From positions 51,398,001-51,462,000 of the forward strand of contig OZ024740.1 in the NCBI GenBank assembly GCA_964016885.1: DNA of 64,000 nucleotides, written 5' to 3'. Numbering within the stretch: position 1 is the first letter of the stretch; each line of letters begins with the position of its first letter. A program made the position numbers and the translations under genes. This stretch comes from Eledone cirrhosa (taxonomy: Eukaryota). The notes below the pieces were generated by a model that saw only the letters and a list, made by a program, of their open reading frames with translations, made no database searches and was not told the DNA's origin. This document shows, one piece after another, positions 1 through 64,000 of the stretch.

Positions 1-332
1 ATTAATAGAAATAATTTTACCACATGTTGATGGTCAGTTGGTCACAACTCCCAGACCGGAGTGTGTAGAGAAGAACAGAAATCTTCCCTTGGTAAGGTTC
101 AAGTGGTCCTTTCGGCTGCCGGTGCAGGAAGTGGTAGTTAATGCCTTGATGTCCTCAAATATATAGTCCCCAGGGGAACGCAACTCCATTTAGTACATGG
201 ATCTGCCAATGGGAGTCGAGACCGTCACAAAGGGACGCAACTCCTATACGTATCTGCCACTGGGAGTCGCGACCGTCACAAAGGGACGCAACTCCTATAC
301 GTGCTGAGTTACAGCCGTAAGGGGCCGCTACA
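1..332 (-). repeat. 3' LTR of Gypsy element 1 (partial)
   Basis: Near-identical to 4552-4883; contains a ~50-bp internal tandem duplication. Confidence 0.93.
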
Positions 333-589
333 GTACCCTCCTCCAGACGATAGGCGAAAAGCCCGAAGGTAACTGTAGTGAACCCACAAGCATGGCCTCC
401 CAGCACAGGCATGAAATATTAACGCAAAGGTACATGTATAAATCAGGCATGAAATAGTAACGAAAAGGTACATGTATAAATCGGGCATGAAATAGTAACG
501 AAAAGGTACATGTATACATAGTAATACAATAAAGAGAAAAACAAAAAAGGCTCCAGTGGCCAGTTCACATGAAAACAGTTTGGCAGAGT

Positions 590-3500
590 TTTGGGGGCCA
601 GTGGACTCTTCGACCGGTGAAGGTGGGGCAGAAGGAGCAGGTGTATGCACAAGAGAGAAAGATTGGGGTATTTGTGGCTCGGGTGTATGAGCGTCATTGT
701 ATGCCCTTTTTAGTCTATCCACCGAAATTGTCTCTCTGGACCCCTTAATGTCTACTGTGAAATGTTTGTCAGTACGTGCTAACACACGGTAGGGTCCAGA
801 GTACGGCTGTGTGAGGGGTGGAGCAACCGCGTCGTTTCTGACGAATACATGTGTCCACAAGGCAATATCCCTCGGGACTGCAGCTTTAATAGTTTGTTTC
901 CTAGTATTCATGGGCGGTAAATCCTGAAAATAGGAGCGCAAACGAGATACGTAGGAAGCTGGGTCCTGGAAAGCAATATCAACAGGGGCAAGCATTTGCC
1001 CAGGCAACGCTAGAGGAGCACCATACAGTAATTCGGCCGGTGAGAACCCATGGTCCTCTTTTATTGATGACCGAATTCATAACAACACAATAGGAAGGCA
1101 CTCGCTCCAACGTTGAGAGTTTGGATAAGCGCGAAGAGCGGCCTTTAATTGGCGGTGGAATCGTTCCACCATTCCGTTCGAAGCAGGATGATAAGCTGTG
1201 GTCCGAATCTGTTGAGCACCAATGATCTTTGTGAGCTCAGAGAAGAGATGAGACTCAAATTGTCTACCACGGTCTGTGGTGACTGTAGTTGGTACCCCAA
1301 AGCGGGTAATCCAACCTGATACCGGGGCACGCGTTACAGTCTCAGCAGTAATATCTTGTAAGGGGATGGCTTCAGGCCATCGCGAAAAACGATCGATACA
1401 GGTCAAGAGGTAAGAATATCCACTACTGACTGGCCAAGGTCCAACGATATCAATGTGGATGTGTCGAAACCGAGCATCTGGAGTACTGAAAGTACCAAGT
1501 GGAGTCCGGATGTGTCTGTGGACTTTAGATCTCTGACACTGTGTGCAGGAACGGCACCAGACAGTAATTTCTCGCCTCATATTGGGCCAGAAAAATCTAG
1601 CCGTTATAAGCTTTACCTTGGCAGAAATTCCTGGGTGAGAAATGCTGTCCAAAGCAAGGAACAAATGGTCGTGGTGAATCCGTAGATACATCACATAGAA
1701 TCTGCCTGTCGGTGGTCGACAAGGGCAGATATTTGAAGATGCAAGTCGCAAACTCGGCAGAAAGAGTATCCAACGATTGGAGTACAGGTTGGTCTGCAGC
1801 TAAACGACTTAAGTCGATCGCCTGGGATGACGAGATGGAGCTGATTGGCAAACGTGACAATGCGTCTGCAGCTATGTTAAGCGAGCCAGCAATGTGCTGG
1901 ATATCACTTGTAAATAGCGAAATGTAATCCAGGTGCCTTGTCTCTCTGGGCGAATATCTGTCGGCTTTAGCCCTCAAAGCGAAGGTCAGAGGTTTGTGGT
2001 CGGTTAAAACAGTAAAATTTCTCCCCTCAAGAATATGAGAGAAATGTTTCAGGACGGATATATGGCTAATAAATCCCGCCCAAACGTGCTGTAATGCGTT
2101 TCTGCTGGTTTCAGCTTCCTTGAGAAAAATGCCAAAGGTTGTTGGTTTCCAGCGTTGTACTGCTGTAAAACTGCTCCCACAGCGGTATCAGATGCATCAA
2201 CACAAAGCGAAAGCTTGGCCTCTGGTACCGGGTGGGCTAGCAAAGATGAACTAGCGAGTGCTGTCTTGACAGTCTGGAAGCTGTCCTTGTGTCAAGGAAA
2301 TATCGTCATTCTTCTTACGACGATTTTTCAAAATGTCAGTAAAGGAAGATAGCAAATTAGCACAATGAGGAACGAAACGCCTATAGAAATTGATTAGGCC
2401 TAAGAAGTGACGCAACTGGTGAAGTGTAGTAGGCGGAGGTAAATCCTGTATGGCTTGAGCTCGCTGAGAGAGCGGCCTAATACATTCGGCGTCGATGAGG
2501 TGGCCTAAAAATTTTAGCGAAGTGGAACCGAAAACACACTTTGCGGGATTCACACGAACGCGGTAATCCTGAAGTCGCCGAAATAAGAGATGCATGTGGC
2601 GCATATGCTCTTCCGGAGAGGAACTAGCGACGAGAAGATCGTCTATGTATGTATAAACGAAGTCCAGACCACGAGTGACTTCGTCTATGAACCGCTGAAA
2701 AGTGCTAGCAGCATTCCTGAGTCCGAAAGGCATGGTAAAAAATTCGAAGGATCCGTTTTCGGAATATCCTCCTTCCTGACCGGAATTTGGTGGTAAGCTC
2801 GCACTAAATCTAGTTTTGAGAAAATGTTACACCCTGCAATGACGATGCGAAATCCTGGAGATGGGGGATGGGATACCTATCCGGACGGTCATAGCATTTA
2901 ACCTCCTATTATCCCCAGTGGGTCTCCAGTCGCCAGAAGTCTTGGGCACCATGTGTAACGGTGAAGCCCAAGTACTCGTAGATGGGCGAATAATGCCCAG
3001 CTGCAGCATACGGTCGAACTCGGACCGTGCTGCCTTTAATTTGTCCGCCGGTAAGCGGTGTGGACGCGAAAACACTGGAGCACCGGTGGTGGAAATGAAA
3101 TGTTCAGTTGAGTGTGTTGGTTCAGTGACTCGAAAATTTCCATCGGTGAGCTCCGGGAAGGAACCTAACAACGAATGGTAGGCGTCTCCAGCGGCGGCGA
3201 TGAAGAATATGGGGCTGACTGTTGGAGCATTTCACGAATTGAAAAACCGGTAATGTCATCCACCAGGCGTTGGCCACGGACGTCCACAGTCAAAGAGAAG
3301 TTGTGGAGGAAATCCGCTCCTAAGATAGGATATGGCAAATCGGCAACCGTAAAAATCCACTTAAAATCCCTACGATGATTTAGGAATTTGAAAGGAAGCG
3401 AGATTTGTCCGTACGTCTTTATAGGCGAGTGATTAACGGCCTGCAGGGTAACGGGTGACTCCACGGGGGTATCTTTCAGACAATGGACCGGCCAAATACT

Positions 3501-3602
3501 ACAGGAGGCTCCTGTATCCACGAGGAAACCTCTTCCCGACATAAGGTCCTTAATGAAGAAATAGCGGTTTGGTGGCTTTATGTTGAGGTCAACTTCCCCC
3601 AT
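590..3602 (-). pseudogene. pol: Frameshifted Gypsy pol (protease, RT, RNase H, integrase)
   Basis: ORF pieces contain LVDTGA (protease), MPFGL..YIDD (RT), DASD (RNase H) and [22 protein letters not shown] (integrase), split by stops and frameshifts. Confidence 0.93.
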
Positions 3603-3870
3603 CAGCTGACCTCTTTGGCGTTTCCCACCTTATGAAACGAACAAGGTTGCTCGCAGTGGTTCGCGCTCTCGGCAAATCGCTCATGGTACCAGCATAAAGA
3701 TGAAGCTGGTGACCTGGAGCGGCGTCTAAAAGATTGAGATCTCCTGCACGATCGCAAACGGGCACCACACCAGACCTTCATCATCTGAAGCTCCAGGGTG
3801 AGTTTCTGAATGGACTTCTGCATCGCCATAATGGCTGAGTGAGATGCCATTGTTATACCGTAGGTAATCT
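3602..3870 (-). pseudogene. Gypsy gag C-terminal remnant
   Basis: RSRSP..LCWYHERF...CEQPCSF motif directly upstream of the protease; no N-terminal gag is visible. Confidence 0.75.
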
Positions 3871-4462
3871 GCAAAAAAAAAAGCGTCTCCGTTTGGAAAA
3901 ATGTCTCCAACACGAGGGAAAAAGAAAACAAATTCGCTTGTTTTTCTCTGTCAAATAACTGGACAGGAAAAAGAATGCATCCGAGACAACATGTAAAGGA
4001 GCAACTAACCGAGTGATGTCATTAACAAGGTATAGGCAGGGAATTTAAAACTAAAACGAACATGGCGGACGATTTCGCGCCAAAAACACTATTGATGGAG
4101 AAGAAAGCCGCCATCTTGTTATCCTCAAAAATTTTAGCCAGAGAAAAGAAGAAAAGAAGAAAAAAACATTTATACAATTGTTGTTTCGCTAGGAAACTAG
4201 CGGCAATATTATGTTATCTTTTTTTTTTTGTGAGTGTTTGTGTGTAAATAAATGGAATGTTCGCTTTGCACATATAAGGAGTTTGACTGTTAAAATGTTA
4301 CAGATAAAGATGCTGAAATTAGTAAAATACAGCCAGATCGGAATGAAGCGTGGCGTGTTGTTTTGTATTAAATGTTTTTTTCTTTCTCTTTTTTTTATAT
4401 ACACATGGTACCGTTTCCCATTCTTTTTTTTTTTTTTTAAACGTCAGGTCACCAATTTAGAA

Positions 4463-4883
4463 TGTTAGTATCAGTGTATATATATTATTAAGAATGACAA
4501 TAAATGCAGGTGAGTGTTGTGACATGGTTTTACTTCACAGAAGTCAAATAAATTAATAAAAATAATTTTAACACATGTTGATTGTCAGTTGGTCACAACT
4601 CCCAGACCGGAGTGTGTAGAGAAGAACAGAAATCTTTTCTTGGTAAGGTTCAAGTGGACCTTTCGGCTGCCGGTGCAGGAAGTGAGAGTTAATGCCTTGA
4701 GCTCCTCAAATATATAGTCCCCAAGGGGACGCAACTCCATTTAGTACATGGATCTGCCACTGGGAGTCGCGACCGTTACAAAGGGACGCAACTCCTATAC
4801 GTATCTGCCACTGGGAGTCGCGACTGTCACAAAGGGACGTAACTCCTATACGTGTTGAGTTACAGCCGTAAGGGGCCGCTACA
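4463..4883 (-). repeat. 5' LTR of Gypsy element 1
   Basis: TG...CA termini, followed on the minus strand by the PBS. Confidence 0.9.
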
Positions 4884-7800
4884 CTATTAATGAAATAATA
4901 GAAGTTATCGCCAATTGCAAAATATGCCGTGAATGTAAACCATAATTCTATAAACCACCCAAAGGAAGATTAATACATGTCACAAGAACCTGGGAAAGAC
5001 TATCAATGGACTTTGTGGGTCCTATGGCTATCTCAAACGGTTTTAGATTTATGTTAACTATAGTTGACGAGTACTCACGTTTTCCATTATCCATTCCCTG
5101 TAAAGAGATAACAACGGATGTAGTAATTAAACATCTATTGGAGATACTCTATATTTGGAAAACCCAGTTCGATTCATACAGTTAGGGGATGTCAATTTGA
5201 ATCACAAAAACTCAAAGATTTCTTATGGAGATTATAAAAAGCCACACCACGCCATATCGACCCCAAACCAACGACCAATGCGAAAGAGTTAACGGCACAA
5301 TATGCAAAGCGATAAGTCTGGCATTGAAGACAAATAATCTCAATAAAAATGAATGGAGTAACATGATTCCAATCGCTCTGTCGTCTATCCGAGGATTGCT
5401 TTACACTGCTACAAACGCCACACCACATGAAAGAGTATTTTCATTCACCAGATCGACAAACAACGGCACAGAAATACCAGAGTTTCTAAATAAACCAGGC
5501 ACAATCGTGCTACATCGACGTCATATAAGGAATAAAAGTGATCTCACGGAAAACGTTCAACTTTTAGCAGGGTAGTAGAATGAAGGGTCGTTAGTTGCCA
5601 GTGTGGTAAGTGATAGTATCCTCGTTGGATTATCTTGTCGACATAGACGTGAGGGAAGGTCCCTCGATCTATTTACTATCTTAGTATTTACAATATTCCT
5701 TTCGTCAGGTCGCTAATTCCAGCAGCATGGATTATAGATGTTATTGAGACACGAGTAACATAATAATGATTTCAACAGCAGAAATTAGAGATGAAATGTA
5801 TGTTTATTTTTGATGTAGCACAAACAATGTTTGTTAACTTATATGGTTGAAGTTACAGATAAAAAGAGGTTACAAAAGGGAATGTGCCATTGCGCCGAAA
5901 AGACGGCGAGGCAAGGGTGCAATATCTCACCGTTACATTATGCGTGTTGCTGGTTCGAAGTTTCTGGTACAAGAGAGAGATTCTTCAAATCCTCGCGGGG
6001 AATTTCTTCCTCGGGGCGCGTAGGGATACATCCTCTTCTACTGGCGCTGATTGGCTGAACTGAGCCAAATCACGCACAGAGAATGTATGTGAGCCCGCGG
6101 AATGTAGGTCACTACATCACCTCCGAGCAGATTTTCAGCCGAAAATCGATAACGAAGAAATCAAGGACCCACACATTATTGAATCAGCAAGAACAAATGC
6201 TGAAAGAGCACATCAGTGAAAAAAATAATTGAGCAGAAAGATTCATGCAAGAACAAAAAAAATTAGGCGCGACGGACCGTGTTGAGCCGCTGTCAAATGA
6301 CTAGCTGTTTTGTAGTTTAAACGAGACCCTCAAGGGCCTACCAGAAAACAGATAAAGTCTGACATGGGCGAAGTTGCTGTTCTTGCATTAAATGTTAATG
6401 GTAAGCGTTGTACCAGTAGCTGTGAACGAAGCTATTATGGGAGTTTACCAGTGCTGGCGAGAAAATGATGGCCCCCAGATGTATTGTCGAATGTGCTGTG
6501 GAGCCAGGAAAAAATGGCTGGTTGCTTTGTAAAGAAAAAAAAAGCAAGTTTAATCTGTAGGTGGGTTGCAGTGTAAATTCCATAATTCGGGCGAATCCAC
6601 AGAAGTGACTGAAATGCTGACAAGTCCAGTTCAATTTGTTGCTTTCCCAGCGAGTCGGGCAAAAACAACAAGACGGATGGCCGTCATGGACGATCAGTGT
6701 GCAACGAGATGCGAAGCTGTTTGAGTTCAGCTGCAATTAGTACTCTCGTGTTGCGGTGCCTGTTTGAATCCAGTGGATTAAGCTCTGTGAGCTGCTAGCA
6801 TGTGACAGCACCTCAACCAGGTGAAAAGGGACTCGCAGAATATTACGTTTGAAGAACATATACCAAGAACAACATGTTGGTGTGTGATAAAAAAATGTGT
6901 GCATATGCAGGCATGTAAAACAGCAAAGAATGTGAATGAACAAAAACCATGAGCAAGCAAATAGCAAAAGAGCACAAAACAAGTAAATGCATTCTACAAA
7001 GAAATATGTGAATGTAACAAACTGATAATTCAAAGTCAATCTAAGGGAGCAGAGAAATTGCTCAATAAGTTCAAAGTTTTTCACACATCACCAGTGTACA
7101 GACACTAGTTCTATCTGAAAACTGAAAAAGAAGTCTGTTAATGCCGTTAGGGGTTAGATGTATGGTGTTTCTGAGAGTTCTCGTGGCCATTCTACCGTCT
7201 TGCCACCCTGTGTGACATAAGGTTTTGTTGTTAAAGCAAAGTCAATGAATCTTCTGTAGAGTAGCAGTCACCAAACATGGCAGCCACGTCTGACGCCATA
7301 ATGGTGAGAAAACTACTGTCTCAATTTCTCGAGTCCCTGTGGTAACGAGACAGAAGGTATGGTGGTTGCGTCGGTAAAGTTACAAGCCGTTTTGAAATTT
7401 CCGATGTGTGGTGGGTTTGCGTCGGTAAGGTTATGAAGCTGCCATCTCACTATTCCCTGTCGTTGGTCAGTGGTTAAACAATGCTGTCCCTGCCGCTGCT
7501 GCTGCTGTCGTTGTTGTTGATTGTAGACAGGACCTGTCAGTAGCCATTTTGAAATTCCCACGTGGCGAAAAGTTTTTGAAATACTGCTAATTTAAAAAAA
7601 AAAAAAAATGTTGAAAGGAATATATTGTATTTTCGCAAGTTGCGAAAAGGCCGGCAACGCGGCAATAAAAGTTCAACTGAATAAAAAAGAAGGGCTGCGT
7701 TAAATTCTTACGTCGGTCACCACTTTAGCAGTATGAAAGTTGAATAGTCGCCACTTTAACAGGGTAGATGATTGAAGGTCGTTAGTTGCCAGTGTGGTAA

Positions 7801-8867
7801 GTGATAGTATCCTCGTTGGATTATCTTGTCGACATAGACGTGAGGGAAGGTCCCTCGATCTATTTACCATCTTAGTATTTACAATATTCCTTTCGTCAGG
7901 TCACCAATTCCAGCAGCATGGATTATAGATGTTATTGAGACACGAGTAACAATGATTTCAACAGCAGAAATTAGAGATGAAATGTATGTTTATTTTTGAT
8001 GTAGCATAAACAATGTTTGTTAACTTATATGGTTGAAGTTACAGATAAAAAGAGGTTACAAAAGGGAATGTGCCATTGCGCCGAAAAGCCGGCGAGGCTA
8101 GGGTGCAATATCTCACCGTTACATTATGCGTGTTACTGGTTCGAAGTTTCTGGTACAAGAGAGAGATTCTTCAAATCCTCGGGGGGAATTTCTTCCTCAG
8201 GGCGCGTAGGGATACATATTCTACTGGCGCTGATTGGCTGAACTGAGCCAAATCACGCACAGAGAATGTATGAGAGCCCGCGGAATGTAGGTCACTACAA
8301 ACTCATCGAGACGATCTCACCTCACTTTGCCAAGGCACAATTTAATAGTGGAAGAATAGACAGTCTCAACTACAAATCTCGCACCAGCAGCATCACCACA
8401 AAACAATGGAAATTCAACAACATCGGATTGTCAGAATAATAACTCCCCAAAAGACGCCAATTTAACTCAACCAACAGCAATATCTACACCTGTGGCCGTT
8501 TAGAACGAAAGTATGACATCTACCGCCGATAACAATCCTACAGAGAGTGCTGAATTTGACGACGATGAATCTTCTGACACATTCTTAACCTCGAATAACA
8601 CACCCCAACAACAAAGGACACGTCGAGGACGCTTAGTAGTGAGGCCAATGCGATACAACGATTAACGCTAGAGGGAAAGAATGTGATGATATGATTTTGT
8701 TTTATAGCATCACTTTTGTCTCTTTGATTCGATTCCTTTTTATTCTTATTCGTTGTTCTTGTTTGTTGTATTGTTAACCCATACTAATTTCTTCTCTTAT
8801 TGACTCTTTCTATATTATTCTTAGATTGAATAAAAACCTTTGATTTGGTACAAAATAATACAACACA
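4884..8867 (+). mobile_element. Older host Gypsy element (integrase plus 3' LTR ~8682-8867) interrupted by two younger LTR elements
   Basis: Integrase remnant (CKIC, WERLSMDFVGP, VDEYSRF, TTPYRPQTN..ER) at 4884-5562 resumes in frame at 8304 (ENVQL|IETISPHFAKAQF). PPT AGAGGGAAAGAA is followed by TGTGAT...ACAACACA. Confidence 0.85.
5563..8299 (-). mobile_element. Non-autonomous LTR retroelement (2.7 kb, no pol)
   Basis: LTRs at 5563-6116 and ~7755-8299; 4-bp TSD AACT (5559-5562 and 8300-8303); tRNA-Trp-like PBS at 7710-7722; purine tract next to 6117; no long internal ORF. Confidence 0.9.
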
Positions 8868-9199
8868 ATCCATCATGTCAAGTAGATAAACTTATGAATG
8901 CTGAAGGAAAACTGCCATCTGATGGACAAACTTGTGCGGGATAGACAGATTGATAGTCAGAACTTCGAAGAGAAATATTGCAAGGCGGGACAAAAATTAT
9001 TTTCGGTACTGAACAAAGTAGGCCGGTTAGAGGGAGGTTTGTTCTTTACATAGTTTAAAAGGAGCTACGATATGGTTAGTGTTAGATATTTAGGTGGCAC
9101 TTCCTTCGTTCTCCCGACCTCCGAGCGATATACTGACTTATAGGGCTCCATGCTAATTGTAAAGGAGGTAATACACTCAGCAACTCTATTGTATTTGTG

Positions 9200-9680
9200 T
9201 TGTGACGACTCTTAGTTCAAATCCCTCCCAGATTCACTTTGCCTTTCATACTTTTGAGGTCGATAAAAAGATTACCAGTCCGGTTCTGGAGTCGATTCTC
9301 CCTCGAAATCTCTCCAGAAGAAACCGATTATGTTCAAACCAGGAACGTCGGCGTGCTTTCCATGAGCGCCTGCGAGACCGGAGTCATACTCGGACGACTG
9401 ATCCCATATTCTGGTACCACCGTAAAGGCCTATTGCCCTGTTCTTTTCGGAGTGACTCCCGTTAAGGTCTGAGAAACGATGTGCCAGGCAGTAACAGCGG
9501 CAACTACACCAGGCTCTTTCAAACCTAGTCGCCTGTTCCATATTAGATCAATAGGTGTCTGGTTTCTGGTGGACACAGGGACGGAGGTTAGCATCCTATT
9601 ATATGCCCTGGTGCCAGGCAACAGGAAACCTACAGCAGTAATTCTTCAAGCGGTGAACCACGCCTCTATCCCTACATTTA
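9200..9680 (+). mobile_element. Degenerate Gypsy gag/protease fragment
   Basis: IFWYH...PCSF gag motif followed by SRLF..WFLVDTGTEVSIL protease motif. Confidence 0.75.
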
Positions 9681-11783
9681 TTTTATTTTAGTATTTCTAC
9701 AAGGGTAAGTATGTAGCAGTTTTCTGTGGCCATTGATTTGCTACACATTTATGGTAAGGTGCGACAATTTCTTTATACAAGACCTGTAATCCTTCACAAA
9801 ACTTTAAAAAAATTTACTTTACTATTCTGCTATCATTGTTGTCAGTCTATTACATCAAATTTCATAATTTAGATTGTCAATTTAACGCATGCGCTTTAGT
9901 GCAATTAATTCGTCTGCTAGAGCGAACCTTTTACAAAGGTCTCAGTTTCCACTTAGATTCGCTTATTTAATGACAATAAAATCACTGTGAAACATTTAAA
10001 TAAGATAGGAATTATTTTGCTACAACAATTATTTAGTCATGGACAGCTATATGTATACTCGGAGATTAAAAAGTAAATTGACTGAGGGGGGGGGGGGGTA
10101 GTTAATACAAATAGGCAAAAAGAATCAGAAAAATCTATCATGAAAACCATTGTAAAAAAAATAACTCGATGGTATAAATTATGATAATTAATGGTCTACT
10201 AATTTACATGCAACAATGAAACAAAACAAATATGTCGGTAATCGTGGCCAGCTAGTCGATATAATTATGCTTATACGTATATGGTGGAGATGGGGAAAAG
10301 ATAAATAGGATAGGAAAATAAAGGTGCGAGATAGGCGGTTGGAGGAAGTGGCAAAAAGAGAAAGCGAGAAGGAACGTTTTCTGCCATATGCCATGCGATA
10401 TACCGAGAACTAGTGATGTTTTCGGTGGGAATATTAGTTTGTTCAATAACAAAGCATAGGATGAAGCATTTAAGGATTTAGAGTTTTTAGCCGCGAACAG
10501 TTATGTTAAATTCTCTGAAGCTTTTTAGCCCTAGAGCATGCTATTTTAGCTAGGATAGTAAATACCAATAAACAAGAGAAACCATCACTAAAATCATTGT
10601 ATATAAAGAACTATATTAATGGAATATATGAATGGTATGATACAATGGTGAAATAAATGTCAGAGTAATCGTTGTATCTTAGTGCCAATGACGGTGGGAT
10701 ATCCACAAGATTAGCTAATCTATGTGGTTGTGAACGAATTTCTTAACCACACAACCATGCTGGAGTAAGACATCTGAAAAAAAAAAAAACAAATCAAAGA
10801 CTGAAATGCTTTTCATTATAGGTCTGGTTAATCAGAACCAACACGGGGTTAAAGAACACCACAGAATGCGAGTTGGACACTGGTGAAGCTGTCCGACAGA
10901 AAATTTCTAATGTAAGAGTGGAGTGAAACTTATAAATAGGTTATATTGCTTGAAGTTTCTCGAGTAGAATACGATTGAGCGATTTACTAACGTCAAAGGT
11001 AAGAACATAGCTGCCAAGTTCTCACTAAACAGACCACTCGTGTGGTCGCTGAGAAGGCAAAGAGACTCGCGATAAAGGAAGTAATCATTAAATAACCTTC
11101 TCCATTACTTTTGAAATACCAAAAGCTAAGGCAATCAGTTTTCCTTTTATAATAAAATGAAGAAAAAAAAGAAAACAAAGGACATTTTAATTAACAAAAA
11201 TATATGCATGATAGATAAATTTATATAGTTGAAAAATACATTACTCTTAAATAAAATAAATGGGTGCATTCAACAATTCTTCCATTGGAGGACTTTCTAT
11301 AAAAAACGAACTCGGAATACTTGGACATGATAAACATTGCAAGACACCGACAATGTTAAATTATTGTAATCTCTCTCTATATATAAACACACATTCATAT
11401 ATACATGTATATTATAAAAGATAATGATTTTATTTTATTTGACAAACGAGTTTAAAAGTTTAATATATAAAAAGCACACACATGGAACAAGAATGATAAA
11501 CATTCAGATCATTTCATATCGTCGAGATTTAATCCATAAACTATCTAACCAATATAAAACGTGTGTGCGCGCGTGTATATATATATACGAGAGAGAGAGA
11601 GAATAATCTTTCGTTTCTGATGTGTCAACAATTTCAGTGGCATTGCTTTTCCCTAAATTTGATAACAATTTCGATTAGTTAACTTTAAATATTCAAACAG
11701 ATGAATGTAGACATCTGTGAAATGTAATAAATTCCTCAATAATTCCAGGCTTTGATAGAGTGTTAATGCAACAGGTTATATTT

Positions 11784-12614
11784 TCAGTGTCGGGGATTTT
11801 GTTTCATTAGAGGATTCAAAAAGTGATCACCGAATTTCATTTTGTAATTGTTTTTATGATTTTTGTTAATACACATAGATTCTAAATGTATTTCATCGTT
11901 CTGATCCTGCATTTCTCCGACTTTTGATTTGTAAGAAATAACGACTTCGGATCCGACCATGTGGATCTTTTTGGGGTCAAATCTGTCTGTCTTGGTTTCG
12001 GGTATTCTAAACATTATTTTAGCACCATATTTCTCAATATCGGTATCAGTTAACTTTTCACATCCATTATCTGTAGATTTGTCAAAAGATGCCCAGTTCA
12101 TTTGAAGTGGAATTTCGGGTGTGTCACCCAAATTATGTGATACTGAAAGGCCTAAAGATATGGACTCCTTAGTAACTGGCGTACTTGTAGCATTATATCC
12201 CCAAAAATCTTTCTCCGTTAGATATAAGTTAGATATAGATATTTTAGAATCTTCCGTCGCTGTATCTGATACAGGCTTCTTGGGCCAACATGATTCTGAA
12301 GGTACACATTCAGAAATAGCTACTGGATATGCAACCGAAAAAGTTTCAGTATTGAACATCTCCCAAAGCTTTTCTGAACGAGCTAACCACTGACCTTTCG
12401 TTCTAAGAGGTTTGACGACATGATTAATTTTCATATGATGAGATCTGTGTAAAATATCGAGTAATTTATTATGCTGAGTCATTTCGTTGACATTAAATTC
12501 ATCGCTTTTAATGCTTATGCAATTATCAGAGTCAACTTGACGTAAATATTTTTTTAAGTTCCATATATCGCCTCCAGAAGTTGATGGTAGCGGGAGTTTT
12601 CCAAGAGGCAACAT
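11784..12614 (-). CDS. Uncharacterised protein, 276 aa, single coding exon
   Basis: Long stop-free ORF in AT-rich DNA with no TE motifs. ATG lies just downstream of the acceptor ttttattttttgtag (exon starts 12621); a possible upstream donor AAG|gtaagt is at 13161. Confidence 0.6.
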   Translation of the reverse strand: MLPLGKLPLPSTSGGDIWNLKKYLRQVDSDNCISIKSDEFNVNEMTQHNKLLDILHRSHHMKINHVVKPLRTKGQWLARSEKLWEMFNTETFSVAYPVAISECVPSESCWPKKPVSDTATEDSKISISNLYLTEKDFWGYNATSTPVTKESISLGLSVSHNLGDTPEIPLQMNWASFDKSTDNGCEKLTDTDIEKYGAKIMFRIPETKTDRFDPKKIHMVGSEVVISYKSKVGEMQDQNDEIHLESMCINKNHKNNYKMKFGDHFLNPLMKQNPRH

Positions 12615-13827
12615 CAAGCTTCTACAAAAATAAAAATAAAAACATGTTTTAAATAAATAAATAACTATATAAAATCATATTACAAATGTTTCTGGTTTAG
12701 GGAAAGAGAAATAGTGCCCATATTCTTCATGTTCTACTCAAAGTCTCCGCCGATTAATAAAGAAAGTTAACAATTAAATGTATGTTGTTTTTTTTTTTTT
12801 GGGGGGGGGGGCAAACATAGCAAGAAATATAATTCTAGGAATATATTCATTTTATATTTACAGTACATAGTATAGGGATTAGCAAGGTGGACAAGTCTGT
12901 TAAATCATAATATATAATTAACTTCGTTTTGCACCTCAGTGTGTAAAATATAAAAATGTGTCCCCTCTCCATAAAACACTGGATCATTCATAAGGTCCTT
13001 GTCTCAATCTGAAAGGTTTCTGGATACAGTAACAATTAGAATTTTCACTTATGTTAACGAGATTACAAACATTACCTTCGTAATTTTGATAATTCTTACT
13101 ACAGAAATGTTAAACCAGGTATTAAAATTTTAATCTCGGAACAGAGAAACTGAGACTTACCTTTCTGTGTTTTTTTTAATATAAAATATTATTTTCATCA
13201 ATGTATATGTTGACTTAGTATTTTAGCCCTTTTCATCGTAGTATCTTAAACATCGTTTCTGATTGATAGTTATAAAACTTATTCAATCAAACCACCCTAT
13301 ACACACTTATAAATCTTCAGGCAAAACAAATAAATAATACCGAATCTTAAGAACAAGCCTTACATTTAAATGTAAGTACGAGGGGGTGACATATCACACA
13401 ACAATAAATTAATAGAGTAGACTAGTCCTTGTATTGTAGTTAGATTCGTTTAGCAGCGAAGCTAGGTTCAATACCAATCTGTTTAAATGGATAGTAGCAG
13501 AAAAATCAGAATTTCTGGAATATGAGCACAAGACCATTTTTATTTTCAGAAACGTGTACCGTTGTTTCTTACTACTGTATTGTTGAAACCAGAAAGCTGA
13601 AATTCAAAGTTGGTTTCAAATTAATTGAAATCAAAGTCGTGAGAGAAAAATCTATCACGCTTAACAACATGAGCCCATTCCTTTTTAGATCATTGACGAA
13701 AGCTGAAATACACAGACACACACACATATATATAATGTGTGTGTATACTTGTGTCGGTATATATATATATTTCGTTTCTGAATTTGTTTAGCAAGATTCT
13801 TTATCTGAAAACGTGTGTTGAAACCGA

Positions 13828-14571
13828 TATTGTTATACTTTGGGAGGGTTATGTTGCCAATAAGAAACACACGTACCAGTTGTTTCACTTCAATTTATTA
13901 TAAATTAAATTTATAAATTTAGGAATTTATAAATTTCCGGTTGGTTGGTTCCACAACCAGACGATTGTTCATATATTGTCAAAGTTCTTTCGTCACACAT
14001 TCTGTGACCTCTTCAGTGACTGGGAGTCTTTTCTTTGTTTTTGTGCCTCTCCTTTGTTCTGTCCTACGCCATCTTGTTTTTGTGTGTGTTGTGTGCTTAG
14101 TTTGCGCATGTGTTACATCGGGGTGTCTGTGTGTGTTTATATTTGTTTATTTACATGTTACTGGTTGGTTGTTTGTTCTATGTGTGTGTGTGTTTTCATT
14201 TTGTCCTTAATTGTAAGTTGTGATGTTGCTGTTCCATTCATGTTTTCTATTTAATTTTGGTTGGAGTTCATTTATGTTTATTGCCTCTGTGATTTGTCTA
14301 AACATTGCGTCTTTTCTGTGTGTAGATTCTATTTTTATTTCTATGTTCTCTAATTTACCCTAATTTAAAAAAAAAATAATAATCCCCAGTCACTGAAGAG
14401 GTCACAGAATGTGTGACGAAAGAACTTTGACAATATATGAACAATCGTCTGGTTGTGGAACCAACCAACCAACCAACCGGAAATTTATAAATTTAATTTA
14501 TAATAAATTGAAGTGAAAGCAACTGGTGCATGTGTTTCTTATTGGCAACATGACCCTCCCAAAGTATAACA

Positions 14572-14575
<4 letters not shown>
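13828..14575 (-). mobile_element. 5'-truncated Penelope-like element with inverted pseudo-LTRs
   Basis: ~195-bp inverted repeats (13828-14025 and 14383-14575). Minus-strand 14207-14359 encodes RQITEAININELQPKLNRKHEW, typical of the Penelope GIY-YIG endonuclease C-terminus. Each repeat carries a hammerhead core. Confidence 0.85.
14389..14431 (+). ncRNA. Minimal type I hammerhead ribozyme motif (second copy on minus strand at ~13978-14020)
   Basis: GUCA-CUGAAGA-G-GUCAC(loop)GUGAC-GAAAG-AA-CUU-UGAC: core boxes, 5-bp stem II and 4-bp stem I, with one extra G before stem II. Confidence 0.65.
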
Positions 14576-14609
<34 letters not shown>

Positions 14610-16429
14610 CAGTTCACTCTCGAGTGCTACTGGTAACATGTAACCCAGTACAACCTGTGGATGGTCGGCTTGTCGACAACTACACTAGCAATCCATGCTT
14701 GTTTGGTAAGGAGGATGGTTTTTAGACACCCTGTGCTCTGAGTTCAAATCCTGTCGAGGTCAACTTTGCCTTCATCCTTTTGAAGTCGATAAAAAAAGTA
14801 CCAGTTCGGTGTTGGAGTCAATTCTTCCTCTATATCTCTTTTTTGCACCCACTCTCCTTTTCTAGAAGAAATCAGCTGTTTAAATCTGGAAAAGGATGGA
14901 ATCTGCCAGTTATAATATGTGTGACAATGCACTTAAGACACCATCAGGAGTTACAGGTCTATACAGACATTATTCTAAGTAGACAATGGTCATTGTGTAA
15001 AAGAGAAAAGAAAAAGAAGCAATAACAGGTAAAGGCAAAGAGCAGAAGAGTTATCAAATTAAATTTCACATTTGTTGTACTAGGTCATATAAGGTAAACA
15101 CTTTCATTAAGTGTGTTATATTTTTGAATGTGTATGTGTATATATTTGTGAGTGTGACACACTGTTGCATGTTTCCAAAGAGAGTGGTGGGAATAGCATT
15201 CCACGTACAAACAACAAATCCTTATATATATATGTTGCTACTTGACTAGAAAACAAAGGGATAAAATTAAAGAGTACAAAACTAAAGGATTATCACCTGA
15301 ATTGTAAATATTGTGAGAAAGTGAAAGCAACAACAACAACATCAATAATAATAGGAATTTAATTTTTATTTTTATAATTGAATCTGGAGTATTCCCAGCA
15401 ACTCATAGCTGTGCTGCAGCAGTTCAGAAACAAGGCCAACTTTACATGGAAGAAGTAACTCTTGAAACTGGGAAGTGTTTACTCAGTACCACAACGCTTG
15501 CAAGAGCAGTATCCAAACCATAAAAGATGCATCTGTGCACCATACATCACTTAAGCTCTCTTACTTCCCAAACTGCACTTGATCCTTTTTGTCTCACAAT
15601 TATTTCCACCAACATTGGGGAATCCTCTCTTCTTCCACTTCTCAACCATAGTGCCTTCACCTTTGCTACTTGGTAGATCTCCAAATCTACCATCTTCTAC
15701 CCCACCAAACATGCGATCCTGCATATATGCAAGACATATGTGAGAGTACCTCTCATCATTTCCAACTAACAAAGTCGCCGAACCTAGCAATGTCTCTTCC
15801 ATAACCCTTAAACAATGTGCCCCAGAGTTTTCAATCTCTCCTCTACAGTGATATACTCTGATCTTTGGAAACATACTAAAGTGTGTCCCATTCTAAGAAA
15901 GGCAAGCTGTCTGACACTTTCAACAATCATACTATTACATTTGTTACAAATTTCTCAAAGATAATGAAGACAGCCATTAACAATGATGTACTGCAAAACT
16001 TTGAAAACTTGAATCTCACTTTCTCTCTCTCATAACTGACTGGGTCCTGCCAGAAGCGATTGTCTCCAATTGATTTGACCAAGTAAGATCAGCTGAGCTC
16101 ATGGATGTTAAACAACCATCTTGCTGAGGGTCTACAGTTGATTTTACCCATAAAATCTGTCCAATGATTCTTTCCTTAAACATTCTAACCACATATCCAT
16201 AGTATCAGAGCTGTGATCTCTCAATTCGGAGCAACTCTCTGATCTTTGAGCTAAGCACTCTATCGAGTAACGTTACGCCATAAACCCTACGGAGAAACCC
16301 TATTTCAGCTACTTGTCATGAGAGTTTTTTTTTTTAATATCTTTATTGTGGTTTAGTCAAGAGTCACGGGTCTGTATTGAAGAAGACAAGACTGTTATGT
16401 CCTCATTGGAGGATCACTATTGTTGACAG

Positions 16430-17700
16430 CAGTTCAGCATTCAAATAGGGTGCCTTGGTTGTATGTAGATATCTGTATGTAGAAGGTGAAGGAGGAGTGG
16501 ACAACGGTATCATATAAGGTGGTTGCTGTTAGAGATGATGGCAGAAGAGGATAAATGACATAATTGAGGCTAATAGACAGGAGACAAGAAGCTATGCCAC
16601 ATTTAATCAAATGTTTTGCTGATGTTAAGAAATGGTATTGCTTTCACTGAATTTTTTAACAAGGAACCATAGGTAGCAGTTCCCCAGTAGATCTGGTCTC
16701 AGTGGAGTTGGATGTGGTTATTTTAAGATAAGAGGATTCAGCACAGTCTGTAGAATTTCTTTTGGCAAGGAACCAAAATGATTGGAAGTGATTGAAGCGA
16801 TTTGAGGATGCAGAAGAGCTTGTACAATGGTATGTTTTACTTTACAGATCATAATTATGCAGTTCTAGTTAAAAGTCACTCAGTTTGTAGAAGTATTTGA
16901 GTTTTTCCAGATTTTATAAGCAGTGTTTTTGCCTACACTGCTGTAGCTCAGCTATGTGTGAACATTTTTGTTGAATTGTATTAGGACTAAATGTTTTGAT
17001 TTTCTGTGTAACTATTTCAGATGGATCAAGGGTGAAGTACATTTGATGCCAGGGATAGTCAACTTAAAACAGGAGGAGCTCCAACTACTCAGCACAGACT
17101 TAAAGGGTCATAAAGTTTAGGGTAGGAGATGGAGGAATTCCATAGTATGCGGATGTGTGATGGGTAGCTGTGATTAGGCAGTGGTCAGACAACCAGATAA
17201 GTGTAAAGGTGTTTGTAATTTGGTTCAAGCTAGTTTTGGAGATGATAAAAAATAAAGAGTATTTTGGGTATTGATCAAGGTGGTGATATCAACTGTTGCA
17301 AAGTTCATGGCTGTAAAGATATCAGTGTCTGCATCAGCAGTATCCATATAGGAAGAGTGTGGAACTCATGGGAGTTGTGGACATTGAAGTCAACAATAAA
17401 GACAATGAATAGAGAGAAGGGTGAAGGGATATAGATGTCCTTGAGGTAGCTGAATGTCAGAGCAGTAGAGGCAGCAAATGAAATGAGAGGAATGAGGAAG
17501 AGAGTGACTGAATGTTTTTGTTGTTGATTATCCAGGTGAGTGAGAAAAGGAGAGGATTCTACATACACAGAGATCCCCACCTTTCAGAGTGAAATTAGAA
17601 TATAGAGAACAACATGAACAGTAGATATGAGCTAAAAGATTTTTTTTTCATAGAATAGAATATGCGGTTTGTGCCTTGGTAGGTAATAGGTGAATTTTAG
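16430..17700 (-). mobile_element. Highly degenerate CR1/Jockey-type LINE remnant
   Basis: VDFNVHN endonuclease-like and SDH-like motifs with many stops; a similarly decayed plus-strand piece lies at ~15380-16030. Confidence 0.45.
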
Positions 17701-18256
17701 ACTGAAGCCAAGTCCACAAATGTTCATAAAAATGTTCATATTTTGTATCATTGCCATTTTCATAATTGAGGTGAAAATGCCTTTCAATGAAAATTGAAAC
17801 AAATTTGTCAGGTCAGCTTGCCTAAAATTTATAAAAATTAGAACTAGATTAAGGGACAATAGTTTATGACAATGATTATAATGATAATGATAACCATCAA
17901 TTACTATGCTGAAAATAATAAATAAACATGATGGCTATGAGGTTAAAGTGCTTGGCTACTGATTTGATCATAAGTTACAATCTTACTACAGCCACCAAAT
18001 GGTACTTCTGAACAATGGCACTTAACTACTGGCTCCTGTTTGTCTATCTGACAAACAGGTGGTTCAATACTTACATCCCATTTCAGTGGTGGGCAGTTGG
18101 AAGGACATCGAGTTGTAAAAAAAGAATTAGGAAAAAAGTGTTCAAGTAACAGTTTTATATCTACAATCATGTGAGCCAACAAAGAAGCCTCTATGCAATA
18201 GCTTGAACTGCTAGAAATGTCAACCGAATCTCCTCAAATCCCACTATTATCTTTAA

Positions 18257-18669
18257 CCCTTTAGCATTTACATTATTTTATATTTGGTGGATTGGCAGTA
18301 TCGGTAGGGGACACCATACTTTGAAGCATAGAGTTACGTCCCTTTACGATCGGAGATCAAATCCCTCCGAGGTTAACTTTGCCTTTCATCCTTACGATGT
18401 CGATAAAATAAAGTACCAATAATGTACTGGGTAATTGCTGGCCTTGTGCCAAAAGTAGAAACAATTATTTTATATTTACTATTGTATTTTCACAATAAAG
18501 GCTTTATCTTATATAATTATCTCGTGTAAAATCGAATCTATGAGATTTTGATGTTATTTATTTTGAGAACAATACCTTAATGTAGGTGTAAGCAGCCAGT
18601 TACAACTGGTTTGAACAGAAAGAAGTGAGAGAGTTCTGGCCGAATACAGCTGGTTTGAATGCTAAAGGG
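18257..18669. mobile_element. piggyBac-like MITE with a nested SINE
   Basis: TTAA|CCCTTTAGCATT...AATGCTAAAGGG|TTAA termini; a related end sequence starts at ~49477. Confidence 0.75.
18286..18463 (+). mobile_element. tRNA-derived SINE (Nin/Deu-like central domain)
   Basis: A/B-box-like head and GCCTTTCATCCTT..GTCGATAAAATAAAGTACC core; 14-bp TSD ATTATTTTATATTT (18272-18285 and 18464-18477). Confidence 0.85.
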
Positions 18670-19134
18670 TTAAAAGAATATACAAAAAGACAAGATGATC
18701 ATATTCGGAACACCTTTGATTACCACATATTTCATAAAAACTAACATTAGACCAAACAACGATCATACACACTTTTCTATAAAAATAAAATGTAGTCATT
18801 AGAAGAGATATCTTTAATTAGTTCAGTGAGTATCAACTCAATGCTTTCTGTTACCCAATCAAAAAAATATGTAAATAGCTTTGTTCTGAAAATGTGAGTT
18901 AAAGGTTCAATTATTGTAAGCAGATAAGATATGAATTTAACACAGAACATGTCACCAGTAAATTCGCCAGGGAAAAAAACCCACGTTATCTATTCTCTAT
19001 AACAAGAGAGCTGTGTAGTCATACAATCTAGTATAAATAGCAGCCAAATCACACTCAACAGTCTTAAATAGGGAAGAACAGATTAAATAATGTGGTCCTA
19101 AATACACTGTCTGAACAGAACCCTCTGTATTCAG

Positions 19135-19970
19135 AAAACGTGAGGCCGCCTGTGAGACGTGGGACCAGCTGGGACTTAGCCCAGTAGACGTCCCTCCTCC
19201 TTCTCCCCCTGTTGACGTCACCCCCCCCCCACGCATTTGGGATGCCATCCAGTGCAGCCTGGCCTCGGATAGGCTCACGCGCCAGCTCGACCAGCACCGC
19301 CTTGCTTGTTTTCGTGCGGCCTCCAAACCCTGCCCTCCTTCTCCACTGGCATGCAGCTAGACAACCATAGCCTGCGAATCGGCGTTTCCCTGAGGCTCGG
19401 CCTCCGGATCTGCCAGCCACACCAATGTCGCTGCGGTTCCACCGTGGACTCTTTCGGCCTCCACCCGCTTTCCTGTCACCACAGTGCCGCCCGCATTCCA
19501 CGCCATGCTGCCCTCAATGAGGTCATTAAGCATGGCTTTGGACGTTGCAGGCTTCCCTTCCCAGCTTGAGCCGGTGGGGCTGGATCGAGGGGACGGCAAA
19601 AGGCCAGATGGCCTGACCATCTTCCCGTTCCGTGGTGGCAAACCCACTGACACTTTCTGCAGCCGCAACCTGGTGCAGTCTGCGACTGACCCAGATTCTG
19701 CTGCACGTCGGACTGAGGGGGCCAAACTCCTCAAATACCGGTCGCTCTCCAACAGGTTTGCGGTCATACCCCTGACAGTGGAGACTTCTGGTGTCCTCGG
19801 CCCCAGGGTACCTCCTTACTCACCACCATAGGCGCTGAGCTGGCCAGCAGCAGGTGTGAGCCCCGCGAGTTGGAGTGGCTTTTCCAGTGCATCTCCCTTG
19901 CCGTCCTTCAGGGAAACACCTTCTCCATTCTGTCCGCCGGGGCTGTGGGTGGGCCCATCGCGTACTAATA
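19135..19970 (+). mobile_element. CRE-clade-like non-LTR retrotransposon 3' fragment (zinc knuckle plus restriction-like endonuclease)
   Basis: LRLG..CRC...HPLSC...RH followed by KRPDG..K..KY..P..VETSG; frameshifted; markedly GC-rich. Confidence 0.8.
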
Positions 19971-21999
19971 CATTAGTCAAATACCATTCTTTCATCTGAT
20001 ATATCTCTAAGTTATAAATTATGGTTATGGTTCAAATACCTTTGATCATACATCAACTCATTCAGGTTTAACCTGGGGTTAAACAGTAACAACAAAATGC
20101 CAATAACAGAAATGGACTCTTAAATCAAACTTAGCCATGTTAAGGCAAACATTGAATAAATACAAGGAAAAACAGAGATATTTTAAAAGGGAATCTGAAT
20201 ATCAAAGGCTGTAGCAGCAAGAGAATTTGAAATCTTATTGTAGTTATTCTGCTATTGTGTCTTTTCTTCCTTCCATTAAAGGCTTGCATAAGTGAGGTTG
20301 TTTTGAAATCTAGATATTTACATATTGTTAGAGAAATGATGGATATGTTCACGTCACTAACAGTATTTACCATTGCTGATGATATAAGCAGACAAAGGAA
20401 TCACTATGTGGTTGCTTGACTTGCTAGAAACAGCAACCAAATTGCACCCTTAGTTATGGCTCTTTACATTCTGAGTTTAAATCTCACTGAAGTCAACTTT
20501 GCTGTTAATTTTTCTGAGATTGATAAAATAAAGTACCACTCAAATGCTGAAGTTGATTTATACTCATATAATGCATCCTAGATATGAATAAAATTATAAT
20601 AGAAGAGAATTTAAAAACAGAGTTTATTGGTTAATGTAACCCTAAAAGCTCCTAAAAAGATGGCTTGATCACTATCAAAATGCTAAGTAAAAACAGCCAT
20701 GAAGTAGCATTCTGATTTATCAGCTCATAAAGGGCCGTAACTCTTTGCTGCAAAGCATGGCGTCCGACCCTCTGCCAATACTGCCAGGTTTTACTAAAAG
20801 TACATTAAGGATAGACATTACAGTACTGTTTTGTGGAAATGTGTAAAAAATTAAAGAATACGAAAATAAAAGCAAAAGAGGTCCAAAATTAAACAAAAAA
20901 AAAATTCACTAATGGAGGAGCGACTTTTGAAGGCAACAAAAAACTGTCAATGCCTTTGTGCTACTGCCAATTACATATAGGTGTGCGTATGTATGCAATC
21001 TGAAATTTTGTTTACAACAAAGACACTAATCCTCTTGTTCACTTCATTCATGTGTAAATTGTGGTGAGACCTTTTGACTTTGTATAGCAAGCCTAAGCTT
21101 AATATTACTTTGATCTTTTTTTTTAGTAGTGCCTTATGATGAACCAAATCTTACGTGGTCAACTGGTCAATAAAGGTCTCACACCTACTCAAGATATTTC
21201 TGGTGTGTCAATCACAGCAGCTATCTACCTATCTGTTTAATACAAACATCTATCTACTTAGCTAGCTTTCAGTTTGTGTATGTCTATCTCTCTATCTACC
21301 CAGTCTGTTCTACTTATGTATGGATAAGCAGGCAGACACAGACAAAATAATCGCAATTTAGAAGGTATGTTTCATAGTGATTAAAGAAAATATGCAATAA
21401 AATTATTGTAATTGAGAAATCACAGCTCCAATATTAGATATATGGTCAGAATGTCTCAGAAAAGAATCACCAGACAGATTCTCCAGGCCAAACCAACTGT
21501 CAGGAGACCCACGGGTAGACCCTGAGCTCAGCTGGTCTCACTTGGGGATGCAGCCAGAACAATTGGAAACAGTTGCTTCTGAAGGGACTCACTAGAAGGC
21601 ATGCTCGAGGACTCTGCCCACTTATTCCTGGGGTTGTGGTGTCAAAGTAATTGATTTATATGAATGAAAAATGAAATAGGCTGGAGTGACAAGAGGAGAA
21701 AGGTCAAGCAAAATTCGAGGATTCAGACATCTTTACATAGAATTTTGAAATCAAATATCTTTTTACTAAAAAAAAAAAAACCCATTTTTGATGTGCTGGT
21801 TTTGTAGAAATGAGAGAGCACGGAATATCAAATGTCATTTAGTTATATTCTTTTATTTTCTGAGTTCAAATCTTGCAGGAGTCAACTTATCCATTCATGC
21901 TGGACAGGTAATAAAATAACTTAGTTTTGTATTAATGCCAATTCAATTATACTTTTTCTTACAAAAATTATATTCAAGCCTTAACTATCATTATTACTG

Positions 22000-22535
22000 T
22001 GGATTAGCAGTATCGGTAGAGGGTTGGACGCCATGCTCTGCTGCGTAGAGTTACGACCCTTGCCATTCCGAGTTCAAATCCTGCCGAGGTAAACTTTGCC
22101 TTTCATCCTTACAGGGGTCGATAAATAAAGTACCAGTAATACAGATAATTGCTGGCCTTATGCCAAAAGTAGAAACAATTATTACTAAAGGGGATTGACA
22201 GTATCGGTTATGCTTTGCAGAGTTACGACCCTTTATGATCCGAGTTGAACTTTGCCTTTCATCCCTACGAGGTCGATAATAAAATACCAGTAATACACTG
22301 GTAATTTATTTTATCGAGATAATTGCTGGCCTTGTGCCAAAAAGTAGAAACAATTATTACTAAAGCTTTAAGAACAGCGGATTGGCAGAGCATCTGACAT
22401 GCTTTGTGGCAGTCATAGCTCTTTTCTTTACGTTCTGATTTCAAGTCCTGAGAGTTCGGTAAAATAAAGTACCAGTAACTAATTGGGTCAATTTCATCTG
22501 CCTTCCTTCAAATTGCTGACGTGCCCAACTAATTA
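22000..22535 (+). mobile_element. Three head-to-tail copies of the Nin-like SINE
   Basis: Repeated GGATT(G/A)GCAG head, core and AATTGCTG..GTGCC tail at ~22000, ~22190 and ~22378. Confidence 0.8.
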
Positions 22536-23890
22536 TTCGCTTAATTTATATTTTGACCTTATTAATTTCAGGTCTTTATGATTGTTTTATCTTTTAATAA
22601 AAGTAATGGTAGGCGATTGACTTTTCACCTCGGTCTAGGAAAAAAAAAAAAATCTCTCATGTTATTGTTTTTATTTATCTGCTTAAATCAGACATTAAAT
22701 TAAAAATCCTGCCATTAGAAAAATGTGCTTATTCTACGCTTGATACAATTAAATGTAGTTGAATAGTTCAAGGGAAGTAATTCAATTAGCGAATGAATCT
22801 ATAAGCAATGTGCACGTAAAATGTATGTGGAGGATATAACATCGAGTAATATTTTGTTCTAAGTGTGAAGATTCTCTAGTTTCTGTTTCCTGATGATTAA
22901 GGGTGATGCTGCAAGAAAAGTTAAACAGTTTCGTTGGGTTCTGAAACTAACTCATTCAGCTTGCCATAAACATTAAAGATATAAGCGAAGTTAAACGGAT
23001 TACAAACTTTTATGTATCCCTTTTTCATGTCCCAATATCAACCCCACCCCATTAATTAAAGTTAAATTCGTATACTTGACAGATTCTGGCGTTAAGTGCT
23101 AAGTTTGAAGCATTCATATTATTCATGAAAGATGTATTTTATTTTACCTTTTAAGTATTCTGAATGTTCTGGTTCAGGAAATTACACCTTTACCTGTCAA
23201 AACCGATATTCATTATTCATGAACTAAGCACTTTCCTTTTTGCCAATCAGAATTGTCATTTACACACCATTCTCACCAGACCACAAAGCATTCGAGCATG
23301 CTAAGTAGACTTTTGAACACTATGTTCCGTTAAAACTACAAAGGGCTCACATTTTAGAAGAATTGGTTGTTTGTATAGAAGCAATTCATATTTAACTCCA
23401 GAGAAACCAAAGGACTACTGCTCCTCAAATTTTAGAAACTAATCACTATTTACCCATTTGTTTAGAACTGCACATCAACCAGTCATTCATATATACATGT
23501 TGAACATTAAATATCTGACAGTAGACCAGGGAGAAAAATGAGAGGGCAAATTATAGCTGTCCAGAAGGTAGACTCAGTTATGCCCTGCAGACAAGCATTG
23601 CCACAAACAACCAACAATACCGAACATCCTCAGATAGGATGCATCCCTCCCAATTTAAGGAAAACAATTCAAGGACTGATAAAATTGTAACCAGCATGAA
23701 AAGGAAGCAGTTGGCCCAGTCCTAGTTGGATATCTAGAATTTCACATGTAAAACTAATGATTTGCTTGAAAATAAACTTCTGGTATCTTTCCCTGGCACA
23801 AACCCACTATTTCCATCAATCCTTTTCACTTTAGGGCACAGCTGTAACAATACTATTGAATAACAAAAACACTGCACAAGGTTAATACAT

Positions 23891-23896
23891 TTTATT
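23891..23896 (-). terminator. RPL3 polyadenylation signal
   Basis: AATAAA 14 nt downstream of the stop codon. Confidence 0.8.
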
Positions 23897-23910
23897 GAAG
23901 TTTCAATTCT

Positions 23911-23952
23911 TTAAGCAGCTTCCTCTTTAAGCCTGTCCTTTTTGAGTGGACC
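23911..23952 (-). CDS. RPL3: RPL3 exon 8 (terminal)
   Basis: [13 protein letters not shown], followed by AATAAA at 23891-23896. Confidence 0.96.
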   Translation of the reverse strand, partial: GPLKKDRLKEEAA

Positions 23953-26900
23953 CTGAAAAAGAAATAGTATAGCCATCATGAGTATGATAGTTAAAAAGCA
24001 TCATAAGAATCTGATTCTGAATACAATCAATGTATCAGTCGTAGGCGACAGGGTAATGATATAATGCCATACCCTATGCATAATAACTGAACTTTAATAT
24101 CCGAGACTCGTAGCACCAAGAATTTATGTGAAAATAATTTGTGACTCTAATGAGCTCGTAATGAAGGTGGTCTTGAAGCAGCCACATTTTGTATATTTCA
24201 CTTTAGTGTGACAACAGTTATTGTAATATTTACACTTAGCAACACAAAATTACAATCAGTAAAATTCAACAAACATACCATAAAGTTTCTCTTTTCAGCC
24301 AAAGTTTGGAAGCGACCATTTCCAAATTTACTGGCAGTATCAATGAACTTCAATGTAATCTTCTCCAGAGCTTTACGCTTGAAGTGAGTCAGAAGAGACT
24401 AAAAAGATAAAATGGAAAATTTAGTAACAGTGTCAAGTAATAACAAGTGAAACCATTAATTAAGGAAGGTATTCATTATATTACCTTGCGCATGGTAAGA
24501 ATCCTCTTTCTTGGTCCAACAACACAGCCCTTTAACATTAGGAAATCTTGATTCACTTTACCATAGTGAGGGAAGCCACCAACAGGAGTGATAGACTTGT
24601 CAGTTGGATCATAGTCTGTAGAAGCATTGTTCTTGACCATTTTTCCTTCATGCAAATGAATACCACGGCCAACACGATATATCTTTTTGTTGATCTCAGT
24701 ACGATGGTGATAACCTTTCTGACCAGCTCTGGCAACAGAATACTGGACTCTGCTAGGATGCCAAGCACCGATACAAGCAACCTTTCGCAAGCCCTTGTGA
24801 GTTTTCCTAGGCAATTTCTTGGTATGCCAACGAGAAGTTACACCTGAAAAGAGATATTTAGTAAATATAAGCAACTATTTAAACTCCTAAATGAATAAGT
24901 ACTAGCCGTGTTATAAATAATAGAGAGTACATATTAAAAGAAAACTGACCTTTCATGCCCTTCCCACGAGTAACACCAATAATATCAATCAATTCGTCTT
25001 GTTGGAAGACATCAGCAATAGAAATTGGCTTCTCCAAGTTGGCTCTGGCCCATTTCACTTTATCTTCAGTGGTACCACCGTTCAGTTGAATCTCAGATAT
25101 ATGTGCCTTCTTGGTGCGTTTCCTCAATTGGCGAATCTAAAATGGAAAATTAGTATTAGTAAATACGTTTTCAAAATTAGACCTTAGTTAAGTTATTTGA
25201 TAACTTAGGCTTATCTATGAAAATGAAAAAACATACTAAGCTAATTATAAATTTAACCTTCTTTAATTAATGAAGAATTTCAAGAGATCTACTAAAATTA
25301 TTAACTATTTCATTAGTGAGATAGTAAACTTTAATGTAAGGTTCATATATAAAATTGTCGAAAGATTTTAATTTATATACGAAATCATTAAATAGAACCA
25401 GAGCCGGTTTGCTACTAAAAGGTAATGAATGTCAATACTTATCTCACCTGCGTATGGACAATAATCCTAATAGTGTTGCAATAACGGATCATCTTCTGAT
25501 AATCCTTTTCAATACTCTTCTTGCCAGCTTCATCCAGGTACTTCTTAGCGTATTTGGTGTATGCCTTCCTCTTGGAACGGGACCTTCAATGTAGGAGGGG
25601 AATAAGTAGCAAGCCTCATCACTGACAGTGAGCGGAGACTCGTTACATCAAGCAACTCAGCTCAGTCAGACCAGCCGCCGACACACATACTAAGTACTTA
25701 AGATATATCACACTAAGCTGATAATGTAACATTAAGTAACTAGCATATGCATTGAGGGCCAGTTGAGAGGAACTATACCATTGCTTAGCTGCAGACATCC
25801 CCTGCATATACGCGGTATAGTGCTAAAAGAAAAGCCAAGACAATTTAATACACATATATACCGTATACACTCAATAAGCAGACCCCTATTTTGTCTGACA
25901 AGTAGGCAAATATCCAAACCCCCTTAACAAGCTGACACAGCGAGAGCATGTTTTATCTTCGTAATATAAAATAAAAAATGCGTTGTAATGTGCGCAATTA
26001 GTTGTGCGACCCAGACAACACATGCGAGGCATGTGGTCCTCGGGGGTGGGGGGGGGGACACCCCTCAGTTTGAAGTATATTAGTTTTGTAACTATATTAC
26101 TATTAATATTTTACCAATTTCCCATCGCTTTGAAGACCATATTCATTCAAAATAGAAAATATGAAACTTTCTAGTACCCCATTTACATAGAATTTTGAAG
26201 TCGAAAAATATTTTCAAAATATATCTATATATAAATACATACGGTATATGCATATTTGAACAATAACCTGAATTTGTTAACTCACCAGTTCTTATAGAAA
26301 CGACGCCTGCACTCTTCCCCAAGATGTTCAGCGAAGATAGACTTGAAAGCACGTGGACCACGTGGGGTATCGATGTAACCAATGATACCAATACAAACTA
26401 CAGGTGGGCATTCAATAATAGTGACACCTTCCAATACTTCTTTTTTATTGACCTCTGAAAATTAAGAAATGGTGTTAGTTGGTTGCTCCAACAAAATTAC
26501 GCCACAATTTTAGCTACTATCGGAGATAGCCCATTGAGAATTTACGATCGTTCGGCCATTTACAATTTTATACTTGCATCAAAGATATTTTTACTTTTTC
26601 GAAACAACCTATAACTACAAATAAAGAACTCACGATCGAATGTAAAAAATCTCATTTGACTTGAAAGCATGTAGAAATGTTTTATCGGAGCTTCTAAATA
26701 AAAACTACCGTAACAATATGTAAATGCATAGAACAGCCACTCATCCCGATTTCAGTGGGACATTTCCCCCCGAAAAACGGAGTAGATGAGTTTACAGATC
26801 TACACATTCGTGTTAATAGAAAACTTTTTCATCTGCCTTTCCACGTGTAATCGTGGAATCTCGCTAACCCTAATCCTTCCAACATTTATCGTGAGGTACG

Positions 26901-28083
26901 TTAAAAAAAATATATATATATATATATCACACGAAAAAGAGCCCCCACCTCCATATGGGGAGATCCTTTGCGGCATGTTCTACTAGTTGATAACAAAAGA
27001 AAAATAGGCGATATCCAATTTTAGTGGACTAAATGCTGCTTACTTCAATGTATGAGGCTATTCCAACAAATTTACATTCCCTTTTTTTTTTTAGCCGTTA
27101 AAAGAAATATAGATTTATTTGCCACTAGAGCATTAGTCGGGGGAAGTTTTTACAAAAATTAGTAGAAACATTTGAGTGATTAATAAGGAATATAAAAAAT
27201 TAAGTCCTCAATAGAGAGGCAGCCTTTTGGGGTCACACACACCGCCGTAGAAAGTGTGCGACCTTTCTGCCATACTTGATTTTTGTAAAAACTTCCCGCC
27301 TAATGCTCTAGTGGCAAATAAATCGCAAAAAAAAAAAAAAAAAAAAAATACAATAAATCTATATTTCTTTTAACGGCTAAAAAAGGGGGAATGTAAATTT
27401 GTTGGAATAGCCTCATACATTGAAGCAAGCAGCATTTAGTCCACTAAAATTGGATATCGCCGAAAAATATTTTGCACTGAAACCGAGGCGGAGTGCTTTT
27501 CCATGAAAGCGAAATTTCAGTTTTTCAGAATCTAAATTATTTCTGCAATAAATTTGCTGAGCTTAATTTTTTTTTTCATGCATAAAAAATTACAGTAATG
27601 TAAAATAATTCTTTAAATTTAAATTATTTAAGTCCACTGTAGGAAAGTGCAAAATTTACTATAATTAGTGGCACTATGAAAGTAGTCTCTTCACACGTGG
27701 CCGACATTCGCCATCTTGGCAGATATCACATCGGCGACAATCATATGCTAATATGAGATTAATTATTCGAAATCTAACTTACTTGAACCAGGTCTGTCTA
27801 CTTCACGAACGATGTGAGTCATCCCAGCCTTATAACCCATAAAGGCGGTTAAATGAACAGGCTTTTTGGGATCATCTTTTGGAAATGCCTTTATTTTACC
27901 CTTGTGACGTTGACTTCTCTTTTTAGGCAGAAAGCCTTTAGAACCATGCCGAGGAGCTGAAAATTTACGATGAGACTGAAATGATAAAAAAAATAATAAT
28001 AATACAATGAGTCTTTTGAATAATATTCTCTCATAAAACTAAAATAAAAGTTAGTCAGAAGCTGCCAGGAGTCAACTTACCAT
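23911..28083 (-). CDS. RPL3: 60S ribosomal protein L3 (uL3), 8 coding exons, 402 aa
   Basis: Exons 28083-28081, 27975-27783, 26454-26286, 25583-25448, 25136-24950, 24843-24485, 24398-24279 and 23952-23911. All introns are GT-AG and the CDS totals 1209 nt: [13 protein letters not shown]...[13 protein letters not shown]...[13 protein letters not shown]. Confidence 0.98.
24018..24160 (-). ncRNA. Candidate intronic box H/ACA snoRNA in RPL3 intron 7
   Basis: Hairpin - H box ATATTA (24100-24095) - hairpin (TCAGT/ACTGA and AGGGTA/TACCCT around an internal pocket) - ACA (24023-24021); ~140 nt. Confidence 0.65.
24279..24398 (-). CDS. RPL3: RPL3 exon 7
   Basis: [38 protein letters not shown]. Confidence 0.97.
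24485..24843 (-). CDS. RPL3: RPL3 exon 6
   Basis: [30 protein letters not shown]...ILTMRK. Confidence 0.98.
24950..25136 (-). CDS. RPL3: RPL3 exon 5
   Basis: [13 protein letters not shown]...[13 protein letters not shown]. Confidence 0.97.
25448..25583 (-). CDS. RPL3: RPL3 exon 4
   Basis: [18 protein letters not shown]...[12 protein letters not shown]. Confidence 0.96.
26286..26454 (-). CDS. RPL3: RPL3 exon 3
   Basis: [22 protein letters not shown]...[15 protein letters not shown]. Confidence 0.97.
26728..26983 (-). ncRNA. Unidentified structured intronic RNA candidate in RPL3 intron 2
   Basis: 12-bp terminal stem with one bulge, enclosing at least five hairpins; mismatches read as G-U pairs on the minus (sense) strand. 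Confidence 0.45.
27007..27461. mobile_element. MITE with ~150-bp TIRs (Merlin-like) in RPL3 intron 2
   Basis: GGCGATATCCAATTTT...AAAATTGGATATCGCC termini; 8-bp TSD GAAAAATA (26999-27006 and 27462-27469). Confidence 0.9.
27694..27718. promoter_or_regulatory. E-box (CACGTG) and YY1-type site (CGCCATCTTG) in RPL3 intron 2
   Basis: Exact motifs ~400 bp downstream of the predicted TSS; both are common in ribosomal protein gene regulatory regions. Confidence 0.4.
27783..27975 (-). CDS. RPL3: RPL3 exon 2
   Basis: [21 protein letters not shown]...[18 protein letters not shown]. Confidence 0.97.
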
Positions 28084-28099
28084 AGCTGCATACAACAAC

Positions 28100-28142
28100 T
28101 GCGGAGAAAAGAATGAGAATTCACGCGCTGTGCCTTTATATA
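28100..28142 (-). promoter_or_regulatory. RPL3 core promoter: TATA box plus polypyrimidine TCT/5'TOP start
   Basis: TATATAAA at 28142-28135 and TTCTTTTCTCC around 28111, 28 nt upstream of the ATG. Confidence 0.8.
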
Positions 28143-28537
28143 GTACAGTGCCCGGATTACCCAGTTCACAAGAGTTCGAGATTTAAGAACGAGAATTTGA
28201 TTTGGATATTTTTTTAATATAATCTTTATTAAATAACAGTTTATATTGTCATTTTTATAATAAATATTATTTAATAGAATCTTTAAATTATAAAACAATC
28301 ATGATTCTAAAGTATAAAAAGGATTTAAGAACCCAAATTAAAATTTAAATTTAAATAGAATTTTCGTATAAAAATAAGTTATTTTTTATTAATGTCTTAA
28401 ATATAGTAACAATATAATATCAGAAATTCAATATAATATTTTAGAATTACTTACAGTCAAATTATATTAATGCTGAAAATCTTGATTATATCACTTAGCT
28501 TTGTTTTCTTACAACCTTGTCGTTCAGGGTTGGCAAA

Positions 28538-28634
28538 ATGGTGGCAGACGACGTCATTGACCATGATCTTCCTTATAACAAATTCATTTTCAGTATTTTT
28601 AAGATCATAGATAAACCTGTGACAGCTTTTCGAG
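28538..28634 (+). CDS. NDUFB10: NDUFB10 exon 1
   Basis: MVADDVIDHDLPYNKFIFSIFKIIDKPVTAFR; donor GAG|gtaaat. Confidence 0.9.
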
Positions 28635-29725
28635 GTAAATTTCATGATTTTATGACTAAATTCGTTTAATTTCAATTGTCAAACATTGACTTTATTTACG
28701 TAGAAACTGTTTGTTGTTCTGATTTTGCCCTTGACGCTGGAAGGGTTATTTTTTGTTTAATTCTATTCCAGTTAAAAATCTGTTTATTTTCTTATTAGAA
28801 GGAAAATGTTATTAAATAGCTGCATAAATTCAATTTTCAATACCATCTTCCAATAAGGTATTTTCAATTCATGTGTCATTGGTTTAAAATATACATAGCA
28901 AGCTAAGGACATGTTTGTTTTGTCAAGTCAAAACAGACACACACACTGTTCTGTAAGTTAACAAATATAACATCAATATATATTCTATAATACAATTTAT
29001 TTTAAACGTTCCATGTATATTTACAACCAGATCACTAACCTATTCGTCAGTTACCACCACCACTTTGAGGTATTTTCTGATACTGTAAAACATGACCTTA
29101 AATTTTGCGGTAGCCTCGTTGAAAAAGTATTGCTCTATCATATTTATTCTCAAATAAATTTTCAAAATATTTTAGTTGGAAATAAAGAGAAAAAAAGTTT
29201 CTGTTTAGCAAAAATACATCCTTCTAAAATTAAATAGCTATAAATTGTTTTCTATTCACAACACTTATTATTACAGTCCCAATTTCATTTCCAAAAGTGT
29301 AATCAATAAATATAAATCTATGTGTGTATATATATATAACATCATCATCACCGTTTTATGTCCGTTCTTCCACGCTAGCATGGGTTAGACGGGTTGTCTT
29401 GTGGGCAGTGTCCTGTGTCGGCTGACCTTGTCTTTCTAATACGGGAACTGATTCTAGCTTGATTTCTACAGCTGGATGCCCTTCCTAACACCAACCTCAT
29501 TTACAGTGAGTGCTGGGTCCTTTTTTCCGTGGCGCCTACACGACCACTTTGCAGTGGAATGATAGGGACTCCAGTCCCATCATCTCATTTCTACAGCTGA
29601 GTAAACTGGAGCAATGTGAAATAAAGTGTCTTGCTCGAGGAAACAACACATCAGCCGGTCCGAGTATTGAACTCACAACCTTTCGATTGCAAGCCCAATG
29701 CTCTAACCACTAAGCCATGTGCCTA

Positions 29726-29757
<32 letters not shown>

Positions 29758-32700
29758 TAAATATATATATGTGTGTGTATGTATTTACATATATATATAT
29801 ATGTGTATGAGTATGTGTATATATATATATATGTGTGTATTTATATATATGTGTGAAATTTCCCTCATTATACCTTGCTGGTATAAAAAAATAAAGAATA
29901 CATTGGATAAGCATGTCTCTAAGATTGTCAAAAAGGCCGAGGGTGTCTTGGCATCACTCAGCAAGACCTTTGTTAGCCGCTCTCCAGCCATCTATTTAAA
30001 ACTGTATACAGCTATGGTACGACCACACTTGGAATTCGCATCATCAGTCTGGAACCCCTATCTTGCTCAGAACATTGACCTCCTAGAAACTGTTCAGAGA
30101 CGTGCAACCAAGCGCATACCCTCCATCAGACACCTACCATACTCTGAATGCCTTGCTTCCCTGGGCATGGATTCATTGAAGCTCCGACGTCTGGCAATGG
30201 ACTTGGTGAATACCCACAAAGTTATTAACCATCTCGCCAATTGCAACCCTGAGCACCTTTTTGATCTCCATGTGTCTAACACACGTGGACATGCCTACAA
30301 AATCAGAAAACAGCACAGCTCCCATGACTTTCATAGACATTTTTTCACGCTCAGAGTTGCTGAAGCATGGAACAAACTGCCTACGTCAGTTGTTAGCTGC
30401 CGAGACACTGCATCCTTTAAGACACTCATGCTTCCCGAAATACGCCAAAACTACACCTGATGTACCCCTTCCATACACATGCACACGTGTGTATCATGAC
30501 TCGTGCACTGTTCATTTTACTGATGTTTGTACATTGCCCTATGTACTGTACATGCACTTTTTGATGAGTTGTGGTGCACCTGGGCACTGTACACAATATT
30601 TCATTATTATTATTATTATTATATCATGACTCATACACTGTTTATTTTCCTGACATTTGTACATTATTCTATGTACTATACATGCACCTTTGATGAGTTG
30701 TAGTGCACTTGAGCACTGTACACAATTATTTCATTATTATTATAATGCTGTATTAGGTATACCTGTGCCTACTTAAGTAAAAAGAAAATAAACAAGATAG
30801 TCACAACTGATATATTTTTGACCAGTAGCAGACCTACGCAATAATCTTAGAGGTATGAACGGTAAAACCAACTGTAAATGTAGAGAAACAAAGTATCATA
30901 AAGTATTTGTTTAATTCTATATCTTGCTGTGGCTAAACAACAATACCATAGATTTTGTTATACTCTTCATTTGATGCTTTGATATATATATATTTTTCTT
31001 TTCTTATTTTTGTATTTAGAAAAGATTGTCGAGCCAATTCAAAGTAAGAATAAACACTATTTTTATCACCGTCGGTTCAGAAGAGTGCCAACCATAGATC
31101 AGTGTGAATTTAGTGATCCAGCATGTATGTTTGAAGCTGATCAACAATTCAAACGTGACCGGTATGTTAAAATTGAGGTGTTTATTCTGTTGCTTGATTT
31201 TTTTTTTTTTTTTTTTTTTTTTTCTGGAGAAGTCTGAGTTTTAAGGGTTCATTTGGGTGGAAAGTAGATGCCTTTCCTATCATTAACCACTTTACAGCGT
31301 GTACTGTGTTTATCGTGTGGGTCACCAACACTAGAGAGGTTGTCATACCATGACATGACTGAAGGATCTTCTCAACCCTCACTTTTTTTTAGTACTGGCA
31401 TATTCAAAATTATAGTCTCTTAATTCTGTAACTATAAGACTTTGTTTGTTTTTTTGGCAGTTTGTGTCACTATGTAGAATCAAAATAATCTTCTAGAGAT
31501 CATACTCTAGTTTCATTTCACTTCTGTTAAAAAAATGTGTCATAAAAGTTCTTCTTCCCTTTCAGTTACTATATTTTAGGTAATTTAATAAATATAATTA
31601 GAGGACATTCATCTTGATTTGTATCAGCAAATGTTTTATTTAAAAAAAAAAAAAATTAATGAAGGATTCTAGCAAAACATTGGATATTTCTTTTCTTTGC
31701 AGCACACTAACAGATCTTAACTTTTATTTATATATAGTTATCAGGATCAGCATCATAAATCTGCTTGTATGAGTTGAATAGTGGTTGTTGGAGCCCATGT
31801 CAGTCCTTATTGAGAGTTACTGCCCCCATAGATAGGTCACAGGACCATGTCTTGCTTGGATGGTTTCTATGACTAGATGCCCTTCCTAACGCTAATTATA
31901 TATATTTATATCATAAAATGGGCACGAGCATATCTAATGTTAGTAATGATGATCATCAACACTTAACATTTGTTTTCCAAGCTTGCATGGGTGAGATGGG
32001 CTGTTACATACTGTGGCTAGACTGCTCAGGTGACTATATTTTGTTTGGATGCTCTGTTTTAGACTTGATTTCAATAGCTGGTTGTACTTCCTTCACATCA
32101 ACCACTTTATAGCATATACTGGGAGCATTTCATCATGACTCTGGTACTACCACCTTCCAAGATGGACCATGTTCTTTTAGTTGTGGCACCAGCACTTGCT
32201 AGGTGGAGTTGGTGTTCTTCATCATAGCACCAGGACAGCCATCTTAAGACATTTTAATTATAGTGACACCCTTATTGAGGAGGAGGATTATTTTCTCAAT
32301 GATTAATTCTGGTCAACAAAGGCAAGGGAGAACCTCAAAATTTGAATGAAGATTAATTAAATATGGAATGTAGTGAAATCATGTTACTGCAGTTATAGTC
32401 CAATCCAATCCAGGACCTTCTTACTCCTGATTAACCTCTACCACTTTCTGTTTGGTTTTGGTTGTGTCAGGGGTGTAACCATACTCACCATGCTTGGCCA
32501 ATTGCAGGTTGGTGAGGCTGTTTAACCCATAATTGGGGTGGATGGCCATTAACTCTGAGGAGTTCATTTGCCCTTTTAACAACTCTTGTTTTTTTTGTGT
32601 TTCAGCGATTTCAGATCAGCTCCCACCACCTCCACCCAACTTTTCCTTGGTCCTCTTCTTTTTCAAGTTTCCTTTCATCATCCATATACATCACATGTCC

Positions 32701-35700
32701 ATAGCAACATAGTCTTCTCTCTTGCACACTACATCTGATTCCTCCTATACCTAGTTTTTCTTTCAATTATGCATGCTTCGTTGTTCATGCACATTAATAT
32801 TGCAAATCCATCGAAACATGCTCACTTCATTGCTCTCCAGCCTTCACATATTCACTGCCCATGTTTGCACTACCATGCAGCATCACACAACATGCAGCCA
32901 TCATACAGCCAGTCAATACTTTAACTTTATCATATTCTAATTAATCATTTTAATGTTTTTCTTTTTATAGTCTTTTTTTTTATATATATTGTTATATTGG
33001 TTTATCTTTACAGAATATTGAATGTAATATTTAGTATTCCCCATATTTACCAGCATAAAAAAATGCACCCTTATTTTATGTTGCTAAATTTTGAGAAAAA
33101 AAGAGGCCTATGACTAACATAGCTTTCAGCCTTTGTGACATAGGGTAAATTTCCCTGGCTTATTTTGGGGGAAAAAACAGCATCTTTCATGCTGAGAGGT
33201 ATGGTAGTTTAATACTATAAATGCAGTTCTCATGAAAAATTAAATATTGTTTACCCAACTGTTTATATTATTTTTTAATTTTATTTCTAAATTTATAATT
33301 TAAAATTTTCAGGAGCGTTGATGCTAATATATTAAAGATTCTTCGTAAACGAAGGATGGAATGCATTATGTATGAAGGTGCAAATGCTCCACAAAAATGT
33401 CAAAAGGTTGCTGAAGATTATGAAGAGGCTACTACTAACTTTTTCATAAAATGTAAGTTAAATTTGTATTATTAAATTATATTTGGCCATCAAATAAGCA
33501 GCTATATTTTAAAAAGGTTTTAAAATGACATTTATTTAGTTTGACTTGTTTGACATTGCAATTACATTTTAGTTCTTTCTGAACTGCAAAGAATTATGGT
33601 CATATGGCTCACTGGAAGTTGCTGAAATTCTACATTAGAGGTAACATAAATTGGAGGTTGAACTAGCGTTACCAGAATTAATATGAAGCATTGTGAGATA
33701 TGTAACAATTGATTGGTGAGACCTTCAGAAAGCCTGTACAATGCGGTAGATATATATAAAGGGCAAAGAATGACAAATAAAACAAAACATGATATTTCAG
33801 GGCTAGGACCCTCTTTTCAATGCAAAACAAAAATTATGAGGATGATGTTAAAGTGGTTAGCTGTTAACTTACAGGAAATATAATTTTATATTGATGATGC
33901 GTAAAGCAAACAATTATTTAGATTCATTGTGGGTAGAAAACGATGCTATAAGCTTTTCCGGGTGGGAAATGACAATGGGCTGGGTGGAGTAGGAATCATG
34001 GTAGCAGAAAAGTGGGCAGATAAGATAATAGACGTAAATAGAGTGAACGACAGAATAATTAAAATAAGACTTGTCCTCAATAGAACTACGGTGACAGTAA
34101 TATCCGCGTACGCACCCCAATCCGGACTGCCCAGCACTATAAAAGACAGATTCTATGAGACACTGATGTTCACTACCTCCCAAATAACCGACAGTGACTA
34201 TATAATTATTGCGGGCGACCTAAATGGTCACGTTTGACAACATTGTGACGGCTACAACGAAATCCATGGAGGCTATGGGTTTGGTACTAGAAATGAGGAA
34301 GGCTCCAGAATCCTGGAATTCTGTGACGCAAATAACCTAACTATCTGCAACACTAACTTCAAAAAACGAGACAATCACTTGATCACCTACAGATCAGGGG
34401 AACATACCAGCCAGGTAGATTATATCCTTACCAGAAGACGTGACAGAGTGACTGTTGTAAACACTAAATCCCTCCCCCATGAAGAATGCACCTCCCAACA
34501 TAGACTGATAATTAGCGACCTAATAGTCAGGACGAGACGTACTAGACAACAGAAGAGGACTATCCTCAGGAGAAAAATATGGAAGCTAAAGGACCCCACA
34601 GCCAAAAATAAATTTCAAAGCATATTACTTGATGCTTTCGACAGTAAGGAAGAGCATTTAGAGTCGGACAATATAGAGGGAGAGTGGGAATTTCTGAAAG
34701 CAAACCTGCTGATGGCGACAGATGAAGTCTGTGGCTGGAGCAGGCCTGTTGGCAGGAGGAGAGTAACTTGGTGGTGGAACAGTAAGGTGGAGGAGTCAAT
34801 CAAGGCCAAAAAGCAGGCTTGGAAAGTATGGCGGGATGGGGGAAGTAGAGAAGACTATCAAGTGGCCAGGAGGGAAGCTAGGAGACAAGTGTACTTCGCA
34901 AGAAGGGAAGCAGAGGAAAGAAAGTTCAAGCATGTTCTACAACGCGAGGACCAAAAACGTGAGGTGTTCAGGATTGCTAGGCAATGTGTCAAGGAAAACA
35001 GTGATATTGTCGGGGAGAAGTGTGTACTAAATGATGATGGCGTACTTGCCATCACCGACGCTGATAAGAAGGTGGCTTGGAAGTGTCACTATGAAAGGCT
35101 ACTAAATGAGGAGAATAAATGGGAGAAAGACAGTCTCCCCCACATCGACCCAATAGAGGGACCAGCAGTGTTAGTCGAGGGTAGTATAATAAGTAAGGCA
35201 ATCAAAGATATGAAGACGGGTAAGGCGGCTGAGCCTTCGGAAATAGTTGCCGAGATGCTGAAGGCATCTGGTACGGTGGGACACACCATGGTCACCCGGA
35301 TAGTCAACCAAGTCATATAGAATGGGGCTGTTCCGAAGGACTGGCGTAGCAGCATCATCGTTAACTGTTATAAGGGTAAAGGAGATGCCCTAGATAGGAG
35401 TAACTATAGAGGCATTAAATTAATCGACCAGGTCATGAAGGTCACGGAAAAAGTAATAGCGCAACTAATCAGAGAGCGAATTGATCTAGATGAAATGCAG
35501 TTCGGGTTTGTGTCAGGAAAAAGTACCACAGACGCTCTCTTCATTGTACGACAACTACAGGAGAAGTACCTAGCTAAAAGTAAACCCCTATACTTAGCTT
35601 TCGTCGACTTGGAGAAAGCCTTCGACAGAGTCCCCCGTTCCATTATCTGGTGGGCTCTTAGAAAACTAGGTGTTGATGAATGGCTTGTGAGAGCTATACA

Positions 35701-38700
35701 AGCCATGTATAAAGAAACAGTCAGCAAGGTTAGAATTAACAACGAATATAGTGAAGAGTTTAGTGTAAAAGTTGGTGTTCATCAGGGCTCTGTTCTTAGC
35801 CCCCTACTATTTATTATTGCCCTCCAGGCTATAACAGTGGAGTTCAAGACCGGCTGCCCATGGGAACTCCTATACGCAGATGATCTAACGCTCATAGCTG
35901 AAACAATGGCCGAGCTAGAGAAGAAATTCCAAACATGGAAGCACGGCCTAGAATCAAAAGGCCTTAAAATTAACCTGGCTAAGACTAAAGTTCTAGTTTG
36001 TAAGAAAGAAAATAAGGCGGCGGTCCCCTCCGGGAAGTGGCCATGCTCAGAGTGTAGGAAAGGCGTAGGTAGAAACTCCATTTTGTGTCCCAAATGCAAA
36101 GTTTGGGTGCATAAAAGATGTAGTGGGATCACAGGTAAGCTAACTAAGAAGATAGATTTTACATGTGGCCGGTGTTCTGGGGCAATAAGTAGCAGCAAGT
36201 GCCCAAAAAATACTAGCTCTTTCAACTGCGCAGAGGGTTCTATAGAAATAGTGGACAGCTTCCGTTACCTGGGTGACAAAATCAGCAGTGGGGGAGGGTG
36301 CTCTGAAAGTACAGTAGCTAGAGTCAGAACTGGGTGGAAAAAGTTCAGAGAGCTCATACCACTATTAGCCGCTAAAGGGTTCTCCCTAAGAATGAAAGGC
36401 AGGTTGTACGATGCCTGCATACGAACAGCAATGTTGCACGGCAGTGAGACCTGGGCATTGTGTGCAGAGGATATACGCAGACTAGACAGAAACGAAGCTT
36501 GCATGCTCCGCTGGATGTGTAATAGTAATATACGTGAACGGCAAAGCATAAACGAACTAAGGAAAAAATTAGAAATAAGAGGGATCAGATGTTGTTTACT
36601 CGAGAGAAGGCTACGTTGGTTATGGTCACGTGATGCGCATGAAGGACGATAGCTGTATAACAAAGTGCAGGGCAATAAAGATAGACGGTAGCCACGGAAT
36701 AGGCAGACCCAGAAAAACCTGGGACGAGCTGATAAATTCCGACCTCACCAAGACAATGTCACTGGACTGAGACCTTTGGCGGTACTCAGTAATAGAGAAG
36801 ACCCGCCTTACCTAAATACAAAGTAAAACCTACTACAGTCAGTAGGCATCTCTAACAAAATACACCTCCGTCCCACCACCCCCACCCCATCCACACCGCC
36901 CCCCTTTCAATGTAAAGTTATGTTGGTGCCACAACATCCAGGCCGAAACAAATGAGATCGTGTAGGTGTCACGACAAAAAAACACACAGTCCACGCTGTA
37001 ATGTGGCCGTGTAGGCAACACGGTAAAAACCTCCCAGCCCCACACTGTAAATGTGGTTGGTGTTAGGAAGGGCATCCAGCTGTAGAAAACCCGCCAGATA
37101 GTCCTATGCGAGCAAGATAACCACTCTTGCCTCAAGTGGGAAAACCCTCCGTCCAAACCCATGCAAGCATGGAACACGGACGTTAAACGATGATGATGAT
37201 GATGATGATGATATAAAAACTGAACTGGACTGGGAAAAGTCAACAGTTGACATGATTTTGATTTTGTATCAGTACTGCCGGTAATATATATATATGTGTG
37301 TTTGTGAGTGGTGTGTGTGTTTGTATGCATGAATGAGTGTTGGTATGTGAGTGGCGTGTGTGTATTTGTGGTTTGTATGCATGAGTGTTGGTGTGTGAGT
37401 GTGTGTGTGCGCGTCGTGTCAATAAGCTTTTTTTTTTTTTTAAATGGAGGGGTAAAGAGGGCCCTTGAGTCTAGTAAGACATCCTCTCTAGTGCTGGTGG
37501 CACAAATAAAAGCACCCAGTCCATGCTGTAAAGTGGCGCTGGTGTTAGGAAGGGCATCCAACCAGTGTATCAATGCCAAAACGCTTATCAGCACAGCAAC
37601 AAATAGGAACAACAACAAAATATGAAGACGTCGCATCTCAGAGTTGCAACACTTAATGTTGGCACTCTCAGAGGTAGATCTGCTGAAATAGCGGAGATGC
37701 TGGAGAGAAGGCAGGTGGATGTGTGCTGCGTGCAAGAGGTGAGATGGAGAGGTGCCTCTGCGAGACTAGTCGTAAGCAAACGTCTTAGCTATAAGCTATT
37801 CTGGGTAGGTAAGGATGATGGGTTAGGGGGAGTAGGCATTTTCCTGGCTGAGAAATGGATCAATAAGACAATAGAGGTAGTTCGAGTTAGTAATCAAATA
37901 ATTAAGCTTAGATTAGTTGTAGGCAGAAGACTACTGACAATCATCTCGGCCTATGCTCCCCAAGCAGGCCTAGGCAAAGATGAGAAAGACTGCTTTTACG
38001 AGCAACTTTTACAAACAACCGCAATGACAGAGGACGGAGACATCGTTATGCTAGCAGGAGACTTCAATGGTCATGTTGGACAGCTCCAGGATGGTTACAC
38101 TGGGGTACATGGTGGGCACGGTTACGGCTCAAGAAATGAAGAAGGAGTGAGACTTCTTGAATTTTGTGATGCAGGTACATTGACTATTTGCAACACAAAC
38201 TTCCAGAAACCTGCCAATCACCTAATAACCTACAAATCTGGTGAGCACATAAGCCAGATTGACTTCTTACAAGTTAGGCAGCGGGACAGGCAGATAGTGT
38301 CTAATATCAAGGCATACCCTGGGGAAGAATGTACCCCACAGCATAGATTAGTCGTTAGTGATATCTCAGTAAGTAAGAGATGGAATGAGACATGTAGGAA
38401 GGTGTGGAGAAGAAAGGTCTGGAAGATAAAAGACCTTTCACTAAAATACAAATTTAGGAAAGCCCTTCAAGATATATGACGAAAAAGAAGACGATTTAGA
38501 GACGTATGACATAGATAATAACTGGAATTTCTTACGTGACAACTTGCTGCAGGCTACTGATGAAACTTGTGGCTGGAGCAGAGCTCCAACCAGACAGAGA
38601 GCGACCTGGTGGTGGAACAGTACAGTAGATAAGGCCATTAGAGACTAGCATGGAAGGCTTGGAAAAAGGGTGGGAGTAGGGAAGAATATACAGCCACTAA

Positions 38701-41504
38701 GAGAGAAGCTAGACGTCAGGTGTACTTAGCACGCAGGGAGGCGGAGAGTAGGAGGTTTGCCAATGTTCTGCAATGGGAAGATCAGAGGCGTGCAGTGTTC
38801 CACATTGCAAGGCAGTGTGTCAATGCAAATCAGGATGTTATTGGAGATAAATGTGTCCGGGATGATGCCGGTGTACTTAGTGTCACGAATGATCAGAAAA
38901 AGGAGGCCTGGAAATGTCATTATGAGAGACTGATGAATGTGGAGAACGAATGGGAGAGAGAGAAATTACCCTTAGTAGATCCGACAGAGGGACCAGCTAT
39001 TGAGATTGACGAATATAGGGTCCAAGAGGCGATTAGGGAAATGAAAAATGGAAAGGCTGCTGGACCATCGGGAATAGTTGCTGAGATGCTGAAGGCATCA
39101 GGGGACGTAGGCACTAAACTGGTTGCACGCATCATCAATCAGGCTATATATGGTGGTGTCATACCCAAAGACTGGTGCAGCAGTATTCTCATAAATTGCT
39201 ACAAAGGTAAAGGGGATGCTCTGGAGAGGAGCAATTATAGGGGTATAAAACTGATAGATCAGGTTATGAAAGTGGCAGAAAGGATATTAGCACAACTAAT
39301 TAGAGAAAGGGTCAAACTAGATGAGATGCAGTTTGGTTTTGTGCCTGGGAAGAGTACAACAGATGCCCTCTTCTTGGTGAGAATATTGCAAGAGAGGTTC
39401 TTAGAGAAAAATAAGCCACTATACTTAGCCTTTGTTAATCTAGAGAAGGCCTTTGATAGGGTACCCCGATCTGTCATCTGGTGGTCCCTAAGGAAGCTAG
39501 GTGTTGAGGAATGGCTTGTGAGGACGGTGCAAACTTTGTACAGAGGTACTCTCAGTAAAGTCAGGGTAGGAATGGAGTTTAGTGAGGAATTCCAAATACA
39601 AGTAGGAGTACATCAGGGTTCGGTCCTCAGCCCGCTCTTGTTCATTATAGTCCTCCAAGCCATAACAGAGGAGTTTAAGACTGGCTGTCCATGGGAACTT
39701 CTCTATGCTGATGATCTGGTTCTTATAGCAGAATCAGTAGAGGAGCTAGAGAATAAATTCTGGCTATGGAAACAGCAGTTGGAAGCAAGAGGACTGAGAG
39801 TGAACCTAGCTAAGACAAAAGTGTTGATGAGTAGAAAAGAGGACAAAACCCTGATTCCGTCAAGGAAATGGCCATGTTCGATATGCAGAAAAGGAACTGG
39901 CATAAATTCTATAAAATGCACACAATGAAAATCCTGGGTACACAAGAGATGTAGCGGGATAGCAGGCAAACGAACAGGTAGGGAGAAATACGTATGCAGT
40001 AGATGTACAGGGAAATTAGACAGTAGAAGTCGCATTGATAGACACATTTTTCAAATGCAGGCGGGTGCTATAGAAGTGGTGGATAGCTTCCGGTACCTAG
40101 GAGATCAGATTAGCATGGGAGGAGGGTGTTCCGAGGCCATAGTATCTAGAATAAGGACGGGTTGGAAGAAGTTTAGGGAGCTGCTTCTTCTGTTGACGAA
40201 GAAGGGTTTCTCCCTGCGTACGAAAGTCCGGTTGTATGATGCCTGTGTGAGGAGCACAATGCTGCATGGTAGTGAGACATGGGCAGCAACTGCAGAGGAT
40301 ATGCGACGGCTGGAGAGAAATGAGGCAAGCATGCTCCGTTGGATGTGCAGTGTAAATGTGCGTGAACGACCCAGCATAAATGTGTTGAGAGAGAAACTGT
40401 GTCTGAGAGGGATAGAATGTAGTGTACGGGAGAGGAGACTGAGGTGGTATGGACATGTGATGCGCATGGAGGATGACCGATGGGTGAAGAAGTGCCAGGA
40501 AATGCCAGTTGAAGGAAGACGTGGTCGAGGTAGACCACGAAAAACATGGGCGCAGGTGGTGAGAACAGACCTCAGATCATTGAAGCTCACGGTGGAGATG
40601 ACGAAGGACCGTGACAAGTGGAGAGATGCTGTGCTGAATAAGACCCGTCCCACCCTTGCAAGCAGGGAAAAGCGGACATAAAATGATGATGATGATGATG
40701 ATGATAAAAAGATGGTTATGTATTGAAAAGTATTAGGTTTTCTTCTTTTGTCTATTTGCTTTATGCATGTGTATGTGGATGTGTGTAATTTCCCTTGATT
40801 AGAGAGAAAGTTAATTTTTGTAGTGCAGAGAAATAGAATCAGATAAATCACCTCTGCTATATTTCTTATTTTATTAATTCTGAAAGAAGGAAAGATCAAA
40901 TCTACTGCTGCATCCAGTTGTATGACTAAAAATATTACATTTTGTGAACTAAATGTTTAAAGTGAATATTCAACTCTCAGAATGTTGAAAGCAATAGGAT
41001 AATAACTACCTTCTTATATGAACAAAAGTTCTTGTTCTGTGAAATGGTTAGACACTTACTCCTGTATATTATTGTACATTAATTTAGTGAATTTCTTATT
41101 ACTAATCTGACAAGTATGCAATATGTTATGCCTTGTTGAGGAAATCTAATAAAACTAAAATATATCTAGAGTTGTACTCATTTGCAAAGATAAGGTTAAA
41201 TTAATATTTGTCATTGAACTAGTATTTTCTTCTTACCACATAAATTTTACTTAATTATATTTGCCCCCTCACTACATTAAATATGATGACCCTTAGATTG
41301 ACTGAAATAGTTTAGAGAAAACAATTGTATAATTATTTGTTAAAATTTAGATTTGTTAATATAACATCAATTACATATGTATTCCATACAGATGGTGATA
41401 TTGGAGCAGCAGCTACTGTTGTAGATGCCTACATGAAGCAGAAACACCGCATGATCTGGGAAAGAAGACAGGAAATACTAGGTACTGGTAAACGATTACG
41501 CTGA
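28538..41504 (+). CDS. NDUFB10: NADH dehydrogenase (ubiquinone) 1 beta subcomplex subunit 10 (PDSW), 4 exons, 163 aa
   Basis: Exons 28538-28634, 31020-31161, 33313-33452 and 41392-41504 join in frame (492 nt): IDKPVTAFRE..YHRRFRRVPTIDQC..C.FEA..QFKRDR.VD..C..EG..KC..KYGDIG..MKQKHRMIWERR. AATAAA at 41572. Confidence 0.95.
29340..29722 (-). mobile_element. tRNA-head SINE with an RTE-type 3' tail
   Basis: TGGCTTAGTGG and GTTCAATAC boxes, GAGCAAGACACTT core and (GAT)n tail; same family as 43508-43812. Confidence 0.85.
29890..30745 (+). mobile_element. CR1-type LINE 3' fragment with a duplicated 3' UTR
   Basis: LY..MVRPHLEF...WNPY..LE.VQRRATK..TRGH..FF..RV...WN.LP; the ~120-bp tail is repeated twice, each copy ending in (ATT)n. 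Confidence 0.9.
31020..31161 (+). CDS. NDUFB10: NDUFB10 exon 2
   Basis: EKIVEPIQSKNKHYFYHRRFRRVPTIDQCEFSDPACMFEADQQFKRDR. Confidence 0.95.
33313..33452 (+). CDS. NDUFB10: NDUFB10 exon 3
   Basis: SVDANILKILRKRRMECIMYEGANAPQKCQKVAEDYEEATTNFFIK. Confidence 0.94.
33929..37212 (+). mobile_element. RTE LINE family A, slightly 5'-truncated and disrupted, in NDUFB10 intron 3
   Basis: APE (AGDLNGHV), RT (YADD) and PHD-like finger; stops at 34235 and 35318; (GAT)n tail. Confidence 0.95.
37445..40705 (+). mobile_element. RTE LINE family B, near full length and disrupted, in NDUFB10 intron 3
   Basis: ORF starts MKTSHLRVATLNVGTL (APE), followed by RT and a C-terminal RGRGRPRKTW; (GAT)n tail. Confidence 0.95.
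41392..41504 (+). CDS. NDUFB10: NDUFB10 exon 4 (terminal)
   Basis: YGDIGAAATVVDAYMKQKHRMIWERRQEILGTGKRLR*. Confidence 0.94.
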
Positions 41505-42569
41505 AAACCTTTAGAAAATGTCAGTAATTTTTAGGCCGGTTTCTATTTTTCCAAATTTGTGAGTATTAGAAAATAAATGAATAACAACAATTTATGATTT
41601 TTGCTTTAATTTATTTTTAGAATCTTTTTAGTAAAGATATTTTAAAGATATCCTTGCTAAATGCATTGTGCTAACTTCCTAATTCAATACATCAAATGGT
41701 GAATTTTCTGATAATTTAATTCAGTTTACCAATCATTCTTTTTCAGAAAAATGAAATGCTTAGGTAACTTAGGTAATTTAGCATTCTTGTGGTAAGATAG
41801 GATATATGGTTAACAAGATCACACCTTATTGTTTTGATGTCTGTTTCTTATAGCAGATACCAATTGAATTGTTTGAGGCAGTCACAAAGTACTCAATGGT
41901 GTGAAAATTTAATACATTTTCATCCAGAGAAAACACAAAAAGTTAAGAAAGTGTGACACCAAGAATAAATTGACCAAATGCATGTGGCCATAACAAATGT
42001 TTCTACTTTTTGGCACAAAGCCAGCAATTATTCCAGTGTATTATTGGTGCTTTATTTTATCGACCTCCGTAAGGATGAAAGGCAAAGTTAACCTTGGTGG
42101 GATTTGAACTCAGACCGTAAAGGGCCTTAACTCTATGCTGCAAAACATGGTGTCTGACCCTGGCCATAGTAATACCTCAACATTGATATATACAAACAGG
42201 TTGAATAGACAAGAATCGATAATAATCTTCAATAGGTTTCTGTGAAATCGGGAAGGTTCATCATGGGTTGGACAATGTATATGCAACTAGTGATAGAACA
42301 GGAATATCCCTTCATTGGCAGATGTTTGTTGAATATACTCCGATGTAGCCCAGTCTATAGGAGGCAGTGGGGCATTCTACTGTAGTAGTAAATTTGCCAG
42401 TGTCATCACATGACTTTTCTCAAAAGAGGAAGGTCAAATTAGCCAAAGTTTTGGCGGGTAAATTCAAGGTGTGAACAAAAGATTTTTTCACAGCCACAAA
42501 GAAACGCTCTCAATTAGCTTTATATACAATCAATTAAATAATCAATTATATGAAACTAGGGGGATAATA

Positions 42570-42750
42570 ATTGTTTCTACTTTTTGGCACAAGGCCAGCA
42601 ATTACCCAGTATATTACTGGTACTTTATTTTATCGATCCCGTAAGGATGAAAGGCAAAGTTAACCTCAACGGGATTTGAACTCAGACCGTAAAGGGGCGT
42701 AACTATGCTAGAAAGCATGGCGGCCAACCCTCTACCGATACTGCCAATTC
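42570..42750 (-). mobile_element. Nin-like SINE (another copy at ~41995-42170)
   Basis: Reverse complement of the 18286 family. Confidence 0.85.
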
Positions 42751-42926
42751 ACCGCCTAGGGGAATAATAATGATAATAAAAATGTGTATAGATCAAAGTT
42801 GTAACTGTAGTACACCAGATAACAATTGAATTGTTTGAGGCAGTCACAAAGCACTCGGTGGTGTGAAAAGTTAATACATTTTCCTCTAGAGTAAACACTA
42901 TATAGTTATATATATATATATAGTTA

Positions 42927-42959
<33 letters not shown>

Positions 42960-43045
42960 GTAATAATAATAAAATTGAAGACTAAAATCCAAAGAGGGCT
43001 CAATAAGGAAAATATATATCAAATATATAAGAACCGTAGAGCAAA

Positions 43046-43180
43046 TATTTATTAAAATAACAGATTAAAGTTTAAGCAAAGAATCGCTGCTTTCACCCTT
43101 AACGGGATCTTCAGAAGATCCTGTTAAGGGTGAAAGCAGCGACTCTTTGCTTAAACTTTAATCTGTTATTTTAATAAATA
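43046..43180. repeat. Near-perfect 135-bp palindrome
   Basis: 67-bp arms with 2 mismatches and a 1-nt centre at 43113. Confidence 0.92.
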
Positions 43181-43332
43181 AAAATATATATATATATATA
43201 TAGAAATAAATATGGTTTAATAAATATAATTTCCATTTATTTAATACCGTAAATATACTCCAAATACTTGTTGAGTGCTTTTATATCAGTTATAAATATT
43301 TACTCGTAACCCAACAACTTAAATATAACTTT

Positions 43333-43812
<480 letters not shown>

Positions 43813-44729
43813 TATGTAAATTTATAAGTGGGAAAGCAAACAAGATAAAAAGTTACCTAATTTATTTCAAGATCCCCGAATCCATTTTTGCTGTGTAAGA
43901 AGCAGCTTGGCTATTCCAATAATTTAGGATATCCTTCACTGTGAGAATTCACAGCTAATCAGGGGACTTCTCAATCCAAGAAAAAGATTTTTCAAGTGAT
44001 AATTTTAAATGGGAAAAGCAAATAAGATTAAAAAAAAGTTACCTTATTTACTCTGAGGTCCTGAATGTAGTTTCGCTATGTGTATATATATATATATATG
44101 TCCCACCCTTGCAAGCAGGAAAAAGCAGATGTAAAATGATGATAATGATATCATCATCACCATTTTACGCCCACTTTTCCATGCTAGCATGGGTAGACAA
44201 GTTGTCCTGTTGTGGGCAATGTCAGGTCAGGTGACTGTCTTGCTCATACAGAACTGATTTTGGCTTGATTTCTACAGCTGGATGCCCTTTCTAATGCCAA
44301 CCTCATATATATATATGTTTGGTGGGAAAATATATGGTCACATTTTGGTAGAATTATATTGCCTTTTCAAGTGTGTATTATTGATACCAGTTTTTGTATT
44401 TCTTTTTTTTACTGACAATAATGTCAAAGTTATTTGATATAAATCTATGACCTATTCTCTAATAATAGGGTGATATGGTGAAATGATAAGGTAGATAGAA
44501 AACCAAAAGACAAGACTGAGGTAAAGGGGAATGCAGGGAGCAATACCAAATAGCTAGAAGGGGCCAAGCACCAGGTTTAACTAGCAAGGGCAGAGGCAGA
44601 AAAGAAGTTTGCACATGTTCTGCGTCATGGAGAATAAATGGGACAGCAAGGGCCAACCTCATGCAGACCCCCGACTGAGGGACTAGCTATAAAAGTTGAC
44701 AGCAGTGTAGTAGATAAAGATATGAAACT

Positions 44730-45620
44730 AAGCAGCTGAACCATCTCGTGTAGTTGCTGAGATGCTAAAAGCATATGTATGGCATGGAAGGATATGTACT
44801 AGTCAGACACATAGTTAATCAAGTAGTACAGGAAGGGGTCAAACTCAATGACTGGTGCAGAAGTATCATTGTAAATTGCTACAAGGACAAAGAAGATGCA
44901 CTAGAGACAAGTAACTACAGAGGAATCAAGTTGATGGACTAAGTCATGAAAGTTGCTGAAAGGTTGAAACACAACTAATTAGAGACAGATCAAGTTAAAT
45001 GAGATGCAGTTTGGATTTCTACCAGACAGGGATACTACTGATGCCCTCTTTCTGGTGAAACAACTGCTGGAAAGGTAGGCAGGATCACATGCTCTGTAAT
45101 TTTGTAGTTACTTAGGAAGCTAGTTGCCGATGAATGGCTAGTGAAGGCCATGCAGACCATGTATTCAGGATAGAGAGTTGGCAATAAGTACAGTGATGAA
45201 TTTGAAGTGCAGTGGGTATCCACTAGGGCTTAATCCTCAGTCTGCTCATGTTCATCTTTGTCCTTTGGGCCATCACCAAGGAGTTTAAAACTGGCACTCC
45301 ATGAAAGTTCTTATATGCTAATGACCTAGTCCTCATAACTGAATCCATAGGAAAGAGAGTTGGGACAACATTTTGAGCATGAAAGAAGAACCTAGAGTTG
45401 AAAGGCCTAAAAGTAAACTTAGCAAAGGTGAAAGTGTTAATAAGTAGGAAAGAGGATTGGGAAGTGGTCTTGTTCAATATGTCAGAAAGGGGTGGGCAGA
45501 AATTCTATAAGGTGCACACAATGTAATCAATGGATGCACAAGTGATGTAGTAGGATACAGACTTTGCATGTGGAAAAAGCACTGGAGAAATGGCCCTCTT
45601 CTAGATGGGGGCTGACAACC
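44730..45620 (+). mobile_element. Old degenerate RTE RT fragment
   Basis: Eroded match to the RTE-A/B RT (NYRGIKL, EMQFGF, LYA.DL). Confidence 0.8.
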
Positions 45621-45729
45621 TGCAATGTTTGATAATAATAATAATAATAATGAAATTATTGTATACAGTGCTCAGGTGCACTACAACTCGTCAAAGGTGC
45701 ATGTGTAGTACATAAAATAATATACAAAT

Positions 45730-48420
45730 GATCTTGGGACTTGTTAAAGGTAATTGTGCAACTGACTCTCATTGGGAATTACAATAATTTGAAATGAAAG
45801 GGGACAACTGTTGGTTTTAGCGGTATTCATCATCATCATCATCATCAACGTTTAACGTCCGTGTTCCACGCTTGCATGGGTTTGGACGGGGGTAGTCCCA
45901 CTTGAGGCAAGAGTGATTGTCTTGCTCGCATAGGACTGTCTGGCAGGTTTTCTACAGTTGGATGCCCTTCCTAACACCAACCACATTTACAGTGTGGGTC
46001 TGGGAGGTTTTTACCGTGTTGCCTACACGGCCACATTACAGCGTGGACTGTGTGTTTTTTTGTCGTGACACCTACACGATCTCATTTGTTTCGGCCTGGA
46101 TGGCGCGGCACCAACATAACTTTACATAGAACGGGGTGGTGTGGATGGGGTGGGGGTGGTGGCGGGACGGGGTGTATTTTGTTAGAGATGCCTACTGGCA
46201 AGGCGGGTCTTCTCTGTTACTGAGTACCGCCAAAGGTCTCGGTCCAGTGACATTGTCTTGGAGAGGTGTAAGTGTGTGAGATCGGAGTTTATCAGCTCAT
46301 CCCAGGTTTTTCTAGGTCTGCCTATTCCGTGGCTACCGTCTATCTTTATTGCCCTGCACTTTGTTATACAGCTATCGACTTTCATGCGCATCACGTGTCC
46401 ATACCAACGCAGCCTTCTCTCGAGTAAACAACATCTGATCCCTCTTATCTCTAATTTTTTCCTTAGTTCGTTTATGCTTTGCCGTTCACGTATATTACTG
46501 TTACACATCCAGCGGAGCATGCAAGCTTCGTTCCTCTCTAGTCTGCGTATATCCTCTGCACACAATGCCCAGGTCTCACTACCATGCAACATTGCTGTTC
46601 GTATGCAGGCATCGTACAACCTGCCTTTCATTTTTAGGGAGAACCCTTTAGCAGCTAATAGTGGTATAAGCTCTCTGAACTTTTTCCAACCAGTTCTGAC
46701 TCTAGCTACAGTACTCTCAGAGCACCCTCCCCCACTGCTGATTTTATCGCCCAGGTAACGGAAGCTGTCCACTATTTCTATAGAACCCTCTGCGCAATTG
46801 AAAGAGCTAGTATTTTTTGGGCACTTGCTGCTACTTATTGCACCAGAACACCGGCCACATGTAAAATCTATGTTCTTAGTTAGCTTACCTGTGATCCCAC
46901 TACATCTTTTATGCACCCATACTTTGCATTTAGGACATAAAATGGAGTTTCTACCTACGCCTTTCCTACACACCGAGCACGGCCATTTCCCAGAAGGGAC
47001 CGCCGCCTTGTTTTCTTTCCTACAAACTAGAACTTTGGTCTTAGCCAGGTTAATTTTAAGTCCTTTTGACTCTAGGCCGTGCTTCCATGTTTGGAATTTC
47101 TTCTCTAGCTCGGCCATTGATTCCGCTATGAGTGTCAGGTCGTCTGCGTATAGGAGTTCCCATGGGCAGCCTGTCTTGAACTCCTCTGTTATAGCCTGAA
47201 GGGCAATAATAAATAGTAGGGGGCTGAGAACAGAGCCCTGATGGACGCCAACTTTTACGCTAAACTCTTCACTATATTCGTTGTTAATTCTAACCTTGCT
47301 GACTGTTTCTTTATACATGGCTTGTATAGCCCTCACAAGCCATTCGTCAGCACCTAGTTTTCTAAGAGCCCACCAGATAATGGAGCGGGGGACTCTGTCG
47401 AAGGCTTTCTCCAAGTCGACAAAAGCTAAGTAGAGGGGTTTACCTTTAGCTAGGTACTTCTCCTGTAGTTGTCGTACTATGAAAAGAGCGTCTGTGGTGC
47501 TTTTGCCTGACACAAACCCGAACTGCATTTCATCTAGGTCAATTCTCTCTCTGATTAGTTGCGCTATTACTTTTTCCGTGACCTTCATGACCTGGTCGAT
47601 TAATTTAATGCCTCTATAGTTACTCCTATCTAGGGCGTCTCCTTTACCCTTATAACAGTTAACGATGATGCTGCTATGCCAGTCCTTCGGAACAACCCCA
47701 TTCTGTACGACTTTGTTAACTATGCGGGTGACCATGGTGTGTCCCACCGTGCCAGATGCCTTCAGCATCTCAGCAACTATTTCCGAAGGCCCAACCGCCT
47801 TACCCGTCTTCATATCCTTGATTGCCTTACTTATTATATTCCCCTCGACTAACACTGCTGGTCCCTCTATTGGGTCGATATGGGGTATAAATTCTAGGTA
47901 TAAATGCGATGTCTCCCTTACCACATCCAGGGAGGATTTTAGCTTTGATAATGTGAAGCTGTAATTCAGTCACAATCACATGCATACCATTGCACAATAT
48001 TGGCTGATCTAGGTTTCTGAGAAGCATGATCACTATACTCTTTATCAATTCAAGGTTGTGTAGCAGCATAGTGTATGGTTCCAGACAGTCAAGAAATTCA
48101 ATGGGATAATGAACAGCTGCATCCTCATCAACAACTTTGTCAATAGATTTATAGGACTGGCTACCTCCAGGGATTATTTGTGAGAGATTTTTGTTGATGG
48201 TATTCACTGTGATGTTTTTGGAGGCAAGAATTGCTTTTAAACACAGCCACTCTCCATCGGAATGGTGGCTTTGAAAATTGGGGAACACTTAATTAATTAA
48301 GTTTTCAGTGCTTTTCACAACAGGACAAAATGATGAAGGATCAAAACATCCTTCAGTATGAAGAGATATTTTGCCTTCACCAAGTTTCAGAAGCTTTCGA
48401 TCATCCAAGTGGATTCAATT
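45730..48420 (-). mobile_element. Helitron PIF1-like helicase fragment split by the RTE-A insertion
   Basis: IMLLRNLD...LCNG...IAFIPRI (47890-48290) continues after the RTE tail as PLKPT.VPF.FK...FP.R...TFNKSQ (45826-45730). Confidence 0.8.
45827..47888 (-). mobile_element. RTE LINE family A, 5'-truncated, with an uninterrupted RT-PHD-C-terminal frame
   Basis: The ORF down to 46182 is stop-free and highly similar to 35140-36810; same 3' UTR and (GAT)n tail. Confidence 0.95.
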
Positions 48421-51400
48421 GAATTCTTGACCTATTGAACCCCACTTCCCACTTCACCACCACACCTTCATAAAGAACATATATATATAAAAAGAAATTT
48501 TGACAGAAAACTCACGTATATTGGATCTGCTCACAGAATACATGAAAAAACATTTAAAAAAAATTTAATATTTAATAGGTAATATTTGATAACATTGTAA
48601 TACCAATCAAAAGCAGTTATATTTAATGCAATTATAAAATTATTCATTCTGTCAGATGAAAGAATAAATAATCTTTAAATATACTTCTGTGCATTTTCAC
48701 CTTCACTTTTTAACTATAACCTTTGTTTTGTATAGAACTTTACACTCTTTTCCAACCACACACACATACATATATATATATATACTAGTTGATCAGTGTC
48801 AGCAATAGTGTTGATTGTATTTACCTTTTTCATTCCAGGATTGGTCTGCCATGTATACCAGGTTACTGAATATATGAACAATCATACAAACTTGGAAATT
48901 TGCCTTTTACTTAATTAATTAATGGGTTGTATAAGATAAGCCCTATAGTTTATGTTGATTACTGACATGTGGAAATAATTAAAGATAAGAATGTTATTTT
49001 GATAATTTATTTTTAGCATTTATTTATACAAATGTTCAGCATATATGTACAAATTGCATACAGGATTAAATGTATGAGTAACTTTGAAGAATTATCTATT
49101 TACAATGACAAATGTAGGGTAGAACTCAGGGCCTTGTGATTCGAAGGCGACCTTCTATTTGTAGTTACATGACTGAGATAGGAGATATATTCTGTGTATG
49201 TGTGTGCATATGTAATTTTTAATGACTTACAGATGGATATCTATATATACATACAAACTCAAGCAATGTATTATTATGGTTGATACTAAGTAGAAAAGTG
49301 GCAGTGACTTCAGTTTCAGCTTAATTGCTTCACCTGGCAACCAAATAACCTATTAAGATGAAACTTCAAAGTTGCTGCCACTTTTTTTACTTAGAAAATG
49401 AATTTCTACACCTTAGCCATTGAGTACTGAGTGCTCATTCAGTTAATGTTTGGATGTTTTAGATACTATCATAATTTAACCCTTTAACATTTAAACTGGC
49501 CGTATCTGGCCAGAATTATCTCACCTCTTTCTGTTCAAACCGGCTGCTCATATGTATGTTAAGGAATTGTTCACAAAATAAATAACAACAAAATGTTATA
49601 GATTCAATATTATGTGAGATAATTAAGTGAGATAAAGCCTTTACTGTGAAAATATAATAGTATATATAGAATAATGTAAAAAAGGTTAAAGACATATTCA
49701 TGAATAAATAAACACACACACATAGAAGTTAGTTCCACAACAGTTAATTAACCATTTTCAAAGACATATGTTTCACCTTGCAGATCTTCAAACTCGACTG
49801 CCATACTTGTCCCAGTGTACACATATATATGCATGTATATATATATACATATATATAATGCATACATATATTTTTTAACAAAATATTCAATCATGAACTC
49901 CTCACTCAATCATCTTCATGAAGTCCCAAGCAAAGACTATAGGGGCTCACAGTAACATATTTTCATCCTAAATATACCAATACTGCATCCCATTATGCAT
50001 TGAGTATTATTTTGATTAGTAGTCTTTCTAAGCTCAGCACCACAGACAATCCATATATATATATACATATATATACATACATACACATATATATATAATG
50101 TGTGTTTGTGTATATGTCCTTGTCTGTCTTTATTTTTACTCTTTGTTTATGTCCATTTGGTTTGACAAATATAGATTGATAGAATGAATACCAGACATGA
50201 AAAATGTGTATTGAGGTGTCATTACAACAGATTAAATCTCTTAAAGGTTGTTCTCCAGCATGGCTGCAGTCTAATAACTGAAACTAAACATTTGTGTAAT
50301 GGGATCAGAGCCGAAGATATGTGATTATGAAATGAACTTCTTAATCACATCATGATACATGCATTCATGATGACATAAGGAAGAGAACAGATGCATCAAA
50401 TGGATTTAACTCTCAACATCCTGTACTACAGGAAACTGCATGAGCAAAACAGTCTTGAAAAGTACAAAACAACACTATGGTTGCATCACATTTAAGATTT
50501 AAGTCTTTACTTTAGTTTATTGTGAATTTTCACACTGATTTGTCCACTAGTAAAGATACTGCAAACATTTGAATTAACACACCAATTTTTAGTCCTGCTA
50601 AATCATTTCAGGATGTTAAGAGTTAAAGGAATTCAGAGGTGCTGAGATTGTTGTAAAATAAAGATAAAAACATGGATTACATTGACCATAAGTCACCTTA
50701 TAAAACTTTGTTTGTATCCATATTCATCATCTTCATCATGGGGCCCAAGTTTGTCAATCTCCTCATGTGGGCCCTGGAAACTGATCTCTAATTTCGATCA
50801 GGCAAACAACCACAACCTAAAACCAACTAATACACAAGAAGATGAAGAAGATCTTCATCAACACCATCGTCCTTTTTATGTCCATTTTTACCATGCTGGA
50901 ATGGGTTGGGTGAAACTCTGAGACAGTATTTCATGGTCAGATTTTCTTCCTGATGACAACCCCTATTTTTCTTAAGTATAATATCCGTCTTCATACAAAT
51001 GGCTGGACTATGAAACAAACAAATATCAGCACCTGCCCAAGCCAAGATGCACACATATATACACACATACACACACTGACAAATACACACACACACAAAT
51101 ATACACACAAGCACACAAATACATATACACACACACAAATACATATACACACACACAAATACACACAAATGCACACAAATACACACACGTGCACAAACAC
51201 ATATACATAAAATATACAAGGGATTCCATTGAGTTTCCATCTACCAAGTTCACTGAGGCAGAAGTCTTTTCCAGATTGAACCTGAACCTTGTAATTACAA
51301 AGTACATTTTTAACCACACAGCCATACCTACACACATTATTCTTATCCATATTATAGACAAATAATTTATAAGCTGCCATTTCTTTAAAAAATAGTAAAA

Positions 51401-52174
51401 CTGTTTTTAATTGCCAAGTTAAGCAGTTTATTGATTTAAAACCCCTGAGATAGTTTTGTTTTCTTTTCTTTTTATTAAAATTAACAGTTTGGCTACTATT
51501 TTTAATTACTTGGTTACCTTCACTAGCTAACACAAGCAATATATGTCCTTTCAGAATCCCTGAGAATAGCCATTTCAAGATTTGCATTTTTTCATTTCCT
51601 TTTTTATTATAAAGAAATTTTGAAATTCTTTATATATATATATAATTTTGAGTATGTATTGGTTGTTTACCAACACTTCAGTATGCAGGTTGGAGCTCAA
51701 CGAAGCTAATTTTACCCTGTTGACTTACACTTCTTGTTTATATATATATATATATATACACATATAGCGTACCGTCGCCATTTGAAGTCTCGGTATTTGC
51801 GGTCCCAGTTAGTTGCAGATTTTTGTATCTAACTAATAATTGTTCGTAGAAACCACCGCACATTTGCAGAATCGTAAATATCTTCCGCAATTTTTTACGG
51901 CTTTTTTCCTGGCAATATATATTTTTTCACACTTTTTAATGCTAAATTATTAATAATAATATACCATATTTGCCAGCCTATATTTTACATTATGTTTTGC
52001 CGTTTATAGGCATTTTTATGGACCACGTTCAATATTCACGGTTTTTCACTCTTCGCGGGTGCTCTAGGAGCATAACCCCTGCGATTACCGGGAAACAACT
52101 ATATATATATATATATTATTTCATTTTTTTATTTTATATATATATATTTTATTTTATTTTTTTATTTTATATAT

Positions 52175-52426
52175 CATCATCATCATCATCATCATCATCG
52201 TTTAACGTCCATGTTCCACGCTTGCATGGGTTTGGACGGGAGTTTTCCCACTTGAGGCAAGAGTGGTTGTCTTGCTCGCATAGGACTGTCTGGCGGGTTT
52301 TCTACAGCTGGATGCCCTTCCTAACACCAACCACATTTATAGTGTAGGACTGGGAGGTTTTTACCGTGTTGCCTACACGGCCACATTACAGCGTGGACTG
52401 TGTGTTTTTTTGTTGTGACACCTACA
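52175..52426 (-). mobile_element. Short RTE-A 3' UTR copy
   Basis: Matches 36960-37212 and 45827-46076. Confidence 0.9.
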
Positions 52427-52689
52427 TATATATATTTTTTATATATATATATTTAATATAATTTTTCTAATTTCATTTCAGTTTATTAAAGAAATATGCT
52501 GTTTGCTAAATGAAATGCTTCTAGTGTACATTGATAACATTTGGTATTTGTTTGATGAGATTTCTTTCACATGCATTTTATTTAAAGGTGATTTTCAACT
52601 TATTGTTGTAAATCTATTAAGAACAATTAGTAGTTTAATCATTCTGTGTGTTCATGTTTACCATGTCACCTATTTGGTCTACTCATATT

Positions 52690-52979
52690 CAGGGGCAGTG
52701 GAAGCATTTCTGAATCGGGGGGGGGGGGGGGGGGGGCAAATTTGGTCAGTTTATTTGTAGTGGTTAGTTTAGTTGTTATCAAATATCAACCAAGATATAA
52801 AAATAACTTTGATATGTGATAAACATAACTGTTTCTACTTTAGGCACAAGGCCAGCAATTACCCAGTGCATTAATGGTACTGTAGCGCATATACAAATAG
52901 ATATGCGTTTTGGTAGTTTGGGGAGAAAAATATAATTATTGGAGGGGCCATGCCCCCTCCCCCCGTTCCACCGCCCCTG
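52690..52979. mobile_element. hAT-like MITE containing a SINE tail
   Basis: CAGGGGCAGTGGAA...TTCCACCGCCCCTG termini, flanked by ATATT on both sides. Confidence 0.6.
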
Positions 52980-53603
52980 ATATTTGTTAACAGTCTGTGG
53001 GTAAGTCATTAATGAAATCAATTTCTCAAGAGTTCACTACAAACCAAGTATCCCCCCTCCCCAGCTTTACAACCAATTTCCCATGTAGCATGGGAGGCAA
53101 TAGTTTCAAAACATTAAAATGTCCTTTCCTACTGCCAATTACTCAACTGTTATAAAAAAAAAAAGAGTGAAACAAACTTGTCCTGAAAGTACAATAAAAT
53201 AGCTTCATGTAAGCAGTATAATAATAATAATAATAAAATTATTGTGTACAGTACTCAGGTGCACTACAACTCATCTACTCCAATATATTATACATGGACA
53301 ATAAATAGAGTTAGTTAACATTTTGTAATTGGAGTTATCTGGTTAGCACTATTGATTTGAAGGTACAGAAATGAGAGAGGCAATGTTTATGTCTTTACCT
53401 AAGATATTAATAACAAATAAAGAAGTACAACAAGAATGTGTGCAGTGTTTTTTTTTCTCAGATCTATGTTATATATTTTTTTTTTCATTGATTGTTCTCT
53501 TCATAATCAGCATCATCAGCAGTATCATTATCATCAGTTTTTTTGTTGCTTGTCAAATTCACAATTCAGCAACTTTCTATACATCTCAGTTCGGCATTTT
53601 TCT

Positions 53604-53990
53604 ATTGGCAGTATCGGTAGAGGGTCGGGCACCATGCTTTGACGCATAGAGTTACGGCCCTTGCCATTCTGAGTTCAAATCCCGCCAAGGTTAACTTTGC
53701 CTTTCATCCTTACAGGGTCGATAAAATAAAGTACCACTAATACACTGGAATAATTGTTGGCCTTGTGCCAATAGTAGAAACAATTATTCTTTTGTAGGTG
53801 GTGGATTGGCAATATCGGTAGAGGGTCAGACACCATGCTTTGCAGCAAAGAGTTACGGCTCTTCATGGTCTGAGTTCAAATACCGTCAAGGTTAACTTTG
53901 CCTTTCATCCTTACGGGGTCGATAAAATAAAGTACCAGTAATGCACTGGGATAATTGCTGGCCTTGTGCCAAAAGTAGAAACAATTATTC
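53604..53990 (+). mobile_element. Two tandem Nin-like SINEs
   Basis: Two ~185-bp copies, each followed by ATTATTCTTTT. Confidence 0.87.
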
Positions 53991-54246
53991 TTTTTTACAG
54001 GCCCAATATTTTCAGAAGTACATTGCTACAAGTGATTCTTTCCAAGGTAGTCGTTGATCTTCTTCTGCTGTGTTGAGTGCCGGTAGACTTGATGATTATG
54101 AATAAGCCTGTTTTTGTCTTTGTTTTGTTTTTCTGTATTGCATGAGTATTTGGGTGGGTTTTTAAAGATTTGTTGTTCACTGTATCATCAATTTCTATGA
54201 CAGTGCCAGCAAAGTCACATATATATATGTGTGTATGTATATCCTC

Positions 54247-54282
54247 CTCATCATCATCATCATCACCACCACCACCACCACC

Positions 54283-54327
<45 letters not shown>

Positions 54328-54381
54328 GTCATCATCCATCAACATCATCATCATCATCATCATCATCATTATCATCATTAT
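54247..54381. repeat. Compound (CAT)n/(CAC)n microsatellite
   Basis: Directly visible; a (CA)n tract follows at ~54550-54607. Confidence 0.95.
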
Positions 54382-54561
54382 TTGATTTCTATTTTTCCGT
54401 GTGTATATAGGTGGATTCCTGACATATATTGAGAGGTGACCACATTTAAAAAAGTACTCAATACGTTAGAAGAGTAAAGGCATCTGATGATTTCTTATGA
54501 ATGAAACAGTTCTAGTCCTGTAGAAGTAATTTCTATAATAAAATGAATACACGCGCACACA

Positions 54562-54614
<53 letters not shown>

Positions 54615-54629
54615 TACTGTACATTTCTA

Positions 54630-55616
54630 TTATATGTTTGTAATTCTAATAAGTGCTGCTGGACGTAAATTTTGCTTTTTAAGAAACATATTTGTTTTCT
54701 TCAGATGAAACATATCACGGTAGGCTTTATGAAAAGCCTTGTTCAAAAAGACATAGGTTACAGGGTTACTTATGGAGGTTGTAAGTCCCAACAATGTGAA
54801 TCCTTTTCCAAATGTCAGGAGAATATCGTTGTTAAACCATAACATTTGGATTAAAACAACTGTGTAAAATGGCATCCATAACAAGCAGAAGAGGCATACT
54901 ACTATTCCGTATAAAAGAAGTGACCTTGAATTTTTTATTTTTTTTCTAGTTAGTCCTGGAAGAATAACATTAGCATCAGGTTTCATAATGACTTTCTGCA
55001 GTCTCTTTGCAATAGAAAATACTTTTAAATAAAGAATTATAACAACTATACTGACGAAAAAAAACTGCACGACTAAAATAAACATATAACCAACAGGAAA
55101 AACAATGTTTAGGTGGCAGGGTTTGTGTTCATCCCAGTAATTCCAATAGAATGGCACAAACCCAAGAACAGAGCTATAAAGCCAAAGTAATCCAGATATG
55201 ATGAAAACTTTTTTGGTTGACATTAGAGAACTATAATGGAGTGGGTGCACCACAGATAAATACCGATCCAATGTGATTGCCAACACATGCGTTTGTGATG
55301 TACTGCAAGGAAGCAAGAAGGAAATGTATCGCCAGAGGCATGCAAATTTATTCTTTGATAAAAATGGATGTACGTAGGAAACTGTATGATAAGGCAGAGA
55401 TAAGGCCATGATAATATCAGTTAATGCCAGTGTTAAAACAAAGTGGTTTGTAGGAGTACGCAGACGTTGATATCTTATAATGGCTACAACCACAGTTCCA
55501 TTTCCAAATAATATAACAACCATGATCAATATAGAAAAGGCAGCCATTGTGTCTTGTCTTTCCCATATTGTAGTAGTCTCAACAGTCTCATTGCTATTAG
55601 GAATATTAGGTAACAT
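54630..55616 (-). CDS. Class A (rhodopsin-like) GPCR, intronless CDS, 328 aa, ligand unknown
   Basis: Seven hydrophobic segments with GN (TM1), LA..D (TM2), DRY (TM3), W (TM4), W.PF (TM6) and NPVTY (TM7); N-terminal sequon NET; upstream acceptor at 55740. Confidence 0.95.
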   Translation of the reverse strand: MLPNIPNSNETVETTTIWERQDTMAAFSILIMVVILFGNGTVVVAIIRYQRLRTPTNHFVLTLALTDIIMALSLPYHTVSYVHPFLSKNKFACLWRYISFLLPCSTSQTHVLAITLDRYLSVVHPLHYSSLMSTKKVFIISGLLWLYSSVLGFVPFYWNYWDEHKPCHLNIVFPVGYMFILVVQFFFVSIVVIILYLKVFSIAKRLQKVIMKPDANVILPGLTRKKIKNSRSLLLYGIVVCLFCLLWMPFYTVVLIQMLWFNNDILLTFGKGFTLLGLTTSISNPVTYVFLNKAFHKAYRDMFHLKKTNMFLKKQNLRPAALIRITNI

Positions 55617-56015
55617 TTTCAGTAAAGAAAAATATATTTACAGGTATTCAAAATATCTGTTGCTTTCTATCTTAATTGGCAAGTTTTTCTGTATGTTTTC
55701 TTGCTTTAAAATCCCATTGGCATGCATTGATCTTTCTGTCTGAAATAAAAGAAAAAAAAAGATAGAAAATGAAATTACTTCAGAAATAATTACATTAATA
55801 TAAGTTAGCAGTATTTTTTCTAACAAATAGATATATTTTGAAGATCATTGGTCTTTTGTTATTTGTTAGTTCTTACTTGAGTCATTAGAGCACAGGATTA
55901 TATCCCTTGGTATTTATTTCAATTCACTGAGCTCTGAGTTCAAATCACATCAAAATCAACTTTACCTTTCATCCTTTTGAAGTAAAAAATAAAATACTAG
56001 TCCAGTACTGGGGTC

Positions 56016-56018
<3 letters not shown>

Positions 56019-56076
<58 letters not shown>
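56019..56076. repeat. (CT)n microsatellite
   Basis: Directly visible. Confidence 0.95.
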
Positions 56077-56078
<2 letters not shown>

Positions 56079-57342
56079 TCTCTGGAAGAATTGGTTGTGT
56101 TCTAACCTGGAGAAAAATGAGCTCCACCAGTTTAAAATATCAAAACAGTGCCTCTATGAATCCATCAAAAGTTAAGACACCTTTTCAATTTCTTTATTTC
56201 TTATTTAATCTAGGAAAGCAATAGAATAGTGTAAAATTCACATATGATTGCTGGCCAATTAAAGGTTAAACAGGGTGCTCCTGTACTCAGGTCATTAACC
56301 CTGGCCAACAGCACCAAGACAGAATTTGAACTCAGAAAACAAAGAGCCACAACAGATACCACAAGGCTCTGATAATTCCACCATTCCATCACCCTGGACT
56401 GTTACTTTATTTATCAACTCTGAAAAGATGAAAAGTGAAGTTGATCTCATTCTATCACTGTTCTAATAACTGCCAATTTACATTTAGCCACCTACTAAAA
56501 TAATGATGATTACCTTAAAACATCTGGCTGGATAATACTTACCAATCCCACTTTATCTCAGAAATGTTAAAGGATTGGCAATAGAAAAGAAGTGTTAACC
56601 CTTTAAAAATTTATATACAGTGGAAAATAACAGTTTTGTATCATAGAATCTGGAGGAGTCTCAAGTGGTTTGTTTATGAGACAGTTGTTGTAGAAAGTAA
56701 AATTGTTCCAAGTTAGCATGAAAATATGACTCATGTGACATAAGCTAGTATGAAAAATGTTTCTCTGAATTCTAAATAACAAAAAATCAACACAAATAAA
56801 TATTAATTTAACTTGATAATTTTAAGTGAAAGAAGATGTGAAAATATTGTTTGTTTGCTTTTGTCACTTTGTTGCATGAGAGCATGTGTGTGAGTGTGTG
56901 TGCGTGAGAGAGAGAGAGAAAGAGAGTATGGAGACATTTGTCCCTTGTAGTCGTTGTTATTTATTAACCCCGAGTCATTCCTGACTAAGCAAGGCCTATG
57001 ATCAAAAGCATTCTAGTTATGATCATTCCATCATTTCCATTGGGCATTGCATTCACAGCCTTATCCTGCTGAAAGCACCACTTCTCATCCAATCATTGAA
57101 GTTAAGCAATATTGAGACTAGTTAGTACTTAGATAAGTAGCCATTTGGGAAATATCGGTGCTGTAAGAATGTTTTTATGGGTAGATGTGAACATTAAAAG
57201 TTGTAGAAAAGGCAGCCCATTGTTGCTCAATGGTTTTGTGCCTTATATTTTAAAAAAATGTGAATTGGCACCAGGAAAGGCATACGACCATAGAATTCTG
57301 CCTTCAAATCCATACAAGCATAGAAAAATAGACATAAAACTG

Positions 57343-57677
57343 ATGATGATGGCGACAACAACGATAATGATTACAGCAATGATGATAACGACAATGATGA
57401 TGGCGACAACAACGATAATGATTACAGCAATGATGATAACGACAATGATGATGGCGACAACAACGATAATGATTACAGCAATGATGATAACGACAATGAT
57501 GATGGCGACAACAACGATAATGATTACAGCAATGATGATAACGACAATGATGATGGCGACAACAACGATAATGATTACAGCAATGATGATAACGACAATG
57601 ATGATGGCGACAACAACGATAATGATTACAGCAATGATGATAACGACAATGATGACGACGAGGATGACGATGATGAT
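57343..57677. repeat. 51-bp minisatellite, 6 identical units
   Basis: GGCGACAACAACG recurs at 57351, 57402, 57453, 57504, 57555 and 57606. Confidence 0.95.
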
Positions 57678-59187
57678 ATTTCTAGTCTGAAGCATTTTTA
57701 TTTTTAGTATAGGATTTCAGCTGGACCTTGGCATTGTGGTTAAGAGCATTGAAGCTCTGTATTAGAAAGAAATGTTATTCGATCAAACTCACTCTAGGGT
57801 CACTTATATCAGTAGCATTGGAAAAAACCTGAAGACGGAGGATGATCAAAGGATGAATGGTCTGATTTGGAACATAAAGATGGAAGCATAAAATATTAAG
57901 TAAATAGTCTGAAAATGTTGACTCTTTTGATGCCAATCTGCTCAAAATTGGTTCTAATTCTATGAAACAAAATGACCTATTTTAAAGGGTTCCTATTTAA
58001 ATTTAATGTAATTTAATTTTATGTAAGAAACATATATTAAGTTACTATCTTAGTAATGAAATAATAATAATATTAGTAAATCTGCCAAAATTCTTTATTA
58101 ATTAATTAAAATTGAGTTCATTTCATAAGAAATATGATCATGAAAGGGTTAAACTACCCTAGCAATAATTCTATTGTAGAATTATTAGCATGCTGGTGAA
58201 AATGCCATACAGTATTTGTATTCTCCTCTGAATTCAAATCCTGCCAAGGTCAATAAAATAAAGTAACAGCCAAATACTGAGGGTCGATTATATCCCTCCC
58301 CTCCAAAAATAAAAATGCTTTGCCTTCTGTATAAATTAGAAACCATTATTGTTGAAATATTTTAGGAAATGTTGAATAATTTGCATTATTTTTTTAATTT
58401 ACTTACTGTTTTGATTATAGCCATCAGTCATGTTGTTTTGTTAGTCAGCCTTTCCCAGTTGTTGCTTCATTTAAAACAGCCAGTTTTCACCTGATTAAAC
58501 CAGTAATGAGTTAATTTATATACACCCACTGTCTTTTCTTGTCTCCTTCATAACAAATGCCTAAAACCTAGGGGTAATTATATTGCTGAGGGTTATATTA
58601 TTAAGTTTGTCTTCGCCTTTTAAAAAAAAATTTTTTTTATACTACTTGTAACCGGTAACTCACATTATCAGCCCAACCATTTCAATAAAATTTAGTTGTA
58701 TAGATGTGTCGACAATTTGCTGAGAAGTAGATAATGTTAATCTATAATCAAATCAGGTATATACGTGACATCGAGTTATTTTTTTTATTTTTTCCGTAAG
58801 GTAGAACTGAAGGTTTGAAGAATTAATTAACATAATTCAGTTGTTATCAGGAAAAAGCTGTGCTGCTTTCAAGACTTTGCAAACGTCACAAATTCTGTTA
58901 TATGACTAGAAAAGAAGTAAATAGGATGAGATTTTACAAAATTACTATGATATGGAATATGTAATGTCAAAGGTTACATAGATATGAAGAGGGGAGAAAC
59001 TTCAAAATAAAAAAAACAACAAAAAACATTTTGATTAACTGCATGAATTGCTATATGTTGTTACTATTTGGTGATGATGATGATGATATTGTTGTTGTTA
59101 CTACTGCTGGCTTGCCCTACCAAGCTCTGGTCAAGCTGACCTGTAACAAAGGAGATGTTGGTAATTAAATGTCTCATAATAAAAATA

Positions 59188-59365
59188 ATTGTTTCTATTT
59201 TTGGCACAAGGCCAGCAATTATCAGTGTATTACTGGTACTTTATTTTATCGACCCCGTAAGGATGAAAGGCAAAGTTAACCTCAGCGGGATTTGAACTTA
59301 GATCATAAAGGGCCGTAACTCTTTGCTACAAAGCATGGCGTCAGACCCTCTACCGATACTGCTAT
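59188..59365 (-). mobile_element. Nin-like SINE
   Basis: Reverse complement of the 18286 family. Confidence 0.85.
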
Positions 59366-60482
59366 GACCCACAAATACACTAAGTCATCTAGGGTCTAGA
59401 TTTTGACCCCTTTTCCCTAATCATGCTACATCATTGGTGCTCTTTCTTGCTCAATATCTAGAAAGGAAATAGATACAAACTTATTTCTGTGCACTTTGGT
59501 GCAAACAAAAAAGATCATAACTAGAAGTTTCAGTGGAATTCCTGGTAGACTTACAAGGAGCCACAGGTTTTTACATACCAGCTGTACAAGAGTAGTTAGT
59601 AAAAATAGTACTGATGAAACAAAATTCATGAATTATTCAGATTGCTTACTAGGAGTAATGGCTAACTTTTGCTACTTAGCTGGCCTAATTAGTGTTGGAG
59701 GAGGGGGGGGGGGGTAATGGGGGAAATGTATAGTAGCTGGAGCAAGAGAAAAAGGGGAGAAGGTGAAAGAACTTGTGTATGTGTAAGAAATATAATGTTG
59801 CATGACAATAAGACATGAATATTGATTATCTTTTTCATTGCCATATTTCTGATGAAATACACTGCCAAAATACTTCAATCAATTTTGAAAATAACCAAAT
59901 ATTTGTCCCACGACGCTCTCAGGAATAAGTGGGTGAAGAAAAAAGAAGACCAAGTATTTGGAGGAATTTAATAAAATAACTAACCTTTTCATTACTAAGC
60001 CGATATTTAGATCATTACTTAACAAAAATGTCTAAAATATAATTATTATGGAAGGTTTATATATATATAAGGAAAAGCATTTCAAAATGAGCAGTTTTGT
60101 ATCATAGAACCAGGGGCAGTGCCATGCAGTTTGGTATCAAGGGAATTAAGCAAGTTCTGCAGAGGCTAGAAATAAATAAATGGTGTATGATCTGTTGAAT
60201 GTGCAAGATTAACCTTCCTGAAAGGTGACGAACAAATAAGATAAAGGAATGGCTAGACATTAAAAGCATCAGCCCATGTATGCAGGAAATGCAGCTGTAC
60301 CGGTATGGTTATACGTGGAAAATGGGTAACGAATGCTGGGTGAAAAAAATAGGCATCTACATGTACATGAGGCCACTGATCATGTATATAATAATACATA
60401 TTATAATGAATATGTAATATTCTCTGCTTTGTACGGGACACTTTTTCCTCATGTTTGTAAACCCAAATGTATGGATAGATAT

Positions 60483-60514
<32 letters not shown>

Positions 60515-61593
60515 TATCCTCATCATTTTCTTCTGCTTATCCCTGCTTGCAAGGGTGGGGATGGGTCGTCTGCATCTCTCCATTTGCCATGTTCATTTGT
60601 CACCTCCTCTGTGAGCATCAGCTCTCACTACCGCCGCTCATGTTTTTTGTGGTCTTCCTCTATTGCGTCTTCCTTCCCTGGGATTACTTGTCAGATGTAC
60701 ATGTGTGTTGTGTGTGTTTCTATATGTATGTACATATATATATTTATATTTATATATTAGGTATAAACCGAAGTTGTAGCTGCCGCATAGCATATATATA
60801 TATATACAAATCTTATACTAGACCTGCAGCATACGATATGATCTGACCTACTCCCATCCACCCCCTCCACTAGCATTCACTAATAGTTATTCTCAACATC
60901 ACTACTTCAACCCCGCTGGGAAACCCTACCGCCCACATTCCTACCAGCTACTCTCATATGAAATGGTTGGTGATAGGAAGAGTATCCAGCCGTAGAAAGC
61001 CTGCTAGACAAAAGGTCAAGAGGACCCTTCAGTCGTGTCAAGAACATGACAACCTCCCTAGTGTTGGTGATCTACACGATAAACACATCCAGTACACTGT
61101 AAAGTGGTTGATGATAAGAAGGGCATCCAGCCATAGAAATCTTGCTGAACAAAGGGTTGGGAGGACCCTTAGTTGTGTCAAAGACATGGCAACCTACCCT
61201 ATGCATTCAATGGAATGTGAGACTGTACATAAGCCAGACACAGGTCTCTGGCTTGTCTGAGAGATCAGTGGCCCTGCTTCGGTGCTGAGTTGGTCAGTGT
61301 GGACCCATCCAACCCTTGCTAGCATATCATTGGGGTAGTAATGTTTGAGTACCCTTTATTCATTTAGTGTTTAGTTAAACTATTTGTATGAAACCTGCTA
61401 AATAGGTACAACTCCATCATCACCACCACCACCACCACAACCATTGCATAATATACAGGGTGGTACAAAAGTTATGCACCCACCATCCTAATCATGAGAA
61501 AAGCTGCTTACATAAGAGACAATAATCTTTCATGGCAAAGTGCAAAGTGTCAAAATGTTATTATACTTGTGCACGACTTTTATGCCAATCTGT

Positions 61594-61624
<31 letters not shown>

Positions 61625-61629
<5 letters not shown>

Positions 61630-64000
61630 TCATCATCATTTTACGTCCGCTTTTCCCTGCTTGCAAGGGTGGGATGGGTCTTATTCAGCACAGCATCTCT
61701 CCACTCATCACGGTCCTTTGTCATCTCCACCGTGAGCTTCAATGATCTGAGGTCTGTTCTCACCACCTCCGCCCATGTTTTTCGTGGTCTACCTCTACCA
61801 CGTCTTCCTTCAACTGGCATTTCCTGGCACTTCTTCACCCATCGGTCATCCTCCATGCGCATCACATGTCCATACCACCTCAGTCTCCTCTCCCGTACAC
61901 TACATTCTATCCCTCTCAGACACAGTTTCTCTCTCAACACATTTATGCTGGGTCATTTACGCACATTTACACTGCACATCCAACGGAGCATGCTTACCTC
62001 ATTTCTCTCCAGCCGTCGCATATCCTCTGCAGTTGCTGCCCATGTCTCACTACCATGCAGCATTGCGCTCCTCACACAGGCATCATACAACCAGCCTTTC
62101 GTACGCAGGGAGAAACCCTTCTTCATCAGCAGAGGAAGCAGCTCCCTAAACTTCTTCCAACCCGTCCTTATTCTAGATACTATGGCCTCGGAACACCCTC
62201 CTCCCATGCTAATCTGATCTTCTAGGTACCGGAAGCTATCCACCACTTCTATAGCGCCCTCCTGCATTTGAAAAATGTGTCTATCAATGCGACTTCTACT
62301 GTCTAATTTCCCTGTACATCTACTGCATACGTATTTCTCCCTACCTGTTAGTTTGCCTGCTATTCCGCTACATCTCTTGTGTACCCAGGATTTTCATTGT
62401 GTGCATTTTATAGAATTTATGCCAGTTCCTTTTCTGCATATCGAACATGGCCATTTCCCTGACGGGATCAGGGTTTTGTCCTCTTTTCTACTCATCAACA
62501 CTTTTGTCTTAGCTAGGTTCACTCTCAGTCCTCTTGCTTCCAACTGCTGTTTCCATAGCCAGAATTTATTCTCTAGCTCCTCTACTGATTCTGCTATAAG
62601 AACCAGATCGTCAACATAGAGAAGTTCCCATGGACAGCCAGTCTTAAACTCCTCTGTTATGGCTTGGAGGACTATAATGAAGAAGAGCGGGTCGAGGACC
62701 GAACCTTGATGTACTCCTACTTGTATCTGGAATTCCTCACTAAACTCCATTCCTACCCTGACTTTACTGAGAGTACCTCTGTACAAAGTTTGCACTGTCC
62801 TCACAAGCCATTCCTCAACACCTAGCTTCCTTAGGGACCACCAGATGACAGATTGGGATACCCTATCAAAGGCCTTCTCTAGGTCAACAAAGGCTAAGTA
62901 TAGTGGCTTATTTTTCTCTAAGAACCTCTCTTGCAATTGTCTCACCAAGAAGAGGGTATCTGTTGTACTCTTCCCAGGCACAAAACCAAACTGCATCTCA
63001 TCTAGTTTGACCCTTTCTCTAATTAGTTGTGCTAATATCCTTTCTGCCACTTTCATAACCTGATCTATCAGTTTTATACCCCTATAATTGCTCCTCTCCA
63101 GAGCATCCCCTTTACCTTTGTAGCAATTTATGAGAATACTGCTGCACCAGTCTTTGGGTATGACACCACCATATATAGCCTGATTGATGATGCGTGCAAC
63201 CAGTTTAGTGCCTACGTCCCCTGATGCCTTCATCATCTCAGCAACTATTCCCGATGGTCCAGCAGCCTTACCATTTTTCATTTCCCTAATCGCCTCTTGG
63301 ACCCTATATTCGTCAATCTCAATAGCTGGTCCCTCTGTCGGATCTACTAAGGGTAATTTCTCTCTCTCCCATTCGTTCTCCACATTCATCAGTCTCTCAT
63401 AATGACATTTCCAGGCCTCCATTTTCTGATCATTCGTGACACTAAGTAGACCGGCATCATCCCAGACACATTTATCTCCAACAACATCCTGATTTGCATT
63501 GACACATTGCCTTGCAATGTGGAACACCGCACGCCTCTGATCTTCCCGTCGCAGAACATTGGCAAACCTCCTACTCTCCGCCTCCCTGCGTGCTAAGTAC
63601 ACCTGACGTCTAGCTTCTCTCTTAGTGGCTGTATATTCTTCCCTACTCCCACCCTTTTTCCAAGCCTTCCATGCTAGTCTCTAATGGCCTTATCTACTGT
63701 ACTGTTCCACCACCAGGTCGCTCTCTGTCTGGTTGGAGCTCTGCTCCAGCCACAAGTTTCATCAGTAGCCTGCAGCAAGTTGTCATGTAAGAAATTCCAG
63801 TTATTATCTATGTTATACGTCTCTAAATCGTCTTCTTTTTCGTCATATACATCTTGAAGGGCTTTCCTAAATTTGTATTTTAGTGAAAGGTCTTTTATCT
63901 TCCAGACCTTTCTTCTCCACACCTTCCTATATGTCTCATTCCATCTCTTGCTTACTGAGATATCACTAACGACTAACCTATGCTGAGGGGTACATTCTTC
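61625..64000 (-). mobile_element. RTE LINE family B copy, running off the window end
   Basis: Near-identical to 38325-40700 in reverse orientation. Confidence 0.95.

Follow-up and report, generated by a model that had tools for sequence, protein, structure and literature searches.

A repeated CKC/Y internal-loop RNA motif in RPL3 intron 3 of Eledone cirrhosa and distant animals: a candidate sensor of uL3

Between two competing acceptors of RPL3 (uL3) intron 3, Eledone cirrhosa carries a short RNA hairpin with a characteristic internal loop (CKC on one strand opposite Y on the other), which recurs in the orthologous introns of distant animals. We consider it likely that this hairpin binds surplus uL3 and so shifts splicing to the upstream acceptor, i.e., to a stop-containing form predicted to be destroyed by NMD. 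Judged by comparison of sequences, the motif is a well-supported conserved RNA structure, whilst uL3 is its presumed ligand.

RPL3 lies on the minus strand of the window (i.e., the whole 64-kb stretch of DNA analyzed in this work), as do the features given below unless a plus strand is indicated. Its coding span of eight exons (23911..28083) splices into an intact frame of 404 codons, and the region of intron 3 is single-copy in the 3.0-Gb genome. This intron (25584..26285, 702 nt), delimited by the spliced frame and by comparison of loci, is in phase 2, splits the W codon of RRFYKNW and occupies a codon position common to other animals. Exon 3 (26286..26454), supported by the frame and by RNA contigs, offers one donor to two acceptors: the productive one (25584..25600), which is weak and ends in GAAG, and an alternative (poison) one (25823..25840), consisting of a pyrimidine tract and AG. 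The initial annotation had rated the latter the better of the two, and so it is: 14 of the 17 letters upstream of 25823 are pyrimidines (11 T), against 13 of 17 (6 T) plus AAG at 25584, and a PWM derived from intron-2 acceptors of other animals gives them 3.2 and -0.6 respectively, the second being the weakest among the 8 acceptors scored in RPL3. Use of 25823 adds a poison extension of 239 nt (25584..25822) to the 136 nt of productive exon 4 (25448..25583, from frame and RNA contigs) and brings in an in-frame TAA at 25734-25732 (feature 25732..25734), as had been claimed; four junctions follow, the last of them 950 nt away, i.e., the premature stop precedes a later junction by more than 55 nt. 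The GC-richer block noticed near 25600-25680 was recovered too (0.48-0.52 at 25580-25700). The branch point of the productive acceptor is predicted, from its letters, to be CUUAU at 25602..25606, with the adenosine at 25603.

Some further features of the gene and its surroundings are reported here in their own right. G runs occur upstream of the poison acceptor (26073-25880) and a GGGG in the hairpin that follows it (H1, below); human regulation uses G runs. Intron 2 holds a long inverted repeat (27047-27144 / 27300-27480, arms of about 100-130 nt), probably left by a transposon and possibly a substrate for editing. The last RPL3 intron contains an H/ACA snoRNA candidate (24029-24161; Rfam ceN100 at 42.6 bits, E 8.7e-6, below the cut-off of 80, and SNORA3 at E 0.015), and a diverged 5S rRNA-like copy with many broken pairs (57051-57169, plus strand, 58.6 bits) is probably a pseudogene.

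RNA contigs show that the upstream acceptor is used in related organisms. Eight runs were chosen from 24 listed, all of them assembled contigs with no treated samples; they were retrieved by words common with the intron 3 region and are therefore biased towards containing the segment (part or all of the extension is covered in 8 of 8), and the RNA status of the relatives' runs is a guess. A skip of 463 nt joins exon 3 to the extension in contigs of X1 (organism A) and X14 (organism E), where it is listed one base off and was read as G for C at the first extension base, and in X18 (organism H) the end of exon 3 is a loose end at 25820. The junction which the initial annotation proposed to look for is thus seen in 3 of the 8 runs, which represent three related organisms and three studies; it is not listed in the same-species run X23, whose exons are spliced and match the window near-exactly, and whose contig across the extension (25555-25973) has it attached to the upstream intron, not to exon 3. 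Contigs of X11 and X5 continue into the upstream intron as well, and the pyrimidine tract and AG are retained there. Contig depths, which are not isoform ratios, are 6.7-95 for the extension against 200-4400 for the exons (X1, X14, X11), and in X23 the extension reaches 41 against 5-6 for introns; uncovered intron parts in the relatives may reflect divergence. By analogy with human and fly data, the extension-containing product would be degraded by NMD.

The distant loci were collected with a pattern made of the exon-3 end and the GT donor, which gave 55 metagenome loci, 54 of them RPL3-family and 42 with the whole intron; after removal of 5 identical introns, 37 were left, and 38 introns were compared once the window was included. 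The position of intron 3 (phase 2, RRFYKNW) is the same in 54 of the 55 other animal loci, including vertebrate, in agreement with the homology suggested at the outset, the search pattern itself having selected for position. By protein similarity two loci are vertebrate (L034, L049), one is insect-like (L029) and three are bryozoan-like (L011, L016, L018); most others are unplaceable by this measure, and no non-bilaterian was established among the loci. Some of these loci also carry matches to known snoRNAs, namely U83B above cut-off in L003:4159-4251, L034:3563-3654 and L049:363-454, and weak U43, U83 and SNORA73-like matches in other RPL3 loci, L030 being among the loci listed.

The motif, first spotted by eye, has two stems separated by a 3x1 internal loop (CKC opposite Y), with a 5′ strand YUC-CKC-U and a 3′ strand A-Y-GAR, the inner stem and hairpin loop being free in length. 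Written as a regular expression, it is found in 31 of the 38 orthologous introns, among them vertebrate, insect-like and bryozoan-like ones and that of the window, with 47 copies in 19.7 kb, often repeated (up to 3 copies over 200 nt). The reverse strands have none, 100 shuffles average 0.21 (maximum 2), and the 112,745 nt of flanks (112.7 kb) have 2. Together with the single significant CM match in the 64 kb of the window, this confines the element, within the sequences scanned, to the regulated intron. When the scan was tuned differently and 2 near-duplicates were left out, 24 of the 36 remaining introns had 36 copies between them and the reverse strands had 4; CUC (26) and CGC (10) took the first places among all 64 loop triplets. 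Six of the 38 introns (L013, L020, L031, L036, L041, L048) have no motif by any scan. L013 (2297-3163), a single example, is the orthologous intron of a bird RPL3L, its exon 3 being identical to avian L3-like proteins; the regular expression, the CM and the triplet scan found no motif copy in it, and Rfam no match.

Pairing was tested with partners picked on one stem and pairing scored on the other, so as to avoid circularity, against 5000 shuffles, a control that ignores relatedness. The four positions of the outer stem pair in 37, 31, 33 and 26 of 42 cases (p<=0.0032) and those of the inner stem in 38, 32, 31 and 31 of 44 (p<=0.0004), each with several pair types. Of the 47 copies, 34 were aligned (span <=45), after removal of near-duplicates and of 3 others at the analyst's choice; 91% of cells are paired and covariation is 0.57, against 0.16 when shuffled and at most 0.15 when slid, the copies having been preselected for pairing. 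With a CM built from this alignment 26 sources were searched, and copies held out of training came back at E<0.05 from L016 (2), L021 and L035. In L009 and L043 a 3x2 variant (CUC opposite AA, closed by C-G) stands beside a canonical copy, and the distance from the end of the last copy to the productive AG is at most 65 nt in 14 of 29 introns. The comparison of these introns shows, as far as sequences can, a loop under selection for both structure and loop sequence; the alignment of intron 3 between molluscs and vertebrates, with a test of covariation, had been proposed initially, and this is what it yielded.

The arrangement of the two acceptors seems to be shared as well. Of the productive intron-3 acceptors 9 of 36 read AAG, compared with 0 of the 20 from intron 2 (p 0.02). 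Scored with a leave-one-out matrix, which was trained mainly on intron-2 acceptors and may favor intron-2 sites, the productive acceptor is beaten by an AG upstream of it in 18 of 20 intron 3s, and in 5 of 20 intron 2s. All the predicted extensions (34 of 34) contain a premature stop or a frameshift, which was not counted as evidence because most intronic extensions would give one. The initial annotation had left the choice between a conserved and a convergent switch; the motif and the weak productive acceptor are shared across phyla, and conservation rather than convergence is therefore favored.

Two copies of the motif can be recognized in the window. The canonical one, copy 2 (25610..25642), has an outer stem of 8 bp, CGC at 25634-32 opposite U at 25618, and an inner stem of 4-5 bp. 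It is the sole minus-strand match of the regular expression within the window and the only window copy recovered by the CM (29.8 bits), of which it was a training member. In X18 the change G25614>A turns a U-G pair into U-A, so that the pair is kept, and letters of the hairpin loop vary. Copy 2 lies just upstream of the predicted branch point, its end being about 7 nt upstream of the branch adenosine. Copy 1 (25659..25774), assigned by eye and missed by both the regular expression and the CM, would be a 3x2 variant closing a long stem, with CUC at 25769-67 opposite CU at 25665-64; its strands are retained in the relatives while its middle diverges. In the predicted lowest-energy fold, however, the 3′ strand of copy 1 pairs with the 5′ strand of copy 2, the motif state being 1.7 kcal/mol higher and the outer stem of copy 1 having a predicted pairing probability of about 0.09. 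The cross-paired fold would partly mask the branch point (p about 0.4), whereas the motif state would expose it.

The initial annotation had pointed to another hairpin, H1 (ACUAUACC/GGUAUAGU, 25772..25821), directly after the poison AG, as a possible uL3 sensor. H1 (25821-25772) does fold as described, only modestly above chance (z -1.9, 11 of 200 shuffles equally good). It is nearly invariant among close relatives, with no compensatory change there, and was not seen, on inspection by eye, in the orthologous introns of distant animals. Its conservation would thus be at the level of the lineage, and as an ancient sensor H1 has to be given up in favor of the CKC/Y loop further downstream, which is the deeply conserved element. 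It has 3 bases in common with the outer stem of motif copy 1 in the pair table, and may be a degenerate third copy, a GCG/U loop register being possible. The long inner stem of copy 1 (25670..25763) behaves differently. The hairpin containing it (25772-25660, stem 25763-25670) is very stable (z -5.0, 0 of 200 shuffles as good), and its sequence and length vary freely among relatives: in X13, X18 and X20 the substitutions are concentrated in it (25680-25758), along with indels, and in X20 a diverged block of 80 nt is replaced outright, while 25628-25663 and 25759-25820 are almost without listed change. Over the extension X1 differs from the window by 15 letters and 5 gaps in 268, which is comparable to the coding exons.

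An intron-3 cryptic 3′ splice site of human RPL3 with NMD was reportedly described by Cuccurese in 2005. In the passages available from the papers cited here, both known systems named in the initial annotation are found: the upstream cryptic 3′ splice site of human RPL3 intron 3, coupled to NMD (PMC3177206, PMC12811116), and an NMD isoform of C. elegans rpl-3, for which the orthologous intron is named (PMC4937301). The human isoform goes from 1.4% to 42% without NMD (PMC12811116), rpL3 overexpression raises it, and the feedback switch is assigned to hnRNP H1 on G runs (PMC3177206). With the fly RpL3 isoform (PMC2689934), there are published cases of RPL3 unproductive splicing in human, fly and worm alike, and the splice event described here is a further member of this known circuit: like the human one, it involves the same gene, intron 3, an upstream acceptor extending exon 4, and a premature stop. 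The published cis-elements of human RPL3 are the G runs bound by hnRNP H1, with no loop motif in the passages available, whilst NMD and feedback in the window are presumed by analogy. Drosophila RpL3 and C. elegans rpl-3 are also orthologues with an NMD-target isoform, but the accessible parts of these reports give no cis-element (PMC2689934, PMC4937301), and a search for a conserved stretch found none for rpl-3 (PMC4937301). The nearest parallel in another ribosomal protein gene may be L10ARE of RPL10A/rpl-1, which is likewise intronic, between two alternative splice sites, conserved across animals and unlike the rRNA site of the protein; it is, however, a single sequence-conserved stretch of 39 nt between 5′ sites with binding shown, whereas the motif is found between 3′ sites, in repeated copies and with its structure conserved (PMC4937301, in part).

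Closest to the motif itself is SNORD139/snoU82P (RF01151), which is also at the end of intron 3, pairs with the upstream intron by the branch point and lies within the NMD extension. In the accessible text of PMC10324135 SNORD139 is not detected as a mature RNA, its complementarity to the upstream intron is kept 'in different species', and the human duplex is predicted to expose the branch point; a crosslinked duplex joins about -22..-51 to -62..-89 from the acceptor (2 reads, supplement of the same paper). It is described there as a vertebrate snoRNA-host pairing, whereas here it would be the 3′ strand of a repeated internal-loop hairpin, present in invertebrates too. The snoU82P match in the vertebrate L049 runs from the motif 3′ strand to the AG, which suggests that Rfam snoU82P corresponds to that strand plus the acceptor, and snoU82P is, from position and length, probably human SNORD139. 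The parts seen of PMC5640933, PMC7941889 and PMC12218528 contain no RPL3 motif, and the open literature searched (i.e., outside subscription papers and bioRxiv supplements) describes neither the repeated loop motif, apart from the vertebrate snoRNA-intron duplex, nor the mollusc splice event, so that the cis-element appears undescribed as such.

The mechanism we favor starts from the competition between the strong upstream acceptor at 25823, which is used in relatives, and the weak productive one at 25584. The product of the former has its stop 950 nt before the last junction and would, on human and fly precedent, be degraded by NMD. Free uL3 would bind the loops and hinder recognition of the branch point at the weak acceptor, as suggested by the closeness of the last copy to the branch adenosine; more speculatively, binding to copy 1 would also unpair the foot of H1 next to the poison AG. 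The fixed unpaired loop, the repetition and the confinement to intron 3 argue for a protein ligand, and uL3 was chosen because it is the protein known to shift this splice event. The accessible literature yielded no uL3 binding to a CKC/Y loop; what it holds is a crosslink of RPL3L to RPL3 intron 3 in human, its position unmapped (PMC12811116, in part). Counting against a uL3 sensor, the same source reports that RPL3 overexpression left the isoform unchanged in C2C12 cells. There was no sense-strand CM match in the organism's own LSU rRNA, nor a CKC/Y loop in the aligned rRNA at model positions 1629-2480 and 2634-3250 (the LSU 3′ end, L064, being without alignment), and a rationale by rRNA mimicry is therefore lacking.

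This last point, the cross-pairing of the copies in the lowest-energy fold and the exposure of the branch point by the motif state all leave weight with a different reading, which we hold possible although rather doubtful: the loop hairpin would be an enhancer of the weak productive acceptor, holding its branch point open or binding an activating splicing factor, and uL3 would disrupt it or act indirectly via hnRNP H, KHSRP and NPM, poison splicing still being regulated. A motif state that frees the branch point fits an enhancer better than a silencer; such a role was proposed for the human duplex (PMC10324135), hnRNP H1 is needed in human cells (PMC3177206), and yeast RPL7B is autoregulated through inhibition of a structural enhancer (PMC12311795), to go by the portions of these papers available. 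A purely structural enhancer, however, needs neither a fixed CKC/Y loop nor up to three copies over 200 nt, and RPL3L does crosslink to the intron RNA (PMC12811116, in part).

It is improbable that use of 25823 is splicing noise or incomplete splicing and that the fold owes its preservation to some other role, for instance a long stem serving as miRNA precursor or ADAR substrate. In favor of this, cephalopods have extensive RNA editing, the long stem has very high stability, contigs of the isoform have low depth, and in the same-species run the extension is joined to the upstream intron; on the other hand, three organisms from three studies use the acceptor, both arms of the long stem have diverged freely where the strands of the loop persist, and the two-acceptor layout recurs across animals. 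As a miRNA precursor the long stem was rejected: both arms have many substitutions and indels in relatives, with no conserved 22-nt arm, and a family search of the window gave no miRNA family match (best E 9.5). Still less credible is a box C/D snoRNA like U82P/SNORD139, or a C/D-like k-turn, in which UGAUGA would be box C and the acceptor end box D. UGAUGA is present in many motif copies, and in the L049 intron the final 49 nt give an Rfam snoU82P match of 44.2 bits (cut-off 42), but the putative box C changes together with its partner strand (CGACGA, CCAUGA, ACACGA, GGAUGA), the acceptor in the window has UUGA instead of CUGA, no U82P match was found in the window at E<=10, an RNA of this kind would overlap both the branch point and the AG, and mature SNORD139 went undetected in the human data (PMC10324135, in part). 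In place of a fixed box C RUGAUGA and box D CUGA, there are box C-like letters that covary with the upstream strand, and this candidate was set aside.

Returning to uL3 sensing by the loop, its widest form, to which we give even chances, is that a repeated module, in place since at least the ancestor of vertebrates, insects, bryozoans and molluscs, would be a direct sensor of uL3/uL3L without rRNA mimicry, that SNORD139/U82P would be a misread half of it, and that RPL3L would act through this cis-element when it silences RPL3 in heart muscle. Feedback splicing of RPL3 was recognized some two decades ago, yet a search for a conserved element came up empty (PMC4937301), and a motif of 30-40 nt with a fixed loop makes binding and minigene assays directly possible. 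If the reading is true, the element would offer a target for relieving the RPL3L-driven repression of RPL3, which is linked to neonatal cardiomyopathy (PMC12811116, in part); a listed snoRNA would be re-assigned, and the circuit would extend to molluscs and bryozoan-like animals.
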